Shown: piece by piece, positions 1-64,000 of the stretch | Layout of the letters: each line of letters starts with the position of its first letter | Numbering within the stretch: the stretch's first letter is position 1 | Assembly: GCA_964551945.1 (NCBI GenBank) | Contig: CAZKFH010000001.1 | Span: forward strand, 81,274 to 145,273 | Length of the DNA: 64,000 bases | Direction: 5' to 3' | Source: an uncultured Actinomycetes bacterium | GTDB lineage: Bacteria > Actinomycetota > UBA4738 > CALAEC01 | Position numbers and translations under genes: made by a program | The notes under the pieces: model-generated | What the model was told of the DNA's origin: nothing | The model's database searches: none | The model's input: only the letters and a program-made list of their open reading frames with translations

Positions 1-132
1 AGTCCCCATCCAGGGCTTGGACTCGGTCGGCGAGACCGCGGAGCCCGGTGCCGTGCGCGAGGTTGGCGCCGCCTTTTCCGTCGTCCGACACGGTGATCAC
101 GAGCTCGTCGGCCTCGACGCGCGCGGACACCT
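1..132 (-). CDS. partial ORF, N-terminal 44 aa resembling a histidine-kinase HATPase segment (…GTGLRGLADRV…); window-edge fragment, possibly a remnant
   Basis: Minus-strand ATG at 132 with in-frame stop just upstream (187-189). Motif typical of the sensor kinase ATPase C-terminus, but placed at the N-terminus of the ORF. Runs off the window. Confidence 0.2.
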
Positions 133-192
133 CGGCTTCCATGGCTCGCGCATCGGGGAACGCCCGGGGGTTCGGCGAGCGTGTCGCTAGTC

Positions 193-795
193 CTACTTGA
201 AGTCGCCGCGTGCCTGCTCGGCGCGTGACTGGCCGATCGCGGACTTCACGTCCTTCTTCTCCTCCGGCGGAGGGAGCACGGCCTTGAGGCCGAGTGACTC
301 GATCCACAGCTCACGGGCCCAGCCCATCGTGTGGTACAGGTGTTCGTCCTCCTGATCGGAGACCTCGTCGTAGGCCTCCTTGAGGAACTTCTTGATGTCG
401 CCGGTGGTTTCCTCGGTCAGGGTGCCGATCAGCTCCCAGTTCTGGTGGTCCTTCGTCTCCGCGTCGACCACCGCCTCCGCGGCAACGAGCTGGGCCGCCG
501 ACGGGTCTCCCGCTGAGAGCGCCGACTGCATCGACTGGACCAGCGCGGCGGCCTTGTCGCGGACGATCAGGCGGCCGGGAGTCTCGACCTGGGGGTCGAG
601 GCCGATGCTGTCGAACACGTGCGTGACGATCTCGACGTGCTTCCGGGTCTCCTCGAGGTACTTGGTCCACTCCTTCTTCAGGTCCTCGTTGATCGCGCAC
701 TTGATGGCGTTTTCGTAGATCTGGACGCCGCCGAGCTCCGTCTCCAGGGCCTGGTAGAGAAGCTCATTCACCTGTTCCTGTTTTGCCTGTGCCAT
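193..795 (-). CDS. ferritin-like (diiron E…ExxH…E…ExxH) domain protein
   Basis: 200-aa ORF; spaced glutamates and ExxH pairs (EETRKH, EDEHLYH) typical of the ferritin-like four-helix-bundle superfamily. Confidence 0.55.
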   Translation of the reverse strand: MAQAKQEQVNELLYQALETELGGVQIYENAIKCAINEDLKKEWTKYLEETRKHVEIVTHVFDSIGLDPQVETPGRLIVRDKAAALVQSMQSALSAGDPSAAQLVAAEAVVDAETKDHQNWELIGTLTEETTGDIKKFLKEAYDEVSDQEDEHLYHTMGWARELWIESLGLKAVLPPPEEKKDVKSAIGQSRAEQARGDFK

Positions 796-864
796 GCGGG
801 CCTCCTTTGGGTCGGTGTCTCGCTGATATACCTTCCCCGGGTCGGCCGTAAACGCAAAAAGGGA

Positions 865-1584
865 CTAATCGGGCGGCGAATCTCGGAGGCTCGACAACGC
901 CTCGGCCGAGTCGTCGGAGTCCCACCGCTCGACGACCGTGCCGTCCTCGAAATGCATGACCGTGATGCCCGTGATGGAGATCTGCTTGCCGGTCGCGGGG
1001 ATCCCCATCAGATCGCCGGTGTGAGTACCGGTGACCGTATATCTCGCGACGAGCTTGTCGCCCTCGCCGAACGCCTCATGGATATCGAGTCTCAGATCCG
1101 AGGTGGCGGCATGCATACCCTTGTACATACCCTCGACCGCCTCCCGGCTGGGGAAGTCGTAGGTCCCCGCGTGCAGCTTGATGCTGTCGGCGTACAGCTC
1201 CATGTAGGCGTCGACGTTGCCGGCGTTCCACGCCTCGACCGCGCGCGTGAGCGCGGCCGTGTTCTCATTGACGCCCATCGGTTTGAACGCGCCGGCCTGC
1301 TGATCGTAGGACTGGATCTCGCTGATCTCCAGACCCCGCTCGGTGAGCTCCTTGTGTACGGCGCGGAGGTCCGATGTCGTGATCTGAAGACCTTGCAGTG
1401 AACCGGGCTTCATGTCCGGTGTGCCGGGCCCCTTCACCATCGAGATCGAGCAGGCGGACCCGGGAGGCGTGAGCTGCACGACTCGGAACTCGTCGTTGGG
1501 CTGGTGGTCGACGTCGACGTTGAAGCCCAGCTTCTCGGTGTAGAACTCCTTGGCTCGGTCCACTTCCGAGACGGGAACCACCAC
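865..1584 (-). CDS. VOC/glyoxalase-domain fused to SnoaL-like (NTF2-fold ester cyclase) domain protein
   Basis: N-terminal ~120 aa match the glyoxalase/bleomycin-resistance fold; C-terminal ~120 aa match the SnoaL-like polyketide cyclase pattern. Confidence 0.6.
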   Translation of the reverse strand: MVVPVSEVDRAKEFYTEKLGFNVDVDHQPNDEFRVVQLTPPGSACSISMVKGPGTPDMKPGSLQGLQITTSDLRAVHKELTERGLEISEIQSYDQQAGAFKPMGVNENTAALTRAVEAWNAGNVDAYMELYADSIKLHAGTYDFPSREAVEGMYKGMHAATSDLRLDIHEAFGEGDKLVARYTVTGTHTGDLMGIPATGKQISITGITVMHFEDGTVVERWDSDDSAEALSSLRDSPPD

Positions 1585-1686
1585 AACCTCAACTTCATGT
1601 CCATGACCGGACCCTAACCGTAGGGAGCGGGGACACCCTGCCCCCGGGCACCGCCAGGCCCGTCGTCAGCGTGAGACGATTCGCTT

Positions 1687-2925
1687 GTGAACGACGAGAG
1701 GCACGCGCGGCTCGTGCCCGTCTCAGAGGACGCTCGTGTCGCCCCGATCGAGCTCTTCTTCGACCTGGTCTTCGTCTTCTCGTTGACCCAGGTGACCGCC
1801 CTGATGGGCGACGACCTGACCGAGCGTGGCATCCTTCGCGGCCTACTCGTCCTCGCGCTGCTCTGGTGGGCGTGGGTGGGGTACGCCTGGCTGGCCAACG
1901 TCGTGCAAGCGGACGAGGGGCTGGGCCGGGCATCGATGCTCGCTGCAATGGCCGCGATGTTCGTGGTCGCCGTCACCGTGCCCGAGGCCTTCGAGGATCT
2001 GCCCGGTGGGCTCGACGGACCGGTCGTGATCGCGTTCGCGTACCTGGCAGTGCGACTGCTGCATCTCGCGATGTTCGTGCTGCTGTCTGGCGACGATCCC
2101 GGGCTCAGGCGTCAGGTCTGGCGGTTCTCGCCATCGGTCTTCGGCAGCACCGCGGTCCTGCTGGTCGCGTCACAGCTCGAGGGGACGGCGCAGACACTCG
2201 CCTGGCTGGCCGCCCTGATCGTGGACTACGTGGGCACGATCCTCGCCGGCGCATCGGGCTGGAGGCTCCGCTCCGCGTCACACTTCGCCGAGCGGCACGG
2301 GCTGATCCTCATCGTCGCCCTCGGCGAGTCGATCGTCGCGATTGGCGTCGGCGTGGCGCAGATACCGATCGCGTGGCCGATCATCGTGGGGTCGGTGCTG
2401 GGTCTCGCGCTCGCCGGGTGTCTGTGGTGGGCGTACTTCGACGTTGTGTCGATCGCCGCGGAGCGAGCGCTCCGCCGCGCGACGGGGGAAAAGGCCGCGC
2501 GCCTCGCCCGAGATGCGTACAGCTACCTGCACCTGCCGATGGTCGCCGGCATCGTGCTGATGGCTCTGGGGATGGAGCAGGTGCTCGAGTACGTGGGGGA
2601 CGAGAGCTTGCACGGCGTTTCGGAGCCTCTCCCGGCCCTCCCGCTGGGTGCGCTGTACGGGGGAGTCGTGTGTTTCCTTCTCGCGCACGTCGCGTTCAAG
2701 TACCGGACGTGGCACCGCCTGTCGGTGCGACGGCTGGTTGTGGCTGCGCTCATGGTCGCGCTGATACCCGTGGCCGCGGAGCTCCCCGCCCTCGCGGCCC
2801 TGGGCCTGCTGGTCGCCGTCATGGTCGCGATGATCGGGACCGAGATGGTTCGCTACGCCGAGGATCGTGAACGGATCCGGCACGAGATGGGTGAGGGACA
2901 CGAGGAGGTCGGCACCTCGCACTGA
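1687..2925 (+). CDS. ltrA: low temperature requirement protein A (LtrA) family membrane protein
   Basis: 412 aa, multi-TM; N-terminal 'ELFFDLVFVF' signature of the LtrA family. Confidence 0.75.
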   Translation: MNDERHARLVPVSEDARVAPIELFFDLVFVFSLTQVTALMGDDLTERGILRGLLVLALLWWAWVGYAWLANVVQADEGLGRASMLAAMAAMFVVAVTVPEAFEDLPGGLDGPVVIAFAYLAVRLLHLAMFVLLSGDDPGLRRQVWRFSPSVFGSTAVLLVASQLEGTAQTLAWLAALIVDYVGTILAGASGWRLRSASHFAERHGLILIVALGESIVAIGVGVAQIPIAWPIIVGSVLGLALAGCLWWAYFDVVSIAAERALRRATGEKAARLARDAYSYLHLPMVAGIVLMALGMEQVLEYVGDESLHGVSEPLPALPLGALYGGVVCFLLAHVAFKYRTWHRLSVRRLVVAALMVALIPVAAELPALAALGLLVAVMVAMIGTEMVRYAEDRERIRHEMGEGHEEVGTSH

Positions 2926-2935
2926 CGGCTCCCGG

Positions 2936-3334
2936 TCAGAAGTCCTGGAGCACGGACAGGATGTTGCCGGACGGGTCCTTGAACCAGGCGATGCTCGGTC
3001 CCATCTTGGCTTCCAGGCCGCGGGCGATTCCTTTCTCGTCTTGCTCGAACGGGAAGCCCTCGTACCTCTCGAAGGTCACGCCGCGCGCGGACAATCCGTC
3101 GACGGCCTCGTCGATGTCCTCCACGGGGAAGTTGAGGATCGTGTAGCTCGCGGGTGTTGGGTTCTCGGTCTGATAGACGAGCGTGTCCCGTTCGCCGGCG
3201 AGGTGCAGCGTCATCAGTCCCATCTCCTTGTCCAGGATCGAGGTCTTCACCCCGAGTGTCTCGCCGTAGAACTTCTGGGCCTTGTCCAGGTCGTCGACCC
3301 CGATACCGCTGTATGCCTTGCTGTTCTCGAGCAT
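2936..3334 (-). CDS. VOC family (glyoxalase/bleomycin resistance/dioxygenase) protein
   Basis: 132 aa with the characteristic beta-alpha-beta-beta-beta module pattern ('YSGIGVDDLDKAQKFY…'). Confidence 0.7.
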   Translation of the reverse strand: MLENSKAYSGIGVDDLDKAQKFYGETLGVKTSILDKEMGLMTLHLAGERDTLVYQTENPTPASYTILNFPVEDIDEAVDGLSARGVTFERYEGFPFEQDEKGIARGLEAKMGPSIAWFKDPSGNILSVLQDF

Positions 3335-3396
3335 GGTTCCCTCCTTCTCCTAGCGTCTACTGGTCAGACCCCTGTCGCGCCGAGAACTCATCGCTC

Positions 3397-3795
3397 CTAG
3401 CGCCAGAGGCTGACGATGACCGAGACCAGGAGCAGCTTGAGCAGCCAGTCTCCCGCGTGGATGGTGGCGAGCTTCGGGGGCACGTTCTCCCAGATGACCG
3501 AGCCGACGAGGAGAACGAAGGGGAAGCCGACCCACATCGAGAGGGCGAGCAGGACGCCGCCGGGCGCATCGTCGATCTCGAGCTTCGCGGCCAGACACGC
3601 CAGGACGATGGCGACGATGAGGCTCCGAAGGATCTCGACGAGCATCTTCCACGCTGGCGGCCTCGACGCGCCGGGATCGGCGTAGGCGGGGTGCAAGGCC
3701 GCCATCTGCTTGGCGAACGCCATGTAGTAGACGGTGCTCAGGATGAACGCTGCGACGGCAGCAACGGCGACCGCCAGATAGTTGACCTCAAGCAT
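3397..3795 (-). CDS. DUF1761-like small integral membrane protein
   Basis: 132 aa, 4 predicted TM helices. Start codon overlaps the stop of the upstream gene (ATGA), so likely translationally coupled. Confidence 0.5.
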   Translation of the reverse strand: MLEVNYLAVAVAAVAAFILSTVYYMAFAKQMAALHPAYADPGASRPPAWKMLVEILRSLIVAIVLACLAAKLEIDDAPGGVLLALSMWVGFPFVLLVGSVIWENVPPKLATIHAGDWLLKLLLVSVIVSLWR

Positions 3796-4364
3796 CAGCT
3801 ATTTCCTTTCTCGAGCAGAGCCTTGAGGGGGCCAAGGCGCTCGCGCCAGTAGGCCTTCATCCTCTCCGCCGACTTCGCGTCAGGCAGGAGCTCGTGCTCG
3901 ACCGCAACCTGGCTCTTGGTCTTGCCGCTGGCGATGAACGTGACGCTGATCCGGGTGGCGCTGTCCTCCCAGTCGAACTTCGCGGAACGTCCGGGCTGAG
4001 CAGTGCGCTTGCGCAGCTTCGCCCCGGGCAGCCAGCGATTGCGCAGCCTGGTGTCGACGAACGCCTCGAAGAGACGCTCGACGGGAACGTTGACCGTCTT
4101 GCTGGCGCCGACCGTGAACGTGCCGCCGGGCCGAACACCGGCAGGGCGAAGCCCTCGAACCTGCTCGTACTCGACGATCAGCTTCTGCGCCCACCAGTGG
4201 CTGAGATCGTGCTCGGTCTTGAGCCAGTCGGCGATCTCCCGGAACGGCCGTCCCGCGGCACCCCATCCGTCGAGCAGGCCGAACCACTCCTCGCGGTCCC
4301 GGCCGGTCGCTCGCTGCACTCCGGTGGGCTGCGCCTCTCGCATCATCGTGCTGAGCGTATCCAT
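3795..4364 (-). CDS. DUF4287 N-terminal domain fused to SRPBCC (AHSA1/START-like) domain protein
   Basis: Start re-assigned to ATG at 4364, preceded by GGAGGAGG. N-terminal 'W…WxxKLxxEYE' DUF4287 pattern, then an SRPBCC-like C-terminus. Confidence 0.6.
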   Translation of the reverse strand: MDTLSTMMREAQPTGVQRATGRDREEWFGLLDGWGAAGRPFREIADWLKTEHDLSHWWAQKLIVEYEQVRGLRPAGVRPGGTFTVGASKTVNVPVERLFEAFVDTRLRNRWLPGAKLRKRTAQPGRSAKFDWEDSATRISVTFIASGKTKSQVAVEHELLPDAKSAERMKAYWRERLGPLKALLEKGNS

Positions 4365-4440
4365 ACCTCCTCCTCCGCGTCGCCTCCACTGAAGCGACGA
4401 ACGGGAGCGTCCGACTTCGACATCTTGGGGAGGAGACGGA

Positions 4441-5019
4441 TCAGGCGTCGGGTTGCAATCCTGCCAACGTGACGGTGACGAGACGGTGGACCGCCGCCTT
4501 GGTCGGCAGGCCCCTGGCTGCGGCGAGAGAGTGGAGGCAGTAGCTTGCGAGCTCCGCGGGCGCGACGTCCGTGCGGACAACACCGGTGGCAGCTCCCTCG
4601 ATCAGCAGGTCACGAACGATGTTGCGGAGCTGTTTCTCCGCCCGCGCAACCTGCTCGTCTCGATGGAGGAACGAAGCGAGCTCTGAGTCGTGATGCCCGC
4701 GGGTCTTGTGGGAGTTGAGGGCGAAGGCCTCAAGCACGGCCTCGAGCCGGGCCGCAGGGTCCTCGGCTCGATCGCGAACCTCGGCGAGGTGATGGAGGTG
4801 GTGGGAGATCTGATGCTCGTGCCAGGCGAGCAGGATCCCCTCGACGTCGGGGAAGTACTTGTACAACGTCGCTCGGCCGATGCCGGTCTCCTCGGCGATG
4901 CGGGACATCGTGACCGAGAGCAACCCCTGTTCGGCCACGATGGCGGCGGTGGTCTCCACGATCGCGTCGCGTACCTCACGGCGATGCGAATCGATCGTCT
5001 CGGTCCACAGCTTCGGCAC
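4441..5019 (-). CDS. TetR/AcrR family transcriptional regulator
   Basis: N-terminal HTH 'LSVTMSRIAEETGIGRATLYKYF' is the canonical TetR signature. Confidence 0.85.
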   Translation of the reverse strand: MPKLWTETIDSHRREVRDAIVETTAAIVAEQGLLSVTMSRIAEETGIGRATLYKYFPDVEGILLAWHEHQISHHLHHLAEVRDRAEDPAARLEAVLEAFALNSHKTRGHHDSELASFLHRDEQVARAEKQLRNIVRDLLIEGAATGVVRTDVAPAELASYCLHSLAAARGLPTKAAVHRLVTVTLAGLQPDA

Positions 5020-5053
5020 GCAGGCAGTATAACGTCGAAAGAGACATCTTGAG

Positions 5054-5083
5054 TTGACAGCGACACTCTGTCTCGATAGTGTC
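5054..5083 (+). promoter_or_regulatory. candidate promoter (TTGACA-N17-TAGTGT) with two nested inverted repeats; putative TetR operator
   Basis: gacag-N7-ctgtc (5056-5072) and gacact-N10-agtgtc (5062-5083) lie between the divergent TetR gene and the small membrane ORF. Confidence 0.5.
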
Positions 5084-5090
5084 CGGGCCC

Positions 5091-5246
5091 ATGCCGCGAT
5101 GGGTAAAGGTCTTCATCATCATCGGGATCGTGCTCGTTCTCGGATTCGTCATCTCGATGGTCGCCGGTGTCGATCACGGCCCGGGCATGCACACGCCTTC
5201 TAACGATCCCGGCAATCACTCACCGCCCGTGCAGCACGGCCCATAG
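5091..5246 (+). CDS. small hydrophobic membrane protein (51 aa)
   Basis: ATG at 5091: 'MPRWVKVFIIIGIVLVLGFVISMVAGVDHGPG…'. One TM helix. Absent from the ORF track because it is under 60 aa. Confidence 0.4.
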   Translation: MPRWVKVFIIIGIVLVLGFVISMVAGVDHGPGMHTPSNDPGNHSPPVQHGP

Positions 5247-5255
5247 GACAGCGCG

Positions 5256-5777
5256 ATGCTGATGCCTCCCAACGTCCGCAAGCTTGTGCTCGCGGTGCAT
5301 CTCACGATTTCGATCGGGTGGATCGGCGCGGTCGCTGCCTACATCGCCTTCGACATCGTCGCGGCGGCCGGCGGAGACGCGCAGCAGCTGCGCATCTCCT
5401 ATCTCGCGATGGAGCAGATCGCCCGGTATGTCATCGTTCCCCTGGCCATCGCGTCGCTGCTCACCGGATTCGTTGTGTCCCTCGGGACCAAATGGGGCCT
5501 CATCCGCCATTACTGGGTCGTGATTTCGCTCGCCCTGACGGCCTTCGCGACCCTCGTCTTGCTGAGGGAGATCCGGGTGATCGGCCATTACGCCGACGTG
5601 GCAGGCCACCCGGCGACGTCAAGCGAGGCGCTCCGCGAGCTGCCGAGCACATTGCTGCATTCTGTCGGGGGAATCGTGGTGTTACTGGTGATCTTGGTCC
5701 TCAACGTGTACAAGCCGCGGGGCCTGACCCGATACGGTCGACGCAAAGAGGAGCAGCGCGCGAGACCGGGTGCGTAA
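5256..5777 (+). CDS. integral membrane protein (4 TM, DUF2269-like)
   Basis: 173 aa hydrophobic ORF directly downstream of the small ORF; likely the same transcript and a TetR target. Confidence 0.5.
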   Translation: MLMPPNVRKLVLAVHLTISIGWIGAVAAYIAFDIVAAAGGDAQQLRISYLAMEQIARYVIVPLAIASLLTGFVVSLGTKWGLIRHYWVVISLALTAFATLVLLREIRVIGHYADVAGHPATSSEALRELPSTLLHSVGGIVVLLVILVLNVYKPRGLTRYGRRKEEQRARPGA

Positions 5778-5830
5778 AACGGCGTGTGGAATCACCTCTC
5801 ACGCGCAGCATGTGCGAGTATTCAATTCGC

Positions 5831-6406
5831 ATGACGGGTCGGTTCCTCGCGTTCGTCGCGTTCCTTCTCCTGGCTGCTTGCTCGTCCCCGTCACCTGGCG
5901 AGGCTAAGGTCGTCTCTCCTGAAGAGGGAGACATTGCGCCTCGGTTTGAGCTTCCAACCTCGAATGGCACGCGGATGTCGTTGGAGCAGCTCAGCGGGAG
6001 GTCGGTGCTCCTGTACTTCAGCATGGGTCCCGGTTGACTGCCGTGCATCGAGCAGGTCGTGGACCTGCAGGAGAGCCAGGCATTCGAGGCGCTTGGCGTC
6101 GAGCTCGTCAGCATCTCCCCGGACCACGTCGAGACGTGGCGCGAGGTCGGCGCCGAATACGGTCTCGAATCACCGCTTCTGTCGGATCCCCTCAATCGGG
6201 TTGCTGATCGCTACGGCGTCATGCGCTGGCGGGTGCCGCCGACAGCTGATATCGACTCAGCTGAGCCCGGCCACACCTTCGTTCTCGTCGACGAGGAAGG
6301 AAGGATCGCCTGGATCCAGGACTACGGCGCGCCGGAAAACGGCGGGCTGATGTACGTTCCGCCGGGGGACCTTCTCCCACAGATCGAACGCTCTCTTGCG
6401 GAGTAG
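5831..6406 (+). CDS. selenocysteine-containing BCP/PrxQ-type peroxiredoxin lipoprotein (TGA at 6035-6037 read as Sec)
   Basis: Lipobox 'LLLAAC'. 'GDIAPRFELP…VLLYFSMGPG-[TGA]-LPC…LLSDP' aligns with BCP 'GDIAPKFSLP…VLVYFYPKAMTPGC…LLSD'. The TGA falls on the peroxidatic Cys and the ORF continues in the same frame to 6406. Confidence 0.7.
6052..6068 (+). promoter_or_regulatory. putative SECIS hairpin (GCAGGUC-GUG-GACCUGC) 14 nt downstream of the in-frame UGA
   Basis: Perfect 7-bp stem with a GU-containing loop at the distance typical of bacterial SECIS elements. Confidence 0.55.
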
Positions 6407-6478
6407 CTTGGGAGGCGAGAGAGATGGATGACCTGGCCTTCTCGGTGGCCAGGGTGAATCCACCGAGGAGAGTGGCTC

Positions 6479-6934
6479 GTGAGGTGGGAGGAAAGGCGAG
6501 TCTCGGTTGTCGGACGCGTTGCCGTATGCGTTGTGGCGCTGGCTGGGGTGGGATGTGGCCCGGTCGGCGATGACGATGGCGCATCCGGTCCGCCGACGGC
6601 GGTGAGCCCAACGCCGGTTCGCATCGATCCGCGGTTCGAGGGCATCGCAACCGTCTCCGAGGCGGTCGAGGGGCTCGAACGAACGATCCAGGACGTCTAT
6701 CACCTGCAGGTGATCGATTCTCGCGACGGCCTCCTGCTCCTCGAGAGAGCGGAGGAGATCGAGAACGCGTACAAGCAGGGCAACATCACCGAGGCATTCG
6801 CGGGTCTTCAGGAAGCTCACGCCTTCATCGATGCGAGCGTGGCCCGGGGGCACCCTTCCTCGGAGGAAGGTGCCGGGCAGCTCCATCAGTCCATCAACGT
6901 GATGGGGGCGCTCATCGCGGCGAACCCCCCGTAG
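6479..6934 (+). CDS. hypothetical lipoprotein
   Basis: Signal/lipobox-like 'VVALAGVGC'; no recognisable domain. An antisense ORF overlaps but is less protein-like. Confidence 0.35.
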   Translation: MRWEERRVSVVGRVAVCVVALAGVGCGPVGDDDGASGPPTAVSPTPVRIDPRFEGIATVSEAVEGLERTIQDVYHLQVIDSRDGLLLLERAEEIENAYKQGNITEAFAGLQEAHAFIDASVARGHPSSEEGAGQLHQSINVMGALIAANPP

Positions 6935-6937
6935 GGT

Positions 6938-7489
6938 TCACTTCTTGATCAGGAAGGTCAGGCTGGTTCTCGAACCCACTTCCTGAACGCCGATCTTCTC
7001 CAGCTCGAGGCGTTCGAGCTCGCCGTCGGCAAAGAGTCGCAAGCCACTGCCGAGGATCACAGGCATGATGTCGACATGAAGTTCGTCCGCCAGTCCCGCG
7101 CGCAGGAGCTGGTTCAGGACGTCGACGCCACCGACCACCTGAACGGCCTTGTTCCCCGCCGCAGTCTTCGCCTGAGCGACCGCCGACTCGAGGCCGTCGG
7201 TCACGAAGGTGAACGTCAGCTTGTCGTCCTGTTTCGGGGCGACCTTTGGCGGGTGGTGGGTCAGCACGAAGATCGGGACTTGGAACTCGTAGGTGCCGAC
7301 GAACGAGTCGGGATCTCCCATCTCGAAAGTCCTTCTGCCCATGAGGACGGCACCGGTCTCCTCGATCATCTCTTTCATGTGGGTGGTCTCGCGGAGGTCC
7401 GCGAGGTCCGGATAGAGATCAGCCGCGCCGCTGTGATCGGCGACGAAGCCGTCCAAGGACATCGTCATGCCGACGATCACCTTTGTCAT
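6938..7489 (-). CDS. dihydrofolate reductase-like (RibD C-terminal domain) family protein
   Basis: 'MTMSLDGFVA…GRRTFE…VVGG' pattern of the RibD_C/YwjB reductase family. Confidence 0.75.
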   Translation of the reverse strand: MTKVIVGMTMSLDGFVADHSGAADLYPDLADLRETTHMKEMIEETGAVLMGRRTFEMGDPDSFVGTYEFQVPIFVLTHHPPKVAPKQDDKLTFTFVTDGLESAVAQAKTAAGNKAVQVVGGVDVLNQLLRAGLADELHVDIMPVILGSGLRLFADGELERLELEKIGVQEVGSRTSLTFLIKK

Positions 7490-7492
7490 GGT

Positions 7493-7915
7493 TCAGTCGC
7501 GCACGTGCATGTCGTATCGTTCGAAGAGGTCGGGGCCGGGCGCCTCCCCACGTTCGAGCAGAGAGATGAGCTCGCGCAGGTATGTGCCGAAGTTCATGCC
7601 GGGCGCGTGGATGTTGAGGAAGCGCGCTCGCTCGGGGACGGCGAATGAGTGGAGGGCGCCTGGGGGAGCGACGGCGAACGCGCCGGGGCCCAGCAGGACC
7701 GTCTCGCTCTCCGAGATCGCGACCTCCAGCTCACCTTCGAGAACGTAGAACGCGTCGGTGTGACGCTCGTGCGTGTGGAGCGGGGCCATGGGCGCCGTCT
7801 CCGCCGAATACTCGGTCAGGTGAAGGCCGTGGATGTCCACCTTCACGTCGCGAACGGACGTCCCGCTCGAGAGCGATTCGCCTCCCCCCGGCTGCACCAC
7901 GATCACCTTCTCCAT
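7493..7915 (-). CDS. cupin domain protein
   Basis: Start re-assigned to ATG at 7915 (GGAGGTA RBS). 'HTHERHTDAFYVLEGELEV' matches the cupin motifs. Confidence 0.65.
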   Translation of the reverse strand: MEKVIVVQPGGGESLSSGTSVRDVKVDIHGLHLTEYSAETAPMAPLHTHERHTDAFYVLEGELEVAISESETVLLGPGAFAVAPPGALHSFAVPERARFLNIHAPGMNFGTYLRELISLLERGEAPGPDLFERYDMHVRD

Positions 7916-7947
7916 GGCTCGGTACCTCCTTTGATCCAGGACGAGCG

Positions 7948-10848
7948 CTACGCGTGGGACTCGCGGAGCCGGTCGGACAGGACGCGCATCACCGCGAGAC
8001 TGACGTCCGGTCGCTCGCGAAGGATGCGCTGGAAGCTCGGCTGGTCGAGGCTGAGCGTTCGCACGGCACCGGCGCATTGCAGCGAGGCCATCCTCGCCTC
8101 CTGGCCGATAACGGCCATCTCGCCGACGTACTCGCCGACGGTACGCCTCGCCACCTCCCGCGGCGCCTCGCCGTCATGGCGCACCAGCACCTTGATCTCG
8201 CCCGCCACGACGATGTACATCTCGTCGCCGGCCTCACCCTGCTCGGCGATCACCTCCCCGTCGGGGTAGGCGTGCTCCGAGGCGACTTCGGCGACGTGCT
8301 TGAGGTCCTCGGGCGTCAGGTCCGCGAACAGCGGGACCTTCTTCAGGAAGATGACCCGCTGCAGCAGCGAGAGGGTGGAAAGCGTCTCCACGAGGCTTCC
8401 ATTCAACGCCATCGTGGCGGCCTCGCGCACCAGCCGGTCGGGATCGGACGCGGCCAGCTCCTCCAGGGCCGGGGTCGAATCGGATCCCGCGGCCGCGAGT
8501 ACGGCACACGCTCGCAGCCAGGGGTCCGCTTCCTTCATGAGCTCTGCGATCACCGGTGCGCTGTCGGCGGATGGCGATGCGGCCGTTTCCCAAACCGCCA
8601 GCAAGGGCCGGACGACGTCGGCATCCCCGACGGCTTCCAAGGTCTCGAGCGCGTTCGCTCGTTGTTGCGGGTCCTTGCTGGACAGGTTCTCGAGGGCCGC
8701 ACGCATGGCCAAGGTGTCGCCTTGCCGGCCGGAGGCACGCAGGGCGTTGAGCGCATGCCGCACGGCGCGGTGTCGGACGGCGTGCGCGAGGAGCTCGAGC
8801 CGATCGTCTCCTCCCGAGCTCACCGCGAGCCACAGCCGCTGATAGCGGCTCGCCGAGGTCACCTGATCCAGGGCGTACGAGCGAAGCTCGGCTCGTGACG
8901 GACCCGGGACCGCCGCCAACGCCCGCACGGCTCCGGCTTCGAGCTGCGGCCGTGCCAGGGCGATGACCAGCGCGTCTTCCGCGGAAGCACCAAGCCGAGC
9001 CAGCGCATCCGCGGCGGCGTCGCGGACCACGGCCTCGGGATCCCCGAGCGCCGCGATCAGAGGCTCGATCGCCACGTCGGGCTCGAAGCGCGAGAGCGCA
9101 TCCGCGGCCGTCGCTCGTACCGCCGGAGCTTCGTCCGACAGCGCGCCGATCACGGCTTCCGGTTCCACCCGCGTCTGCCCGAGGATTCGCACCGCCCACG
9201 AGCGCCGCTCCGGATCGGGGTCTCGGGACATCTCGACCAGGAGTGGGATCGCGTCGAGCGCACCCGCCGCGCGAGCCCGGACCTCCGGTTCGGGGTCCTC
9301 TAGCAGGGGCTCGATAGCGCTTGCCACCGACGGGTCCGTGCTCCGCTCGAGGCCTCGCAGGGCCGTTGCTCGGATCTCGGGCGCCGGGTCGGACAGCGCC
9401 GGCACCAGGACGTGCTCGGCATCGGGACCAGAGACCTCCGCGAGGATCTCGAGCGAGACACGGCGAACCGTTGGGTCGGGATCCGTGGCACCGGCGAGCA
9501 CCGCGGCGTTGGCCTCGGCATCGTTGCGGATGCCGCCGAAGGGCTCTTCCTCCAGGCGGAAGACATCCGGGTTGCCGGCTCGCAGGGCTTCGACCAGCGC
9601 GCTTGCGTATGCCCGCCGAGCGCGCCACATCGCCACGACCGCGAGCACCGCGGCGAACGCGCCGATCACGTAAAGCTGATCCGGCTCGAGAACCCGCTCG
9701 GCCAGGATCAGGAGGAGGCCCGACAGGACGATACCGGCTTGGAGCGGCCCGCCGTCCATGAACAGACGCGTCCTGGCGCGTCGCTCCGAAGGCACCACGT
9801 TGAACAGCGCCTGCCACCCGGTGGCCCACACGCCGTTCACCCACACCATCTGCAGGAACCGGAAGCCGATCAGCACCGCGAACGACGTGCTCACGATGAG
9901 CGCCGCGTAGCCGGCGAGGTAGAAGACGGCCAGCATCAGCACCATCGCGAGGACGCCGAACTTCGCGAACAGACGATTCGCCGCCACCACGGAGACCAGG
10001 AGGGCCGCGCCGTTGCTCGCGCCCATGAACAGGCCGAGGAATCCCGCGAGCTGATCGGTCTCCGGGAAGCGAGCGGTCGCGGCACGAGCGAACAACAGGG
10101 CCAGGGTGAAGTACAGGACCGCGAAAAGCACGAGTCCGATCGACATCCATCGCAGGAGGGGCCAACTCCACACGTCCCGGAACCCCTGCGCCATCTGCGA
10201 CCGCACGCCCGGTCCTCGACCACGCCGCTTCCCTCGAGGCGCGACCGGTACGGTCCCGATCAGAGATCGCGCAACGAAGAACGTCGCCACGAGGGCTGCC
10301 GCCCAGAGTAGGAGCAGGTTCTCCGTGTGTAGCCAGCCGGCGAGCGGCCCCGTGGAGAGCCCGCCGACAACGCCGCCGAGGATCAGCCCCGCGCCGTACA
10401 GCGGGAACAGCCGCTTCGCCTGGCGCGTGTCGCTGATCGCGCCCGCCAGCCCCCACGACCCCATGACCTGCACTGTCCAGACGACCATCATCACGAGCCA
10501 CAGGACCGGGTAGAACCACCGAGCGCCGGGGAGCAGCGCGAGCCTCGCCGCGACGAGCGCCGCTGCGAGCGCGAGTGGGAGCCGCGTCAGGAAGCGCGTC
10601 GCCTCACGCGAGAGAAGCGCTCCCATCCCCACCATGACCGCGAACGTGATCGGACCGAGCACGAGGTAGAGGTAGGGGAGGAACTCGGGTCCGTAGCGCG
10701 AGAAGAAGAGGGACTCCACCCCCGCGGAGCCGATGATGGCGCCGGCCATCCCAACGATCATCAGAGTCACCATGCGGAACGCCGTGGCACCCTCGCCGGG
10801 ACGGATCTTCAGTGCGCCTTGCAGCCGGGCCGCAGGGGCTAACGCCAT
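7948..10848 (-). CDS. Npt1/Npt2 (TLC, ATP/ADP-translocase-like) transporter domain fused to HEAT repeats and a C-terminal cyclic-nucleotide-binding domain
   Basis: ~440-aa 12-TM N-terminus. Repeated 'DPxPxVRxxAxxAL' HEAT/PBS-lyase repeats. C-terminal cNMP-binding fold ('FLKKVPLFADL…GEMA'). Confidence 0.7.
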   Translation of the reverse strand: MALAPAARLQGALKIRPGEGATAFRMVTLMIVGMAGAIIGSAGVESLFFSRYGPEFLPYLYLVLGPITFAVMVGMGALLSREATRFLTRLPLALAAALVAARLALLPGARWFYPVLWLVMMVVWTVQVMGSWGLAGAISDTRQAKRLFPLYGAGLILGGVVGGLSTGPLAGWLHTENLLLLWAAALVATFFVARSLIGTVPVAPRGKRRGRGPGVRSQMAQGFRDVWSWPLLRWMSIGLVLFAVLYFTLALLFARAATARFPETDQLAGFLGLFMGASNGAALLVSVVAANRLFAKFGVLAMVLMLAVFYLAGYAALIVSTSFAVLIGFRFLQMVWVNGVWATGWQALFNVVPSERRARTRLFMDGGPLQAGIVLSGLLLILAERVLEPDQLYVIGAFAAVLAVVAMWRARRAYASALVEALRAGNPDVFRLEEEPFGGIRNDAEANAAVLAGATDPDPTVRRVSLEILAEVSGPDAEHVLVPALSDPAPEIRATALRGLERSTDPSVASAIEPLLEDPEPEVRARAAGALDAIPLLVEMSRDPDPERRSWAVRILGQTRVEPEAVIGALSDEAPAVRATAADALSRFEPDVAIEPLIAALGDPEAVVRDAAADALARLGASAEDALVIALARPQLEAGAVRALAAVPGPSRAELRSYALDQVTSASRYQRLWLAVSSGGDDRLELLAHAVRHRAVRHALNALRASGRQGDTLAMRAALENLSSKDPQQRANALETLEAVGDADVVRPLLAVWETAASPSADSAPVIAELMKEADPWLRACAVLAAAGSDSTPALEELAASDPDRLVREAATMALNGSLVETLSTLSLLQRVIFLKKVPLFADLTPEDLKHVAEVASEHAYPDGEVIAEQGEAGDEMYIVVAGEIKVLVRHDGEAPREVARRTVGEYVGEMAVIGQEARMASLQCAGAVRTLSLDQPSFQRILRERPDVSLAVMRVLSDRLRESHA

Positions 10849-12794
10849 GCGACGATGCCGACCCGGACCGGCTCGGCGATGCCCTTCAAAGAAACTTCGC
10901 GAACGGCCGAGAGCTCGACTCCGTCGCCGGCGTCCTTGGCCGTCTCCTCGCTGGCCAGGATCTCGCCGCCTTCGGCCAGCGCGGCGATGCGTGCGGCCTT
11001 GTGGACCTCGACGCCGCCGTAGTCCTGCCCGCGGCGGGTCCCCTTACCGCTGTGGATGCCAATGCGAACCATCAGCGCGAAGCCGTGGGTCCGTCGGTGC
11101 TCCTCGAGCGCTCGCTGCACCGCCACCGCGCACCGCAGCGACGCCGATGCGTCGGGGAACGCGACGAAGAACCCGTCGCCCGTTGGATGCGCCACCTCGC
11201 CGCCGTGAGATGCGAAGAGCGAGCGCAGGGTCCGGTCGTGCCAGGTGAGGAGGTTCTCCCATGCCCCGTCGCCGATCACGCCGATCAGGTCCGTTGACTT
11301 GACGATGTCCGTGAACAGGAACGTCCGTCCCACGCGCTCGGGTTGCTCGACCGAGGAGGCCATCTCGCCCAGCAGCTCGCTTGCCTGCTCGGCTGCCGCC
11401 ACGGCCCCGAGCTGCGTGAACGCCTCCCGGGCGGCGCGAGCCTCTGACACGGCGGCCTCGTCGTTGCCCAGGGCTCGCTGCGCCTTCGCCAGCAGCATGC
11501 GCGTCTCGGCCACCTCGAATGGGGCGTTGACGTTCTGCCACGTCTTCTGCGCCTGCCGGAGGTCCCGGAGGGCCGCATCCGGCTCGCCACGAGCCAGCAG
11601 CACGGCGCCGCGCGCGTGCGCGGCGATGGCGTGGATGGGCTCGCTCTGGTACTCGCCGATGATCGTGTCGAGCTCGTCTGTGGCGGCGGTCGCCGTCTCG
11701 AGGTCGTCTCCGGCGAGCGCTATCTCGGTTTGGGCGGCGAGAAGTCGTACCCGCAGGCAGTGGTTCCCGCGACTCTCGGCCAATGCCTGATCGATCCCGG
11801 CGGCTGCCGCTTGGACCTTCCCCTGGGCCAGCCGCAACAACGACGTGCCGGGCTCGGCGTCGTGGCCGTACTGGTGCGCGCGTGCGTACGCCTCCTCCGC
11901 CTCGACGAAGTCGCCGAGTCGCCGACGCACCTCGCCGATCTCGTGGTAGGCGGGGCCGAGGCCGACCATGAAATTGAACCGAGGCAGCTCCTCACACGCG
12001 AGGCGGGCCTCGTGCTCCGCCTCACTCAACGAACCCCGAAGCCGCATGAGCTCGGCCTTGTGGATCCGGCACACACCGGGAAACGCGGGCACTCCTTGGC
12101 GTTCGGTCCATCGCAAGGTTGCCTCGGTCCACTCGGCCGCTCGTTGGTAGTCACCGAGCTTCGAGCAGATGCCGATCATTCCGCAGTAGACGTATCCCGC
12201 GGCCTGAGGCTCGAGCTCGCCACCGACGACGGCGACCATCGCCTCGTCGAGGAGTTTCATGCCCTCCTCGACCCTCCCAAGGAGGCAGAGTGCACTTCCC
12301 TTGTCGTGGAGGCACATGCCCGCGAGGTCCCGGTCCCCGGTTGTGCCCGCGAGCTCGATCGCCTCGTCGTATGCAGCGATCGCGGCCTCGAAGTCCGACG
12401 CGAACCAGCTCATGAGTCCTCGCAGCCACAACAGCCACCCGTTCACGGGCCACGAGGGGTCCTCCTCGGCCAGGCGTTGCGCCTTGGCCGCCCATCCTTG
12501 CGACTGCGGGCCCGCTGTCCGCATCGCGTGCTGCTGGCTGATCCGGAACGCCGACATGGCGGCAGCAGGGCGGTTGTCCTCGTCGAGGTAGCCGCGGTAA
12601 GCCCGTTCCAGGAGGTCGAGGGTCTCCTCCGGGTGCTCGCTCCAGTAGGCCGCGGAGGCCAGCAGCTCGAGACCCTCGCCGTTCAGGGCACCGGCCTTGT
12701 CCGCCTGCGAGAGCGCCTCGTACGCTTCGCCCCAGGCGTGGCGGTCCAGCGCATCCCGGCCGATCGCGACCGGGTCGTCCGTGTTGGTAGCCAT
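10839..12794 (-). CDS. TPR-repeat regulator with C-terminal class III adenylate/guanylate cyclase domain
   Basis: C-terminal 'FLFTDIVKSTDL…GDGFFVAFP…VRIGIHSG' are class III cyclase catalytic motifs. The stop overlaps the downstream gene's start by 10 nt. Confidence 0.8.
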   Translation of the reverse strand: MATNTDDPVAIGRDALDRHAWGEAYEALSQADKAGALNGEGLELLASAAYWSEHPEETLDLLERAYRGYLDEDNRPAAAMSAFRISQQHAMRTAGPQSQGWAAKAQRLAEEDPSWPVNGWLLWLRGLMSWFASDFEAAIAAYDEAIELAGTTGDRDLAGMCLHDKGSALCLLGRVEEGMKLLDEAMVAVVGGELEPQAAGYVYCGMIGICSKLGDYQRAAEWTEATLRWTERQGVPAFPGVCRIHKAELMRLRGSLSEAEHEARLACEELPRFNFMVGLGPAYHEIGEVRRRLGDFVEAEEAYARAHQYGHDAEPGTSLLRLAQGKVQAAAAGIDQALAESRGNHCLRVRLLAAQTEIALAGDDLETATAATDELDTIIGEYQSEPIHAIAAHARGAVLLARGEPDAALRDLRQAQKTWQNVNAPFEVAETRMLLAKAQRALGNDEAAVSEARAAREAFTQLGAVAAAEQASELLGEMASSVEQPERVGRTFLFTDIVKSTDLIGVIGDGAWENLLTWHDRTLRSLFASHGGEVAHPTGDGFFVAFPDASASLRCAVAVQRALEEHRRTHGFALMVRIGIHSGKGTRRGQDYGGVEVHKAARIAALAEGGEILASEETAKDAGDGVELSAVREVSLKGIAEPVRVGIVAWR

Positions 12795-12905
12795 CGAGGC
12801 GATGGTACGCGCAGCGCCTGAAGGACGTGGGCTCGTGATCTCGCCAACCCTTTCGGTCCGGCGTCGCTCGTCGATCTCGATCGGCGAAAGGGCTTGCGGC
12901 TCGCG

Positions 12906-14480
12906 TCAGGAGTCGAGCGCCCTCGTCGTCGCCGTCGATCCCATCCGCATGGAGCGGTCGAACACCACGTAGCGAGCCCGGCCGTCCTCCTTCGCCCTAT
13001 AGAGGGCTATGTCCGCGGCGCGGACGAGCTCGTCGGGGCTCTCGTCGGCCCGTTTGCCCACGGCGATCCCGATGCTCGTCGTCACGACGACCTCACCTGC
13101 ATCGAGAACCATGGGTTCGGCGATCGCCTGTAGGAGCCGCCCCCCGATGACGGGGACCTCATCCTCGCTCCGGAGATCCTCGAGCAGGATGACGAACTCG
13201 TCCCCGCCGAATCTCGCGGGGGTATCGACCTCCCGCACCACGCCCCGGATGCGTTCCGTCATGTGCCGGAGCACGCTGTCTCCCGCCTCATGTCCCAGGG
13301 TGTCGTTGATCACCTTGAACCGGTCGAGGTCGAGGAATGCGACCGCGACGGTTCCCGGGCGTCGCGCCGATCGGGCGAGAGCCTGCTTCAGCCGATCCAT
13401 GAACAGCGTCCGGTTGGCGAGACCGGTCAGTTGATCGTGGAGCGCTCGCCGAATCAGCTCCTTCTCTGCTCGATCGCGCGCGCTCAGATTCTCACGGCGT
13501 TCGGCGACGACGGCGGCGAGGAGGAAGCTCGAGAGCGCCGCGCTGGCGTTGAAGACTTGCAGCGTCACCATCTTGTCCGCCAGGCCGGCCCCGGCGAAGG
13601 GACCGGTTGCGTCCAGGGCGGCCCAGATCGCACCGCCGGAGGCGACCAGAACGGCCAACGTGGCTCCCCGTTGGCCGAAGCGCCAGGCGGCCCACGCCAG
13701 GAGCGGGAACACCAGGTACTGGATCGGGAGCTGGCTCCGGAAGACGAGGTAAGTGGTCGCCGCCAGCAGCAGGGCGAGAGAGATGACCTCGATCCGGCGA
13801 GGCCACGGAACCGTCTTGCCTCGCGGCCGCCATCGCGCCAGGGTGAGCAGGAGCGGCGCGAAGACGAGCACGCCCATCGCGTCGCCGGCCCACCAAACCA
13901 GCCAGGTGGCGAGGAACGCCATCTGCGGGATCGCGTCCGAGAGCAATAGCGTCGAGGTTCCGGCCGTGGCGCTCACGGTCATTCCGAGCAGCGCTCCGAG
14001 GAACACGATGGCCATGGCATCGCGAAGCCTCTGGAGATCCGGCCTGAATCCGGTGACGCGCAGCAGCGACACGGCAACCAGCGGGGCGGCGGTGTTTCCG
14101 GCGGCGATGCTTGCAGCGGCGAGCGCCGTGGGCCCGATGGGGAGGTTCACCAGGAACGCGCTGACCGCGATGCCGGGCCACATGCGCCGCCCGAACAGGA
14201 GCATCCCCGCTACGGCGATTCCGGTCGGGGGCCAGATCGGCGTGACCTGATCCCGAACCAGGGCGAGGCGCAGACTCAGGCGAGCAGCGAAGTAGTAGAC
14301 CACCGCGAGAGCGGCCATCTTCGCGATGTCCACCAGAATCCTGCGAGCGGGAGAGTCGCGCGTGGGAAGGGCGGCTGCCGTAGGGGCGGACCGTTCCTCA
14401 GCAGTGCGGTTCGGGCTCACGGCTCCACATTCCTCGAGGGGGCGGTGCGATCGAAGCATCAGCTTCGGGTTGGGATCCAT
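12906..14480 (-). CDS. MASE1 membrane sensor domain fused to GGDEF diguanylate cyclase
   Basis: Start re-assigned to ATG at 14480 ('MDPNPK…'). ~300-aa polytopic N-terminus, then 'RFGGDEFVILL' GGDEF active site with the RxxD I-site region. Confidence 0.75.
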   Translation of the reverse strand: MDPNPKLMLRSHRPLEECGAVSPNRTAEERSAPTAAALPTRDSPARRILVDIAKMAALAVVYYFAARLSLRLALVRDQVTPIWPPTGIAVAGMLLFGRRMWPGIAVSAFLVNLPIGPTALAAASIAAGNTAAPLVAVSLLRVTGFRPDLQRLRDAMAIVFLGALLGMTVSATAGTSTLLLSDAIPQMAFLATWLVWWAGDAMGVLVFAPLLLTLARWRPRGKTVPWPRRIEVISLALLLAATTYLVFRSQLPIQYLVFPLLAWAAWRFGQRGATLAVLVASGGAIWAALDATGPFAGAGLADKMVTLQVFNASAALSSFLLAAVVAERRENLSARDRAEKELIRRALHDQLTGLANRTLFMDRLKQALARSARRPGTVAVAFLDLDRFKVINDTLGHEAGDSVLRHMTERIRGVVREVDTPARFGGDEFVILLEDLRSEDEVPVIGGRLLQAIAEPMVLDAGEVVVTTSIGIAVGKRADESPDELVRAADIALYRAKEDGRARYVVFDRSMRMGSTATTRALDS

Positions 14481-14614
14481 GCGAAGGGACGCGAGGATTG
14501 TATCCACCCCAACGCCCCGGAAAGGAGAGTTGACCTGCGGATCTGCAGGAAGTCCGGCACCCGATGGCCCCTCCCGTGGGCATGCCCGTTGTCGATGCCC
14601 GAAGGGGGAGCAGA

Positions 14615-14917
14615 ATGGTCTTGGATGAGCGACGTCGCCAGCAGATGTACCGCAAGCTTGAGGAGATCCTCGGGCCGGACGAGGCAAGCACGCTGATGGA
14701 GCCCCTGCCTCCAGTGGGCTGGGGAGATGTTGCTCGCCAGAGTGACATCGTGTTACTTCGGCGCGACCTGGACAACATGGCTGAGCGGCTCTCGGACCGG
14801 TTCGAGGCGAAGCTCGAGTCCAAGCTGAACTCTCAAACCAAGACCCTGGTGGCCCTGATGTCCGCGCAGACTCTCGCCGTCGCCGGTCTGGCTTTCGCTG
14901 CGGCGCGTCTCGCCTAG
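14615..14917 (+). CDS. hypothetical coiled-coil protein with C-terminal transmembrane anchor
   Basis: ATG at 14615 preceded by GGGGGAG. 100 aa with a hydrophobic C-terminal tail. Confidence 0.4.
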   Translation: MVLDERRRQQMYRKLEEILGPDEASTLMEPLPPVGWGDVARQSDIVLLRRDLDNMAERLSDRFEAKLESKLNSQTKTLVALMSAQTLAVAGLAFAAARLA

Positions 14918-14926
14918 TCGAGGCGG

Positions 14927-15832
14927 CTATTGCCCCGGCGAATCTCGGGCCGGACGCAGAGCTCCCAGGTAGACCCCCACCAGGACGAGGATCGAGCCGA
15001 TCACGAAGCCCGTCGTGATGCGCTCGTCGAACAACCAGGCCGCCAGAGCGATGCCGAACACAGGCGCGAGCACGAACTCGTACGACGTGGCGCTGGCCGA
15101 CCAACGCCTCAGCACGAACAGGTAGAGCCCGAACACGCCGACGGTGCCGAAGGTCACGAGGTACGCCTGCGCCACCCACGTCGAGGTCGCCGTGGGGATC
15201 GCGTACGACTCGCCGAAGAAGGGCATGAGCACGAGGAGCATCACGGCTCCAACGGCCATGGCGATCGCGTTCCTGGCGGCCGGATGCACCTGGGGGAACG
15301 CCTTCACGACGACGGCTCCCTCGGCGGCGCACGCAGAGGCGGCGAGGATCGCCAGCAGGGAAGCGACGGGGATGCCCTCGCCGGCGCTCACGCTGAAGAT
15401 CACGGCGGTACCGGCGACGACGATGGCGGCGCCGAGCATGCTGTCCCAACGGAACCGCTCCTGGCCGTGAGCGAGTGCCAAGAGGAAGGTGAGGAGTGGG
15501 CCGGTGGCCAGGATCACGCCGGCGAGCCCCGCCGGAGCTTCCTGCAGGCCCCAGTACACGAAGGCGAAGAACGTGCCGATCGTGAGCGCGCCGTACAGCA
15601 CGGCCCCGACCAGCGCGCGCCCGCGAGGCATCGGCGCGCGCACAACTCGTGCGGCCACCGCGAAGATGAGTGCCGCCAGCACGAACCGCGAGGCGGCCGC
15701 CCACATGGGATCGAGGTCGCCGGCTCGCGCGATGTACTTCACGGAGGTGATGTTGCCCGCGATCCCGATGGTCATCGCGAGGAAGGCCACGATGGTGATC
15801 CGGTCCCGGGCGACTCCGGCAGGCTGTTGCAC
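14927..15832 (-). CDS. DMT superfamily (EamA-like) transporter
   Basis: 10-TM, 301 aa, duplicated EamA-domain pattern. Confidence 0.75.
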   Translation of the reverse strand: MQQPAGVARDRITIVAFLAMTIGIAGNITSVKYIARAGDLDPMWAAASRFVLAALIFAVAARVVRAPMPRGRALVGAVLYGALTIGTFFAFVYWGLQEAPAGLAGVILATGPLLTFLLALAHGQERFRWDSMLGAAIVVAGTAVIFSVSAGEGIPVASLLAILAASACAAEGAVVVKAFPQVHPAARNAIAMAVGAVMLLVLMPFFGESYAIPTATSTWVAQAYLVTFGTVGVFGLYLFVLRRWSASATSYEFVLAPVFGIALAAWLFDERITTGFVIGSILVLVGVYLGALRPARDSPGQ

Positions 15833-15865
15833 GAGCGGAATCTACATCGAGGCTATCGTGCTGCG

Positions 15866-16405
15866 GTGGCGATACGAAGGGTCCCGACCGACGAGCTCAG
15901 CGCGAACGAGCTGGCGGAACTCGATCGAATGGTTCGCGCCGCCTTCTCCGACTATCCCGAGGGGTTCAGCGACGAGGACTGGGACCATGCCCTCGGAGGC
16001 GTCCACTTCATCCTGGAGGAGGACGGGGTCGTCGCGGCTCACGCGTCGGTGGTCGAGCGAGAGCTGCACGCGGGTGACCATCACTTGGTAGCCGGATACG
16101 TCGAGGCGGTTGGGACGAGGAAGGATTCTTGGGGTCGCGGCTACGGCTCGGTGGTGATGCGCGAGGTTGGGGAGTACATCGACAAGAACTTCTCGCTCGG
16201 TGCGCTGGACACGGGTGTCAACGCTTTCTACGAGCGGTTGGGATGGGTCACTTGGAAGGGTCCCACCTTCGTCCGGACGGAGTCAGGACCCGTCCGAACG
16301 GAAGAGGACGACGGCAGCGTGATGGTGCGCCTCACGCCGGCCTCCCCGGAGCTCGACCTCACAGCACCGATCAGCTGCGAGTGGCGCTCGGGCGATGTCT
16401 GGTAG
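15866..16405 (+). CDS. aac: aminoglycoside 2'-N-acetyltransferase, AAC(2') family (GNAT)
   Basis: C-terminus '…GPTFVRTESGPVRTEEDDGSVMV…CEWRSGDVW' matches the AAC(2') C-terminus '…GPVRTPDDDGTV…CDWRAGDVW' closely. GTG start at 15866 (uncertain; TTG at 15827 is an alternative). Confidence 0.75.
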   Translation: MAIRRVPTDELSANELAELDRMVRAAFSDYPEGFSDEDWDHALGGVHFILEEDGVVAAHASVVERELHAGDHHLVAGYVEAVGTRKDSWGRGYGSVVMREVGEYIDKNFSLGALDTGVNAFYERLGWVTWKGPTFVRTESGPVRTEEDDGSVMVRLTPASPELDLTAPISCEWRSGDVW

Positions 16406-16448
16406 CCGCGACCGGTCGTTGCCACCCTCGATCAGGATGGGTGGCTAG

Positions 16449-17147
16449 TTAGGGGTTGACGTTGGTGCTGGAATCGCAGCTACCCGTTGCGGTATCGGTT
16501 CCGCCCCCCGGTGGGGGATCGCCACCATCGCAGATGTCCATGCCGGGGCCACCGGAGAGGTTATCGCTGCCGTCGCCGCCGTAGAGATCGTCGTCATCGG
16601 CGCTACCCCAGAGGAGGTCGTCGCCGTCGCCACCGAAGAGGGTGTCGTTGCCGGCCTTGCCGACGAGAGCGTCACGGGCTGCGCCGCCCTTAATGGTGTC
16701 CAAGCCAGGGTTACCGACCAGTTCATCCCTACCCTCGCCGCCGGAGATCTCGTCATTGCCGCTGAAACCGCCGATGCTGTCTTTATCGTCGCCGCCGTAG
16801 AGATCGTCGTCACCGCCGAAACCGCAGATGAGGTCGTCGCCGGCCAGAGCGTAGATGATGTCGTCACCAGATGTGCCGTAGATCGTGTCATTTCCGAGTG
16901 TGCCCATTGTGGTCTGGTTCGGACCCGTTGCCGTGATGGTCGCCGAATTGTTCAAACAGTTGGTCGCCGGCACGGTATTCGCCATTCTGCTGACGCGGGC
17001 GCCGGTCGCGCCGCCGGCGGGGGAGAAGGGGGCGACGACCACGAGGCTCGCCGCAAGTGCAGCCACGAGGACGAACGCGACCCGGGGGCGCGGAAACCCT
17101 CGCGTCGGAAGGATGCTGATGGACCTCGCTGGTCTCATGCTCTTCAT
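16449..17147 (-). CDS. secreted RTX-type (hemolysin-type GGxGxD) calcium-binding repeat protein
   Basis: Signal peptide, then tandem 'GGxGxDxL' nonapeptide repeats. Confidence 0.75.
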   Translation of the reverse strand: MKSMRPARSISILPTRGFPRPRVAFVLVAALAASLVVVAPFSPAGGATGARVSRMANTVPATNCLNNSATITATGPNQTTMGTLGNDTIYGTSGDDIIYALAGDDLICGFGGDDDLYGGDDKDSIGGFSGNDEISGGEGRDELVGNPGLDTIKGGAARDALVGKAGNDTLFGGDGDDLLWGSADDDDLYGGDGSDNLSGGPGMDICDGGDPPPGGGTDTATGSCDSSTNVNP

Positions 17148-17203
17148 CGTCTTCTCTCCTTCGTTGTTCCGTCGGCCGAACTAACAACATGGTTAGTGAG
17201 GGG

Positions 17204-17935
17204 TTAGCCAGATAGCGTGACGACGATGCTTGGCGGTGATGATCCCACCGTAACCGTGTAGTCGCGCTGGCTGTCGAGCCCGATCACCCAGTCGAGCTGG
17301 TCCTCGAAATCCTCCTCGAGGTGCACCTCACGTACGAAACTGCCGGACGGCGTGATCACGTCAGGCCCCGTGTAGATCTGCGTTCCGGTGGTGAGATCGA
17401 ACCGTGAAGCGGGCTGCATCTCGATGACCAGGAAGGCAGAGCCCTGGACCGTGAACGGATTCCCTGACGGGAACTGAGTGAAGCCCGGGCCTGGACGGTA
17501 CTCGATGGTGAACGACGGGGTCGAGGACTGGAACACGAACTCGACTCGACACTCGAAGACCCCGATCTCCGCCAGAAGCGAGGTGCTCTGCGAGCTCCCC
17601 TGGCCCGATTTCTGGGCGGTGTCCCCGCCCGTGGGACACGCACCCGTGCCACCCTGCCGAGCGAGCCGGGCCTCGAGGCCCTCGATCTCCGCGAGCGCAT
17701 CCTCGAGGTTGGCGGCTGCCTGATCATCGATGGCGATCCGATCGACGGCGTCGCGCACCGCGGAGAACTGGAACCAAAGAAGGAGGCAGCAGATGACCTT
17801 CAAGACGAGCAACGCGACAGCGATCCCGATGATCCATCTCCAGCGGCGCCGCCGTCCTTCCCTGTACTCCGAGACCTCTTCAAGCGCAGCTTCCCCTGGC
17901 GGATCCCCCCTCGCTGTCCTCCTCTTCTCGGGCAT
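17204..17935 (-). CDS. type-II membrane-anchored hypothetical protein (cytoplasmic tail, CC-containing TM, coiled coil, extracellular domain)
   Basis: TM 'WIIGIAVALLVLKVICCLLLWF'; architecture paralogous to the next gene. Confidence 0.45.
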   Translation of the reverse strand: MPEKRRTARGDPPGEAALEEVSEYREGRRRRWRWIIGIAVALLVLKVICCLLLWFQFSAVRDAVDRIAIDDQAAANLEDALAEIEGLEARLARQGGTGACPTGGDTAQKSGQGSSQSTSLLAEIGVFECRVEFVFQSSTPSFTIEYRPGPGFTQFPSGNPFTVQGSAFLVIEMQPASRFDLTTGTQIYTGPDVITPSGSFVREVHLEEDFEDQLDWVIGLDSQRDYTVTVGSSPPSIVVTLSG

Positions 17936-17944
17936 ATTTGCTCC

Positions 17945-19174
17945 CTACTTCGCGGCTACTTGCCAGAGGTCGTGCGTCGTGCCTCCGAGCGAGTGATCCA
18001 CCCACTGATGGCCGTCGGTCGAGGTAAAGATCAGGCTCTTGTCGCCGACCGCGATCCATTGGCTGCCGGTCCAGGCAACGCCCCGAATGGTTTCTGTAGT
18101 TGCGATCTGCTGTATCGGCCAGTTGTTCCCGTTTGCCGAGACCAGCACGAGGCTGTCCGGCCCTGGCACGGTCAGCGATCCGACAGCGAGGAACTGTGAG
18201 CCGTTGAAGTCGATGTCATTGACGAGCGTCGAGGTGACCACCGCACCTCCGAAGCCCCAAACGCCCGAGCCCACTGCCGAACGCTGGAACACGCCGTTCT
18301 CGCCCACCACGTACCAGTCAGAACCCGTGGTCATCAGCCCCTTGAGGTCGGTGAGTACCGGCTTGGCGACGTTGGTCCAGCTGGTCCCGTTGCTCGAGGA
18401 GCGGACGAACCCCTTATCGCCGACGGCGTACCACTCGCCGGAGGTGTCATCCCACTCGACCTCCCACAGGTCCGGGACCGCCTGCTTCGCTGCGACCGCT
18501 TGGTTCCAGTTCACGCCGTTGGTTGACGTGAAGGTGACTCCCTGGAGACCCACCGCGACCCAGAGCGACCCGTTCCAGCCGACTCCTTGGAGCATCTCGG
18601 GGCAAGCGAGATCGTGGACCGCCCAATTCACTCCGTCGGTCGACGAATACGTCTCCCCGCACGCGCCGCTACCGCCGGCACTCTCCGCGCCAACCGCCAC
18701 CCAGAGCGAGCCGTTCCATTCGACGTCGAAGAGGAACTTGGTGCTTCCGATGCTCTGAGGTGTCCATGAGCTCCCGTCGGAGGACGTGAGGATCGTCCCC
18801 TCGTTGCCGACGGCAACCATCGTGACCTCGGCGGCCGGCGATGGAACGGTCTCAGGCACGTCCTCGCCCCGAAGCTCCGCGCGGAGGTCATCCACGCGCT
18901 GCTGCGCGTTCGCCAGCTCCACAACCGTGTCGGACGCCCGCGCCAAGTCCTCCACGTCGGACCGAAGGGATCGGAGGAGAAGCATGAACAGGATGCAGCA
19001 CACGAGGAAGATCACGAGGAGGGCGATGAGCAGCCCGATCAGCCAGCGCTCACGCCGAAGCTGCCGGACGTCATCTTCCTCTTCCTCGTTTGGCGGTTCC
19101 TCGATGGGCGGCTCCGGCGCCGCCTGAGGTTTCTTGGCTCGGGACCTGACCGGCTTCTTGGGCTGGTCGCTCAC
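17945..19174 (-). CDS. type-II membrane-anchored BNR/Ycf48-like beta-propeller protein
   Basis: TM 'LIGLLIALLVIFLVCCILFML', coiled coil, then repeated 'S.DG.SW'/'WxxV' BNR-like blades. Confidence 0.55.
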   Translation of the reverse strand: MSDQPKKPVRSRAKKPQAAPEPPIEEPPNEEEEDDVRQLRRERWLIGLLIALLVIFLVCCILFMLLLRSLRSDVEDLARASDTVVELANAQQRVDDLRAELRGEDVPETVPSPAAEVTMVAVGNEGTILTSSDGSSWTPQSIGSTKFLFDVEWNGSLWVAVGAESAGGSGACGETYSSTDGVNWAVHDLACPEMLQGVGWNGSLWVAVGLQGVTFTSTNGVNWNQAVAAKQAVPDLWEVEWDDTSGEWYAVGDKGFVRSSSNGTSWTNVAKPVLTDLKGLMTTGSDWYVVGENGVFQRSAVGSGVWGFGGAVVTSTLVNDIDFNGSQFLAVGSLTVPGPDSLVLVSANGNNWPIQQIATTETIRGVAWTGSQWIAVGDKSLIFTSTDGHQWVDHSLGGTTHDLWQVAAK

Positions 19175-19195
19175 CGCTCGATCCTTTGTCTCACC

Positions 19196-19756
19196 TTAGG
19201 GGTGCTCGCAATTGGTCGCTCCGTTATTGGAATCCGGGTCGAGGCAGGTGTCGTTCCCTATCCCGCCGTCGTTCGTCGCCCCGCCTGGACCGCCGTAAAG
19301 CTCGTCGTTGCCTTTGTCCCCACTGAGGCCATCGAATCCGCCCTGACCGTAGAGGTCGTCCTTGCCCGTGCCTCCGTAGAGCCGATCACCACCTGGACCG
19401 CCCTGGATCACATCGTCGCCCGGTCCGCCGATCAGCCCTCCGCCCGCGGTCTCGGTTCCCGGGCCCCCGAAGATCTGGTCATCGCCCGCACCGCCGAGGA
19501 TCGAGTCGTTTCCCGTCGCGCCGCAGATCAAGTCGTCGCCGCCACGGCCCTTGATGTAGTCGTCGCCACCGTTCCCCTGAATCACGTCGTCGCCCGTCGT
19601 GCCGGGGATAGTCTCGGTTGCTGGCGTGCCGACGATCGTTGCTGGAGCCCCGTCACAGGTGGCAGACGACACGGCCAGGGAAGCCTCCGGATGCCCACCA
19701 ATGAGGAGGACAACCCAACTCAGCTTGATCCAGCTACTCCGTGGCGCGCGAAGCAT
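19196..19756 (-). CDS. secreted RTX-type calcium-binding repeat protein
   Basis: Signal peptide plus GGxGxD nonapeptide repeats; second copy flanking the membrane-protein pair. Confidence 0.75.
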   Translation of the reverse strand: MLRAPRSSWIKLSWVVLLIGGHPEASLAVSSATCDGAPATIVGTPATETIPGTTGDDVIQGNGGDDYIKGRGGDDLICGATGNDSILGGAGDDQIFGGPGTETAGGGLIGGPGDDVIQGGPGGDRLYGGTGKDDLYGQGGFDGLSGDKGNDELYGGPGGATNDGGIGNDTCLDPDSNNGATNCEHP

Positions 19757-19886
19757 CCCTTTCCTTCCAATGTCGGGGCTTCCAGAGCTCAGGAAAACTT
19801 TGGGTGAGATGGGCTGTTCATCCCATTTTTCTCCTTGGTTCGCGCCAAGTCAAACCGTTCCCTCGAGGCGCAGCCCTCCGAGCTAA

Positions 19887-20198
19887 CTCGCTGAACGGCG
19901 ATTTCCGCGCCGAACCCCAGGCCTGAACGAGGATCAGCTCCCCCAGACCGATGCAGCCGTTCGGAAGAACACCGGCAAGGGCTGGAAGGAATGGCTGCGC
20001 ATCCTCGATGCATGGGGTGCGAGGGATCGCAAGCACGGCGAGATCGCCACGTACCTGACGGAGGAGCAGGGCGTACCGGGCTGGTGGGCCCAGTCGATCA
20101 CGAACGGTACGAGCGTTCCCGGGGTGTGCGTGAGTCGTCGCTCGGCGCTCAGTCGAAGGGGAGGGCCTGATGATGCGGCCTGCGGAGGCCACCCGTAG
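19887..20198 (+). pseudogene. DUF4287-family gene remnant (no canonical start; frame decay after 'WWAQ')
   Basis: Translation '…NTGKGWKEWLRILDAWGARDRKHGEIATYLTEEQGVPGWWAQ…' is homologous to the N-terminus of the 3795-4364 gene. The open frame begins right after a TAA with no ATG/GTG. Downstream homology continues in the +2 frame. Confidence 0.4.
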
Positions 20199-20233
20199 GA
20201 GGAGGTTGGAGCGTGCGTGGCGAAAGTTAATGC

Positions 20234-22921
20234 GTGCGCCCGCCGCCCGTGAAAGCCCTGCTCGTCCTCACGCTTCTGGGATCGCTGGTGTCGGTCGTGC
20301 CCGCGGGCCCGGCCCTCAGCGCCGACCCCGCCGCTGACCTGGCGGGGAAGTGGGAGCGAGCCCATGAGCGCGTGGCTCCGTCTGAGCGGGGCCGTATGTC
20401 GATGGCCTACGACGAGGGGCACGACACACTCGTACTGTTCGGCGGGCTCAACAACACCGGCCAGCTCGGAGACACGTGGCTATTCGAGGGCAGCTGGAAG
20501 CAAGCGGAACCGGAGTCCTCGCCTTCACCGCGTCTCGGAACGGCCATGGCCTACGACAGGGTTCGGGAACAGGTGGTCATGTTCGGTGGCCACGCAGGGA
20601 CCGAGCGTCTCGCCGAGACGTGGGCCTGGAACGGGACCACCTGGAGTCGGCTAACACCTCTGAGCTCACCGAGCGCTAGGTCGTTCTCGACCATGGCGTA
20701 CGACGCGGCTCGGGACGAGATCGTGCTGTTCGGCGGGATGCCCGCCGGTGGTGGCAACCTCGCCGACACCTGGACGTGGGACGGCAGCACATGGACGAGG
20801 GAGACGCTTTCAGTATCTCCGCCGTACCGGGATTCCGCGTCGATGGTCTACGACCCGGCGCGGCAAGAGGTCCTCTTGTTCGGAGGGTACGGACAGGGAG
20901 GTGCGCTCTCGGATACCTGGACGTGGGACGGCTCCACGTGGGAACAGCAGTCGTCCGCCGCATCGCCTCCTCGGCGCAGCTCGGCTGGCCTTGCCCCCGA
21001 TCCTCGGAACGACACCGTTGTCCTGTTCGGTGGCATCGACAACGTGGGCTACCGAAACGACACCTGGACGTGGGATGGCGCGACGTGGACGCAGGCGACT
21101 CCACCCGCGAGTCCCCCCAGCCGCGCATCGATGGGCCTGGCCTGGCACGGAGATAAAGAGGAGGTCGTGCTCTTCGGGGGCAGCTCGGCGAACCTCGACC
21201 GCAACGACACCTGGACGTGGGACGGTTCGCGCTGGCTCAGCCGCGATCAGCTCGCGCCCGATGCTCGGCATAGCGCGGTCACGAGCTCGGGACCCGACGG
21301 CACCGCCGTGCTCTTCGGGGGGATGACCGACGCCGGCATGTCCGCCGAGACGTGGACGTGGGACGGCGCGTGGAAGCAGGAGGCTTCGGGGGGACCACCG
21401 GCGAGGATCAACGGGGCGATGGCCTACGACCCGCGGCACGACGAGGTCGTGCTCTTCGGCGGCATGGCGGCCGACGGCAGCGAGCTCGGTGACACCTGGG
21501 TGTGGGACGGCAAGGCGTGGACGCGCCGCGAGGCGACGCTCGCCCCGCCGCCGCGCCACAACCACGTCATGGCCTACGACGTCGTGACCCGCCGGATCCT
21601 CCTCTTCGGCGGGTCGAACTCGGATCTCGGCCTCGTGTTCTCCGACACGTGGACCTGGGGCGGCGGGGAGTGGAGGCCGCTGCGGCCCGGGACTTCCCCG
21701 CCGCCACTCAGCGCAGCCTCGATGGCGTACGACCCCGGCCACGAGAAGATCGTGCTGTTCGGCGGCTACGACCAGAATGTCCAGCGCACGAACGCGACGT
21801 GGACCTGGGACGGGTTCACCTGGTCGGAGGCGCAGCCCCCGGCGTCGCCCCCCGCGCGAGCAGCGGGGCACATGTCGTACGACCCGAACCTGGGTACGCC
21901 GGTCCTATTCGGCGGCAACGCCGGGCTCGGCGAGCATCTCGCCGACGCCTGGGCCTGGGACGGCCAGGCGTGGGTGGAGCTGACCCTTCCCGGTCCGGCG
22001 GAGCGATGGGGGGCGGCGTTCGCATACAGCCCCGCCGCGGGTGCCTCGGTGCTGTTCGGCGGGAATCGCAACTCCTACCTCGACGACACGTGGGTCTTCC
22101 GGAGCCTTCGGCGCATCGGCGCCGACCCCACGTTGATCATCGACAGCCGGACGATCGAGGGGCCGTTCTGGTACGTGCACGCGGTGTCCATCGCCGAGGA
22201 CGGCGTCAGGGTGGCGGTAGACATCGATCGCACCGTCGAGCAGGCGAGTGGGATCGGGTACGGCGTGTTCGTCGTGCGAGCGGACACGCTCCAGTCGAAG
22301 GGTTTCTCCCTCGCCACTGGTCACGCCACCGAAAGCGAGGTGTACGTCGACGACGATGCCCAAGCAGTCCACGAGCATGTCGAGGCGCCCGGCGTGGAGG
22401 GGCAGACGAGCAACTCGGAGACGAGCTTCCACCCGCTCGACCAGGGTGACTACTACATCGTCGTCGTCAACACGGCGCCGGGCTCGATCGAGTCAACTGT
22501 CCGCCTGCACGGCGACTCCAGGGTCCGTGTGGTCGCGACCTCCCAGGGGACCGCCGGCGGGTTCTGGAGGGAGACCGACTTCGAGGCGCCGCGGAACGTT
22601 CAGGCGCGGATCGGTGGCGGCGCTATCAACGCGCACGCCGGGGTGATCGAGGACGGGAGGATTGACCTCCACTTCGACCACCGGCTGTTCGGCATCTACC
22701 AGAGTGTCATCGCCAACCCGAACGACGTGAGCTACATCGGCCCTGACGGCACCGAGCGCACCGGGCAGACGACCTACGTGCTGTCGGCCCGCGACCCCGG
22801 TGACTACACCTTCAAGGTCAACGAGTGGCAAGCGGCGCGCGCCGGGCCAGGCCCCACGGGGTACATCGCCCTCCTAACCGCCGACGTCGTCCTGCCGAGC
22901 TTGAGCGGCGCGCCCGACTGA
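20234..22921 (+). CDS. secreted Kelch-repeat (galactose-oxidase-like) beta-propeller protein with ~300-aa uncharacterised C-terminal domain
   Basis: GTG start, signal peptide, ~12 tandem 'MAYD…VLFGG…DTWTWDG..W' Kelch motifs. Confidence 0.75.
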   Translation: MRPPPVKALLVLTLLGSLVSVVPAGPALSADPAADLAGKWERAHERVAPSERGRMSMAYDEGHDTLVLFGGLNNTGQLGDTWLFEGSWKQAEPESSPSPRLGTAMAYDRVREQVVMFGGHAGTERLAETWAWNGTTWSRLTPLSSPSARSFSTMAYDAARDEIVLFGGMPAGGGNLADTWTWDGSTWTRETLSVSPPYRDSASMVYDPARQEVLLFGGYGQGGALSDTWTWDGSTWEQQSSAASPPRRSSAGLAPDPRNDTVVLFGGIDNVGYRNDTWTWDGATWTQATPPASPPSRASMGLAWHGDKEEVVLFGGSSANLDRNDTWTWDGSRWLSRDQLAPDARHSAVTSSGPDGTAVLFGGMTDAGMSAETWTWDGAWKQEASGGPPARINGAMAYDPRHDEVVLFGGMAADGSELGDTWVWDGKAWTRREATLAPPPRHNHVMAYDVVTRRILLFGGSNSDLGLVFSDTWTWGGGEWRPLRPGTSPPPLSAASMAYDPGHEKIVLFGGYDQNVQRTNATWTWDGFTWSEAQPPASPPARAAGHMSYDPNLGTPVLFGGNAGLGEHLADAWAWDGQAWVELTLPGPAERWGAAFAYSPAAGASVLFGGNRNSYLDDTWVFRSLRRIGADPTLIIDSRTIEGPFWYVHAVSIAEDGVRVAVDIDRTVEQASGIGYGVFVVRADTLQSKGFSLATGHATESEVYVDDDAQAVHEHVEAPGVEGQTSNSETSFHPLDQGDYYIVVVNTAPGSIESTVRLHGDSRVRVVATSQGTAGGFWRETDFEAPRNVQARIGGGAINAHAGVIEDGRIDLHFDHRLFGIYQSVIANPNDVSYIGPDGTERTGQTTYVLSARDPGDYTFKVNEWQAARAGPGPTGYIALLTADVVLPSLSGAPD

Positions 22922-23062
22922 AGGCCTGCTGGCCTGAAGGATCTGGATCTAGCCACGCCCTGAGCGTTGTAGGAATGGACGCGTCAGCCGCCGCTCCCGT
23001 CTACCCGTACCACGCGTGACAGCTCGACCGTTTGGTTGGTTTCGTTCTCGTAGGATGGCGGG

Positions 23063-23398
23063 GTGGCGTACGACGAAGACCTCGCGGATCGCTTGCGTGA
23101 GCTTCTCGCCGACACACGCCGCCTAACCGAGCGGAAGATGTTCGGAGGACTGGCGTTCCTCATCGGGGGCCACATGGCCATCGGCGCGAGCGGCCAGGGC
23201 GGTGCGCTCGTCCGGGTTGACCCGGAGCAGTCCGACAAGATCGTCGCGACCACCAAGGCCCGCCCTATGGAGATGCGTGGCCGGCAGATGCAGGGATGGC
23301 TGCGAGTGGACTCCGATGACTTGCGCACGAAGCGCCAGCTCGAGAAGTGGGTCAAGCTCGGCTCGGACTACGCACAGTCACTGGCCCCGAAGCGCTAG
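23063..23398 (+). CDS. TfoX/Sxy N-terminal domain family protein
   Basis: 'MFGGLAFLIGGHMAIG' matches the TfoX_N pattern. Confidence 0.6.
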   Translation: MAYDEDLADRLRELLADTRRLTERKMFGGLAFLIGGHMAIGASGQGGALVRVDPEQSDKIVATTKARPMEMRGRQMQGWLRVDSDDLRTKRQLEKWVKLGSDYAQSLAPKR

Positions 23399-23405
23399 GC
23401 ACTCA

Positions 23406-23885
23406 ATGGACAGGTTGTGGGCGCCGTGGCGAGGGGAGTACGTCAAGCAAGCGTCCAAGGGCGAGGATCAGGGGTGCCTGTTCTGCGAGCTGCAGAAGCA
23501 GGATGACGAGGAGGCGCTGATCCTCGCGCGTAGCGAGCACTCGTTCGCCGTGCTGAACCGGTACCCGTACAACAGCGGCCACCTGATGGTCGCGCCGCTC
23601 CGGCACGTCGGCGAGCTCGAGGACGTGACGGACGACGAGAACCTCGACTTGCAGCGGATGCTCCAGCGCTGCGTCCGCGCGCTAAAGGAGGCGATGGAGC
23701 CGGACGGTTTCAACCTCGGGATGAACCTGGGCCGAGTGGCCGGGGCCGGGGTGCCGGACCACCTTCACTGGCACGTCGTTCCTCGCTGGAACGGCGACAC
23801 CAACTTCATGCCCAGCGTGGCTCAGACGAAGGTTCTGCCTGAGGGCCTTGATTCAGTGCTGGGGAAGCTCAAGGCAGCCCTCTAG
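23406..23885 (+). CDS. HIT (histidine triad) family nucleotide hydrolase/phosphorylase
   Basis: 'HLHWHVVPR' histidine triad; start re-assigned to ATG at 23406. Confidence 0.75.
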   Translation: MDRLWAPWRGEYVKQASKGEDQGCLFCELQKQDDEEALILARSEHSFAVLNRYPYNSGHLMVAPLRHVGELEDVTDDENLDLQRMLQRCVRALKEAMEPDGFNLGMNLGRVAGAGVPDHLHWHVVPRWNGDTNFMPSVAQTKVLPEGLDSVLGKLKAAL

Positions 23886-23914
23886 CTCTTGCCAATCAGC
23901 GCGAGATTGACAGA

Positions 23915-23934
23915 GATAGCATAAATATGCATAC
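23915..23934 (+). promoter_or_regulatory. AT-rich imperfect palindrome (atagcataaatatgcatact); candidate ARG box/ArgR operator and promoter (-35 TTGACA at 23906)
   Basis: A single AT-rich island in otherwise ~70% GC DNA, 13 nt upstream of argC. Resembles 'CATGAATAAAAATGCAAG'-type ARG boxes. Confidence 0.4.
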
Positions 23935-23946
23935 TGACGCATTCTC

Positions 23947-24969
23947 ATGGGTACCGCTGCTGTTGCCGTGCTGGGGGCCTCTGGATACACGGGGGCGGAG
24001 CTTCTACGTCTGCTCGCTACTCACCCTGACCTCGAAGTAGCCGCGATTGGAGCTTCCTCGGCTGCGGGGGAGCCCGTCACCTCCCGGTACCCGCACCTCG
24101 ATTTTTATGCGGATCGACTCTTCGAGGATCTCAAGCCCGACGACGTGGCCGGGCGGACCGAGGCTGCGCTTCTCGCGCTGCCGCACGGGGAGAGCGCGGT
24201 CATGGCTCCAGCGCTGTTAGAGGCCGGTCTTCGGGTCGTGGATCTCTCCGGAGACTTTCGCCTCCCCGCCGACGCGTACCCGGGCTGGTACGGGTACGAG
24301 CACCCATCCCCGGCCTGGCTCGAGAAGGCCGTGTACGGCCTGCCGGAGCTGTTCGCCGACGAGATCACCGACGCGGCGCTGGTGGCGAACCCCGGCTGCT
24401 ACCCGACGGCAGTTCTGCTGGGACTAGCGCCGTTGGCGAAGGCGGGCCTGATCGAGACCGACGGCATCGTGATCGACGCGAAGTCCGGCGTCTCGGGCGC
24501 CGGGCGCATGCCGACCGACTCGACGCACTTCGCCACAGCCGACGGCAGCGTCCGTCCGTACAAGGCCGGCGGCGTGCATCAGCACACGCCGGAGATCGAG
24601 CGGTACCTCGGCGCCTCAGTCACGTTCGTGCCGCACCTGGTCCCGTCGGTGCGCGGCGTGCTGACGACGAGCTACGCGCCGACCAGCTCGGACGCGGCGA
24701 CGCTGCTTGGGGCGCTGAACGAGGCGTACTCGGCGGCGCCGTTCGTCCGCGTGCTCCCGGAGGGGACGCTGCCGGACAGCAAGCGGGTCCAGGGCACGAA
24801 CGTGTGCGAGCTCGGCGTCGTGGTCGACGGCCGGACCGGGACCGCGATCGTCATCGGAGCGGTGGACAACCTGGTGAAGGGCGCGGCCGGGCAGGCGATC
24901 CAGAACCTGAACCTGATGCTCGGCCTCCCCGAGACGACCGGGCTCGAGGCGCAGGCGGTGTACCCGTGA
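23947..24969 (+). CDS. argC: N-acetyl-gamma-glutamyl-phosphate reductase
   Basis: 'VLGASGYTGAELLRLL…ANPGCYPT' are canonical ArgC motifs. Confidence 0.9.
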   Translation: MGTAAVAVLGASGYTGAELLRLLATHPDLEVAAIGASSAAGEPVTSRYPHLDFYADRLFEDLKPDDVAGRTEAALLALPHGESAVMAPALLEAGLRVVDLSGDFRLPADAYPGWYGYEHPSPAWLEKAVYGLPELFADEITDAALVANPGCYPTAVLLGLAPLAKAGLIETDGIVIDAKSGVSGAGRMPTDSTHFATADGSVRPYKAGGVHQHTPEIERYLGASVTFVPHLVPSVRGVLTTSYAPTSSDAATLLGALNEAYSAAPFVRVLPEGTLPDSKRVQGTNVCELGVVVDGRTGTAIVIGAVDNLVKGAAGQAIQNLNLMLGLPETTGLEAQAVYP

Positions 24970-24995
24970 GCGCGCCGCTTGTCACCCGCTCAAAA

Positions 24996-25017
24996 TGTGG
25001 CTACAATTGCAGCCACA
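24996..25017 (+). promoter_or_regulatory. 22-bp near-perfect palindrome tgtggctacaattgcagccaca overlapping a TTGTCA-N17-TACAAT promoter; putative antitoxin operator
   Basis: Arms tgtggct/agccaca are perfect. The TACAAT -10 sits in the palindrome centre and ends 11 nt before the antitoxin ATG, so the transcript would be leaderless. Confidence 0.5.
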
Positions 25018-25275
25018 ATGTCCGTCGGCATCCGAGACCTCAAGAACCGAGCCACCGAGATCCTGCGCGGGCTGGAGGAGCGCGGGAAGGCCGTGCTGGT
25101 CACGCGGCACGGGAAGCCGGCCGCCCTCATCCTGCCGATGGGATCACCGGAGGCGGAGGACTACATACTCGCCCATGCGCCAGAGATCGTTACCTCCCTC
25201 AGAGAGGCGGAGGCGGATCTTCGAGCGGGACGCACCAAGACGCTGAAGTCGTATCGGCGTCGCCGCGGGCTATAG
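25018..25275 (+). CDS. type II toxin-antitoxin system Phd/YefM family antitoxin
   Basis: 'MSVGIRDLKNRATEIL…VLVTRHGKPAALILP' is the canonical YefM N-terminus. Confidence 0.75.
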   Translation: MSVGIRDLKNRATEILRGLEERGKAVLVTRHGKPAALILPMGSPEAEDYILAHAPEIVTSLREAEADLRAGRTKTLKSYRRRRGL

Positions 25276-25281
25276 ACGCCC

Positions 25282-25560
25282 GTGGCCGAAGTTCGGCTCG
25301 CCCGCAGGGCCGAGAAGGAGCTGGACGGCCTATCCAAGCGCGTGGCTGTTCGAGTCCTCGACGCCCTGGAAAGGCTCGGTGCGGACCCGGGTTCGCCGGA
25401 GCTCGATGTGAAAGTGCTGGCCGGGCGGAGGCCGTGGCGACGACTGCGCGTCGGCGATCACCGAGTCGTGTTCAAGCTCTCGGACCGGGGGCGCGTGGTC
25501 CTAGTTGCGCGCGTTATCGACCGCCGGGAGCTGGAGAGAGTCGTCCGAACGCTCCCCTGA
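25282..25560 (+). CDS. type II toxin-antitoxin system RelE/ParE family toxin
   Basis: 92 aa, GTG start 6 nt after the antitoxin stop; RelE/ParE-like C-terminus 'RVGDHRVVFKL…VLVARVIDRRE'. Confidence 0.7.
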   Translation: MAEVRLARRAEKELDGLSKRVAVRVLDALERLGADPGSPELDVKVLAGRRPWRRLRVGDHRVVFKLSDRGRVVLVARVIDRRELERVVRTLP

Positions 25561-25573
25561 AGGGAGCGAACCG

Positions 25574-26743
25574 GTGAGCGTCACCACGCCGAATGGGTTT
25601 CGGGCCTCCGGCGTGGTCGCGGGCCTGAAGGAGAGCGGCCGGCCGGACCTCGGGCTGCTGGTGGCCGACGGGGGAACGTCCGCCGCCGGGCTCTTCACCA
25701 CGAACGCGTTCCCTGCCGCGCCGGTGACGGTCTCGCAGCGTCACCTGCTGAGCGGGCGAGCTAGCGCCGTCGTGGTCAACAGCGGTCAAGCGAACGCCGC
25801 GACCGGCGACGTGGGCATCGAAGACGCCGCGAGCACGTGCGCCGCCGTCGCCGAAGCTGTGGGGGCTGAGGCCGAGGACGTGCTGTTGTGCTCTACCGGC
25901 GTGATCGGGCCTCGGGTGAAGCTGGCCGAGCTGATCGCGGCGCTTCCCGGTGTGGTGGGGGAGCTAACCGCCGACGGCGGCTCGAGGTTCGCGGAGGCGA
26001 TCCTCACGACCGACACGGTCTCTAAGGAAACCGTGGTCCGGGGCGAGGGGTTCACGGTCGGCGGGTGCGCGAAAGGCGTGGGGATGATCGCGCCGCGGCT
26101 GGCCACGATGCTCGCTTTCCTAACCACAGACGCAGAGGTCGAGCCGGCGATCCTGGATGCAGCCTTACGGCGCGCGGTTGCTCCGGTATTCAACGGACTC
26201 ACGGTGGACAACTGCCCGAGCACGAACGACACCGTGCTCCTCCTCGCGAGCGGCGCCTCGGGTTTCAGGGCGGACCCGGGGACGCCGCAGCTCGCAGCGC
26301 TCGAGACGGCGCTCGCAGAGGCCGCGCGAGACCTCGTGCATCAGATCCAGCTCGACGCCGAGGGGGCCACCAAGGCGATCGCGGTTCAGGTGTCGGGTGG
26401 ACTCGGCGACGACGCGGCGACGGTGGCGCGGGCGGTGGCGACCTCGATGCTCGTCAAGACCGCGGTGTTCGGCGGTGACCCGAACCCCGGACGGATCCTC
26501 CAGGCCGTTGGCGCGAGCGGGGTGCCGATCATCCCCGAGCGGGTCTCGATCGACCTCGCCGGCCACCGGGTGGTCACGGGCGGCGTGATGGTTCCGTTCG
26601 ATCAGGGCGCGTGCGCCGAGGCGCTGAAGGAGCGCGATGTGGCCATCGAGGTGGACCTCGGGCTCGGCGACGAGCAGGCCACCGCGTTCGGCTGCGACCT
26701 CGGCTACGAGTACATCCGGATCAACGCGGAGTACACGACATGA
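25574..26743 (+). CDS. argJ: bifunctional glutamate N-acetyltransferase/amino-acid acetyltransferase (ornithine acetyltransferase)
   Basis: 'ATMLAFLTTDA' autocleavage site plus overall ArgJ pattern; GTG start after a GAAGGGAG RBS. Confidence 0.85.
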   Translation: MSVTTPNGFRASGVVAGLKESGRPDLGLLVADGGTSAAGLFTTNAFPAAPVTVSQRHLLSGRASAVVVNSGQANAATGDVGIEDAASTCAAVAEAVGAEAEDVLLCSTGVIGPRVKLAELIAALPGVVGELTADGGSRFAEAILTTDTVSKETVVRGEGFTVGGCAKGVGMIAPRLATMLAFLTTDAEVEPAILDAALRRAVAPVFNGLTVDNCPSTNDTVLLLASGASGFRADPGTPQLAALETALAEAARDLVHQIQLDAEGATKAIAVQVSGGLGDDAATVARAVATSMLVKTAVFGGDPNPGRILQAVGASGVPIIPERVSIDLAGHRVVTGGVMVPFDQGACAEALKERDVAIEVDLGLGDEQATAFGCDLGYEYIRINAEYTT

Positions 26744-27012
26744 GTAGCTCGGAGCTCCTCTTCAACGTGGTGTTGATCGGTCAAGGCATCGGCCTGCTTT
26801 TCCTCGCCAGGTTGATCGGGTCCTGGTGGCTCCTTCTCGTCCCAGTCGTCGGATGGCCGCTGTTCCTTGTCGGCGTCGCAAAGGACTGGTGGGAGGTTGA
26901 GTTCTTCGATACGGAGGCCGGTTACACCCTTGCATTCCCGTTTGCAGTGCTTGGAGCGGTCGGGGTTGTCGTCGGCCAGGTCCTCCATCGTCCTCGGAAG
27001 GAAGCCAGGTGA
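26740..27012 (+). CDS. small membrane protein (2 TM) embedded in the arg operon
   Basis: ATGA overlap with the argJ stop and GTGA overlap with the argB start; hydrophobic 90-aa ORF. Confidence 0.45.
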   Translation: MSSSELLFNVVLIGQGIGLLFLARLIGSWWLLLVPVVGWPLFLVGVAKDWWEVEFFDTEAGYTLAFPFAVLGAVGVVVGQVLHRPRKEAR

Positions 27013-27914
27013 CAAGCGAGCCTGTGGTGCGCGAGCGCGAGGTGGCGCAGCGGACGCTGTCGAAGGCGCGGGTGCTCCTCGAGGCGCTCCCGTACATGAA
27101 GGAGCACTCGGGGAAGACCGTGGTGGTCAAGCTCGGCGGGGCCGCGATGGCCGACCCGGGCCCGGCCTCGAGCTTCGCGGAGGACGTGGCGCTGCTCCGC
27201 CTGGCCGGCGTGCATGTCGTGGTGGTGCACGGGGGCGGGCCGCAGATCAGCGAGCTCTCCGAGCGGCTCGGCATCGAGACCCGATTCGAGCGCGGGCTCC
27301 GCGTGACCGACGCGGAGACCCTCGACGTGGCGCGGATGGTGCTCATCGGCAAGATCAACACCGAGATCGTGGCCGCGATCAACCGGCAAGGCGTCCCGGC
27401 GGCCGGCGTCTCGGGCGACGACGGCGCGCTGTTCGTGGCGCGGCCGAAGGAGCGGACCGAGGAAGGCGTGGACCTCGGCCTGGTGGGCGACATCGTCGAG
27501 GTGCGCCCCGCACTGCTCCAGGACCTGATGCAGCGGTTCGTCCCGGTCGTGGCTTCCACCGCGACCGACGGGCGCGGGCAGGGCTTAAATGTGAACGCAG
27601 ACGAGGCCGCGGCCGCGCTCGCCGTCGCCCTCGGCGCTGAGAAGCTGATCTTCATGACCGACGTCCCCGGCCTGTACGAGGAGCTCGGCGGCGTCGAGCA
27701 GCTCCTGTCCGAGGTCTCGCTGGCGGAGTGCGAGCGGCTGCTCGCGGACGGCGTGGTCGAGGGCGGCATGGTGCCGAAGGTCGAGGCCGTGCTCCAGGCA
27801 ATGAAGGGCGGCGTGCACAAGGCGCACATCCTGGACGGCCGCGTGCCGCACGCCCTGATCCTCGAGATGTTCACTCCCGAGGGCCTCGGAACGATGATCA
27901 CGGAGGATTCGTGA
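27009..27914 (+). CDS. argB: acetylglutamate kinase
   Basis: 'VVVKLGGAAM…VVVHGGGPQI' amino-acid-kinase motifs. Confidence 0.9.
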   Translation: MTSEPVVREREVAQRTLSKARVLLEALPYMKEHSGKTVVVKLGGAAMADPGPASSFAEDVALLRLAGVHVVVVHGGGPQISELSERLGIETRFERGLRVTDAETLDVARMVLIGKINTEIVAAINRQGVPAAGVSGDDGALFVARPKERTEEGVDLGLVGDIVEVRPALLQDLMQRFVPVVASTATDGRGQGLNVNADEAAAALAVALGAEKLIFMTDVPGLYEELGGVEQLLSEVSLAECERLLADGVVEGGMVPKVEAVLQAMKGGVHKAHILDGRVPHALILEMFTPEGLGTMITEDS

Positions 27915-29059
27915 GCACGCTGGCCGCGCGCGAGGCCGCGGCGATCATGCCGACCTACACGCGCTACCCGGTCACGTTCGTGCGCGGGGAGGGGATGCGG
28001 TTGTGGGACGCGGAAGGGACGGAATACCTGGACTTCGCGGCCGGGATCGCGGTTGCGTCGATCGGGCACTCGCATCCGAAGTGGGTCGAGGCGGTCTGCT
28101 CACAGGCCCGCGAGCTGGCGCACGTGAGCAACCTGTTCTACACGGAGCCGCAGGTCTCGCTGGCGGAGCGGTTGGCGTCAGTGACTGGGTTGTCACAGGC
28201 GTTCTTCGCCAACTCCGGCGCCGAGGCGAACGAGGCCGCGGTCAAGCTCGCTCGGCGCGCGACCGGCAGGTCGAAGGTCGTGGCCGCGATCGGCAGCTTC
28301 CACGGGCGGACTTTCGCGACACTCGCGGCGACCGGACAGAAGGAGAAGCACGAAGCGTTCCAGCCACTGCCGGACTGGTTCACGCACGTGCCGTACGGCG
28401 ACGTGAGCGCGCTGCGCGCGGCGGTGGACAACGAGACGAGCGCGGTGCTGCTCGAGCCGGTGCTGGGGGAGGGCGGCGTGGTGCCGGCGCCCGATGGCTA
28501 CCTCGAGGCGGCCCGCAGGGTTTGTGACACGGCGGGCGCGCTCTTGGTGCTCGACGAAGTGCAGACTGGTGTCGGTCGGTGCGGCGCTTGGCTCGCCTCG
28601 CAGCTCGCGGAGGTCAGGCCCGACATCGTCACGCTGGCGAAGGCGCTGGGCGGCGGGTTGCCGATCGGCGCGTGTCTCGCTCGCGAGGGGATCGCGTTCG
28701 CGGCGGGGGAGCACGCCTCGACGTTCGGCGGCGGACCGATCGTGTGCGCGGCAGCGCTCGCGGTGCTCGACGTGATCGAGGAAGAGGGCCTGCTGGAGAA
28801 CTCGCAGCAGCGTGGCGAGCAGTTGGTGAAGGGTCTCGGGGAGCTCTCCGTGGAGCCGCGTGGCCTCGGGCTGCTGGTCGGCGCCAAGGTTCCGGGCGAG
28901 AACGCCGACGGGGTCGTGCGCGCCGCGCTGAAGGAACAGCTGGTTCTCACGGTCGCGGGCAAGGACGTGGTCCGGTTCACCCCGCCGCTCATGGTTTCGG
29001 CGGACGAGGTCGACGAGGCGGTCGCACGTTTCTCGCGGGCGCTGGAGCACGCCGCATGA
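27911..29059 (+). CDS. argD: acetylornithine aminotransferase
   Basis: Class III PLP aminotransferase motifs ('LDEVQTGVGRCG', 'TLAKALGGGLPIGA'). GTG start overlaps the argB stop. Confidence 0.85.
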   Translation: MSTLAAREAAAIMPTYTRYPVTFVRGEGMRLWDAEGTEYLDFAAGIAVASIGHSHPKWVEAVCSQARELAHVSNLFYTEPQVSLAERLASVTGLSQAFFANSGAEANEAAVKLARRATGRSKVVAAIGSFHGRTFATLAATGQKEKHEAFQPLPDWFTHVPYGDVSALRAAVDNETSAVLLEPVLGEGGVVPAPDGYLEAARRVCDTAGALLVLDEVQTGVGRCGAWLASQLAEVRPDIVTLAKALGGGLPIGACLAREGIAFAAGEHASTFGGGPIVCAAALAVLDVIEEEGLLENSQQRGEQLVKGLGELSVEPRGLGLLVGAKVPGENADGVVRAALKEQLVLTVAGKDVVRFTPPLMVSADEVDEAVARFSRALEHAA

Positions 29060-29517
29060 AGCGCAGGCGGCAGAACGCGATCCTCGACCTGGTCCGGAAG
29101 GAATCGCTCGGCTCGCAGGCGGCGATCCTCGAGCGGCTGCGCGAGCAGGGCTTCGAGGTCACGCAGCCGACAGTGTCGCGTGACCTGGAGGAGCTCGGGC
29201 TGGTTCGTGCGCGGGACGAGGAGGGGCACCTCCGATACGTTCCTCCCGGCGCGGCGACCAACGGGCACGGGGTCGAGCGCCTGCACCGCGTGCTGGCGGA
29301 GTTTGTCATGGGGCTCGAGGCCTCGCGGAACATCGTCGTGGTGCGGACTCCCCCGGGCTCCGCGAACACGGTTGCGCAGGTGATCGACCAGGTCGGGCTG
29401 GAGGACGTGATCGGTACGGTTGCCGGCGACGACACGATCCTGGTGGTGACGCGCGAGGGCGTCCGCGCGACGACCGTCGTGAAGCGCCTGCAGGACCTGA
29501 TCGAGGGCGCGGCATGA
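29056..29517 (+). CDS. argR: arginine repressor
   Basis: N-terminal wHTH 'QAAILERLREQGFEVTQPTVSRDLEEL' and C-terminal 'GTVAGDDTILVV' oligomerisation/arginine-binding motif. Confidence 0.85.
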   Translation: MKRRRQNAILDLVRKESLGSQAAILERLREQGFEVTQPTVSRDLEELGLVRARDEEGHLRYVPPGAATNGHGVERLHRVLAEFVMGLEASRNIVVVRTPPGSANTVAQVIDQVGLEDVIGTVAGDDTILVVTREGVRATTVVKRLQDLIEGAA

Positions 29518-32177
29518 CCGACCGCGTGGTGCTCGCGTACTCAGGTGGCCTGGACACCTCGGTCGCCGCGCGGACGCTCCGCGAGGAGCGGGGCCTCGAC
29601 GTCGTGGCGGCCTTCGTCGATCTCGGCCAGCCGTTCGACCGCGTGGAGGTGGAGGAGCGCGCAGCCGCGGCGGAGGTTGAGCTTCACGTCGTCGATGCGC
29701 GTGAGGTCTTCGCGTCTCAGTTCTGTTTGCCCGCGCTGCACGCCAACGCGCTGTACGAGGGCAAGTACCCCTTGGTCTCCGCGCTGGCCCGCCCATTGAT
29801 CGCCGCCGAGGTGGTCCGCATCGCCCGCGAGACCGGCGCGAAGTTCGTCGCGCACGGCTGCACGGGTAAGGGGAACGACCAGGTCCGGTTCGAGACGTCG
29901 TTCGCGGCGCTCGGGCCCGATCTCGGCGTGATCGCGCCGGTTCGTGAGGAGTCCCTGTCACGCGAGGAGTCGCTGGAGCGCGCAGCCCGGTGGGGGATCC
30001 CGATCCAGACGGTGGCCAAGAAGTACTCGGTGGACGAGAACCTGTGGGGCCGGACGGTCGAGTGCAGCGAGCTCGAGGATCCGTGGATCGAGCCGCCCGC
30101 CGACGCGTTCGAGCTCACCGTCGATCCGCGCCACGCGCCGGACGAGCCTGCGGAGATCGTGATCGGGTTCGAGGGCGGCGCGCCGGTGTCCCTCGACGGC
30201 GCGGGGTTGTCGCCCGTCGATCTGATCGCACGGCTCACCGAGGTCGCCGGCGCTCACGGGTACGGGCGCGTGGACATGGTCGAGAACCGCCTGGTGGGCA
30301 TCAAGTCGCGCGAGCTGTACGAGGTGCCCGGCGCGCTCGCGCTGATCGCCGCGCACCGCGAGCTTGAAGACCTGACGCTCGAGCGTGACCTGGCGCACGA
30401 GAAGGCCGGGCTTGAGCGCCGCTGGGCCGAGCTCTGCTACTACGGGCAGTGGTACGGACCGCTGCACGCGGGGCTGCGCGCGTTCATGGCCGAGACGCAG
30501 GCCGATGTCACCGGCGAAGTGCGGGTTCGATTCCACAAGGGCACGGCGACCGTGATCGGCCGGCGCAGCCCCAAGTCCCTCTACGACTTCTCGCTCGCGA
30601 CGTACGAGCGCGGCGCGGACCGGTTCGACCAGCGTCAGGCGGCCGGGTTCATCTCGCTGTGGTCGCTCCCGATCAAGACGTGGGCCGCGCGCGGAGCGAA
30701 CGTGCAGGGCGTGCCCGCTGCACCTGCTGCACCCCCACGCGCGGCCCAACCTGCTCCGACGCAGACCGAGTCGGCCCCGGTTGCGCCGGCGCCTTCGGGA
30801 AGTGTTCGTCCCACCTGGGCCGGTCGGTTCGAGTCGGCCCCCGCCGAGGATGCGATGGCGTTCACGAAGTCCCTCGGGTTCGACCGGCGGCTGATCCTGC
30901 AGGACCTCCTGGTCACGCGGTTGCATGTGGCCGCACTCGGACGGGCGAAGCTGCTCGAGGCAGAGGAGCGGAAGACCCTGGATGGCGAGCTCCAAAACCT
31001 GGCGGCGGAGGCGCGAGCGGGGGAGTTCCCGTTCGACGACGCCGACGAGGACGTGCACTCCTCCGTCGAGCGCGTCCTGACCGAGCGGCTGGGTGACCTC
31101 GGCGCGAAGGTGCACGCGGGTCGGAGCCGCAACGACCTGGTGGTCACCGATCTCCGTCTGTGGATCACCGAGGCCGCGGAGCGACTGACGGCGGCGTGCG
31201 AGAAGCTGGCCATCGCGCTCGCGAACCGGGCCGAGCAGAACGCCGAGACGATCGTGCCCGGGTACACGCACCTGCAACGAGCACAGCCGATCACGCTCGG
31301 TCACCACCTGATGGCGCATGCTTCCCCGCTGGCGCGCGACGCCGACAGGTTCCGGCTTGCCGCCGCCTCCGCGGGAACCTCGGCTCTCGGTGCCGGAGCG
31401 CTCGCCACATCCACGCTCGGGCTCGGCGCGACCGCGACCGCGGAGGTCCTCGGCTTCGACGTCTTCGACAACTCGATCGACGCCGTGAGCGATCGTGACT
31501 TCGCGCTGGACTTCCTGGCGGCCTGCGTATCGACCGCGGTGCACGTCTCCCGGCTGGGCGAGGACTTGGTGCTGTGGTGCTCGCAGGAGTTCGGGTTCGC
31601 TCGGCCCCACGATGCGTACGCGACCGGGTCGAGCATGATGCCGCAGAAGCGGAACCCGGACGTCGCGGAGCTGGCACGCGGCAAGGCCGGCCGTGTCCTG
31701 GGCGACTACGTGCAGCTCGCGACCGTGCTCAAGGGCCTGCCGCTCGCATACGCGCGCGACCTCCAGGAGGACAAGGAGGCGGTGTTCGACGCGCACGACG
31801 CGCTGCTCCCCGCACTCGAGGCGCTGAGCGGCATGGTCGAGTCGCTCACGTTCGACAAGGAGCGCATGCGCCAGGCCGCGAGCGACCCGTCATTGCTTGC
31901 CACGGACCTCACCGAGCACCTGGTCCGCAAGGGCGTCCCGTTCCGCGAGGCACACGAAGCGATCGGCGGTCTCGTCGCGAAGCTTGAAGCTGAAGGACGA
32001 ACCCTCGGCGACGTCAAGCCAGACGAGTGGTCGGGGCTCGATGGGCGTCTCGACGAGGAGACGGGCGTCCTGCTCGATCCTGAGATCTCGATCTCTCATC
32101 GCGCCGGGCCCGGTGGTCCGTCACCGAACTCGGTCCGCGACCAGGTCGCGGTGCTGCGCTCGAAGCTCGGCCGCTGA
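29514..32177 (+). CDS. argG/argH: argininosuccinate synthase fused in-frame to argininosuccinate lyase (ArgG-ArgH) via a Pro/Ala-rich linker
   Basis: N-terminal 'AYSGGLDTS' ArgG P-loop through '…SLWSLPIKTW'. A ~40-aa PAAPAAPPRAAQPAPTQTESAPVAPAPS linker (nt ~30687-30812). Then ArgH 'WAGRFE…' to 'GSSMMPQKRNPD'. No stop codon between the two. Confidence 0.7.
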   Translation: MTDRVVLAYSGGLDTSVAARTLREERGLDVVAAFVDLGQPFDRVEVEERAAAAEVELHVVDAREVFASQFCLPALHANALYEGKYPLVSALARPLIAAEVVRIARETGAKFVAHGCTGKGNDQVRFETSFAALGPDLGVIAPVREESLSREESLERAARWGIPIQTVAKKYSVDENLWGRTVECSELEDPWIEPPADAFELTVDPRHAPDEPAEIVIGFEGGAPVSLDGAGLSPVDLIARLTEVAGAHGYGRVDMVENRLVGIKSRELYEVPGALALIAAHRELEDLTLERDLAHEKAGLERRWAELCYYGQWYGPLHAGLRAFMAETQADVTGEVRVRFHKGTATVIGRRSPKSLYDFSLATYERGADRFDQRQAAGFISLWSLPIKTWAARGANVQGVPAAPAAPPRAAQPAPTQTESAPVAPAPSGSVRPTWAGRFESAPAEDAMAFTKSLGFDRRLILQDLLVTRLHVAALGRAKLLEAEERKTLDGELQNLAAEARAGEFPFDDADEDVHSSVERVLTERLGDLGAKVHAGRSRNDLVVTDLRLWITEAAERLTAACEKLAIALANRAEQNAETIVPGYTHLQRAQPITLGHHLMAHASPLARDADRFRLAAASAGTSALGAGALATSTLGLGATATAEVLGFDVFDNSIDAVSDRDFALDFLAACVSTAVHVSRLGEDLVLWCSQEFGFARPHDAYATGSSMMPQKRNPDVAELARGKAGRVLGDYVQLATVLKGLPLAYARDLQEDKEAVFDAHDALLPALEALSGMVESLTFDKERMRQAASDPSLLATDLTEHLVRKGVPFREAHEAIGGLVAKLEAEGRTLGDVKPDEWSGLDGRLDEETGVLLDPEISISHRAGPGGPSPNSVRDQVAVLRSKLGR

Positions 32178-32218
32178 CGCCAACGCACAAGTTGGCGGCC
32201 GCGCGTACTCTCTCCGAG

Positions 32219-32587
32219 ATGGACTCTGGAGCCGAGGAGGTGGAGGCGTACCTCGCCGGGGTGCCTGAGGATGCGCGCGCGGAACTCGAGAACATTCGGA
32301 AGACGATCCGTGCCGCCGCCGGGCCGAACGCCGAGGAGGGCTTCAGCTACGGGATCCCCGCTTTCAAGCTGAACGGAAGGCCCCTGGTCGCCTACGCGGC
32401 GCTGAAGAACCACTGCAGCTTCTTCCCGATGAGTCCCGCCGTGATCCAGGCGCACGCGAAGGAGCTCTCGGGCTACGAGACCGCGAAGGGCACCATCCGG
32501 TTCACCGCGGACAATCCGCTTCCGTCCGCGTTGGTTCGGAAACTCGTCAAGGCGCGGATCGCAGAGAGCGAGGCCCCGGAAGCGTGA
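32219..32587 (+). CDS. DUF1801 (YdhG-like) domain protein
   Basis: 'VEAYLAGVPEDARAELENIRKTI' typical DUF1801 N-terminus. Track start 32192 (TTG); ATG at 32219 preferred. Confidence 0.6.
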   Translation: MDSGAEEVEAYLAGVPEDARAELENIRKTIRAAAGPNAEEGFSYGIPAFKLNGRPLVAYAALKNHCSFFPMSPAVIQAHAKELSGYETAKGTIRFTADNPLPSALVRKLVKARIAESEAPEA

Positions 32588-32871
32588 GTCGTCGCCAACG
32601 AGGTGAGTTCACACAGCGCGTGCGTGACCGCATCCTTTCATTGCGGCCGGGGGAGGTCGCCACATACGGGGAGATCGCTGAGGAGGCAGGGTCCCCCCGA
32701 GCGGCTCAGGCTGTCGGCAACGTGCTCTCGCGAGGGGATGGACTCCCGTGGTGGAGGGTCGTAACCGTCACGGGACGCTTCGCGCCTGGGCACGAGGCTG
32801 AGCAGGCGGCGCAGCTTCGGCGCGAGGGTCACACGGTTGGCCCAAACGGCTTCCAGAGGTTCAGGGCGTGA
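32584..32871 (+). CDS. atl: alkyltransferase-like protein (MGMT-family DNA-binding domain lacking the catalytic Cys: 'PWWRV' instead of 'PCHRV')
   Basis: 95 aa. 'GEVATYGEIA…GNVLSRGDGLPWWRVV' is the MGMT C-terminal domain with Trp at the Cys-acceptor position, as in ATL proteins. GTGA overlap with the upstream gene. Confidence 0.7.
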   Translation: MSRRQRGEFTQRVRDRILSLRPGEVATYGEIAEEAGSPRAAQAVGNVLSRGDGLPWWRVVTVTGRFAPGHEAEQAAQLRREGHTVGPNGFQRFRA

Positions 32872-33542
32872 CCGCCGACCTCGACGCCCGCGTTCGCCTC
32901 CACATCTACCGAACGTTCGTGGACCGCGGGACGCCGCCGACGACCGAGGAGACCGCCTCTGCGCTCTCGCTGTCCGAGCCCGGAGCCGCCGATGCGTACC
33001 GGCGGCTGGCGGAGGCGCACGCGATCGTGCTCGAGCCCGGCTCCACCGACGTCTGGATGGCGAACCCGCTCTCAGCCCGGCCCACGCCCTTCGAAGTTCG
33101 GACCGCGGTTGGCCGCAGTTGGTATGGCGTGTGTGCGTGGGATGCGCCGGGCGTGCTGGCGATGGTCGGCAGCGATGGTGTGGTCAGGTCGAGCTGCCCC
33201 GACTGCGACGAGCCGCTCGAGCTGATCGTCGAGAACGGAGAGATGCGCGGCCCGGAGGGGGCGGTCGCCCACTTCCTCGTCCCCGCCAAGCGCTTCTGGG
33301 ACGACATCGGTTTCACCTGAAGCACGATGCTTCTCTTCCGGTCGGAAGAGCACGTCGACACATGGTGCGGGGAGCGAGGCGATCAGAAGGGCGCGGTTCT
33401 CACGCTCGACCAGCTCTGGGGGCTGGGGAAGGCTTGGCACGGTCCGCGACTCGAACTCGACTGGCGCCGTCCGGCACCCGACGAGGCAGAGACGCTCTTC
33501 GCTTCCCTCGGACTCACCGGGGACTTCTGGCGACTGACCTGA
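32868..33542 (+). CDS. MerB-like organomercurial lyase homolog with in-frame TGA (33318-33320) at the catalytic Cys159 position; predicted selenoprotein
   Basis: 'YGVCAWDAPGVLAMVG' aligns with MerB 'YAWCALDTLIFPALIG' (Cys96/Asp99). 'GFT-[TGA]-STMLLFRSEEHVDTW' aligns with 'SFCCHVHFFASVPTAEDW'. Cys-to-TGA spacing is 62 against 63 in MerB. The two parts are in the same frame. GTGA overlap with atl. Confidence 0.6.
33333..33350 (+). promoter_or_regulatory. putative SECIS hairpin (CUCUUCC-GGUC-GGAAGAG) 12 nt downstream of the in-frame UGA
   Basis: Perfect 7-bp stem (8 bp with a 2-nt loop alternative), GU in the loop, at the canonical bacterial SECIS distance. Confidence 0.5.
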
Positions 33543-33555
33543 TGAAGGCGGGAAC

Positions 33556-33951
33556 ATGACACCGACCGAGAAGCAGCCGGGACCGAAGGAGGTCGACGCC
33601 TACCTGGCGAACGTCCCCGAGGAACCGCGGGCGGCACTCGAGAAGCTTCGGAAGGCGATACGGGCAGCCGCGCCGACGGCGACCGAGACGATCAGCTACG
33701 GCATGCCCACATTCAAGATGAACGGTCGGTTCCTGGTGTCGTACGCGGCCTGGAAGAAACATTGCAGCCTCTACCCGGTCTCGGCCTCTTCCTTGGAGGC
33801 GGTCGGGGAGGACCCTGCGGAGTTCGACGTCTCCAAGGGGACCGTGCGATTCCCGCACGCAAAACCTCCGCCGGCTTCGCTCGTTCGCAAGCTGGTGAAG
33901 GATCGGATCGCGAATGAGTTGAGGAGATCTACAAGGGCTGATCGAGCCTGA
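33556..33951 (+). CDS. DUF1801 (YdhG-like) domain protein, second paralog
   Basis: 'VDAYLANVPEEPRAALEKLRKAI'; paralog of 32219-32587. Confidence 0.6.
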   Translation: MTPTEKQPGPKEVDAYLANVPEEPRAALEKLRKAIRAAAPTATETISYGMPTFKMNGRFLVSYAAWKKHCSLYPVSASSLEAVGEDPAEFDVSKGTVRFPHAKPPPASLVRKLVKDRIANELRRSTRADRA

Positions 33952-33957
33952 CGTAGC

Positions 33958-35523
33958 TCAGACCGACCGAAGGAGGCCGCAGCCGGGCTCCCCATTTCCG
34001 AACGCGTGCACGGTCCCCCCGAGGGTCGGCACGATGATCTCCTCACCCGGCTGGCCGTCCACGTTTCCAGTCCGAAGGGTCCATGCCTGGCGCTGCATGT
34101 GGAAGCGACACCGCACCGCCCCCGTGGCCAGGTCGTACGTGCCCACATACCCCGTCTCGTCCTGGGTGTTGCCCGAGAGGACAAAGGCCTCTCGGGCCGT
34201 CTGGGCTGTGACGACCTCGGCCTTGCCATCGCCGTCCACGTCGGCGATGTCCCACGCGAGCACGCCGTTCTTCCCGAGCTGGTCCTCGATGGTCCAGAGC
34301 TGGGTCCCGGTCACCCCGTCGAGGGCGAACAGAAGGGTCGGATACAGCCCCACTCCTCTGAAGAAGTTGACGATCAGGTCGTCGGTCGCGTCGCCGTTCA
34401 CATCGGCCACCCGGAAGGTGCCGGATGGCTGCTGGGGGACCAACGGCGACGACCAGATGGTCGATCCGTCCTTAAGCGACAAAGCCTTGGTGGCTTGACC
34501 CATCGGCAAAACGATCGCTGGCACCTCGCCAGCGAGGATCACTGCAGGGAACGTGGTCATCGGGATGCCGCCGAAACCCTCTGCGCTCCAGGTCGGATCG
34601 ATCTGCAGAGCCTCCTGATCACCTCGGCGGAGGTCGTAGGCGCGAATGCGGACCACCCCACCCTCGGGATTGCCGACGTGCACGCTGACCATGGCGAGCA
34701 TGGTCCGGTTCCCGTCCGCGACGGCGAACGGGTAGCGGGTCACTCCGGCCTGGGTCTGGAGTGATGCCTCCAGGGTTGGTGGAAGACCGAGGTTGAACGT
34801 GAGGAGCTCAACCGTTGAGGTGAAGGCATAGCCCGGGTACGCGATCTCCGACGTGGAGACCACTACCCCCGGCTTCCCGGCGATCGAGACCGGCTCGATA
34901 TTGCGGAACAGGATCGAGCCGTCGGGCACTTCTTCAGTGCGCTCCCACACCACGGACCCGTCGCTGGGATCGAGCATGGTCAGCTTGGCGGTGCCGTCCT
35001 GTGCGGTCGGGGTGAGCGAGGTCGGGGACAGGTGATCGGCCGGGTAGATGCCGTGGGCGATCAGGAGGTCGTCCTGGCCATCGCCGTCGAGATCGCCCAT
35101 CGCGCTGTCTTCGAGCAGGTCGTACCGGGTTCGCTGGGAGATCGGGATGGACCCCTCGGTCGAGAAGTGGCGTTCCCACAGGACGGTGCCGTCCGTACCG
35201 TCCAGCGCCAGGATCTTACGAGCGGGCGATATCGCGGAATCGAGACCCTGATGGATGTAGCCCCCCGGGTGACATGGCATGCACCCGACGTACGCGGCAT
35301 TACGATCCCCGGCCAGCGCGACGATGTCCTCCGTTCCGTCGCCGTTCACGTCGGTGACGCCGGATTGCTGGAAGAAGGCATGGTCGGGATGAACCCATCG
35401 GGCGCTGGTCGCGGTCTGGGCCTCCGCAGAAGAGAGGCTGCTGAGCGTGAGCAGCACCCAACCAAGAGCAGCGAAGCCGCGAGCTCGTTTCCCGTGAGCT
35501 CGTTTCGGCGGATTGCTGCGCAT
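33958..35523 (-). CDS. secreted FG-GAP/VCBS-type repeat beta-propeller protein
   Basis: Start re-assigned to ATG at 35523 (signal peptide 'MRSNPPK…LSSAEA'). Repeated 'DxDGDGxDD' / 'DVNGDGxxD' FG-GAP calcium-binding motifs. Confidence 0.65.
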   Translation of the reverse strand: MRSNPPKRAHGKRARGFAALGWVLLTLSSLSSAEAQTATSARWVHPDHAFFQQSGVTDVNGDGTEDIVALAGDRNAAYVGCMPCHPGGYIHQGLDSAISPARKILALDGTDGTVLWERHFSTEGSIPISQRTRYDLLEDSAMGDLDGDGQDDLLIAHGIYPADHLSPTSLTPTAQDGTAKLTMLDPSDGSVVWERTEEVPDGSILFRNIEPVSIAGKPGVVVSTSEIAYPGYAFTSTVELLTFNLGLPPTLEASLQTQAGVTRYPFAVADGNRTMLAMVSVHVGNPEGGVVRIRAYDLRRGDQEALQIDPTWSAEGFGGIPMTTFPAVILAGEVPAIVLPMGQATKALSLKDGSTIWSSPLVPQQPSGTFRVADVNGDATDDLIVNFFRGVGLYPTLLFALDGVTGTQLWTIEDQLGKNGVLAWDIADVDGDGKAEVVTAQTAREAFVLSGNTQDETGYVGTYDLATGAVRCRFHMQRQAWTLRTGNVDGQPGEEIIVPTLGGTVHAFGNGEPGCGLLRSV

Positions 35524-35605
35524 ATTCACTGTTTCGACCCGATCCGGCTCTGGACCTTTGTGCAGACCGACAACCCAGACGTTCCGGGCAGCCCGGGGGT
35601 CCGTT

Positions 35606-36586
35606 TCAGATCGAGCGGGCACCCTTGGGCTCGGACGGAGCTTTCTTGCTCAGCCGCGTGACGAGTAGTCCCGCGATCACCAGCAGACCGCCGACCACCT
35701 CCGCGACGCCGAAGGTCTCGTCGAGGGCGAGCACCGCGATCGCACCGCCCAGCACCGGGACCAGGAACCCGTACACGACGGTGCGGGGGATTCCGCGGTG
35801 CTTGATGGCCCAGTTCCACAACGCATACGCGAGGTAGACGGGCCCGATCGTCGCGTAGGCGACGATGACCCACGAGGACGCGCTCACGCTGCCCCAGTCC
35901 TGGGAGACCATCGACGGGATGGCCACGATCGTGACGAGGAGCCCACCGAACGCGAGTCCGTACGACATCAGCTCCCGAGAGGGATACCGAGCGGTGAGGG
36001 GCTTGTTGATCACGCTGTACGCGCCGAACGCAGCGGCAGCTCCGAGGGAGAACAGGTCTCCCACGCGCGCGGTCGCGAAGGCGTCCCAGGCCCTGAGGAA
36101 CACCGCGACTCCGAGGAAGCCGAGCAACACGCCTCCCAGCTCCAGCTTGCTGGGTCGCTGCCGCCGAGCGAACCACTCGAAGACGACCGCGAAGATCGGA
36201 TGGGTGGAGATGAGGATCGCGCTCGCGAGAGCCGTCGTTCGATCGAGCCCCAGGACGAATCCCATCTGGTAGAGGAAGTAACCGGTCAATCCGGAGGCGA
36301 TGAGCAACCGTAGGTCTGCGCGACGCGGCCGGATGCGGTTCTTCATCAGCACTAGGACCGCGACCGAGAACGCGAACATCGCCCCGAAGCGAACGCCAGT
36401 GAAGGCAACGGGGTCGATCTCTCGCCAGGCGACCTTGAACAACGTGAAGGTGGAGGCCCACATCACGACCACGGAGAACAGCGCGAGGTCGATCAGGATG
36501 GGGGAGGGGCCGCGAGCGCCGCCCTCAGTCTCCGCTGCGGGGATCTCGTCTCGAGCTCGGGTGTCCTGCGCCATCAGGGACGACAA
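35606..36586 (-). CDS. DMT superfamily (EamA-like) transporter
   Basis: 10 TM, duplicated EamA pattern. Confidence 0.75.
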   Translation of the reverse strand: MSSLMAQDTRARDEIPAAETEGGARGPSPILIDLALFSVVVMWASTFTLFKVAWREIDPVAFTGVRFGAMFAFSVAVLVLMKNRIRPRRADLRLLIASGLTGYFLYQMGFVLGLDRTTALASAILISTHPIFAVVFEWFARRQRPSKLELGGVLLGFLGVAVFLRAWDAFATARVGDLFSLGAAAAFGAYSVINKPLTARYPSRELMSYGLAFGGLLVTIVAIPSMVSQDWGSVSASSWVIVAYATIGPVYLAYALWNWAIKHRGIPRTVVYGFLVPVLGGAIAVLALDETFGVAEVVGGLLVIAGLLVTRLSKKAPSEPKGARSI

Positions 36587-36622
36587 CCGGCGGGGCCGGC
36601 GCTTGATTCCCGGGCGGCGCCT

Positions 36623-37888
36623 CTAGGCCGTGACGGACCAGTGCAGCGTCTGGGTGAGGAAGTTCTCGATCCAGGCGGGGTCTCGGACGAAGGGGGTTTC
36701 ATCCATGACGCGCACGTCGAGTTGGGAGTGCTCACCGCTCGGGAACTCGAACGTCGTGCTGTTGTGCGCCGCGGGCACGAGCTGGCCGTTGAGGTACCAA
36801 TCGATCGTCAGGTTGTGGTCGGTCGGTTGCAGGACGTCGATGTGGACCGGGGTTACACCGTCGAGCGGCTGGGTCGTCGGAGGCGCGGATTCGATCGGGT
36901 CGAGCTTCGCGTACATCGCCTGCGTCATCTTCTCGCGTCCCGGCAGGTTGAAAGGCCGGCCGAGGAAGCGCATGAGCGACTGATCGGTCGGGCGGTACAT
37001 CCCGTACCGGTAGTAGCCCCCGCCCTCGTAGGTGCCGACGACGGTGCCGTCCGGTGACATCTCCCCGAGCCACCGCCACCACTTGATCTTGCTCGTCGCC
37101 ATGTCCGCGGCCTGCGACGCGGTGATGTTGACCTGACCGGGCTCGCCCTGCACAGCCCCGACGTACATGAGGTAGGGGAGCGGGATCTGGACGTCGTCCT
37201 CGGCGTCCTCGTCGACCCCGGCACGGTAGTAGTAGATGTACTCGTCCGCCAGGTTGCCGATCGAGTGTCCCAGCTCATGCACGGTGATCTGCCCCGCCTT
37301 GGCGTTCCCGCCGGACGAGGTTGCGTACACGCCGCCGGCCCCGCCGTACTTCGTACTGTTCGCCAGCCCGAGGACCTGGTCGGCTTCGGGGGCGAGCGCA
37401 GCGAACTGCTCCGCCTTCGTGTTGTTCATACAGAGCAACCGCTCGGTGCCGTTGCACCAGAACTGCATGTCGAGCGCCGTGTTCTTCATGGTTCCGGGGA
37501 GCGGGTCGTTGTCAACGCCGGACTCGGCCGAGACGACGTCAACGACCCAAACGTTGAAGTAGTCGCTATACGTCGTGAAGGGCTCGGTCGCCTTGATCGT
37601 CTGCCACTTGTCTGCCGCGTGCTGATGGAACAGCTCCATCTGGCTCTGCGTATATCCGTCGCCCACGATGACGATGTCGAACCGGTTCGAGCTGGGCCCG
37701 CTCACGTGGAGCGCAGTCACGCCATCCGCCGTCTCCTCGAGCTCCGCGGCTGTCGCTGATGCCTCTGCGCGAACCGGCACCGACACCTGCGCGATGGTCC
37801 CGTTCGGGGAGAAGACCTCGAACACCTGGAGCTCGGGAGCGCCCGCCGCGACGGGGGTTGCCCCGAGGAGGGACAACCCCGCGATCAC
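36623..37888 (-). CDS. secreted peptidase M64 (IgA-peptidase-like) family zinc metalloprotease
   Basis: 'HELGHSIGNLADEY' is the M64 HExxHx(n)DEY signature; GTG start with signal peptide. Confidence 0.7.
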   Translation of the reverse strand: MIAGLSLLGATPVAAGAPELQVFEVFSPNGTIAQVSVPVRAEASATAAELEETADGVTALHVSGPSSNRFDIVIVGDGYTQSQMELFHQHAADKWQTIKATEPFTTYSDYFNVWVVDVVSAESGVDNDPLPGTMKNTALDMQFWCNGTERLLCMNNTKAEQFAALAPEADQVLGLANSTKYGGAGGVYATSSGGNAKAGQITVHELGHSIGNLADEYIYYYRAGVDEDAEDDVQIPLPYLMYVGAVQGEPGQVNITASQAADMATSKIKWWRWLGEMSPDGTVVGTYEGGGYYRYGMYRPTDQSLMRFLGRPFNLPGREKMTQAMYAKLDPIESAPPTTQPLDGVTPVHIDVLQPTDHNLTIDWYLNGQLVPAAHNSTTFEFPSGEHSQLDVRVMDETPFVRDPAWIENFLTQTLHWSVTA

Positions 37889-37911
37889 GGGAGCGGTGCG
37901 GAGAACGCCGC

Positions 37912-40900
37912 CTAGGACTCGCAGGCGACTGCCTTTCCGCCGTCCGCGTCGACCGAGCAGACGTCCGTGCCTGCGCCGCCGTTGAGCTTGTCGTTCCCGG
38001 CGCCGCCGCGCAGCGTGTCGTCTCCTCGCTCACCTCGCATGTCGTCGTTCCCCGCGTCCCCGCGGAGCTCGTCGTTGCCTTCCCCGCCATAGACGAGGTC
38101 GACGCCGTCCCCGCCGAGGACCAGGTCGTTGCCGCCCAGGGAGTTGATCGTGTCATTGCCGCCGAGCCCACAGATCACGTCGGCGCCGTTCGTCCCGTTG
38201 ATGACGTTGGCAGCGGCCGTACCGGTGATGGTGCACGCCGTCCCGGTCGACTGCGACGTCACGCGGAACGTCAGCATCTTCGTCTCCTCGACGTTGCCGA
38301 CCTTGTCCGTCGAGCGGTACTCGAGCGTGTGATCCCCGAGCGCCGTCACCTCGAAGGGGGCCGAGTACGCGGTCCAGTCACCGCCGTTCAGGCGGTACTC
38401 GGTCGTGTCCACGCCTGCGCCACCCGCGTCGGCCGCGTTCAGCGTCACCGTGGGCGAGACGTACTCGCCGTTGACCGGGTCCGGGGACAGCGAGGCGGTT
38501 GTCGTTGGGGCCACCGTGTCCACAACGAAGGTGGCCGACTGCAGGTCCGAGACGTTGCCGCGGATGTCCTCCGCGATCCAGTTCACGGTTGTGGTCTGGT
38601 CGAAGTGGAGCCACTGGCCGGGCTGACGCGGCCCGCGAGCCTCCCAGGTCGGGGAGCTCTCGGTCGGCGTCGAGCCATCGGTCGTGTAGTGGATCACCGA
38701 GGGCTCGTTCACCCAGGAGAACGTGGCGTCGAGGGGATCGCGCCCGAGCGCGCCGTTCGGCTTGATCTCCGCCGTCGGCGCCACGTTGTCGTACGCGTAC
38801 TCGAGCGCGGTCTCGAGCAGACCGTAGTTCCCGGCCGCGAACTCGTTCGCCTCGTGGCTGCCCTCGCTCGCGTAGTCGGGCATGAAGCCGACCGCGGTCT
38901 GCGTCGTCCCGGTCTCCGTCGACGCGAACAGGTCGGCACCGGTCTCGAAGCTGTAGGCGATGATGTCACGCCGGTACCATTGCTCGTCGGCGCTGTTGCC
39001 GGCGGCCGAGTACAGCACGTCCGCGACGGGACCGGTCCGACCCGGCAGGATCACCGTGCCGCGCGACTCCCTGATCCGCTCGAGGATCTTCTCGGCTCCC
39101 TCGAAGAAGTACGCCTCGATCCCGATGTTCGGCGTCGGGAGCGTCTTCCGTCCGGAGGCCACGTAGGCGCCCGGCGCCCACATGAAGTACCCACCGTAGC
39201 TGTGGATGTTGTTCGAGAACTTGATGTTGTCGAAGGTCTCCACGATCCAGTGCTCGTTCTGGATCTCCGGCTCGGAAGCCTCGCTCGGGCCGGCGTAGGT
39301 CTCGCCGGTGCAGCTCGTGGAGGCGCCGGAGTACCCGTCGAACAGCGTGCCGATCGTGTTGTTCCTGTTGAGGTCGACGCCCCAGGAGTTGCGGCTGGCC
39401 GGCATGCCGGTCGTGGCGGTCAGGGGGCAGTGACGGGTCATGTTCTTCCGCTGGCTCGCGAAGTCGTAGAAGGAGTACAGCGAGCCATCGGGGTTCACCG
39501 AGGGCAGGATGAAGATGTCGAGGTTGTCGACCAGCTCCTTCGTGCCCGGGTCGATCGCGTAGTTGCGGAGCAGGCGCTCGGCCGTCTCCACACACGTCAG
39601 CGGCGTCGCCCACTCGCGAGCGTGCTGCTGGCAGTACAGGAACACGCCCACCTTGTCGCCGCTGCGGTCACTGCCGATCCGGATGACCTCTGGCTGAGTC
39701 TCCCCGCGCGGGATGTCCGCCGGCGCCATCAGGAAGTCATCGAGCGTGGTGAGGGCGACGGGGAGGACCGCTCCCGAGCCGGCGTTGCCAGCGTAGGGGT
39801 GCGCCGTGACCAGCTGGCTGGCCGTCGGGTGAGCGTTGATCGCCGAGATGACCTGTAACGCGTTGGTGCCCGGTTGGAACGTGACGGTGATCTTCGATCC
39901 CGTCACGGCCACGCTCGTGAGCACGCCCGGAACGAACTCCGCCTGGACCAGGTCGCCACCCTCGTGGCCGTACGCCTTGGAGATCAGGAGCACCGCTCGC
40001 GATGCGTCCTGTGGCGCCGCGCCCGGCGTGGCGGCGCCCATGACCGCCATCGACTTCCGCTGGTAGCCCTCCGTCTCGTATGGCAGGTCGATGATCTCGG
40101 AGATGTTCGGGAACTCCACCGCGAGGTCGTGGATGCGGTCGTAGACCTCGACGGGGTCCATGTAGTGCGTGTGGAAGTTGCTCAGGTACCCGTCCGCGTA
40201 GGGCGGAAGTCCCGGGCCGGGCCACGGCTTCACGTGGTCCTCGGCGAACTGCCCCGTGCTCGAGGCGACCCGGACGGTCGCGGGGACAGGGGTGGTCGAG
40301 CTCGCGGATCCCACGCGCAAGAGGATGCGGTGGTACATGTACGCGCCGGAGTCGGTGAACTTCGACATCGTGGTCGCGGCTCCGTACGCGCCGCCGTCCT
40401 CCGCCCATGCAGCGGAGAGCGTCGGGCCACCGGATTGGGTGCCGAGCGCGGTCCTTGCCTCGACAGAGAGGAACCGTCCCGAGCGGTGGACGAAGTAGTC
40501 GGCGCGCATCAGGGTGACCTCGCCGGGAGGCTGCTCCTCGCCGGGGCCGTCGGAGGACTCGGCGGCAGATGATGTCATCGGCGCCGACAGTGTCGGGACG
40601 ATCCCGGTCACGTCGGCCTCGAAGCCGTGCTCCGCGATCGCCTGTGAGTTCTGCTCCGCCTCGATGGCCTCCTGCCGCTCCTTCGTTCGCGCCTCCCACG
40701 TCGAGCGATCCTCGACGGTTCTGCCGAAGCGGTAGCCCATGGTCTCGAGGAACCCTCGCTCGGCCGGGGTCACGAAAGCGGCAACCGTGACCGTGCCGTC
40801 GGGCTCGTCCCGGCGGTACTCCGCGAGGTCCACGCCGATACCGAGGAGGTTGTCGATCGCGTCTCGGGTCGGAAGGTTGATCTCGATCAGGGCCTCGTCC

Positions 40901-41019
40901 TCGGCCGCATCCGAGAGCGGAAGGGTCGTCCCGACCGAGTTCGCGGGGCCTCCCGCGAGAGGCGCGAGCATGACGGCGAGCAGGGCAACGGCAATGGTTC
41001 TGAAGCGGAAGCGAGGCAT
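37912..41019 (-). CDS. large secreted M14 zinc carboxypeptidase with N-terminal extension, Fn3/CHB_HEX_C-like domains and C-terminal RTX calcium-binding repeats
   Basis: 'YCQQHAREWATP' (M14 HxxE zinc site) and 'NIHSYGGYFMW' (second His). C-terminal GGxGxD repeats. Confidence 0.7.
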   Translation of the reverse strand: MPRFRFRTIAVALLAVMLAPLAGGPANSVGTTLPLSDAAEDEALIEINLPTRDAIDNLLGIGVDLAEYRRDEPDGTVTVAAFVTPAERGFLETMGYRFGRTVEDRSTWEARTKERQEAIEAEQNSQAIAEHGFEADVTGIVPTLSAPMTSSAAESSDGPGEEQPPGEVTLMRADYFVHRSGRFLSVEARTALGTQSGGPTLSAAWAEDGGAYGAATTMSKFTDSGAYMYHRILLRVGSASSTTPVPATVRVASSTGQFAEDHVKPWPGPGLPPYADGYLSNFHTHYMDPVEVYDRIHDLAVEFPNISEIIDLPYETEGYQRKSMAVMGAATPGAAPQDASRAVLLISKAYGHEGGDLVQAEFVPGVLTSVAVTGSKITVTFQPGTNALQVISAINAHPTASQLVTAHPYAGNAGSGAVLPVALTTLDDFLMAPADIPRGETQPEVIRIGSDRSGDKVGVFLYCQQHAREWATPLTCVETAERLLRNYAIDPGTKELVDNLDIFILPSVNPDGSLYSFYDFASQRKNMTRHCPLTATTGMPASRNSWGVDLNRNNTIGTLFDGYSGASTSCTGETYAGPSEASEPEIQNEHWIVETFDNIKFSNNIHSYGGYFMWAPGAYVASGRKTLPTPNIGIEAYFFEGAEKILERIRESRGTVILPGRTGPVADVLYSAAGNSADEQWYRRDIIAYSFETGADLFASTETGTTQTAVGFMPDYASEGSHEANEFAAGNYGLLETALEYAYDNVAPTAEIKPNGALGRDPLDATFSWVNEPSVIHYTTDGSTPTESSPTWEARGPRQPGQWLHFDQTTTVNWIAEDIRGNVSDLQSATFVVDTVAPTTTASLSPDPVNGEYVSPTVTLNAADAGGAGVDTTEYRLNGGDWTAYSAPFEVTALGDHTLEYRSTDKVGNVEETKMLTFRVTSQSTGTACTITGTAAANVINGTNGADVICGLGGNDTINSLGGNDLVLGGDGVDLVYGGEGNDELRGDAGNDDMRGERGDDTLRGGAGNDKLNGGAGTDVCSVDADGGKAVACES

Positions 41020-41141
41020 CGGCGGGACTCCCTCCTGTTGTGTGTGGTGCCGGGCGATAGAAATACTTCGCCATGTGCCGTCCGGATACCTTCTCCAGAC
41101 CGGCGGAATCCCTCTTGGAAGGCGTGTGTTGAAGGATCCAG

Positions 41142-41774
41142 ATGCCTGAGCTCTCCACGTTGGGGCTGTTTGCGCTCGCCGCGCTGGGACTGCTGGTGGT
41201 CCCCGGCCCCGCGGTCATCTACATCACGACGAGGAGCATCGACCAGGGCCTGGCGGCGGGATTCGCGTCCGTGCTCGGGATCACGACCGGGACGCTGGTC
41301 CATACGGTCGCCGCGGCGCTCGGGCTGTCCGCGCTCGTGGCCTCCTCGGCGCTCGCGTTCAACGTGATCAAGCTCGTTGGCGCCGGATACCTGATCTACC
41401 TGGGCATCCGGCGGATGATGCAGCCCGACACCGTGGGCGATGACGTTCGAGTGCCCAGGCAGCCCCTATGGAGGATCTACCGCCAGGGCATCTTCGTGAA
41501 CCTCCTGAATCCGAAGACCGCGCTCTTCATGCTCGCGTTCCTGCCGCAGTTCGTCGACCCCCTTCGGGGGCCGGTCGAGCTGCAGATCCTGCTGCTGGGC
41601 AGCGTCCTCGCCACGCTCGGATTGCTCTCCGACGGCGCATATGCGCTGCTCGCGGCCCACTTCGGCCGCTGGCTCCGAGCGAGCCCCCGGTTCGCGAGGG
41701 CGCAGCGCTACGTGGGTGGCGGGGTCCTGGTGGCGCTCGGCGTATCGGCCGCGGTCACGAACGCCCGCAAGTAG
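41142..41774 (+). CDS. LysE/RhtB family amino-acid efflux translocator
   Basis: 'LVVPGPAVIYITTRSI…GAGYLIYLG' is the LysE-family signature. Confidence 0.8.
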   Translation: MPELSTLGLFALAALGLLVVPGPAVIYITTRSIDQGLAAGFASVLGITTGTLVHTVAAALGLSALVASSALAFNVIKLVGAGYLIYLGIRRMMQPDTVGDDVRVPRQPLWRIYRQGIFVNLLNPKTALFMLAFLPQFVDPLRGPVELQILLLGSVLATLGLLSDGAYALLAAHFGRWLRASPRFARAQRYVGGGVLVALGVSAAVTNARK

Positions 41775-41783
41775 CGAGCCGAC

Positions 41784-43229
41784 TCAGGTGGCGTCGTACG
41801 CCAGCGTGAGGAAGTCCATCTCTTCAGGCTGGCTGAGGAACTTGCCCGAGTAATACAGGCGAGTCCCGTCGGGGCTCACATCCAGGCCCTGGGGCTCGGA
41901 GACGCCGTCCGTGCCGCTACCCCGGTGGAGCGTCTGCCACACCGTGGTGCCGTCGTCCGCGTCGTACGCGATCACGGCGTGGGCCATGTCGATGCCTCCG
42001 AGTAGCACCGTATCTCCGCCGATGTAGACCTTTTGGCCGTCGGGGCTCGCCTCGACCGACCACGCGGCGTCGCCGTTGTTCCCCAGGCCGTTGAACCGTT
42101 TCGACCAGCGGGAACCTCCTCCGGGGTTGTACGCCACCGTGAGCATGTCGTAGCCGCCCGATGCCGCGCGGCTCATTCCGGTGACGTACACCGATCCATC
42201 GGGCCCCATGCTCAGGTCGAGCGGCAGATCGTGGAACTGACCGTTCGTACGGCCGTCCCAGATCCGGTTTCCCGTCTGGGCGTCGTACCCGTAGGTCGCA
42301 TAGTCGGCTCCGCCCGGGGTTCCGGGCCCATCCGTGGTGCCCGTCACGGCCACCCTTCCGTGACCGACGGCGATCCCCGTGGGCGTGTCGGACCCTCCGT
42401 GGTCGTCCTCCCGGGCGACCCACAGACGCTCACCATCCTCGGCGTCGAAGGCGACGGTCGCGTAGTCCCGGCCGCTCATGAGGCTGTCGCTGGGCCCTGT
42501 GATGTAGATGCGCTGGCCGTTCTGCGCGACGGCCAGGCGGTGCGCAGCGTCGAAGCCTCGCGAGCCGTCGTATGTGGAGGTCCACATGATGTCTCCATCG
42601 GCAGCGTCGATGGCCGTGAGCGTCGCATCCGCTCCCGTCGATCCGGCGGCCTGCAATCCCGCCACGTAGGCGACCGCGCCGTCCGGCGACAGCGCGATGT
42701 CGCTGGCGGTGTCCTGATCGCCGGCGTCGAGCCGGATTCGCCATGCCGTGACCCCGGAGGACAGGTCCAGGGCCCGAACGATCATGTCGCAGGTGGACAG
42801 GGCCGCCCCGGATTCACAGGTGCTCCCGGCCACGAGGACGCGCGCGCTGTCCGGGGTGATCGCCATGCCCGAGGGCGTATCCCATGCGGTCTCCGGCCCC
42901 GCCTCCGAGACGACCCACTTCCGCTCTCCGCTGGCGGCCGTGTTCGCGACCACCGTCCAGTCCACGTAGGTGGCCTCCGTGATCGCGGTACCCAGCGTGA
43001 CGACTGTGTTCCCGTCCGGGGAGACGACCACGTCCATGGGGACGTCCCTCACGCCCGGCGCCGCCCCGTAGGTGCCGGACCACTGGGGGCAGCGGTCGTT
43101 GACGGTGGGGATCTGCACGCAGGGCTCCTCGATCTCCTGGGCCGTGGCGCCCGGCGCCCCGAGCAGGACCAGCGCGAGGAGGGGAAGGATGGTGCGGCGG
43201 CGGGTCCACATGCCGGGAGAATTCGACAC
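41784..43229 (-). CDS. secreted beta-propeller repeat protein (SBBP/YVTN-like)
   Basis: Signal peptide (alternative ATG at 43211 gives 'MWTRRRTILPLLALVLL'). Repeated 'SPDGxxVYVTG' blades. Confidence 0.55.
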   Translation of the reverse strand: MSNSPGMWTRRRTILPLLALVLLGAPGATAQEIEEPCVQIPTVNDRCPQWSGTYGAAPGVRDVPMDVVVSPDGNTVVTLGTAITEATYVDWTVVANTAASGERKWVVSEAGPETAWDTPSGMAITPDSARVLVAGSTCESGAALSTCDMIVRALDLSSGVTAWRIRLDAGDQDTASDIALSPDGAVAYVAGLQAAGSTGADATLTAIDAADGDIMWTSTYDGSRGFDAAHRLAVAQNGQRIYITGPSDSLMSGRDYATVAFDAEDGERLWVAREDDHGGSDTPTGIAVGHGRVAVTGTTDGPGTPGGADYATYGYDAQTGNRIWDGRTNGQFHDLPLDLSMGPDGSVYVTGMSRAASGGYDMLTVAYNPGGGSRWSKRFNGLGNNGDAAWSVEASPDGQKVYIGGDTVLLGGIDMAHAVIAYDADDGTTVWQTLHRGSGTDGVSEPQGLDVSPDGTRLYYSGKFLSQPEEMDFLTLAYDAT

Positions 43230-43318
43230 CGGGTGCTTGTTCTCCTTCAGCAGGAATCCGGGCCTCTCGGGGCGAACCCTTAGAAGAGGTCAAACCGCCC
43301 AACGAAGGAGACTGCCAT

Positions 43319-44854
43319 ATGAGAGCCCGCGCCCTGCTACTCGCCCTGATCCTGCTCGGAGCTTTCGCCGGTGCCCGCCTCGCGGCGGGAGGATCCGGAC
43401 TCTCCTCTCTTGCCGACGTGAGTGGGCTCGCAGTGGCTGAAGGCCCCGCACGACTTCTGTCGCCGTACGGCGGCCCGATGGGTGGAGGGGCGCTCGGCCA
43501 GGGAGCGGGCAACGCAACGGCTCCGGTTGAGGTCGGGCTCCCGGCACGCGTCGTGGACTTCACGCCCACGGTGCCGACCACGACGCGCACGTTCGGGACC
43601 ACGGACTTCACCGATCTTGAGGTGGGCCCGCGTCAGGGCACCACCGACTGGCGTGTCGTCGGGGGCACGGGGAACGCCGCGGAGCTGTGGTTCCACATCA
43701 CCAACACCGGGCGGATCATGGACCTCGGCGGCCGGTACGTGAACTATTCCGACGACCAGGGCGTGACGTGGAAGTCGGTCAAGCCCAGCGAGGAGCTGGT
43801 CAACGGCGAGGGCGCGATCCTCCAGGCGCCCAACGGCGATGTCGTTGCCGCCACGTGGGATCCCTACTCGGGCGACCGGGTGTTGACCTTCAAGTACACC
43901 GCGGCGACGCAGAAGTGGAGCTACATGTATCAGCCGCTCCACAACCCGTTCTGGGATCGTCCCGAGATCTACGTGATCCCAGGGTCGTTCACCGATCCCA
44001 CCGGTGACCCTGTGCCCTACATCTCGTTCCTCCACGGATTCCCGCAGGCTCACTGGCAATACAGCTACGACAGCCTCAACTACCCGTTCGTCTCCTCACC
44101 GGACGTGGACGCCAGAAACGGAGGCGCTGCGATTCAGTCGTGGCTCGACGTGACCCCTTCTCCGATGCTGGACTACATGCAGCCGAATGTGGACCGGCTC
44201 TTCGAGCCGTTCACATCTCTCGGTGGGGGCAGGGCTCTCAAGGGTGACGTCATGTTCACATCGCAAGACATGAAATGGCACTCCTGGGAGACACCCGCGG
44301 GCGAAGGGATCAGCGGTCCCGTGCAGGTCGACTCCCGCGGCTGGCTCCACAACGTCAGCGGCGGCGAGTACCGGATCTCGACCGATGGAGCCCGGACGTG
44401 GAACGTGCTCGAGGGCCTTACGGGCTCCTTGGGTGACTTCAAGGCGAACGCGGCGGCGGGCGTGGCCGCTGTCGTTGCCGAGCGGAACACGCCGACGGGC
44501 GTACAGGACTTCATCTACAAGATCGACATCTCCACTGCGGAGCCCAAGCTGATGCGCACGTATCTGGTCGGCGACGCTGACGACGGCCGAATCAGCGGCG
44601 CCGGCGCCTACACGCTCCAGGGTGGGCACCGATTCGACTTCTCGAACGTCGCGATCTTCCCGGACGGGCGGCTCGCGGTCACCTTCATGGACAAGAAGAC
44701 GAGGATCCCGGTCCCGACCCTCGGCGAGAACCCCGCCGTATGTCTGGTTGAGGATCAGCCACCCGGGCCGGCGGAGCTGGGATCACCCTGCAGGGTGGTG
44801 GCGCCCATGCTCGCGATCGAGCAGGTCACCCACCTGCCGGGGAGCTCGAGCTAG
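43319..44854 (+). CDS. secreted BNR-repeat sialidase-like (exo-alpha-sialidase fold) protein
   Basis: Signal peptide; 'SDDQGVTW' and 'STDGARTW' BNR (Asp-box) motifs. Confidence 0.6.
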   Translation: MRARALLLALILLGAFAGARLAAGGSGLSSLADVSGLAVAEGPARLLSPYGGPMGGGALGQGAGNATAPVEVGLPARVVDFTPTVPTTTRTFGTTDFTDLEVGPRQGTTDWRVVGGTGNAAELWFHITNTGRIMDLGGRYVNYSDDQGVTWKSVKPSEELVNGEGAILQAPNGDVVAATWDPYSGDRVLTFKYTAATQKWSYMYQPLHNPFWDRPEIYVIPGSFTDPTGDPVPYISFLHGFPQAHWQYSYDSLNYPFVSSPDVDARNGGAAIQSWLDVTPSPMLDYMQPNVDRLFEPFTSLGGGRALKGDVMFTSQDMKWHSWETPAGEGISGPVQVDSRGWLHNVSGGEYRISTDGARTWNVLEGLTGSLGDFKANAAAGVAAVVAERNTPTGVQDFIYKIDISTAEPKLMRTYLVGDADDGRISGAGAYTLQGGHRFDFSNVAIFPDGRLAVTFMDKKTRIPVPTLGENPAVCLVEDQPPGPAELGSPCRVVAPMLAIEQVTHLPGSSS

Positions 44855-44858
44855 CCGG

Positions 44859-46208
44859 TTACAGCGACCCGTCCCGCGCGAGGTCGCGGAACATCGCCTG
44901 GGCTGACGCGCCCAAGCGGATGACGCTTGCGCCACCGACGAAGCCGCCGCCACCGGTGGCAACCCTGTTCTTGACCTTGTCCGTCGTGAGCGCGGCGGTG
45001 AGCAGCTCGAGCATCTCGAGGAACGAGAGGTCCGTGTCGAGGTACTTCGCGCCGACCAGCAGCCAGCGGAAGAGCGCCAACGGATCCTTGCGAACGTCCT
45101 CCCGCAGCTCGCGCAGCGCCGCGATCATCAGGCGACCCTGATTGAGGGACCGCCCGATGTCCCCGCCGCGGACGTCGTGTCGGTTGCGGGAGAAGGCGAG
45201 CGCCTTCGGGCCGTCGAGCCGCGCGGGCCCGGCCTGAAAGTGCGCGCCGGAGTAGAAGTCGCTCATCCCCTCGGAGATCGTGATCTCGATGCCGCCGATC
45301 TCGCTGACCATCCGGCGGAAGTCCTCGAAGCCGGTCAGCAGGTAGGCGTCGATCTCGATGCTGGTCAGACGCTCGACGGTCTCGACGACCAGGTTCGGGC
45401 CGCCGTGGAACAGGGACGCGTTGATCTTCTGGGTCGCCGCGCCGGGGATCGGCACGTACGAGTCTCTCGGGATCCCGAGGATCGAGGCGTCGCCCGTCCG
45501 GCGGTTCACCCCGATGATGTGCAGTGAGTCGGCGAGCGCCCCATCGACCGGCTTGCGGGGCCTCGCGTCGCTTCCGATCGCCAGGATGAAGAGTGGGTCG
45601 CTTCCCGGGATGCCGGGCCGGTAAGAAGCGGCCCCGACTTCTCCACGAACGTCGTAGCCGGAGACGAGCCACCGCTTGTCGACGAGCCGCAGGTCGTAGT
45701 CGCCGCCATGGCGGATGGGAACCTCGAGACCGTCGCCGTAGCCGATGGCCTCGAAACGCATGTTCGCGATCGCCGCGACCGGGGTGCCGTTCTCGTTGCG
45801 CAAGAACTGCACGACGATCCGAGCATCGTCCGGATGGACGGTGTCAAGGTCGCGCGCATCGCGCCCGAGGGTGAGGCGGTCGAGGTCGCGGCGGGCCTGG
45901 TCGCGCGTTTCGCGCATGAACGCGTCGAGTACGCCCGGGTAGCCGGCCTCACGCTGCGAGAGATCGACGAACGCGGCGGCGTACATCGCGGTCATCGTCT
46001 CCCGAACCTTTTCCGCCGCTCCGAGCAGCGGCCCGCGCGGCGCGCGGCCCTTGAGCTCGACGGACGTGAACTTCGCCAGACGGACCTCGAGCTGTGGCCG
46101 CTCGGCAGGTGCGACCGGCGCGACGTCCGTGTCGGCTGGGGTGCACGCCGAGGCGAGGCAGGCCGCGAGGGATATTGCGAGGCGCTTCCGCCAGATTCCG
46201 GGCTTCAT
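44859..46208 (-). CDS. LCP (LytR-CpsA-Psr) family cell-wall polymer transferase lipoprotein with N-terminal accessory domain
   Basis: Start re-assigned to ATG at 46208 (lipobox 'LAACLASAC'). 'ILGIPRDSYVPIPG…KINAS' is the LCP catalytic core. Confidence 0.7.
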   Translation of the reverse strand: MKPGIWRKRLAISLAACLASACTPADTDVAPVAPAERPQLEVRLAKFTSVELKGRAPRGPLLGAAEKVRETMTAMYAAAFVDLSQREAGYPGVLDAFMRETRDQARRDLDRLTLGRDARDLDTVHPDDARIVVQFLRNENGTPVAAIANMRFEAIGYGDGLEVPIRHGGDYDLRLVDKRWLVSGYDVRGEVGAASYRPGIPGSDPLFILAIGSDARPRKPVDGALADSLHIIGVNRRTGDASILGIPRDSYVPIPGAATQKINASLFHGGPNLVVETVERLTSIEIDAYLLTGFEDFRRMVSEIGGIEITISEGMSDFYSGAHFQAGPARLDGPKALAFSRNRHDVRGGDIGRSLNQGRLMIAALRELREDVRKDPLALFRWLLVGAKYLDTDLSFLEMLELLTAALTTDKVKNRVATGGGGFVGGASVIRLGASAQAMFRDLARDGSL

Positions 46209-46340
46209 GGCTCCGAGGCTATCCGGTCCCCGGGGGTGCGCTCGAGTGTTCATTCGCCGGTCATGTTCCGTTTTGCAGGACCTGGGAGCCTTATAGCGAA
46301 CTCTCATACGCATGTGGGCGCTCTCGAGGAGGCCAAGACG

Positions 46341-47723
46341 ATGCCCGTGACCCGACGAGACTTCCTGAAGACGAGCGCGGCCGCCGGCGCGCTGCTTCTC
46401 GCCCGGCCGTGGAGCCGCGCCCTCGGAGCCACGCTCGGCTCGGACACGGCCACCGCCGCCTCTCGCACCTCACGGCTGTTCCCCGGGACGACCCTTGTCC
46501 ATGCCGACCTCCACAATCACACCCTGCTCTCGGATGGGGACGGCGACGCCACGCAGGCGTTCATCAAGATGCGGGACGCCGGGCTCGACGTCGCCGCGCT
46601 CACCGACCACTCGACGATCGGCCTGACAGGCGGTACCTGTGTGGGCGGCGAATGCTCGATCGCGGGCATCAACGAGGAGAGCTGGCAGCAACTGAGTGGC
46701 CTCGCCGACGCTGCCAATTCCGACGGATCCTTCGTGGCGATCCGGGGCTTCGAGTGGTCGAGCCCGACCATGGGGCACATGAACGTCTGGTTCTCCGAGA
46801 GGTGGATAGACCCGCTTCACACGGGCGGCGCCAGTACGGGCGAGGGGGCGGCCCAGTTCATGCACCAGGAGATGCCGGGTGGGGATACGTTCAGCGCCGA
46901 GCTGGACGCGCTGGTGCGCCAGTTCCCGAGCAACGGGACGAGCATGCGGGCGTTCTACGAGTGGCTGCGCCAGCCGGCGAGCACGCCAGGCATCGGCGGA
47001 GGCCTCGACGGGATCGCGGGCTTCAATCACCCGGGTCGCGAGCCGGGCCGGTTCGGCTACTTCACGCCCGACAGCAGGCTCGAGGGCCAGGTCGTGAGCC
47101 TCGAGATGATGAACCGCGGCGAGGACTACATCTACGAGGGCACCGACGAGGGATTCCCCTCGCCAATGGTCGACTGCCTGAACAAGGGCTGGCGTGTCGG
47201 TCTCCTCGGCGTCACCGACGAGCACGGGACGAACTGGGGAACGCCGCTCGGCAAGGGACGCGGTGGGATCTGGGTGGACTCGCTCACGCGCAACGGCGTG
47301 AAGGAGGGGATGAAGTCCCGCCGCTTCTTCGCCACCCGGGAACGCGGCCTGCGCATCGACGCTGCCGCGAACGGTGTGCGCATGGGGAGTGTGTTGCCGC
47401 ATTCCTCCGGCACGGTCCGATTCGAGCTCGATATCGACGGGGGATCGTCCTGGTACGGACGGGCGCTCTCGGTGCAGGTGCTCCGCCCCGGCACCCTCAT
47501 GCCGACGGTTGCCCACGTGGAGGCGGTTCGCGTTCCCGTGAGCGAGGGGGCGGGTGCCGAGCCGGTGATCTCCTTCGAGGTCCCTATCAACGCGGCGGAC
47601 GGTGGCTGGGTCGTCCTGCGGGTCACAGACCCCGCGGCGACCGCCGACGGCCGCGCGGATGCGACCTGGCGCGGGTTCGGCAACGCGATCGCCTACGCGA
47701 GCCCGTTCTTCCTGCAGCCCTAA
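46341..47723 (+). CDS. Tat-secreted PHP-domain metallohydrolase (CehA/McbA-like)
   Basis: Twin-arginine signal 'RRDFLKTSAAAGA'; 'HADLHNHTLLSDGDG' PHP metal-binding motif. ATG at 46341 after GAGGAGG. Confidence 0.65.
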   Translation: MPVTRRDFLKTSAAAGALLLARPWSRALGATLGSDTATAASRTSRLFPGTTLVHADLHNHTLLSDGDGDATQAFIKMRDAGLDVAALTDHSTIGLTGGTCVGGECSIAGINEESWQQLSGLADAANSDGSFVAIRGFEWSSPTMGHMNVWFSERWIDPLHTGGASTGEGAAQFMHQEMPGGDTFSAELDALVRQFPSNGTSMRAFYEWLRQPASTPGIGGGLDGIAGFNHPGREPGRFGYFTPDSRLEGQVVSLEMMNRGEDYIYEGTDEGFPSPMVDCLNKGWRVGLLGVTDEHGTNWGTPLGKGRGGIWVDSLTRNGVKEGMKSRRFFATRERGLRIDAAANGVRMGSVLPHSSGTVRFELDIDGGSSWYGRALSVQVLRPGTLMPTVAHVEAVRVPVSEGAGAEPVISFEVPINAADGGWVVLRVTDPAATADGRADATWRGFGNAIAYASPFFLQP

Positions 47724-47829
47724 GCCCCACTCCCCGGCATATCCTCGGCGCATGAACGACGCCGAGCCATACCTCGAGCACAACCGCGCGCTCTGGAACG
47801 AGAGGGCGACGAAGCCGGCTGGCTAGCTG

Positions 47830-48075
47830 TCAAGCGGAGCGGCGGAGGAGCGCCTGCTCGAGCTCTGGGTCCGTTGGCTCGACCAGGATGTCTCCGTCGG
47901 GGAAGACGATCACGGGGATGTTCCTGCGGCCCGACAGCCTGATGGCCTCTTCCTTGGCCTCGGCGTCCACGTCGACATCGATGTACTCATAGTCGGTTCC
48001 CGTGCGGTCGAGCATGCGCTTGGCGCGGAAGCAGTCCCCACACCAGTCGGCGCCGTAGACCTTGATCTCAGTCAT
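47830..48075 (-). CDS. glutaredoxin-like (NrdH/mycoredoxin-like) protein, CGDC active site
   Basis: 81 aa; 'KVYGADWCGDCFRAK' thioredoxin-fold CxxC. Confidence 0.7.
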   Translation of the reverse strand: MTEIKVYGADWCGDCFRAKRMLDRTGTDYEYIDVDVDAEAKEEAIRLSGRRNIPVIVFPDGDILVEPTDPELEQALLRRSA

Positions 48076-48150
48076 CTCCTCTATATGTACCCGCTTTCAG
48101 CCCGAAATCCCTGCTTTCGCTGTGATCAGCCGTCTGGGACAATACGGGCG

Positions 48151-49038
48151 ATGCCAGTATTGCCCGTCCTGCTCGCCAGCGGCCTCCTTGCTGCATCCGG
48201 TCAATCGCTCGCCTCGAGTGAGCAAGCGACGTGTACGTACGACGACCCCTTGAAGACGGTGACCATAACCATCCCCAATACCGAGGAGCCCGCATTCGTT
48301 CTGTTGACGGCTGAGGGTGGGGTCATCTCGTACCAAGAGATCGACTTCGAAACGTTCGAGTTCACCCCGAAGCAGACCTGCGGCGCCGCAACCACGACCA
48401 ACACGGACCTCGTCCGAACCCAGGGTGGGGGACCGAACGGCGCCCTGCTCATCGCCGACGAGACCACCGGACCCTTTGCGCCGGGGTTCACCGCGGAGGG
48501 GACCGGCGTGGCGGAGATTGAGTTCGAGTTCCAGCCCATCGGGGGCGTCATCTTCGGTGGCTCCCCGACACCGGCGGTCGTTCGTCTCGGAACCCTCGGG
48601 GCGAACATCAACGGGGACGACGACGTGGACGTGACGTTGGTAGGGAGCCAGACCACCTTCTTCGGTTCCATCGGGAGTCCCGGCGCGGATGACATCGCCG
48701 CCACCGGTGGGTTCGGGACGGGCGACCCGTCGCCGATCCTGTTTTCCGCCGCGGGGGGAGATGGGAACGATCACCTCGTGGCTGGAACCGGACCCGCGGG
48801 GTTGAACGGGTTCGGCGGAGACGACATCATCGTCGGCGGCCCGGGTGGGGACTCCATCACGGGCGATGCCGGGAACGATCGGGTGAGCGCCGGTCCGGGC
48901 GCGGACGACGTCACGGGCGGTGGCGGCAACGACACCCTTCGTGGAGGGCCCAGCAGGGATCTCTTGAACGGCGGCAGCGGACGCGACAAGTGTGTCGGCG
49001 GCCCCGGCAAGGATCTCGTGACGAAGTGCGAGCGCTGA
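48151..49038 (+). CDS. secreted RTX-type calcium-binding repeat protein
   Basis: Start at ATG 48151 (signal peptide 'MPVLPVLLASGLLAASG'); C-terminal GGxGxD repeats. Confidence 0.7.
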   Translation: MPVLPVLLASGLLAASGQSLASSEQATCTYDDPLKTVTITIPNTEEPAFVLLTAEGGVISYQEIDFETFEFTPKQTCGAATTTNTDLVRTQGGGPNGALLIADETTGPFAPGFTAEGTGVAEIEFEFQPIGGVIFGGSPTPAVVRLGTLGANINGDDDVDVTLVGSQTTFFGSIGSPGADDIAATGGFGTGDPSPILFSAAGGDGNDHLVAGTGPAGLNGFGGDDIIVGGPGGDSITGDAGNDRVSAGPGADDVTGGGGNDTLRGGPSRDLLNGGSGRDKCVGGPGKDLVTKCER

Positions 49039-49039
49039 G

Positions 49040-49663
49040 CTAGGAACGTCTGAAGGCGGCGAGATAGGCGGGGTGCCAGCCTCGCCTCGAGCCCAGCCAC
49101 CGGCGGTGCGGCGCGTACGAGCCCTCGATCTCGACGAGGCCCTGCGACTCGAAGAGCCGTCGTACCTCATTGCCGGAGGGCCGATAGATATGTGTCGGGT
49201 CCTTCGAGTACGCGAACCGGTAGATCGCGCGACTGACCGGGCCGTTGACCGTCGGGAGATGCACCACACACGTCCCTCCGGGGACGAGGGCTCCACGGAT
49301 CGCACCAACCCCCGCGACGGGATCCTGCAGGTGCTCGATGACGTTGATCGCCAGGACGACATCGAAGGGGCGATTGAAGGGGAGTGACCGCTGGATGTCG
49401 GCGGTGACGACGGTGGCACCAGGGACGCGGGATCTCGCTACACCTGCGGCGTGCGCCGAAACGTCGACGCCGGCCAGTCGGCACCGGTTCGCGAAACGCC
49501 TGAGCAGATGGCCGTACCCGCACCCGATGTCGAGGAGAGCGCTCTTTGGCCCCGGCGGGGGTGCGAGGCGTTGCACCAGCTCGACGACGCGATCATCGCG
49601 TGCGCGATCGAACCGGGTTTGCCGCTGACCGCACACGTCGCGGTAGTACGACTCTTCGAACAC
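49040..49663 (-). CDS. class I SAM-dependent methyltransferase
   Basis: 'LLDIGCGYGHLL' motif I. Start tentatively GTG at 49663; the track gives 49747. Confidence 0.65.
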   Translation of the reverse strand: MFEESYYRDVCGQRQTRFDRARDDRVVELVQRLAPPPGPKSALLDIGCGYGHLLRRFANRCRLAGVDVSAHAAGVARSRVPGATVVTADIQRSLPFNRPFDVVLAINVIEHLQDPVAGVGAIRGALVPGGTCVVHLPTVNGPVSRAIYRFAYSKDPTHIYRPSGNEVRRLFESQGLVEIEGSYAPHRRWLGSRRGWHPAYLAAFRRS

Positions 49664-49670
49664 CTGTGCG

Positions 49671-50141
49671 TCAGGCGACCGTGAACTCCCCGCGCATACC
49701 GAGGAACGCGTGCGGCGTGCCGTCCGGAGCCTCCACGAAGCACACATACCCGAACCTGCCGGGAACCAGAGCCGCGGCGAACTCCGCTGACTCGCCGGGT
49801 TGGGCCTCGACGCGATTCACAGCTTGCGTGAGCTTGCCGATCTCTTTCTCCGGGAGCTCGATGATCTCCTCGATGCTCTGCGGACCTGTGATGTACGCGA
49901 GATACAGCTCGTGCGGCTCCTCGCCGGTGTTCTCGAGGACAAAGGTGTACTCGCCTTCGGCGACCGTAGCGGGCGCCAACTGGAACTCGTACTCGACTGC
50001 AGTGATCGGGATCTCGTCACCGATACCGCCGCCGAGAGTCTGCTCCTCGACCGGCTGCCCGGGCCGGGCATCGATCGTCGGGTCGTCCTGCGCGCACGCT
50101 CCGAGGACCAGGGTGAGCGTGACCAGGAACAGCCGCCTCAC
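49671..50141 (-). CDS. cupredoxin-like lipoprotein (possible type-1 copper site Cys…His…Met)
   Basis: Lipobox 'LVLGAC'; 'HELYL…GYVCFVEAPDGTPHAFLGM'. Start overlaps the upstream EF-G-like stop. Confidence 0.45.
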   Translation of the reverse strand: MRRLFLVTLTLVLGACAQDDPTIDARPGQPVEEQTLGGGIGDEIPITAVEYEFQLAPATVAEGEYTFVLENTGEEPHELYLAYITGPQSIEEIIELPEKEIGKLTQAVNRVEAQPGESAEFAAALVPGRFGYVCFVEAPDGTPHAFLGMRGEFTVA

Positions 50142-52222
50142 TTATGCGCCTCTTCCTTCTCCTTCTGGGACTCGGCGATCACCTTGTCGGCGAGGTGCGA
50201 GGGCACTTCCTCGTAGTGCGAGAACGTCATGGTGAACACGCCGCGCCCTCCGGTGATCGAGCGTAGGTCGATCGAGTAGCGCGTCAGCTCCGACTGGGGG
50301 ACCTGCGCGAAGACCCGCGTCTTGCCCGTGCCGGTCGGGTTCATCCCCGACACGCGCCCGCGTTTCGTGTTGAGGTCGCCGATCACATCACCGGTCATCG
50401 AGTCGGGGACGAGAACGTCGAGGTCCATAACGGGCTCGAGGAGCACGACGCCCGACTTCTGCACGGCCTCCTTGATCCCGATCGAGCCGGCGATCTGGAA
50501 CGCCATGTCGGACGAGTCCACGGTGTGAAACTTTCCGTCGTGAAGGGTCACGCGCAGGTCGACCATCTGGTGGCCGGTCGTCCCTTCCTCCATCGCCTTG
50601 CGGATGCCCTTCTCCACCGACGGGATGAACTGGCTCGGGATCGCGCCGCCGTGGATCTTGTTGATGTACTCGAAGCCGCCGCCTCGCTCGAGCGGCTCGA
50701 CCTTCATGTGCGCAACGGCGTACTGGCCGTGGCCCCCGCTCTGCTTCACGTGGCGCCCGATCGCCTCCACCGCCGAGCGGATCGTCTCCTTGTACGGGAC
50801 GCGCGCGGGGTGGCTGATGACCTCCACGCCGAACTTGCGCAGCATCCGCTCCGCCATCACGTCGAGGTGCGCCTCGCCCATGCCGTACATCACGGTCTCG
50901 TGGGTGTCTGCTTTTCGCTCGACGCGGAACGTCGGATCCTCTTCCTGCAGCCGGTGGTACGCGGTGGAGAGCTTGTCCTCGTCGCCCTTCGTCTTCGGCT
51001 CCACCGCGACCGCGTGGAGCGGCTCCGGCAGCTCGAGCGCGGCGACCGTCACCGGTGCCGATTTCTCCGAGAACGTGTCGCCCGTGTGCGTGCCCGACAG
51101 CTTGGCAACCGCACCGATGTCGCCGGCCGGCACCTCCGCCACGTTCTCGTGTTCCTTGCCGCGCATCGTGAAGAGCTGATGAACACGCTCGTCGGAGTTC
51201 TGCGTGGCGTTGTGCACCGTCGTGTCGGGACGGAGCTTGCCGGAATAGACGCGGAACAGGTTGATGCGACCGACGTAGGGATCGGAGACGGTCTTGAAGA
51301 CGAACGCGGCCAGGGGCCCGTTCGGATCGTTGGGAAGCTCCTGCTCCTCGCCCTCCTTCGTCATCGCCTTGGCGGGCGGCCGGTCGAGCGGCGAGGGGAA
51401 CTCGTCCACGATCAGGTCCGCGAGCCGGTCGACCCCAATCCCCTTGGAGGCGGCGCCGACGAGAACCGGCGCGATCCTGGCCTCAGCGAGTCCACCGCGG
51501 ATCCCCTTGACGATGTCCTCCTCGGGCAGCTCTCCTTCTTCCAGGTAGCGCTCGAGGAGCGCGTCGTCGGACTCCGCGACGGACTCGGCCAGCTTCTCTC
51601 GAAGCGGGTCGGCCTGGTTGTGTAGCTCCTCGGGCCAGTCGCTCTCCTGGCCCTTCGGGCCCGATGGGTAGCGGTACGCCTTGTTGGTGAGGAAGTCGAC
51701 CACGCCTTCGAAGCCGTGCTCCTCGCCGATGGGGAACTGGAGCGGTGCGACCTGGGTGCCGAACGACTGCACGAGCTGGTCGAGCGTCCGCTGGAACGAG
51801 GCGCGCTCCCGATCCATCTTGTTGATGAAGAACGCGCGCGGGAGGTTGTGCTCGACCGCGAGCTCCCAGACGACCTCGTGCTGCACTTCCACGCCGTCCA
51901 CGGCAGAGACCACGAACAGGCAGGCATCCACGGCGCGGAGCGCGGCGCGCACATCGCCGATGAAGTCCGCATACCCGGGGGCGTCGAGGATGTTCAGCTT
52001 GTTGTTGCGCCACTCGATGGGGGTCAAGGCGAGGGAGACGCTGATCTGTCGCTTGACCTCTTCGGGCTCGAAATCGCTGACGGTATTGCCGTCCTCGACG
52101 GTTCCCATCCGGGTGGTCACACCCCCCAGGAACTGAAGGGCTTCGGCGAGCGTCGTCTTGCCGCTCCCTCCGTGGCCGACGAGCAGGACGTTGCGGATGT
52201 TGCCGGCTTCGTAGGTGTTCAA
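50138..52222 (-). CDS. elongation factor G paralog (EF-G2-like translational GTPase)
   Basis: 'VGHGGSGKTTL', 'DAPG', 'NKMD' G-motifs and full five-domain EF-G architecture; 694 aa. Confidence 0.85.
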   Translation of the reverse strand: MNTYEAGNIRNVLLVGHGGSGKTTLAEALQFLGGVTTRMGTVEDGNTVSDFEPEEVKRQISVSLALTPIEWRNNKLNILDAPGYADFIGDVRAALRAVDACLFVVSAVDGVEVQHEVVWELAVEHNLPRAFFINKMDRERASFQRTLDQLVQSFGTQVAPLQFPIGEEHGFEGVVDFLTNKAYRYPSGPKGQESDWPEELHNQADPLREKLAESVAESDDALLERYLEEGELPEEDIVKGIRGGLAEARIAPVLVGAASKGIGVDRLADLIVDEFPSPLDRPPAKAMTKEGEEQELPNDPNGPLAAFVFKTVSDPYVGRINLFRVYSGKLRPDTTVHNATQNSDERVHQLFTMRGKEHENVAEVPAGDIGAVAKLSGTHTGDTFSEKSAPVTVAALELPEPLHAVAVEPKTKGDEDKLSTAYHRLQEEDPTFRVERKADTHETVMYGMGEAHLDVMAERMLRKFGVEVISHPARVPYKETIRSAVEAIGRHVKQSGGHGQYAVAHMKVEPLERGGGFEYINKIHGGAIPSQFIPSVEKGIRKAMEEGTTGHQMVDLRVTLHDGKFHTVDSSDMAFQIAGSIGIKEAVQKSGVVLLEPVMDLDVLVPDSMTGDVIGDLNTKRGRVSGMNPTGTGKTRVFAQVPQSELTRYSIDLRSITGGRGVFTMTFSHYEEVPSHLADKVIAESQKEKEEAHK

Positions 52223-52268
52223 GGCTCGGCTCCCCGGGTCGGTGGGAGCCGATTATAGAGTTCCCTCG

Positions 52269-52796
52269 ATGAAGCGCTTCTTGCCCCCTGCCGCTTCGGC
52301 CGTCCCGTGGCTCCTCGGGGTGTCCGTGACGGCCTCCGTAGCCGCGGCGATCCTGATCGTCTCGGGTCGCCTCCTGGCAGGGGGAGTGGTCGGGGGGGTC
52401 GCGGTGGCTGCCTCGATCGTTGCGGGTCTGGGCGCGAAGCGCTCGGGGACGGCCAGGCTGGTCTTCGCAGACCATGCCGTCGAGCGCGTCCTGGAGGCGT
52501 CGCTGTTCGGATCAGTGGCGTGGGCCGCGATGCCCTCCGACCCGTGGACCGCCGGCGCCGCGCTGACCGCTCTCGTGGCGTCCTACCTCGCGTCGTATCT
52601 CACGGCAAAGGCGATCGGCCTGGGTTTCGAGGTGCACGAGCGCCTCCCGTACCGATCCGTTCGGCCGCTCCTCGGAGTCCTCGGACTGTTGATCCCCGAG
52701 ATCCTCGACATCGCGTTATGGGCGGCCGCCGTCATCTCGCTGGAGCCGGTGGTGCGCCACGGCACGTCGGTCGCTCGCCAACGGGAGCCCGAATGA
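52269..52796 (+). CDS. integral membrane protein at the position of pgsA1 (PI-phosphate synthase); the CDP-alcohol phosphatidyltransferase motif is not recognisable
   Basis: 5 TM, 175 aa, ATGA overlap with the patA-like gene. Lacks the DGxxAR…GxxxGxxxDxxxD signature. Confidence 0.4.
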   Translation: MKRFLPPAASAVPWLLGVSVTASVAAAILIVSGRLLAGGVVGGVAVAASIVAGLGAKRSGTARLVFADHAVERVLEASLFGSVAWAAMPSDPWTAGAALTALVASYLASYLTAKAIGLGFEVHERLPYRSVRPLLGVLGLLIPEILDIALWAAAVISLEPVVRHGTSVARQREPE

Positions 52797-53746
52797 GCGT
52801 GCCGCCGGAGACGCTCAAGGAGCGCATCGCGTACTCCGCGTTCGCCACGATGGAGCGCCTCGCGATGGCGCTGCCGGAGTCGATCGGGCGCCCACTCTTC
52901 GAGGAGCTGTCGGGGGCCGCGTTCCACGTCGCCGCCAAAGCGCGCCGCGTGGTCGCCGGCAACCTCTCCCGCGTGTTGGGTCGGGCACCGGGATCGCCGC
53001 TGGTTCAGGCGGCGACGAAGGAGGCGTTCCGTTCGTACGGCCGCTACTGGTTCGACACGTTCCATGCTCGAGTGATCCCGCCCGAGGAGCTGGCGCGGCG
53101 GCAGGTCTTCATCGGACGCGAGCATCTCGAGCGAGCCTTCGAGAAGGGTGGCGGCCTCGTGCTCGCGCTTCCGCATCTCGGGAACTGGGACACGGCCGGA
53201 GCCTGGGTGCCGCTGCAGGGCTGGGGGATCACCGCCGTCGCGGAGCTGCTGCGCCCCGAGCGTCTGTACGACCTATTCCTCAACCACCGCCGGTCGCTCG
53301 GGTTGGGCGTGCTCGGCCTCGCCGACGATCGCAAGGTTGCGGAGGAGTGCATCCGCTTGCTGTCGGAGAACGAGCTGATCGCGCTCGTCGCCGACCGCGA
53401 CCTGCAGGGGAACGGCGTCGTGGTCGAGATGTTCGGCGAGGAGCGGCGCATGCCGGCAGGCCCGGCATTGCTCTCGCTCGCGACGGGCTGTCCGCTGATG
53501 TCGGCCGCGTGCTACGACACCGCGGACGGTTGGGTGACGTACATCTCCGCGCCGATCGAGATCGAGAGGACCGACAGCCTGCGTGACGACGTCACCACGG
53601 TGACCCGCATCCTTGCCGAGCACTTCGAGCGAGCGATCGGCGCCGCACCCACCCAGTGGCACATGTTCCAGCCGGCGTGGGAGGAGCCGGCCGACGTCGG
53701 CAAGCCCGCGTCTGCGGCCGCCGCGGCGGGTGCCGCGGCTCCATGA
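52793..53746 (+). CDS. patA: lysophospholipid/PIM acyltransferase (HtrB/PatA-like LPLAT family)
   Basis: 'LALPHLGNWD' acyltransferase HX4D-equivalent region and LPLAT pattern; gene-order match to actinobacterial patA-pimA. Confidence 0.7.
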   Translation: MSVPPETLKERIAYSAFATMERLAMALPESIGRPLFEELSGAAFHVAAKARRVVAGNLSRVLGRAPGSPLVQAATKEAFRSYGRYWFDTFHARVIPPEELARRQVFIGREHLERAFEKGGGLVLALPHLGNWDTAGAWVPLQGWGITAVAELLRPERLYDLFLNHRRSLGLGVLGLADDRKVAEECIRLLSENELIALVADRDLQGNGVVVEMFGEERRMPAGPALLSLATGCPLMSAACYDTADGWVTYISAPIEIERTDSLRDDVTTVTRILAEHFERAIGAAPTQWHMFQPAWEEPADVGKPASAAAAAGAAAP

Positions 53747-54843
53747 AGATCCTCCTCGCCTGCCCGTACGCCTGGGACGCGCCGGGAGGCGTGCAGGTCC
53801 ACGTCGGTCAGCTGGCCGCGAGACTTCGAGACAAGGGACACGAGGTGCTCGTCCTCGCGCCATCGTCGTCACGTCCCGCCGAGCCATTCGTGCGTGTGAC
53901 AGGACGCCCGATCAGGGTTTCGTACAACCAGTCGGTCGCGCCGATCGCTCCGACCCCCCGTGCCTATCGCTCGACGCGGGTCGAGGTCGCGAGGTTCCGA
54001 CCCGATGTCGTGCACGTGCACGAGCCGTTCGTGCCGGGTCCCTCGATGTTCGCCGCGATGTCTTCGCACGCGCCCGTCGTCGCGACGTTCCATGCGTACG
54101 CTGATCGGTCGCGACTCTTGTCACTCGCCGCTCCCGCCCTGCGGAAGGTCTGGGGGCGACTTTCGATCCGGATCGCCGTCTCACAGGCGGCCGCGGACTT
54201 CGTCGGCGGGCCGATGGGGGAGAGGAATGTGTTGCGCATCGTTCCGAACGGAGCCGATGTCGAGCTGTTCGCGTCCGCACAGCCGGCGCAGCTACCGGAA
54301 GGCCGGCGGATCCTGTTCGTGAACCGTCTCGATCCTCGGAAAGGGTTCCGCGTGATGGTTGAGGCCTTCCGCGAGCTTGCGTCCGAACGTTCGGACGCCA
54401 TCCTGGTGGTGGCGGGCGACGGCGCCGAGCGAACCGCCCTGCGCGAGCTGCCGATCGAGACGCGCTCGCGCGTCGTCATGCTCGGGAACGTTCCGCACGA
54501 GGAGCTGCCGCAGTACCACGCGGCCGCGGAGGTGTTCTGCGCGCCCGCCACCGGTCGGGAGTCGTTCGGCATCGTCCTGGTCGAGGCGATGGCCGCCGGA
54601 CTCCCGGTCATCGCCACCGACATCCCCGGATACCGGGAGGTCGTCCGCAGCGATATCGAGGGGATCCTGGTTCCGCCTCGAGATGCCGGCGCGTTGGCCG
54701 CCTCGCTCGCTCGGTTGCTGGACGATGCGGATCTCGCGAAGCGTCTGGGCGAGGCCGGCCGCCAGCGCGCGCAGCGCTACTCCTGGGACAGGGTCGCCGC
54801 CGAGATCGAGGATATCTACCGAGAGGCCAAGAGCCGGTCTTAA
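53743..54843 (+). CDS. pimA: GT4 family glycosyltransferase, phosphatidylinositol alpha-mannosyltransferase-like
   Basis: 'EAMAAGLPVIATDIPGYREVV' EX7E GT-B motif; ATGA overlap with patA. Confidence 0.75.
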   Translation: MKILLACPYAWDAPGGVQVHVGQLAARLRDKGHEVLVLAPSSSRPAEPFVRVTGRPIRVSYNQSVAPIAPTPRAYRSTRVEVARFRPDVVHVHEPFVPGPSMFAAMSSHAPVVATFHAYADRSRLLSLAAPALRKVWGRLSIRIAVSQAAADFVGGPMGERNVLRIVPNGADVELFASAQPAQLPEGRRILFVNRLDPRKGFRVMVEAFRELASERSDAILVVAGDGAERTALRELPIETRSRVVMLGNVPHEELPQYHAAAEVFCAPATGRESFGIVLVEAMAAGLPVIATDIPGYREVVRSDIEGILVPPRDAGALAASLARLLDDADLAKRLGEAGRQRAQRYSWDRVAAEIEDIYREAKSRS

Positions 54844-55265
54844 CCGGCTTTGCGCTGCTTGCGGCAGCGAGCGCAGAGCCCGTACACGTCGGCGCGATGC
54901 CCGGTCACTCGGAACCCCCGTGGCTTCGCGACCGCGGCCGCCCAGTCCTCGACCTCGCACGACGGGATCGAGACGACCTGGCCGCATCGCTCACAGATGA
55001 GATGGTGGTGGTGCACGACCTCGCACAGCTTGTAGCCGAGCTCGCCAGGCTCGGCATCGAACGTCTCGGCCGTGCCGGCCTCCGCGAGCGCACGCAGGGT
55101 TCGGTACACGGTCGCCAAACCGGGTGCGCCCCGGCCGCGCAGCTCGTCGTGGAGGTTCTGCGCGGTGACCGGGCGGTCCTTCTTCTCGAGCGCCTCGATG
55201 ATCGCCACGCGCTGCGGGGTTGGACGAAGGCCCGAGTCGCGTGCGAGCGTCGCGGCGTCGCTCAT
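54840..55265 (-). CDS. zur: Fur family transcriptional regulator, zinc uptake regulator-like
   Basis: 'HHHHLICERCG…CARC' metal sites, N-terminal wHTH. Last gene of the znu operon with a 4-nt overlap. Confidence 0.8.
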   Translation of the reverse strand: MSDAATLARDSGLRPTPQRVAIIEALEKKDRPVTAQNLHDELRGRGAPGLATVYRTLRALAEAGTAETFDAEPGELGYKLCEVVHHHHLICERCGQVVSIPSCEVEDWAAAVAKPRGFRVTGHRADVYGLCARCRKQRKAG

Positions 55266-56122
55266 GCGCTCTTCCGGGGTCGGTGGGCGACGGCCGTGCG
55301 CCGCCCGATCGCGGCGAACACGACGAACGCGAGGATCGACGTGAGGACGATCGTGCCGCCGGGAACGAGCTCCCCGTGTGCGGCCGCGATGAACAGGCCG
55401 AGCAACGCAGAGGTGCCACCGACGACAACTGCCCAGCCGAGCGTCGCTCGGAACGAGTGAGCCACCTTCGATCCCGCCGCCACGGGCACGATCATCAGCG
55501 CGGCAACCAGTAACAATCCGACCACCCGCATCCCGCCGACGACGAGCAATGCCGTCAGACCGACGAGCAGCAGGTTCAGCATGTCGACCGGCAGCCCCGC
55601 GGCGCGCGCGGTCTCCTCGTCGAGCGCGACCGCAAGCAGCGGCCGGTAGAGCAGAAGGATCGCGGCAACGACCGCCACGCCAAGAACGGCGATCAACAAG
55701 ACGTCGCTCCATGCCATCGAGAACAGCGACCCGAACAGGATGCCCAACGCCGAGGTGTTGAAGCGTCCCGCCAGGCTGAGCCCGACCGCACCCACTGCGA
55801 TCCCCAAGTAGAAGAGGAGCGCAAGAGAGAGGTCACCCGTGAGTCTTCCTCGTACCCGCAACGCTTCGAGGAGGATGGCGCCGAGCAGCGCCACGATCAG
55901 CGCCCCCCAGACGCCCGAGAACCCGACGAGCGCACCGAGCGCGACGCCGGCGAGCGCGAGGTGCCCAACCCCATCGCCGACGAGGGAGAGGCGCCGTTGG
56001 ACGAGGAAGGCGCCGACGAACGGAGCCACCAGGCCGATAAGGATCGCGGCCACGAGAGCGCGCTGCCCGAACTCTTGGGTGAATAGGAGAAAGAAACGTG
56101 ATGCGGAGCCGACGTCCGTCAT
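55262..56122 (-). CDS. znuB: metal ABC transporter permease
   Basis: 8 TM; ABC-3 family pattern. Confidence 0.8.
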   Translation of the reverse strand: MTDVGSASRFFLLFTQEFGQRALVAAILIGLVAPFVGAFLVQRRLSLVGDGVGHLALAGVALGALVGFSGVWGALIVALLGAILLEALRVRGRLTGDLSLALLFYLGIAVGAVGLSLAGRFNTSALGILFGSLFSMAWSDVLLIAVLGVAVVAAILLLYRPLLAVALDEETARAAGLPVDMLNLLLVGLTALLVVGGMRVVGLLLVAALMIVPVAAGSKVAHSFRATLGWAVVVGGTSALLGLFIAAAHGELVPGGTIVLTSILAFVVFAAIGRRTAVAHRPRKSA

Positions 56123-56817
56123 GCGAGCGTGTCCTCGGAATGGAACTCCTCATGCGAGACGTCGCGGAGCCGGCCGTCCTCCATGAACAGGATCCGGTCG
56201 GTGACGTCATGGAAGTCGTCGGGATCGTGCGACACGACCACCACAGCCGCGCCTTCGTCCGCGCGGCGCCGCAGGTCCTGGACCATCCTCGGCCTGAAGG
56301 AGCGGTCGATCGCGTTGGTGGGCTCATCCAGGATCAGGACGGGCTTGTCGCCGGCCAGCGCCCGGGCGATCAGCGCACGCTGCTGCTGTCCACCCGAGAG
56401 CTCGAAGACGCATTCATCTGCAAGGTCGGTCAGCCCCACCGAATCGAGTGCGGCGGCGACAAGCTGGTCATCTTCTTTGCGACTTCCGCGGAACAGTGAG
56501 CGGGCGGGCGTCAGCCCGGCCTCGACGAGCTCCGCCACCGACACGGGCAGCACCATCCGAGCCGCGCCCTGCTGGGGTGCATAGCCGATGCGCCGGCGGG
56601 CCTCGGGGAGGGCGGCGGGCCGGCTCAGCACGAGTACGGTGCCGTGCTCCGGCTCGATAAGGCCGACCACGACCTTGATCAGGGTCGACTTGCCCGAGCC
56701 GTTGGGGCCGGTCAGGACGACGAACTGTCCGGTCGCGATGAAGAGATCGAGTCCGTCGAGAACGGGGACCGGGCCGTAGCCGGCACGGAGCCCGCGAACC
56801 TCGATGGCGGCGGTCAC
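56119..56817 (-). CDS. znuC: metal ABC transporter ATP-binding protein
   Basis: Walker A 'GPNGSGKST', signature 'LSGGQQQR', Walker B 'ILDEPT'. Confidence 0.85.
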   Translation of the reverse strand: MTAAIEVRGLRAGYGPVPVLDGLDLFIATGQFVVLTGPNGSGKSTLIKVVVGLIEPEHGTVLVLSRPAALPEARRRIGYAPQQGAARMVLPVSVAELVEAGLTPARSLFRGSRKEDDQLVAAALDSVGLTDLADECVFELSGGQQQRALIARALAGDKPVLILDEPTNAIDRSFRPRMVQDLRRRADEGAAVVVVSHDPDDFHDVTDRILFMEDGRLRDVSHEEFHSEDTLA

Positions 56818-57713
56818 GGGCAGCCGAGGCCCTCTCGGAGCGACTCGAGGTTGTCTTCCATCACGGTGAGATAGTCGCCGTCTTCCGGTCGTGATTCCAG
56901 CGTATGCAGGGGGAGAGCCTCCACGCCGGCGTCGGACGCGACGGACTCGGCGATCCGCTTCGCCTCGTCGCTTGCCTCGTAGAAGACCGCTTTGGCTCCC
57001 TCCGAGCGCAGGAGATCCGCGGCTTCCTGGAGCGCTGTCGCGGTCGGCTCACCTTCCGGCTCGAGCCCGGCCAAGCCGTGCTGCTCCAAGCCGTACCGAT
57101 GCGCCACATAGCCGAAGGCTTCGTGGGAGACGATCATCTCCGTGACCTCACAGGTCGCCAAGGCCTCCTGGTACGTGCGGTCGAGATCTGTCAGCTCGTC
57201 GCTCAGCGCTCGGGCGTTGTCCTCGTAGTCTGCGGCGCGACCGGAGTCCGCCTCGCTGAGTGCGTCGGCGATCTTGCCCACGATGTCCCGAAACAGGACC
57301 GGATCCAGCCACACGTGCGCGTCGAATGCCGGCTCGCCGTTCTGTTCTGCCGCTTCGTCTTCCTCGTGAGCGTGACCCTCGAGCAGCTCGATCCCCTCCG
57401 TCACGTCGACCACGATTCCCGATGCGTCCCGTACCGAGTCCTCCACCTGCGGCTGGAACCCGATGTCTCCGAGGTAGAGCACGACGTCGGCATCCTCGAT
57501 GGCGGAGCGCTGCTCGAAGCTGAGCTCGACATCGTGTGCCTCGCCGCCCGGGGGGGTGAGGTCGGTCACCCGAACGTCGGAGCCGGCGATGCGCTCCGAG
57601 GCGTACGCCAGCGAGTAGAAGGAGGCGACTACCGATCGGCCATTACCGGTGGCCTCCGAACAGCCCGCCGCGAACAGCGCCGCGATCGTGAGAAAGGTCC
57701 ATAGCTTCTTCAT
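56814..57713 (-). CDS. znuA: metal ABC transporter substrate-binding lipoprotein with His/Asp/Glu-rich loop
   Basis: Lipobox 'LFAAGCS'; ZnuA/TroA fold motifs; 'EGHAHEEDEAAEQNGE' acidic His-rich loop. Confidence 0.8.
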   Translation of the reverse strand: MKKLWTFLTIAALFAAGCSEATGNGRSVVASFYSLAYASERIAGSDVRVTDLTPPGGEAHDVELSFEQRSAIEDADVVLYLGDIGFQPQVEDSVRDASGIVVDVTEGIELLEGHAHEEDEAAEQNGEPAFDAHVWLDPVLFRDIVGKIADALSEADSGRAADYEDNARALSDELTDLDRTYQEALATCEVTEMIVSHEAFGYVAHRYGLEQHGLAGLEPEGEPTATALQEAADLLRSEGAKAVFYEASDEAKRIAESVASDAGVEALPLHTLESRPEDGDYLTVMEDNLESLREGLGCP

Positions 57714-57722
57714 GTTTGGGAA

Positions 57723-57737
57723 TGATAATCGTTCTCA
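57723..57737 (-). promoter_or_regulatory. Fur-box-like imperfect palindrome TGATAATCGTTCTCA; putative Zur box
   Basis: Located 10 nt upstream of the znuA start, between znuA and the divergent yibE/F-like gene. AT-rich in GC-rich context. Confidence 0.5.
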
Positions 57738-57795
57738 AGTAGCGATCGCAACCCGGGTTGTTGCCTCCGGACCGACGGACGCGGAGACTCTGCCC

Positions 57796-58962
57796 ATGTC
57801 TCACCGCTTCGGAAAGGTGGCCCCGCGCACCACGAGGGCGCTCTCCGTGATCGCGGGGGCCTTCGCGGTGGCCACGCTCATCGGCCTGATCGTGCTGAGG
57901 CCAACAGGCGAGGAGCGCGGCGAGCTTCCTGCCCTGGGCTTCCCCAGCGAGGTACTCAGCGGCGAAGTGGTCAAGTCCGAGGAGCACCCGTGCCCGGGCG
58001 AGAGCGAGGCCCAAGGCGGCGTCGTGTGCCGCACCGCGACGTTCAGGATCGCGGAGGGGACCGACGAGGGCGAGTTCTTCACGCAGGAGCTCGTCGTGAG
58101 CGGCACCACGCCGAACCTCGAGGCCGGCGACCCGGTCATGATTGCGGTGGACCCGCTGGCGGAGCCCGAGTTCAAGTACCGCTACTTCGATCGCGCGCGC
58201 GGCTCGCCGCTCCTGTGGCTCTCCTTGCTCTTCGCCGCGGCGGTCGTGGCCCTGGGACGTTGGCGCGGGATCTCGGCGCTGGTGGGACTCGCCGCGAGCT
58301 TCTTCGTGCTCGTGCAGTTCATCCTTCCCTCAATCCTCGACGGACGGAGCGCGCTTCCCGTCGCGATCGTGGGCGCGGCCGCGATCGCCTTCCTCGCGCT
58401 CTACACCGCGCACGGGTTCGGCACGATGACCACGGTGGCCCTGCTGGGCACGCTCGCGAGCCTGGCGCTGGTGGCCATCCTGGCGAACGTGTTCACCGGG
58501 CTGACGGAGCTCACCGGCCTCGCGTCCGAGGAGTCCATCGTGGTCCAGATCGGAGCGGCAAACGTGGACCTCGCCGGCATCGTCCTGGGCGGAATGGTGA
58601 TCGGCGCGCTCGGAGCGATCGACGACATGACCGTCACGCAGGCCTCGGCGGTCTGGGAGCTGCATTCGATCGACCCGGGGATGTCGAAGGCATCGCTGGT
58701 CCGCTCCGCCCTCGCCATTGGACGAGACCATGTGGCCTCCACGGTCAACACGCTCGCGCTGGCGTACGCGGGAGCCTCGATGCCAGTCCTCCTGCTCCTG
58801 GTCCTGTCGGGGCAGTCCCTGACCACGGTGGCCAGCGGCGAGGTGATCGCCACCGAGATCGTCAGAACCCTCGTGGGGAGCATCGGACTGGTTGCCGCCG
58901 TCCCCATGACCACCGCGCTGGCGGCCTGGGCGGTCGGTCCCGGCCGAGCTCCGTCCGAGTAA
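57796..58962 (+). CDS. YibE/F family membrane protein
   Basis: ATG at 57796; N-terminal periplasmic segment then 8 TM with the YibE/F pattern. Confidence 0.65.
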   Translation: MSHRFGKVAPRTTRALSVIAGAFAVATLIGLIVLRPTGEERGELPALGFPSEVLSGEVVKSEEHPCPGESEAQGGVVCRTATFRIAEGTDEGEFFTQELVVSGTTPNLEAGDPVMIAVDPLAEPEFKYRYFDRARGSPLLWLSLLFAAAVVALGRWRGISALVGLAASFFVLVQFILPSILDGRSALPVAIVGAAAIAFLALYTAHGFGTMTTVALLGTLASLALVAILANVFTGLTELTGLASEESIVVQIGAANVDLAGIVLGGMVIGALGAIDDMTVTQASAVWELHSIDPGMSKASLVRSALAIGRDHVASTVNTLALAYAGASMPVLLLLVLSGQSLTTVASGEVIATEIVRTLVGSIGLVAAVPMTTALAAWAVGPGRAPSE

Positions 58963-58989
58963 CCTCCGGGCCCCTGGTACGATTCGGCC

Positions 58990-59541
58990 GTGCTCGGCCT
59001 GTGGATCCTCCTCGGCGTCGTCGGCGTCCTGCTGCTGTACGTCATCCTGACGTTCAACCGCCTGGTACGGCATCGGAACCGCGTCGAGAATTCCTGGTCC
59101 GGCATCGACGTCCAGCTGCGACGCCGCTACGACCTCATCCCGAACCTCATCGAGACCGTGAAGGGCTACGCGACACACGAGCGTGAGCTGTTCGAGCAGG
59201 TCACACGCGCAAGAACCCAGGCGATGGACGCGGGCACGGTCGGTGATCAAGCGCAGGCGGAGCGACAGGTCACCCAGAGCCTGGGCAAGTTGCTGGCGGT
59301 CGCGGAGGCGTACCCGCAGCTCCGCGCGAATGAGAACTTCCTTGCGCTGCAGGAGGAGCTGACGGCGACCGAGAGCAAGATCGCCTTCGCGCGCCAGTTC
59401 TACAACGACCAGGTGATGCGCTTCAACACGATCATCCAGCAGTTCCCATCCGTCGTCGTCGCCCGACTGACCGGGTTCCGCGAGCGAGAGTTCTTCGAGA
59501 CCGAAGAGGACTCGCGCGGCGCCGTGGCCGTCGACATCTAA
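58990..59541 (+). CDS. lemA: LemA family protein
   Basis: N-terminal TM then 'RYDLIPNLIETVKGYA…AEAYPQLRANENF' LemA signature. Confidence 0.8.
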   Translation: MLGLWILLGVVGVLLLYVILTFNRLVRHRNRVENSWSGIDVQLRRRYDLIPNLIETVKGYATHERELFEQVTRARTQAMDAGTVGDQAQAERQVTQSLGKLLAVAEAYPQLRANENFLALQEELTATESKIAFARQFYNDQVMRFNTIIQQFPSVVVARLTGFREREFFETEEDSRGAVAVDI

Positions 59542-59544
59542 GCC

Positions 59545-60435
59545 GTGTACGAGCAGATCACCAGCAACAGGCTCCGGTCCTTCCTGCTCGTCTTTCTCGT
59601 GATCCTCCTCGCCGGAGGGATGGGATGGCTGCTCGGCGAGTGGCTCGGCGGCGGGCCCGCCGGGATCCTCGGGCTGGCCGTTGCGCTCGGCATCGCGGGC
59701 GTCATGTCCTTCATGTCGTATCGGTTCGGCGATCGGCTCGTGCTGCGTGTGAGTCGTGCCAAGCCCGCCGATCCTCAGCAGTACGCCCAGCTTCACAACC
59801 TGATGGAGGGGCTCTCGATCGCGGCCGGCACGCCGAAGCCGGCCCTCTACGTCATCGACGAGCCGGCACCGAACGCGTTCGCGACGGGGCGCAATCCCGA
59901 GCACTCATCCGTCGCGGTGACGACCGGCCTGATCGAGGCCACGAACCGCGTCGAGCTCGAGGGCGTGCTGGCGCACGAGCTCTCTCACATCACGAACCGC
60001 GACATGCTCGTGAACACGCTGACGGCGACGCTCGTCGGGGTGGTCGCCCTGATCTCCGGCTGGATGCGGCGCATCCTGTTCTGGGGTGGCGGCCGTCGGA
60101 AGGGGACGGCGCCATTCGTGCTCATCATCGGCCTGGTCGGAGCGATCCTCGCGCCGCTCGCCGCACAGCTGATCCGTTTCGCGATCTCGCGCCGACGCGA
60201 GTACCTGGCAGACGCGAACGGCGCGCTGCTCACCCGCTACCCCCCCGGTCTCGCGAGCGCGCTGCGAAAGATCTCCCAGAATCCCAACCAGATGCGGGTC
60301 GCGAACAACGCGACCGCTCATCTCTGGCTCAGCCAGCCGTCCCGAGCGGCGGGAGAAGGCCACACGGGGATCGAGCGTCTCTTCTCGACCCACCCGCCGA
60401 TCCAGGAGCGGATCAGCATCCTCGAGGAGATGTGA
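59545..60435 (+). CDS. htpX: zinc metalloprotease HtpX (M48 family)
   Basis: 'HELSHITNRD' HExxH, and the downstream 'EYLAD' glutamate. Confidence 0.85.
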   Translation: MYEQITSNRLRSFLLVFLVILLAGGMGWLLGEWLGGGPAGILGLAVALGIAGVMSFMSYRFGDRLVLRVSRAKPADPQQYAQLHNLMEGLSIAAGTPKPALYVIDEPAPNAFATGRNPEHSSVAVTTGLIEATNRVELEGVLAHELSHITNRDMLVNTLTATLVGVVALISGWMRRILFWGGGRRKGTAPFVLIIGLVGAILAPLAAQLIRFAISRRREYLADANGALLTRYPPGLASALRKISQNPNQMRVANNATAHLWLSQPSRAAGEGHTGIERLFSTHPPIQERISILEEM

Positions 60436-60514
60436 CGCTCATTCGTTGATGCGCCTCGCCGAGGCCGATAGCATGAGGCCTCGGCCTTCCCCCCAACTCA
60501 GGAGGACTTCCAAA

Positions 60515-61534
60515 GTGGCTTCAGCACGTCTGAGAACGCTGTTCGCTTTGCTCGCTGCCTGCTCGCTCCTCGCCGCCTGTGGCGGTGACAGCGGTGGAGA
60601 GGATGGCGAGCTGTCCGAGCTCGGCATCGGTGAGGATGCACCGCCGGTCTGTCCGCTGACCGGCGTCGAGGCCGAAGACGAATCGCTGCTCGAGCGACGC
60701 GTCCTGGCAGTCAAGATCGAGAACTCGCCGGAGGCGCGGCCGCAGATCGGGCTCGTGGAGGCCGACATCGTCTACGAGCAGGAAGCCGAGGGCGGGATCA
60801 CGCGGTTCAACGTCCTGTACCACTGCGAGGACTCGGAGAGGATCGGCCCCATCCGGAGCGCAAGGCCGGTCGATCCCGCGATCCTGCAGCAATACGGCGA
60901 CCCCCTGTTCGTCCACGCCGGAAGCGTCGACGCTGTGATCGAGGACGTCGAGGCCGCCGGGATCGAGGACATCAACTGCAACTTCGAGGTTGATGTGTGC
61001 CCGCGCGACCCGAACCACACTGCGCCGCACGACGTCTTCACCTCAACCGACGCGCTCCGAGACGCTGGCAAGACGCCAGGCTCGGCGCCCGAGGCGGTCT
61101 TCACCTACGACGAGGAAGTCCCGAAGGGCAAGCGTGGTCGCGAGGTGAACCTCAACTTCTCGCCCGTCGCGAACGTCTTCTGGCGCTACCGCGCCAACCA
61201 GGGCCAGTACCTGCGTTTCCACGACGACACCGCTCACGACCTGGAGGACGGGTCCCAGGTGGCGGCGGACAACGTGGTGGTGATGGTGGTCGAGCGGTTC
61301 GACACTCGGATCACTGATGCAGCCGGGAACGCCGTGCCGAACTTCGAGATCGTCGGCTCCGGGGACCTGTACGTCTTCCGCAACGGGAAGGTCATCCAGG
61401 GCCGGTGGGACCGTGACGAGGACAGCGACAAGACCCAGCTCCTGGACAGGAAGGGCGAGGAGATCTTCCTCGCGCCCGGCCAGACCTGGGTCGAGCTGTT
61501 CCCCGACGACCCGGCATCGCCCGTCGAGTTCTGA
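60515..61534 (+). CDS. DUF3048 domain lipoprotein
   Basis: GTG at 60515 after AGGAGGA; lipobox 'LLAACG'; '[24 protein letters not shown]' DUF3048 core. Confidence 0.6.
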
Positions 61535-61593
61535 CGCGCGGACGCCTCCAGGCCCCGCGCCGTATCCTGAGAGCTCGACGATCGGGGGTCGAG

Positions 61594-62481
61594 ATGGACA
61601 GGGAGACGGGCACGTTCACGGTGAAGTCGGGCCTCGCCGAGATGCTCAAGGGCGGGGTCATCATGGACGTCACCAACGCCGAGCAGGCCAAGATCGCCGA
61701 GGACGCCGGCGCCGTCGCCGTGATGGCGCTCGAGCGTGTGCCCGCCGACATCCGGGCCGAGGGCGGCGTCGCCCGCATGGCGGATCCCACGAAGGTGCAG
61801 GAGATCATGGAGGCCGTCACGATCCCTGTCATGGCGAAATGCCGGATCGGCCACTTCGTCGAGGCCCAGATCCTGCAGGCCCAAGGCGTCGACTACATCG
61901 ACGAGTCCGAGGTCCTTACCCCCGCCGACGAGTCGTACCACATCGACAAGTGGGGATTCACGGTTCCTTTCGTCTGTGGCGCTCGCGATCTCGGTGAGGC
62001 GTTGCGCCGGATCGCGGAGGGCGCGGCGATGATCCGCACGAAGGGCGAGGCCGGCACGGGCAACGTCGTCGAGGCAGTTCGCCACGTGCGCACGATCAAC
62101 AAGCAGATCGCGGCGCTCAAAGGCGCGCGGGGAGAGGAGCTCGGGACGGCCGCCAAGGAGCTCGGTGCTCCGCTGGAGCTCGTGCGTCAGGTCGCGGCAA
62201 CCGGCTCGCTCCCTCTCGTGAACTTCGCGGCCGGTGGTCTCGCGACGCCGGCCGACGCGGCGCTGATGATGCAGCTCGGAATGGATGGCGTGTTCGTCGG
62301 CTCTGGGATCTACAAGTCCGAGGACCCGGCGCCCCGAGCCCGGGCGATCGTCGAGGCCACGACCTACTTCGAGGATCCCGACATGCTCGCGAAGATCTCG
62401 GCGGGTCTCGGCGAGCCCATGCCCGGCATCGAAATCTCGACCCTTGGCGAGGAGAATCTGCTCCAGAAGCGCGGCTGGTGA
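61594..62481 (+). CDS. pdxS: pyridoxal 5'-phosphate synthase lyase subunit
   Basis: Near-invariant PdxS sequence ('LKGGVIMDV', '[12 protein letters not shown]', 'KCRIGH'). Confidence 0.92.
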
Positions 62482-62601
62482 GCGAGGCGCCCGCACCAGC
62501 GAGACCAGAGGGCCGCGCAGCGCACGTCATCTCGCAGCTCGGTGGTGGCACCTGCGGCAGGGCCGCCTATTGACGACCCCACCGCCGAAAGCGATCGAGG
62601 C

Positions 62602-62988
62602 TTAGCTCTCGCGGTCCTGTGTCAGCGCGAGCGTGTTGCCCTCGCTGTCCTTGAACCACGCACCGAGGAATCCGTCCATGCTCGCGACGTCACCCTCCCA
62701 CTCGATGCCTTCCATCTCGAAGGTGTCGAAGGTCACACCGCTGGACTTCAGCTCCGCGACGGTTGCCTTGACGTCGGGAACCGTCCACTCCATCTGCGTG
62801 TTCTTCGCCGTTCCCGCGTACGGCGTCGGGAACAGCCCGAATCCAGTACCGCCGGTCTCGTAGTACACACCGCCGATGTCCTCTTCCTTGGGCGTGAGAC
62901 CGAGCTTGTCCTTGTACCAGGCCTTGGCCCGGTCCATGTCGGCGACCGGCAGTGTTGCGTGTGCTGCATAGCCCTCCAGGATCGACAT
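62602..62988 (-). CDS. VOC family (glyoxalase-like) protein
   Basis: 128 aa; the glyoxalase fold pattern occurs twice. Confidence 0.65.
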   Translation of the reverse strand: MSILEGYAAHATLPVADMDRAKAWYKDKLGLTPKEEDIGGVYYETGGTGFGLFPTPYAGTAKNTQMEWTVPDVKATVAELKSSGVTFDTFEMEGIEWEGDVASMDGFLGAWFKDSEGNTLALTQDRES

Positions 62989-63057
62989 GTGTTGCCTCCT
63001 CTCCGGGGCCGCCCGGCCCCGTGGCGTTCGATGGTACGCCGGAGCGGGCAGGAGTGG

Positions 63058-64000
63058 TTAGCGGGGTGGTGGACCGACGCCCATACGCTCCCGTACGAGG
63101 GCGAGCGTCTCCGACGAGATCGCGCGCGCTTTGTCGGCACCCTTCGACAGGATCTCCTCGAGTGCGGCCTGATCCGGCCGGATCTCCGCATAGCGATCGC
63201 GGATCGGCCCGAGGTGCTCGGCGACCGCATCGCCGACGGCCTGCTTGAAGGCGGCGTACCCCTCGGCAGACGCGTACTCCTTCTCTACGTGGTCCTGATC
63301 GACGCCGCGAACTGCGGCGAGGATGTCGATGAGGTTCGTGATGCCGGCCTTGTCGGGTCCGCGGACGATCTCCCTGCCCGAGTCGGTGACGGCGCTCTTG
63401 AACTTCTTCACGATGGCGGCGGGCTCGTCGAGAACGTAGACAGTTCCCTGCTCCGAGCCGCCCGTCGTGGACATCTTGTTCTCCGGGTTCTGCAGGTCCA
63501 TGATGCGCGCGCCGACTTTGGGAATGCGATGCTCGGGAACCACGAGCGTTTCGCCGAACCGCGCGTTGAACCGTTGCGCGATCTCGCGCATCAGCTCGAT
63601 GTGCTGCTTCTGATCCTCGCCGACCGGCACCTCGTCCACCTTGTACGCCAGCACGTCCGCCGCCTGCAGCACGGGGTAGAAGAACAATCCGCTCGATACG
63701 AGCTCCTTCTGCTGCGGCGCCTTCTCCTTGAACTGGTGCATCCGTCCGAGCTCGCCGTACGCGGTCACGTTCGCGAGGTACCAGCAGAGCTCCGTGTGCT
63801 CGGGCACGTCCCCCTGGCGGAACAGGATGCAGCGGTCCGGGTCGAGTCCGGCAGCCAGCAGGATGGCCGCGGTGTCGTAGACACGCTCGCGAAGCTCCGT
63901 GGGTTCGTATGCCACGGTGATCGCGTGGAGGTCGACGATGCAGTAGATGGCCTCGCCCCGGTCTTGACCCTCGACGTACTGCCGGATCGCCCCGATGTAG
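63058..64000 (-). CDS. trpS: tryptophan--tRNA ligase (C-terminal part; 5' end beyond window)
   Basis: 'KMSTTGG' = class I KMSKS motif; the frame remains open to the window edge. Confidence 0.85.
   Translation of the reverse strand, partial: YIGAIRQYVEGQDRGEAIYCIVDLHAITVAYEPTELRERVYDTAAILLAAGLDPDRCILFRQGDVPEHTELCWYLANVTAYGELGRMHQFKEKAPQQKELVSSGLFFYPVLQAADVLAYKVDEVPVGEDQKQHIELMREIAQRFNARFGETLVVPEHRIPKVGARIMDLQNPENKMSTTGGSEQGTVYVLDEPAAIVKKFKSAVTDSGREIVRGPDKAGITNLIDILAAVRGVDQDHVEKEYASAEGYAAFKQAVGDAVAEHLGPIRDRYAEIRPDQAALEEILSKGADKARAISSETLALVRERMGVGPPPR

What the first reader, a model, noticed from the sequence alone, without database searches (positions are those of the whole stretch)
32219..33951. 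Translationally coupled DUF1801 - ATL (Cys-less MGMT) - MerB-like(Sec) - DUF1801 operon: possible undescribed alkyl-lesion or organometal detoxification/repair module
Four co-oriented genes have overlapping stop/start codons (GTGA at 32584-32587 and 32868-32871; 13-nt gap before the second DUF1801). The ATL protein has PWWRV where MGMTs have the PCHRV acceptor cysteine. That is the hallmark of alkyltransferase-like proteins that bind O6-alkylguanine without repairing it. ATL is fused into an operon with an enzyme whose characterised homolog (MerB) cleaves carbon-metal bonds by protonolysis with a Cys/Asp/Cys triad, here Cys/Asp/Sec. Two paralogous DUF1801 proteins bracket the pair. The combination of an alkyl-lesion recognition protein with a C-X bond lyase suggests a coupled sensor-plus-chemistry system. 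Candidate roles are organomercury/organotin-DNA adduct handling or alkyl-lesion processing. It is not a described arrangement to my knowledge.
Basis: inference. Interest (0 to 1): 0.8.

Follow-up and report, generated by a model that had tools for sequence, protein, structure and literature searches.

The report
Lineage-specific operon holding a MerB-like selenoprotein
The four overlapping genes are real, but the pairing of a DNA-alkylation sensor with a MerB-like enzyme occurs only in one narrow actinobacterial lineage, so it is not a general repair module. The more notable result is that the MerB-like gene belongs to a large family of selenocysteine proteins that databases truncate at the UGA codon.

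Summary
Observation confirmed. DUF1801 (32192/32219-32587), ATL (32584-32871), MerB-like (32868-33542, in-frame TGA at 33318-33320) and DUF1801 (33556-33951) are co-oriented, with GTGA overlaps and a 13-nt gap.

The Sec reading is strongly supported:
- All 161 related loci that reach this codon have TGA.
- Cys homologs align at that position.
- The downstream part is under purifying selection (dN/dS 0.07).
- A covarying hairpin with a GGUC loop lies 20 nt after the UGA.

The "ATL + lyase module" is not supported as a general system.
- The four-gene order occurs only where the MerB-like protein is at least 77% identical (five independent contigs).
- Equally close relatives have DUF1801-ATL-DUF1801 without MerB, MerB-DUF1801-ATL, DUF1801-MerB, or MerB alone.
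- About 150 more distant family members, spread across four phyla, have neither neighbour and no mer genes.
- Elsewhere the ATL subfamily sits next to Tag or a DNA ligase.
- The window's ATL has Gln in place of the arginine finger.

Best reading: a lineage-specific accessory cluster at the tail of the arginine operon, into which a stand-alone MerB-superfamily selenoprotein gene was inserted. That family is distinct from MerB and from SaoL. I found no description of it.

The parts
29514..32177 (+). argG-argH fusion gene, the last arginine-biosynthesis gene. The cluster follows it after 14-41 nt.
   Evidence: Pfam Arginosuc_synth + Lyase_1 + ASL_C2. The same fusion lies upstream of the cluster variants in L081, L164, L166 and L001.
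32192..32587 (+). DUF1801 / YdhG-like protein 1. The start is TTG 32192 or ATG 32219. Its stop overlaps the ATL start (GTGA).
   Evidence: PF08818 E 5.3e-16. The ortholog in L081 is 82% identical. dN/dS 0.21.
32584..32871 (+). Short alkyltransferase-like (ATL) protein of 95 aa. It has PWWRV in place of PCHRV, Tyr28 is present, and the arginine-finger position is Gln42 (CAG at 32707-32709).
   Evidence: PF01035 E 6.6e-16. The best PDB matches are vpAtl 2KIF and Atl1 3GVA. Subfamily alignment A3. dN/dS 0.12.
32868..33542 (+). MerB-superfamily selenoprotein gene of 224 codons: N-terminal winged helix plus MerB core, with Cys89, Asp92 and Sec151.
   Evidence: PF03243 E 5.6e-31 across the TGA. PDB matches MerB2 5C17 and MerB 3F2G. 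The Cys homolog P0120 aligns YT-C-S with FT-[TGA]-S. A model of P0120 (pLDDT 96) matches only MerB and MerB2.
33318..33320 (+). In-frame UGA read as selenocysteine, at the position of MerB Cys159.
   Evidence: TGA in 81/81 genome loci and 80/80 metagenome loci that reach the codon, while the true stops are a mix of TGA, TAG and TAA. The 73 codons after it have dN/dS 0.07.
33333..33350 (+). SECIS-type hairpin CUCUUCC-GGUC-GGAAGAG. The loop occupies nt 23-26 counted from the U of UGA.
   Evidence: The hairpin is present in the MFE fold. Across 143 distinct sequences, 91.7% of cells are paired, 72 cells carry changes on both sides, and 0 of 500 shuffles reach the observed score. Synonymous codons are frozen: Arg+7 is CGG in 139/147, Ser+8 is TCG in 141/141.
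33556..33951 (+). DUF1801 / YdhG-like protein 2, a paralog of the first (about 55% identical). It lies 13 nt after the MerB-like stop.
   Evidence: PF08818 E 2.3e-15. PDB matches are YdhG-like 9T2W and 2OC6. dN/dS 0.30.

Best explanation
This is a lineage-specific accessory gene cluster at the 3' end of the arginine-biosynthesis operon of an uncultured actinobacterium.

Its core appears to be a translationally coupled DUF1801-ATL-DUF1801 trio. That trio also exists, in the same synteny, without any MerB-like gene. In the window's sub-lineage, a gene for a MerB-superfamily selenoprotein sits between ATL and the second DUF1801.

The MerB-like protein is an independent functional unit. It belongs to a large family found in soil Actinomycetota, Chloroflexota, Acidobacteriota and Gemmatimonadota. 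In this family the third active-site residue (MerB Cys159) is always encoded by UGA, and a SelB-type SECIS hairpin with a GGUC tetraloop follows 20 nt downstream. The gene is normally solitary.

Inferred, not shown: the protein most likely uses Cys89, Asp92 and Sec151 to bind a soft metal or metalloid and to protonolyse a carbon-metal bond, as MerB does. The ATL most likely acts separately in the usual ATL way, binding O6-alkylguanine and handing it to nucleotide excision repair, although this particular copy has lost the arginine finger. Co-transcription reflects shared expression at a permissive operon tail, not a shared substrate.
For: Gene identities.

Selenoprotein evidence:
- 119 of the 120 best protein hits are cut at the same residue.
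- The Cys homolog aligns at the UGA.
- TGA is present in all 161 loci that reach the codon.
- Synonymous sites are frozen and the hairpin covaries.
- dN/dS after the UGA is 0.07.
- TGA also serves as the ordinary stop of all four genes of the cluster.

Arrangement variants within the clade:
- DUF1801-ATL-MerB-DUF1801: window, L081/82, L083. Partial views consistent with it: L093 (DUF1801-ATL-MerB, contig ends) and the P0006 contig (ATL-MerB-DUF1801).
- DUF1801-ATL-DUF1801: L164 and L167. The ArgGH of L164 is 89% identical to the window's, the same as L081.
- MerB-DUF1801-ATL: L166.
- DUF1801-MerB: L001.
- MerB with no ATL or DUF1801 on its upstream side (downstream only partly seen): L085/L091.

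No conserved partner in 80 species-level loci. The commonest neighbours are M16 peptidase, RNase J, DapA/DapB and PurMNH, and no mer genes occur.

Elsewhere the ATL subfamily sits next to Tag and an ATP-dependent DNA ligase.

All four genes are under purifying selection. No internal promoter-like site was found, and the single terminator-like match (32620-32633, inside the ATL gene) is no more than the shuffles give.
Against: Within the clade, the three gene types keep turning up together downstream of argGH in different orders. This could reflect selection for co-expression rather than mere synteny. Stop/start overlaps are maintained on both sides of the inserted MerB-like gene. The direction of the event (insertion or loss of the MerB-like gene) is not resolved. 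The selenocysteine machinery (selA, selB, selC, selD) could not be checked in the source genome; none lies in the 64-kb window. No biochemical data exist for any member of this MerB-like family, for the ATL subfamily or for these DUF1801 proteins.
Confidence: 0.7

Rival explanations
1. One reading: ATL and the MerB-like selenoenzyme form a dedicated sensor-plus-chemistry module. ATL recognises an alkyl or organometal lesion on DNA, and the lyase cleaves the C-X bond. The DUF1801 proteins act as accessory factors.
For: The gene pair has overlapping stop and start codons and is retained in five independent contigs, one of which (P0006) has a different downstream context. All genes are under purifying selection. 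L166 keeps all three gene types together in a different order.
Against: No ATL lies next to the MerB-like gene on the same strand in any of the 80 species-level genome loci, or in any metagenome locus where the MerB-like protein is less than 77% identical. Sister genomes have the trio without MerB (L164, L167), or MerB without ATL (L001, L085/L091). The window's ATL lacks the arginine finger needed for base flipping. ATL relatives pair with Tag or a ligase instead.
Confidence: 0.08
2. The cluster is a co-regulated small-protein stress or detoxification operon. The DUF1801 (YdhG/frataxin-like) proteins would be the functional link, for example as metal or cofactor chaperones serving both ATL and the MerB-like enzyme. 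There would be no direct ATL-MerB chemistry.
For: DUF1801 is adjacent in every clade context that contains ATL. It is also adjacent to the MerB-like gene down to 69% identity: L001, L084 and L166 as well as the four-gene clusters. The DUF1801-ATL-DUF1801 trio keeps its overlapping junctions in L164 and L167.
Against: Outside the clade, neither ATL relatives nor MerB-like relatives have DUF1801 neighbours. L085/L091 have the MerB-like gene with no DUF1801 on the upstream side. DUF1801 has no established biochemical function, and only the Bacillus Fra/YdhG analogy exists.
Confidence: 0.18
3. The MerB-like ORF is a pseudogene, or two separate genes (150 aa and 71 aa). On this view the UGA is a real stop.
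For: Gene callers and NCBI annotation report 146-151 aa 'organomercurial lyase' proteins, and a separate 71-aa ORF with a weak MerB hit. The Sec machinery was not seen in the window.
Against: The codon is TGA, never TAA or TAG, in all 161 loci that reach it, and the downstream part is always in frame. The ATG three codons downstream is not conserved: Met in 73% of sequences, otherwise codons such as ATC or CTG. dN/dS is 0.07 downstream of the UGA. Cys occupies the same column in full-length homologs. The SECIS hairpin covaries. A single Pfam MerB match spans the TGA.
Confidence: 0.03

Closest known systems
SaoL, the MerB-like organometallic lyase selenoprotein of the SAO locus (NCBIfam NF040728; Haft & Gwadz 2022, bioRxiv 10.1101/2022.07.06.499078)
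   Same: MerB fold. Sec replaces the residue equivalent to MerB Cys159, while the Cys and Asp equivalents of Cys96 and Asp99 are kept. Databases truncate the protein at the UGA.
   Different: The score against NF040728 is 46 bits against a cut-off of 140. The motif is Thr-Sec, not Cys-Sec. About 73 residues follow the Sec, not about 50. The hosts are soil Actinomycetota, Chloroflexota, Acidobacteriota and Gemmatimonadota rather than strict anaerobes. There is no nine-gene SAO neighbourhood; the gene is solitary.
MerB / MerB2 organomercurial lyase (EC 4.99.1.2; PDB 3F0P, 5C17)
   Same: Same fold: Foldseek probability 1.00 and TM about 0.65-0.72 for the Cys homolog model. The active-site positions C96 and D99 are conserved as C89 and D92.
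   Different: Sec replaces Cys159. Only 14-20% identity. Scores fall far below the NCBIfam MerB cut-offs (38 against 193, and 31 against 200). No merR, merA, merT or merP nearby. An extra conserved CxxC is present at residues 110-113.
Alkyltransferase-like proteins (E. coli YbaZ/eATL, S. pombe Atl1, V. parahaemolyticus vpAtl; review PMC10779285)
   Same: Stand-alone MGMT C-terminal domain. Trp replaces the acceptor Cys. The base-flipping Tyr and the HTH are conserved. The best PDB hits are vpAtl and Atl1.
   Different: The motif is PWWRV rather than PWHRV. The protein is very short at 95 aa. In this copy the arginine finger is Gln, whereas at least 90% of the subfamily and the ATLs of the sister clusters have Arg.
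YdhG/Fra-type DUF1801 proteins (PDB 2OC6, 9T2W)
   Same: PF08818 domain covering nearly the whole protein.
   Different: No functional information applies. Here two paralogs bracket an ATL gene, an arrangement found only in this lineage.

Membership tests
Alkyltransferase-like (ATL) proteins | Homolog of the MGMT/AGT C-terminal DNA-binding domain without the N-terminal domain | tested here: met
   PF01035 E 6.6e-16, covering residues 8-82 of 95. PDB hits vpAtl 5.9e-8 and Atl1 2e-6.
Alkyltransferase-like (ATL) proteins | Acceptor Cys of PCHRV replaced, usually by Trp | tested here: met
   PWWRV at residues 55-59. P55, W56 and R58 are invariant and W57 is nearly so in the subfamily alignment.
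Alkyltransferase-like (ATL) proteins | Conserved base-flipping Tyr (hAGT Y114) | tested here: met
   Y28 is invariant in A3 and aligns with the Tyr of Atl1 and vpAtl.
Alkyltransferase-like (ATL) proteins | Arginine finger in the HTH (hAGT R128) | tested here: not met
   The window has Gln42 (PRAAQAVG). Arg is present in at least 90% of the subfamily and in the ATLs of L081, L083, L093 and L164. The feature is taken from PMC10779285.
Alkyltransferase-like (ATL) proteins | Binds O6-alkylguanine in DNA and recruits UvrA/UvrC | not testable with these tools
   This needs biochemistry.
MerB organomercurial lyase | MerB fold / PF03243 | tested here: met
   PF03243 E 5.6e-31. The Foldseek hits of the P0120 model with E <= 0.001 are only MerB and MerB2.
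MerB organomercurial lyase | Catalytic Cys96-Asp99-Cys159 triad | tested here: inconclusive
   C89 and D92 align with C96 and D99. The third position is UGA (Sec) instead of Cys. This is chemically analogous but not identical.
MerB organomercurial lyase | Reaches the curated NCBIfam equivalog score | tested here: not met
   NF009710: 38 bits against 193. NF033555: 30.9 against 200.
MerB organomercurial lyase | Encoded in a mer operon (merR, merA, merT/P) | tested here: not met
   The recurrent neighbour clusters of the 80 genome loci are housekeeping genes, with no mer family among them, and the window has none either.
SaoL (NF040728) | Score at or above the NF040728 cut-off, a CU dipeptide, and the nine-gene SAO neighbourhood | tested here: not met
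   46.1 bits against 140. The motif is T-U. The neighbourhoods are unrelated.
Bacterial SelB/SECIS-dependent selenoprotein | Conserved in-frame UGA, Cys in homologs at the same column, and conserved coding sequence on both sides | tested here: met
   TGA in all 161 loci that reach the codon. Cys in P0120 and in about 20 full-length relatives. dN/dS 0.07 downstream.
Bacterial SelB/SECIS-dependent selenoprotein | Stem-loop shortly downstream of the UGA with a conserved G/U-containing apical loop | tested here: met
   A 7-bp stem with a GGUC loop at nt 23-26 from the UGA. Compensatory changes occur (pair 19/30: UA 86, UG 39, CG 18, none unpaired), and 0 of 500 shuffles reach the score. Synonymous codons are frozen. 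The similarity to the E. coli fdhF GGUC loop at nt 22-25 is from my own knowledge.
Bacterial SelB/SECIS-dependent selenoprotein | selA, selB, selC and selD present in the genome | not testable with these tools
   None lies in the 64-kb window: no tRNA, no Rfam hit, and no SelA or SelD hit, with only a weak GTPase-domain match for SelB. The rest of the genome is not available.
Conserved functional gene module (ATL + MerB-like) | Adjacency maintained across divergent lineages | tested here: not met
   The adjacency occurs only where the MerB-like protein is at least 77% identical. It is absent from all 80 species-level genome loci and from the other metagenome loci, and the clade itself contains variants that lack one partner.

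The most novel reading that the evidence does not exclude
In this actinobacterial lineage, a Cys-Asp-Sec MerB-like selenoenzyme has been recruited into a DNA-damage-sensor operon (DUF1801-ATL-DUF1801) and acts with it, for example by removing organometal or bulky alkyl adducts that ATL flags on DNA. This would be the first link between carbon-metal lyase chemistry and DNA repair.
Probability: 0.06. Interest if true: 0.85.

Novelty: new variant of a known kind. Interest (0 to 1): 0.45.

Why it matters
The proposed repair or detoxification module would have been a new concept, but comparative genomics does not support it beyond one narrow lineage.

What does matter is the MerB-like gene. It marks a large MerB-superfamily group: 184 relatives among about 186,000 species-level genomes, and more than 300 protein clusters. 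All 161 related loci examined here carry the in-frame UGA, followed by a very well conserved SECIS element. Sequence databases cut these proteins at residue ~150 and label them 'organomercurial lyase' or 'hypothetical'.

The hosts are aerobic soil phyla not usually associated with rich selenoproteomes. The family is separate from the anaerobe-restricted SaoL. If confirmed, the finding would:
- correct hundreds of annotations;
- widen the known use of Sec as a metal-binding catalytic residue;
- provide a tractable candidate for new organometal(loid) chemistry in soils.

Tried and rejected
- Rfam gathering scan and tRNA scan of the window: nothing found, so no tRNA-Sec.
- tblastn with E. coli SelA, SelB and SelD against the window and all loci. 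The window gave only a weak GTPase-domain hit. The weak 'SelD' hits upstream of some MerB-like genes turned out to be PurM of a purM-purN-purH operon.
- The look-up of encoding contigs for the window's own truncated protein: not on record.
The Cys homolog P0120 was used instead.
The model from full-length Cys homologs (pLDDT 96) was used.
- Promoter and terminator scan: no promoter-like site, and one terminator-like match that is no more than chance.
- RNAalifold on ungapped sequences recovered only 4 bp. The explicit pair count on the 7-bp stem was informative.
- Pseudogene and split-gene readings: rejected (see rival explanations).
- mer-operon membership: rejected, since no mer neighbours occur anywhere.
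Full report
**1. The observation**

The six-frame ORF list and the sequence show four co-oriented genes on the + strand.
- DUF1801-1 runs from TTG 32192 or ATG 32219 to 32587.
- The ATL gene is 32584-32871.
- The MerB-like gene starts at GTG 32868, has an in-frame TGA at 33318-33320, and continues in the same frame to the stop at 33540-33542.
- DUF1801-2 is 33556-33951.

Pfam confirms the assignments: PF08818 at 5e-16 and 2e-15, PF01035 at 6.6e-16, and PF03243 at 5.6e-31. The single MerB match covers residues 68-191, so it spans the TGA at codon 151.

The cluster follows an argG-argH fusion gene (29514-32177) at the end of an arginine operon. A convergent FG-GAP/PQQ propeller gene, an EamA transporter gene and an M64 peptidase gene lie downstream. 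No promoter-like site lies inside the cluster, and the one terminator-like match (32620-32633) is no more than the shuffles give. All four genes are under purifying selection against the ortholog cluster in L081, with dN/dS 0.07-0.30.

**2. The MerB-like gene is a selenoprotein gene**

- Of the 120 best database hits, 119 are 140-178 aa proteins covering only 63-67% of the read-through protein. The 15 truncated hits that were aligned all end at ...I(G/A)(F/Y)T.
- The one full-length hit, P0120 (222 aa), has Cys exactly at the TGA column: YT-C-SNLLTF against FT-[TGA]-STMLLF.
- About 20 further full-length relatives also have Cys there.
- In 80 loci from species-level genomes plus the window, the codon is TGA in 81 of 81. 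The genuine terminators of the same genes are a mix of TGA, TAG and TAA.
- All 80 metagenome loci that reach the codon also have TGA, down to 40% protein identity.
- The reading frame always resumes for about 73 codons.
- The ATG three codons downstream is not conserved (Met in 73%). This argues against a separate second gene.
- The part after the UGA is the most strongly constrained piece of the cluster (dN/dS 0.07).

Twenty nucleotides after the UGA lies the hairpin CUCUUCC-GGUC-GGAAGAG (33333-33350). Synonymous sites under it are frozen. Arg+7 is CGG in 139/147 sequences and Ser+8 is TCG in 141/141, whereas other Arg codons of the same genes have about 2 bits of codon entropy. On 143 distinct sequences the stem is 91.7% paired and shows compensatory changes. 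Pair 19/30, for example, is UA in 86, UG in 39 and CG in 18 sequences, and is never unpaired. None of 500 shuffles reaches the observed covariation, and every slid register scores far lower. From my own knowledge, a GGUC apical loop at this distance matches the E. coli fdhF and Moorella SelB-binding motif.

TGA is also the ordinary stop of all four cluster genes, so a reassigned genetic code is excluded. What could not be tested is the presence of selA, selB, selC and selD: none lies in the window.

**3. What kind of MerB relative it is**

- Cys89 and Asp92 align with MerB Cys96 and Asp99, and the UGA aligns with Cys159.
- A high-confidence model of the Cys homolog (pLDDT 96.4) matches only MerB2 and MerB in the PDB, with probability 1.00 and TM 0.6-0.7.
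- The protein is neither canonical MerB nor SaoL by the curated NCBIfam cut-offs: 38 against 193, 31 against 200, and 46 against 140. No NCBIfam model claims its Cys relatives either.
- SaoL, the known MerB-like selenoprotein, has a CU motif, lives in strict anaerobes and marks a nine-gene locus.
- This family has a TU motif. It occurs in Actinomycetota (Gaiellaceae, Egibacteraceae), Chloroflexota, Acidobacteriota and Gemmatimonadota MAGs and has no conserved neighbours.
- The 2022 and 2026 selenoproteome reviews list only SaoL under MerB.

**4. The ATL**

The best solved relatives are vpAtl and Atl1. The protein has the stand-alone MGMT C-terminal domain, Trp in place of the acceptor Cys (PWWRV) and the base-flipping Tyr. 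These are the features listed for ATLs in PMC10779285.

It belongs to a large subfamily of ~90-100 aa actinobacterial 'MGMT family proteins' (452 hits). The arginine finger is at least 90% conserved in that subfamily and is present in the ATLs of the sister clusters. In the window copy it is Gln, a single CGG-to-CAG change. This predicts weakened base flipping.

**5. Is the four-gene arrangement a module?**

Across 80 species-level genome loci selected by the MerB-like gene:
- No ATL lies next to it on the same strand (one weak hit on the opposite strand, in L017).
- DUF1801 is adjacent only in the closest relative, L001, with a weak hit in L063.
- Clustering four neighbours on each side gives only housekeeping families, with no mer genes: M16 peptidase in 13 loci, RNase J in 9, DapA in 8, and DapB.
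- One subclade sits after purM-purN-purH.

The full arrangement was found only where the MerB-like protein is at least 77% identical:
- L081/L082, which also share the same argGH...EamA-M64-M14 synteny;
- L083;
- L093, where the contig ends inside the MerB-like gene;
- the P0006 contig, which shows ATL-MerB-DUF1801 and has a different downstream context.

Equally close relatives differ:
- L164 (ArgGH 89% identical, like L081) and L167 carry DUF1801-ATL-DUF1801 with overlapping junctions and no MerB-like gene.
- L166 has argGH-MerB(Sec)-DUF1801-ATL.
- L001 has argGH-DUF1801-MerB.
- L085/L091 have the MerB-like gene after argGH with no ATL or DUF1801 upstream.

Searching from the ATL side, other members of the subfamily sit next to:
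- 3-methyladenine glycosylase Tag, with an overlapping stop/start;
- an ATP-dependent DNA ligase;
- unrelated genes.

**6. Interpretation**

The three gene types are separable, and each occurs without the others in close relatives. The broad MerB-like family has no link to ATL or DUF1801, and the broad ATL subfamily has no link to MerB.

The simplest account is a variable accessory region at the tail of the arg operon in one lineage. Its core is DUF1801-ATL-DUF1801, and a stand-alone selenoprotein gene was inserted into it, or lost from it in some relatives. Overlapping start and stop codons are ordinary in high-GC operons and do not indicate a shared substrate.

A weaker form of functional linkage cannot be excluded, because the three families recur together in different orders within the clade. 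Examples are co-regulated stress genes, or DUF1801 proteins acting as common chaperones.

**7. Mechanism (inferred)**

The MerB-like protein most likely binds a soft metal or metalloid through Cys89 and Sec151, with Asp92 as proton donor, and cleaves a carbon-metal bond as MerB does. Sec gives a more nucleophilic, lower-pKa ligand. A conserved CxxC (residues 110-113) could take over the bound metal. The substrate is unknown.

The Cys-type relatives replace the Asp with Cys (C-x-W-C), which suggests a tri-thiolate metal site and possibly a different function.

ATL would act independently in flagging alkylation damage, and this copy is possibly impaired.

**8. Verdict**

- Novelty: a new variant of a known kind, namely a MerB-like selenoprotein family distinct from SaoL, plus a lineage-restricted gene arrangement.
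- Interest is moderate. It comes mainly from the unannotated selenoprotein family rather than from the operon.

Noticed in passing
window 29514-32177 (+): Argininosuccinate synthase and argininosuccinate lyase are fused in one 887-aa ORF. The same fusion occurs in L081, L164, L166 and L001, so it is a lineage trait and not an assembly artefact.
   Followed up: partly
window 32707-32709 (ATL codon 42): The arginine finger of the ATL is Gln (CAG) in this genome, and also in database protein P0123. At least 90% of the subfamily, and the ATLs of the sister clusters, have Arg (CGG). This may be a functional downgrade or a MAG consensus error.
   Followed up: partly
proteins P0120 and P0242-P0272 (alignment A5): Full-length Cys-type relatives of the MerB-like family have C-x-W-C instead of C-x-W-D. 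Their predicted site is therefore tri-Cys rather than Cys/Asp/Sec, which suggests a functional split between the Cys and Sec branches.
   Followed up: no
proteins P0298 and P0352 (alignment A5): Two database proteins have Trp exactly at the Sec column, followed by the LLFRSEE-type motif. Most likely the TGA was translated as Trp by a pipeline using genetic code 4.
   Followed up: no
L110 830-3989, also L101, L104, L109, L120: In one subclade the MerB-like(Sec) gene lies directly downstream of purM-purN-purH. The weak tblastn 'SelD' hits there are PurM. Elsewhere the gene sits by M16 peptidase, dapB, dapA and RNase J. It therefore tends to occupy the tails of housekeeping operons.
   Followed up: partly
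L002 and five other genome loci (neighbour cluster): An 81-aa glutaredoxin-like gene (CxxC) lies within a few genes of the MerB-like gene, always on the opposite strand, in 6 of 80 loci. A SAM-dependent methyltransferase (TehB/UbiE-like) is nearby in 4 of 80 loci.
   Followed up: no
window 33195-33206 (MerB-like residues 110-113, SCPDC): A CxxC pair is at least 90% conserved in the Sec-type proteins but absent from P0120-type Cys forms and from canonical MerB. It is a possible second metal or redox site.
   Followed up: no
L081 4966-5286, L164 2261-2575, L167 2292-2621: A conserved 104-109 aa ORF with no Pfam hit (tested for L081 and L164) sits between argGH (or other upstream genes) and the first DUF1801 in sister genomes. 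L091 (160-510) has a 116-aa ORF in the same position whose relationship was not checked. The ORF is missing from the window, where DUF1801-1 follows argGH directly.
   Followed up: no
JGI contig carrying P0144; L165 3001-4847: Members of the same short ATL subfamily are translationally coupled to 3-methyladenine DNA glycosylase I (Tag), or are followed by an ATP-dependent DNA ligase. This supports an ordinary DNA-repair role for the subfamily.
   Followed up: partly

Follow-up and report, generated by a model that had tools for sequence, protein, structure and literature searches.

An in-frame UGA at the catalytic cysteine position of a MerB-superfamily gene, and its predicted decoding as selenocysteine in Actinomycetota

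The open reading frames 32868-33320 and 33327-33542 of the window (the whole 64-kb stretch of DNA analysed here) lie in a single frame whose sole interruption is the TGA at 33318-33320, as the initial annotation had described. The combined frame begins with a GTG that shares bases with the stop of the gene before it (GTGA), and it is closed by a second TGA at 33540-33542. Public gene calls do not join the two parts. The 150-aa N-terminal part is listed as a protein of its own, a 146-aa relative of which is labelled 'organomercurial lyase', and the 71-aa ORF that starts from the ATG at 33327 is kept apart, with one clustered member labelled 'hypothetical protein'. The features of the locus are collected in Table 1.

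Table 1. Features of the candidate Sec-MerB gene (positions are those of the window)
Feature	Position	Strand	Basis
Complete gene, predicted selenoprotein of the MerB family (PF03243), 224 residues, Sec as residue 151	32868-33542	+	Pfam match across the TGA; homologs with the same N-terminus
N-terminal coding part, 150 codons: winged-helix-like N-terminal region and first half of the MerB core	32868-33317	+	
Codons of Cys89-Ala-Trp-Asp92, equivalents of MerB Cys96 (metal ligand) and Asp99 (proton donor)	33132-33143	+	Alignment
Codons of Cys110-Pro-Asp-Cys113, CxxC pair	33195-33206	+	Conservation among relatives
In-frame UGA, predicted to be read as selenocysteine 151, aligned with catalytic Cys159 of MerB	33318-33320	+	phmmer alignment; TGA in 79/79 loci
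C-terminal coding part, 73 codons: second half of the MerB core and conserved ...GLTGDFWRL tail	33321-33539	+	
Candidate SECIS-type hairpin, 7-bp stem CUCUUCC/GGAAGAG, apical loop GGUC	33333-33350	+	

The joined protein matched the Pfam model of MerB (PF03243) with 107.6 bits against a cutoff of 27, over residues 68-191 and hence across the TGA, and the N-terminal and C-terminal halves, taken singly, each fit their own half of the model. When the protein was aligned with PDB sequences using phmmer, GVCAWD was observed to pair with the AWCALD of MerB, which contains Cys96 and Asp99, and the TGA was placed opposite the first Cys of SFCCHVHFF, which is Cys159. The proposal that the UGA takes the place of this catalytic cysteine, downstream of a Cys96/Asp99 motif, is therefore confirmed, and so is the proposed Cys-to-UGA distance, which is 62 residues (C89 to U151) as compared to 63 in MerB. 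Among 39 aligned N-terminal halves from the same clade, C89, W91 and D92 are invariant, as are C110, D112 and C113. In terms of the MerB catalytic triad, C89 and D92 are thus invariant in the Sec clade, and the third residue would be Sec151 and not Cys. Cys occupies both positions 110 and 113 in 73 of the 76 Sec forms, as against 19 of 64 contiguous Cys-form representatives, and we infer that this CxxC pair may be a second metal-handling site.

The fold was tested on a proxy, the Cys-form relative P0151 (47% identity to the 150-aa N-terminal part, 51% to the 73-aa tail). Its AF2 model had a pLDDT of 94.5, and a Foldseek search of the PDB with this model returned MerB or MerB2 as all of the top 11 matches (TM 0.60-0.73, normalised by target length). 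Judging from this model, the Sec-MerB protein is predicted to have the MerB fold.

Approximately 119 database homologs, with 57-87% identity, all terminate at the same position as the 150-aa part. We examined the DNA of related loci from species-representative genomes, taking the best 80 of 369 genome matches, 79 of which were readable at the Sec site. The codon at this site is TGA in 79/79 of these loci and never TAA or TAG, and the residue before it is Thr in all 79, giving the motif ...IG(F/Y)T-U. A conserved in-frame tail follows the TGA in 76/79 loci; 75 of the tails are complete, with a modal length of 73 codons, and they end in TGA (37), TAG (31) or TAA (7). Identity at the three codon positions is 0.61/0.65/0.47 downstream of the TGA and 0.66/0.67/0.48 in the N-terminal part, a pattern which indicates that the tail is protein-coding in the same frame. 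Actinomycetota MAGs (Gaiellaceae, Thermoleophilia and others) make up most of the hosts, and a few are Chloroflexota, Acidobacteriota and Gemmatimonadota; the names of the host MAGs include Gaiellaceae, Thermoleophilia, Solirubrobacterales and Chloroflexia, and they come mostly from soil projects. Cultured Gaiella and Solirubrobacter are aerobes.

Cys/Sec-aligned orthologs, to which the initial annotation had pointed as a check, were found on both sides: beside the UGA of the 79 related loci, there are 64 contiguous representatives (200-245 aa), 57 of which have Cys where the UGA aligns. The DNA of two Cys-form relatives was read, and both have TGC at the Sec site. Contiguous Cys-form proteins of the 'alkylmercury lyase family' (for example P0151, P0120 and hypothetical proteins of a Ralstonia megaplasmid) belong to the same subfamily, with 36-50% full-length identity, and have the C-terminal ...GLTG.FW.L tail in common with the Sec clade; in a neighbour-joining (NJ) tree P0151 is nested inside this clade. 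The Cys forms differ from it in the TGC at the site and in the absence of the GGUC hairpin, as read from the DNA of the same two relatives, and in many of them, for example those of the P0120 type, the Asp99 position is taken by Cys. Two representatives show W in the Sec column. The possibility that this W represents a TGA translated under an alternative code was rejected for one of them, the metagenomic relative P0178 (locus L086), whose DNA has a genuine TGG at the site.

A perfect 7-bp hairpin with G/U in its loop had also been reported 12 nt past the UGA, and is present as CTCTTCC (33333-33339), GGTC (33340-33343) and GGAAGAG (33344-33350), with the GGUC loop beginning 19 nt past the UGA. 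As a single-sequence argument for a SECIS element the hairpin is weak, since its advantage over shuffled sequence is modest (z = -1.77, with 10 of 200 shuffles folding equally well), and the support comes from comparison, namely from the loop codons, the covariation of the stem and the Cys-form control. Among the loci, there is almost no variation in the GGUC loop or in the inner 5 bp. The Arg codon of the loop is CGG in 76/79 loci, compared with a CGG share of 34% in the rest of these genes, and the Ser codon is TCG in 75/76, as against 41% elsewhere. In one locus (L075) both have changed synonymously, CGG to AGG and TCG to TCT, and the closing pair is kept. Among distinct sequences, the stem pair 19-30 is U-A in 31, U-G in 22 and C-G in 19, and unpaired in 0. 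The codon combinations counted are TTC:GAA in 33, TTC:GAG in 21, CTC:GAG in 24 and CTC:GAA in 0 (Fisher p = 5e-8). Both sets of covariation counts are uncorrected for shared ancestry. Paired cells make up 84% in the hairpin as compared to 48-60% in slid controls, and third-position identity is 0.75 in the hairpin codons as compared to 0.47 elsewhere.

Since the stem lies within the conserved peptide LFRSEE, conservation of the hairpin is partly at the protein level. Two Cys-form relatives with the same FRSxE peptide use a CGC codon and have neither the GGUC loop nor the hairpin, this control consisting of two sequences only. The SECIS families of Rfam gave no match in 33250-33450 even at E <= 10, a negative of little weight, since each bacterial SECIS element is particular to its gene family, and Rfam found no RNA over the whole window. 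Overall, the sequence comparisons show conservation of the hairpin as RNA. The case for selenocysteine, as argued from sequence, rests on the relatives, with TGA in 79/79 loci, the downstream frame, the fixed synonymous loop codons and the covariation of the stem.

No selA, selB, selC or selD was found in the window or in about 1 Mb of related loci, and a tRNA-Sec search with ARAGORN was negative for the window and for 84 related loci. Using E. coli SelA, SelB and SelD as tblastn probes, we obtained matches only to an EF-G-like GTPase of the window (50138-52222, minus strand) and to PurM-like AIR synthases upstream of the gene in six loci, none of which is a sel gene. An FdhF probe found no formate dehydrogenase in the window or in the related-locus sequence. 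Genes interrupted by TGA were also scanned for; a first scan gave 374 matches, nearly all of which were spurious high-GC ORFs, and a stricter codon-position filter left two that are credible. These are found in L076 and L068, each of which has one more in-frame-TGA gene with a Pfam domain running across the TGA, and their motifs fit published selenoprotein families (rhodanese CxU and DsrE-like UxxC). Two candidates within the window were rejected: the TGA at 7495 (minus strand) is the end of a gene, followed by a new gene whose product starts with MTKVIVG, and the candidate at 56497 (plus strand) has a tail that is not protein-like.

The surroundings of the gene were compared in the same set of loci. 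Probes from a Jiella mer operon (MerT, MerP-like, MerA-like and GDCCVxC) were used in tblastn, and no homologs of merT, merP, merA or the GDCCVxC protein were found in the window or in 80 loci, so that linkage to a mer operon was rejected. The recurrent neighbours are housekeeping-like (PurH-, PurM-, CBS- and DapA-like, as assigned by eye) and vary among loci, and neighbour clustering together with inspection of representative sequences revealed no conserved neighbourhood past lineage synteny with such genes and with EamA-like ones. A functional operon was likewise rejected, as the neighbours in the window (DUF1801, an ATL-like MGMT-domain protein and DUF1801) are common to one other locus only (L001), and in part. 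The Sec-MerB gene is chromosomal and stand-alone, and since it never adjoins mer genes, its role is probably other than classical plasmid-type mercury resistance.

On the strength of these sequence data, we consider it very probable that 32868-33542 encodes, as a single gene, a MerB-superfamily selenoprotein of 224 residues, in which the UGA would be decoded as selenocysteine and which probably acts in a MerB-like manner. That the product is a genuine selenoprotein with a Cys-Asp-Sec triad is predicted with high confidence. Other explanations of the UGA were weighed against this reading. It could be a leaky codon, read independently of SelB by a near-cognate tRNA (Trp, Cys or Arg), with the hairpin only slowing the ribosome or release factor 2. 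Such read-through would be consistent with the Sec machinery not being found in the window and related-locus sequence, with the TGG at the site in L086 and with the heavy use of UGA as a stop in high-GC actinobacteria. A generic roadblock, however, needs no fixed loop, whereas the GGUC loop observed here is near-universal, has closing C-G pairs and lies at the spacing of the fdhF SECIS. Moreover, Trp as a metal ligand would inactivate the site, contiguous homologs have Cys and not Trp in 57/64 cases, and two related genomes contain further TGA genes of known selenoprotein families. We therefore regard read-through without SelB as unlikely.

Gene callers mark two ORFs, and an ATG is found 6 nt past the TGA in the window and in 68/79 loci. 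Both would suit a split gene, in which the TGA is a true stop and translation is re-initiated at the ATG at 33327, the products of 150 aa and about 71 aa perhaps associating into a MerB-like fold. This is very unlikely in view of the relatives. In 11/79 loci ATC or ATT (Ile) takes the place of the ATG, so that there is no start codon, and contiguous Cys forms have Met, Ile or Leu there, which identifies the position as a family residue and not a start signal. The break is always TGA, yet 51% of the terminal stops of the same genes are TAG or TAA; it falls exactly at the catalytic residue, which would be missing from the split protein; and a split gene leaves no role for a SelB-type hairpin that shows synonymous-site conservation and is absent in Cys forms.

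When a lone in-frame stop is met in a MAG-type contig, the usual cause is an error or a pseudogene, and the tails of two relatives (L006 and L076) are indeed frameshifted. However, this TGA recurs across several phyla (79/79 independent assemblies) and is found again in about 119 database clusters, the coding constraint on the downstream frame equals that on the upstream part, and copies of one contaminating sequence are excluded by the fact that the loci are 45-87% identical. An invariant TGA followed by a conserved tail (76/79) is not a nonsense mutation, as the initial annotation had also argued, and a pseudogene or sequencing artefact is extremely improbable. Equally implausible is a reassignment of UGA as a sense codon genome-wide, since UGA is the terminal stop of the Sec-MerB gene itself in the window and in 37/75 relatives and other genes of the window end normally in TGA; high-GC Actinomycetota are not among the lineages known for code 4 or code 25.

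Returning to the selenoprotein reading, the UGA at 33318-33320 would be decoded as selenocysteine in translation, with the mRNA hairpin offering its GGUC loop, about 19 nt downstream, to SelB carrying Sec-tRNA(Sec) as the ribosome arrives. In the resulting active site, Cys89/Asp92/Sec151 would replace Cys96/Asp99/Cys159 of MerB. An organometallic substrate would be held through its metal by the thiolate and the selenolate, and its carbon would take up a proton from the aspartate, which would cleave the carbon-metal bond. MerB-like carbon-metal lyase chemistry is, we infer, the most likely activity, and SelB-dependent decoding in this genome, together with incorporation of selenium, would be expected. 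From chemical reasoning, the very strong Hg-Se bond may hinder release of the product. The substrate of the Sec clade could be another carbon-metal or carbon-metalloid compound, and the CxxC pair C110/C113 could serve to strip the product from the Cys-Sec site.

In public databases, hundreds of gene calls at present divide this gene between a truncated N-terminal protein of about 150 aa and a 71-aa ORF left as an orphan, and assignment of the Sec codon would correct them. Its recognition would add a selenoprotein family to the catalogue and points to the use of selenocysteine in abundant, poorly cultured soil Actinomycetota, in which few selenoproteins are known besides formate dehydrogenase. 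The part played by selenium in carbon-metal cleavage would also become directly testable with Sec/Cys pairs that occur in nature, for example the window protein and P0151.

The statement in the initial annotation that no Sec-containing homolog of MerB had been described is outdated. SaoL, a MerB-like selenoprotein with Sec aligned with MerB Cys159, was published in 2022 (Haft & Gwadz, bioRxiv 10.1101/2022.07.06.499078) and is also named in two reviews (PMC9312934, PMC13188914), and the general phenomenon of a MerB-like selenoprotein with Sec at the Cys159 position is thus already in the literature. Together with SaoL, the present family suggests that Sec in place of a Cys159-type metal ligand is a recurrent solution among MerB-like enzymes. 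It is possible, and we propose this only tentatively, that the Sec clade represents an independent Cys-to-Sec conversion apart from SaoL, spread across hundreds of mostly aerobic soil lineages, in a stand-alone housekeeping enzyme whose substrate is not a mer-operon organomercurial. If this holds true, the protein would be among the most widespread non-formate-dehydrogenase selenoenzymes of soil Actinomycetota, all copies of which are now annotated as truncated.

Comparison with known systems helps to place the gene. The SECIS of E. coli fdhF, whose loop was taken straight from the E. coli genome sequence, has an identical apical loop, GGUC, 18 nt after the UGA of Sec140 as compared to 19 nt here, and both hairpins lie just downstream of the UGA and within the coding sequence. 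The stem sequences are unrelated; the fdhF stem carries a bulged U, whereas the Sec-MerB hairpin is a perfect 7-bp helix without it.

Authentic MerB and MerB2 (EC 4.99.1.2; PDB 3F0P, 5C17; NF033555, NF009710) share with the window protein the fold, the Pfam family, the Cys-x-x-Asp motif and, at a spacing of 63 residues against 62, a third chalcogen ligand at the Cys159 position. At the sequence level, however, authentic MerB proteins are just 24-27% identical across most of their length. The window protein scores 30.9 bits against the cutoff of 200 for NF033555 and 38 bits against that of 193 for NF009710, and none of 52 family members approaches these equivalog cutoffs. The Sec clade further differs from MerB in having Sec for Cys159, no adjacent Cys160 and the additional conserved CxxC pair C110/C113.

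SaoL (NF040728) resembles the Sec clade in belonging to the PF03243 superfamily, in its in-frame UGA with Sec at the MerB Cys159 column, in a Cys and an Asp that align with MerB Cys96 and Asp99, and in the occurrence of rare Cys-form orthologs. Against the NF040728 model, however, the window protein scores 46.1 bits where the cutoff is 140, and the best of 52 family members (E = 1.9e-19) remains well under this cutoff. The Sec clade has a Thr-Sec motif (IGFT-U-S) where SaoL has Cys-Sec (CU). SaoL sits in a conserved nine-gene SAO locus (an ABC transporter, SaoE and others), a neighbourhood not seen at Sec-clade loci by neighbour clustering and inspection of representative sequences, and it has been reported only in anaerobic Firmicutes, Deltaproteobacteria and spirochaetes, whereas the Sec clade is found mainly in Actinomycetota MAGs. 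The Sec clade is therefore distinct from SaoL, being set apart by model score, motif, neighbours and taxa. None of the NCBIfam models covers the Sec-MerB subfamily, and what appears to be undescribed is this subfamily itself, with TU in place of CU, mainly in Actinomycetota (Gaiellaceae, Thermoleophilia) and encoded by a stand-alone gene.

The initial annotation had described two ORFs in one frame with a single in-frame TGA between them and a hairpin 12 nt downstream; both were seen in the sequence as stated, the TGA being the sole interruption of the frame. When the TGA was read through, the joined protein matched the Pfam MerB model (PF03243) over residues 68-191 with 107.6 bits, and either half alone matched only the corresponding half of the model. 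In the comparison with solved structures, where the top PDB sequence match was MerB2 (5C17), GVCAWD of the window protein aligned with AWCALD of MerB (Cys96/Asp99), and the TGA column coincided with the first Cys of SFCCHVHFF, i.e. Cys159. This alignment upholds both the Cys96/Asp99 motif and the placement of the UGA at the catalytic Cys159. We consider it very probable that the gene encodes a selenoprotein in which this UGA is decoded as Sec.

Coordinates of the MerB-like gene, its neighbours and two further genes with an in-frame TGA
Feature	Location	Strand	Remark
ArgG-ArgH fusion (argininosuccinate synthase + lyase), 887 residues	window 29514-32177	+	same fusion in L001 (closest relative), 79% identity
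Paralogous DUF1801 genes flanking the ATL-like + MerB-like pair	window 32192-32587, 33556-33951	+	one DUF1801 also adjacent in L001
ATL-like protein, 95 residues	window 32584-32871	+	MGMT DNA-binding domain (PF01035) only
N-terminal part: ORF, GTG start, 150 codons	window 32868-33317	+	sequence
In-frame TGA	window 33318-33320	+	sequence
C-terminal part: 73 codons in the same frame	after the TGA; terminal TGA window 33540-33542	+	sequence
Hairpin	CTCTTCC window 33333-33339, GGTC loop 33340-33343, GGAAGAG 33344-33350	+	starts 12 nt past TGA
Rhodanese-domain gene, …VISYCT-U-PHDEV…, CxU in active-site loop	L076:12626-12949, TGA 12824	+	Pfam Rhodanese spans TGA; Solirubrobacterales MAG
DsrE/DsrF-like gene, …GEVAT-U-HTCAKARGLG…, UxxC	L068:~460-843, TGA 721	+	Pfam DsrE residues 6-119 across TGA; Chloroflexia MAG

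A search across ~5.8 billion proteins retrieved ~119 homologs (57-87% identity), all called as proteins of ~146-151 residues and hence all ending at the same place. When one genome was scanned for each of 185,579 species, 369 related loci emerged; the window's own genome is absent from these species representatives, the best hit there being 69%. Among the best 80 of these 369, the codon after IG(F/Y)T was TGA in 79/79 readable loci, and the conserved tail (S/A)TML(L/A)FRSEEHVxRW...GLTG(D/E)FW(R)L followed it in 76 of the 79, with a modal length of 73 codons in the 75 complete tails. The exceptions were L072, cut by the contig end after 61 conserved residues, and two frameshifted tails on MAG contigs, L006 (TGA at 3980; a 2-nt deletion directly past the TGA, hairpin retained) and L076 (TGA at 10442), which are either assembly errors or pseudogenes. 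Terminal stops of the TGA-form genes were TGA (37), TAG (31) and TAA (7). Identity at codon positions 1/2/3 was 0.61/0.65/0.47 in the tail and 0.66/0.67/0.48 in the N-terminal part; this shared pattern indicates protein-coding selection on the tail in that frame.

The contiguous relative P0120 (222 aa) has Cys at the UGA site, and an exhaustive HMMER search with it as query yielded 1,247 relatives. In 64 contiguous representatives (200-245 aa) the residue of the UGA column was Cys 57 times and Trp twice, with Ala, His and Tyr once each and 2 gaps. In a neighbour-joining tree, which is rough and without support values, the Sec forms fell into a single large clade within which the Cys form P0151 is nested, and the Sec forms L075, L077 and L080 were placed among Cys forms. 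The CxxC pair C110/C113 (window 33195-33206, +) was kept in 73/76 Sec forms vs only 19/64 contiguous Cys-form representatives, and Cys replaced Asp at the MerB Asp99 position in 39/140 aligned sequences (P0120 type). A JGI metagenome contig (L086:255-950, P0178) carries TGG (Trp) at the position of the clade's TGA and keeps a full CUCUUCC-GGUC-GGAGGAG hairpin; this suggests a gene of the Sec form in which Sec gave way to Trp very recently, or else an error in base calling.

Taken alone, the window hairpin was only modestly more stable than its shuffles (z = -1.77; 10/200 equally stable), so the case for more than chance must rest on the relatives. The core YUCC-GGUC-GGAR barely varies between the window and 78 loci; since it lies within the conserved peptide LFRSEE, constraint on the protein must be distinguished from constraint on the RNA. 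The loop Arg codon was CGG in 76/79 (in other parts of these genes CGG makes up 34% of Arg codons) and the loop Ser codon TCG in 75/76 (41% elsewhere), and third-position identity reached 0.75 in the hairpin codons vs 0.47 for the remaining tail codons. Across the stem, the Glu codon was GAA in 33 and GAG in 21 when facing TTC, and GAG in 24 and GAA in 0 when facing CTC (Fisher p = 5e-8, uncorrected for phylogeny). Among distinct sequences the same stem pair was U-A in 31, U-G in 22, C-G in 19 and unpaired in 0, these counts being likewise uncorrected. Two synonymous changes in L075 (CGG to AGG, TCG to TCT) turn the closing C-G pair into A-U, and L080 has a C-G pair swapped to G-C. Overall, 84% of cells were paired, vs 48-60% with partners slid by 1-3 columns. 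Loop codons, third positions, covariation, the L075 and L080 changes and the slid control together separate off the protein constraint, and by these sequence comparisons the hairpin is an RNA-level feature. Its geometry relative to the UGA is also canonical: the E. coli fdhF SECIS, read from the genome, has a GGUC apical loop 18 nt past the Sec140 UGA, and the window has the same loop at 19 nt. As a control, two Cys-form relatives with TGC (L084, L087; n=2), whose FRS(D/E)E peptide is the same, use CGC for Arg and have no GGUC loop or hairpin there. Rfam SECIS models did not match the window hairpin, a weak negative. A split gene, leaky read-through, a pseudogene and recoding are all disfavoured as accounts of the UGA, each being counted against by specific results.

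No tRNA and no Rfam RNA family was found in the 64-kb window, and no tRNA-Sec in the related loci scanned. The sole SelB-like match in the window (50138-52222, -) is a 694-residue EF-G-like translation GTPase and not SelB; the selD-like matches in six loci land on a PurM-like ORF. ARAGORN also reported a 'tRNA-???' with the four-base anticodon ggct (L048:7074-7149, -), and a tRNA-Ser with the unusual anticodon act was seen at L036:10276-10348; both are perhaps prediction artefacts. L076 and L068, which have a TGA-form gene, each carry a second in-frame-TGA gene in the 20 kb covered, and this lends indirect support to Sec use in genomes with the TGA form. Published selenoprotein families include 'rhodanese COG0607 form 2 (CxU)' and 'DsrE-like (UxxC)' (PMC9312934), which these two genes match.

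Neighbouring genes varied by lineage and were housekeeping-like by sequence (PurH-, PurM-, CBS-, EamA-, DapA-like); those of the window gene (DUF1801, an MGMT-domain protein, a second DUF1801) were partly shared, only with L001. The 95-residue MGMT-domain protein has PWWRVV at the place of the MGMT active-site Cys, and is therefore classed as alkyltransferase-like (ATL). The GTG with which the MerB-like gene starts overlaps the stop of this ATL-like gene (GTGA), and no homolog of the ATL-like protein was found in the 80 other loci.

AF2 modelled P0151, the nested Cys form, with confidence (pLDDT 94.5, pTM 0.90); each of the top 11 PDB matches of the model was a MerB or MerB2, at TM values reaching 0.73 (target-length normalised). 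C89 and D92 are invariant within the Sec clade, which makes the site Cys-Asp-Sec. In the established mechanism of MerB, two chalcogen ligands bind the metal and Asp is the proton donor to the leaving carbon; in the Cys-Asp-Sec site Cys and Sec would likewise hold the metal and Asp protonate the leaving carbon. We infer by this analogy that the window protein probably carries out MerB-like chemistry. Our confidence in a specific lyase function is lower than in Sec decoding, and hand-off of the product by C110/C113 is speculation. The protein is not an authentic MerB: annotated merB and merB2 share 24-27% identity with it over most of their length, it scores 31-38 bits with MerB equivalog models whose cutoffs are 193-200, and with probes from an authentic mer operon on a Jiella pelagia plasmid (L089) neither the window nor any of the 80 loci gave a MerT, MerP-like, MerA-like or GDCCVxC homolog. 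Between the MerP-like and MerA-like genes of that operon lies a 'GDCCVxC domain-containing (seleno)protein' (L089:8507-8731), of another mercury-related family flagged by NCBI as sometimes Sec-containing.

In public gene calls the gene is broken in two, a piece of 150 aa and a 71-aa ORF; among the names given, a 146-aa relative is labelled 'organomercurial lyase', and for the 71-aa ORF one member of its cluster is labelled 'hypothetical protein'. No paper on this clade was found in an incomplete literature search, and an earlier description elsewhere is possible. The clade should be of use for selenoproteome studies and for annotation, and includes a naturally occurring Sec/Cys pair on which the mechanism can be studied.

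The initial annotation knew of no described Sec-containing MerB homolog; this is mistaken, and the clade has a precedent: SaoL, a MerB-like selenoprotein, was published earlier (Haft & Gwadz 2022, bioRxiv 10.1101/2022.07.06.499078), and is the only such family in the 2022 and 2026 reviews (PMC9312934, PMC13188914). SaoL likewise has Sec at MerB Cys159 and is likewise truncated in databases. However, against the SaoL model (NF040728; cutoff 140) the window protein scored 46 bits, and the best of 52 clade members (E = 1.9e-19) fell well below the cutoff. The SaoL motif is Cys-Sec whereas that of the window clade is Thr-Sec, and SaoL has a SAO neighbourhood which the clade lacks. SaoL hosts are anaerobic Firmicutes, Deltaproteobacteria and spirochaetes, whereas the clade occurs mainly in Gaiellaceae, Thermoleophilia and other Actinomycetota, with scattered Chloroflexota, Acidobacteriota, Gemmatimonadota and others. 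By score, motif, neighbourhood and hosts the window clade is not SaoL; it forms a separate, second subfamily with Sec in the MerB superfamily, and is widespread and systematically misannotated.
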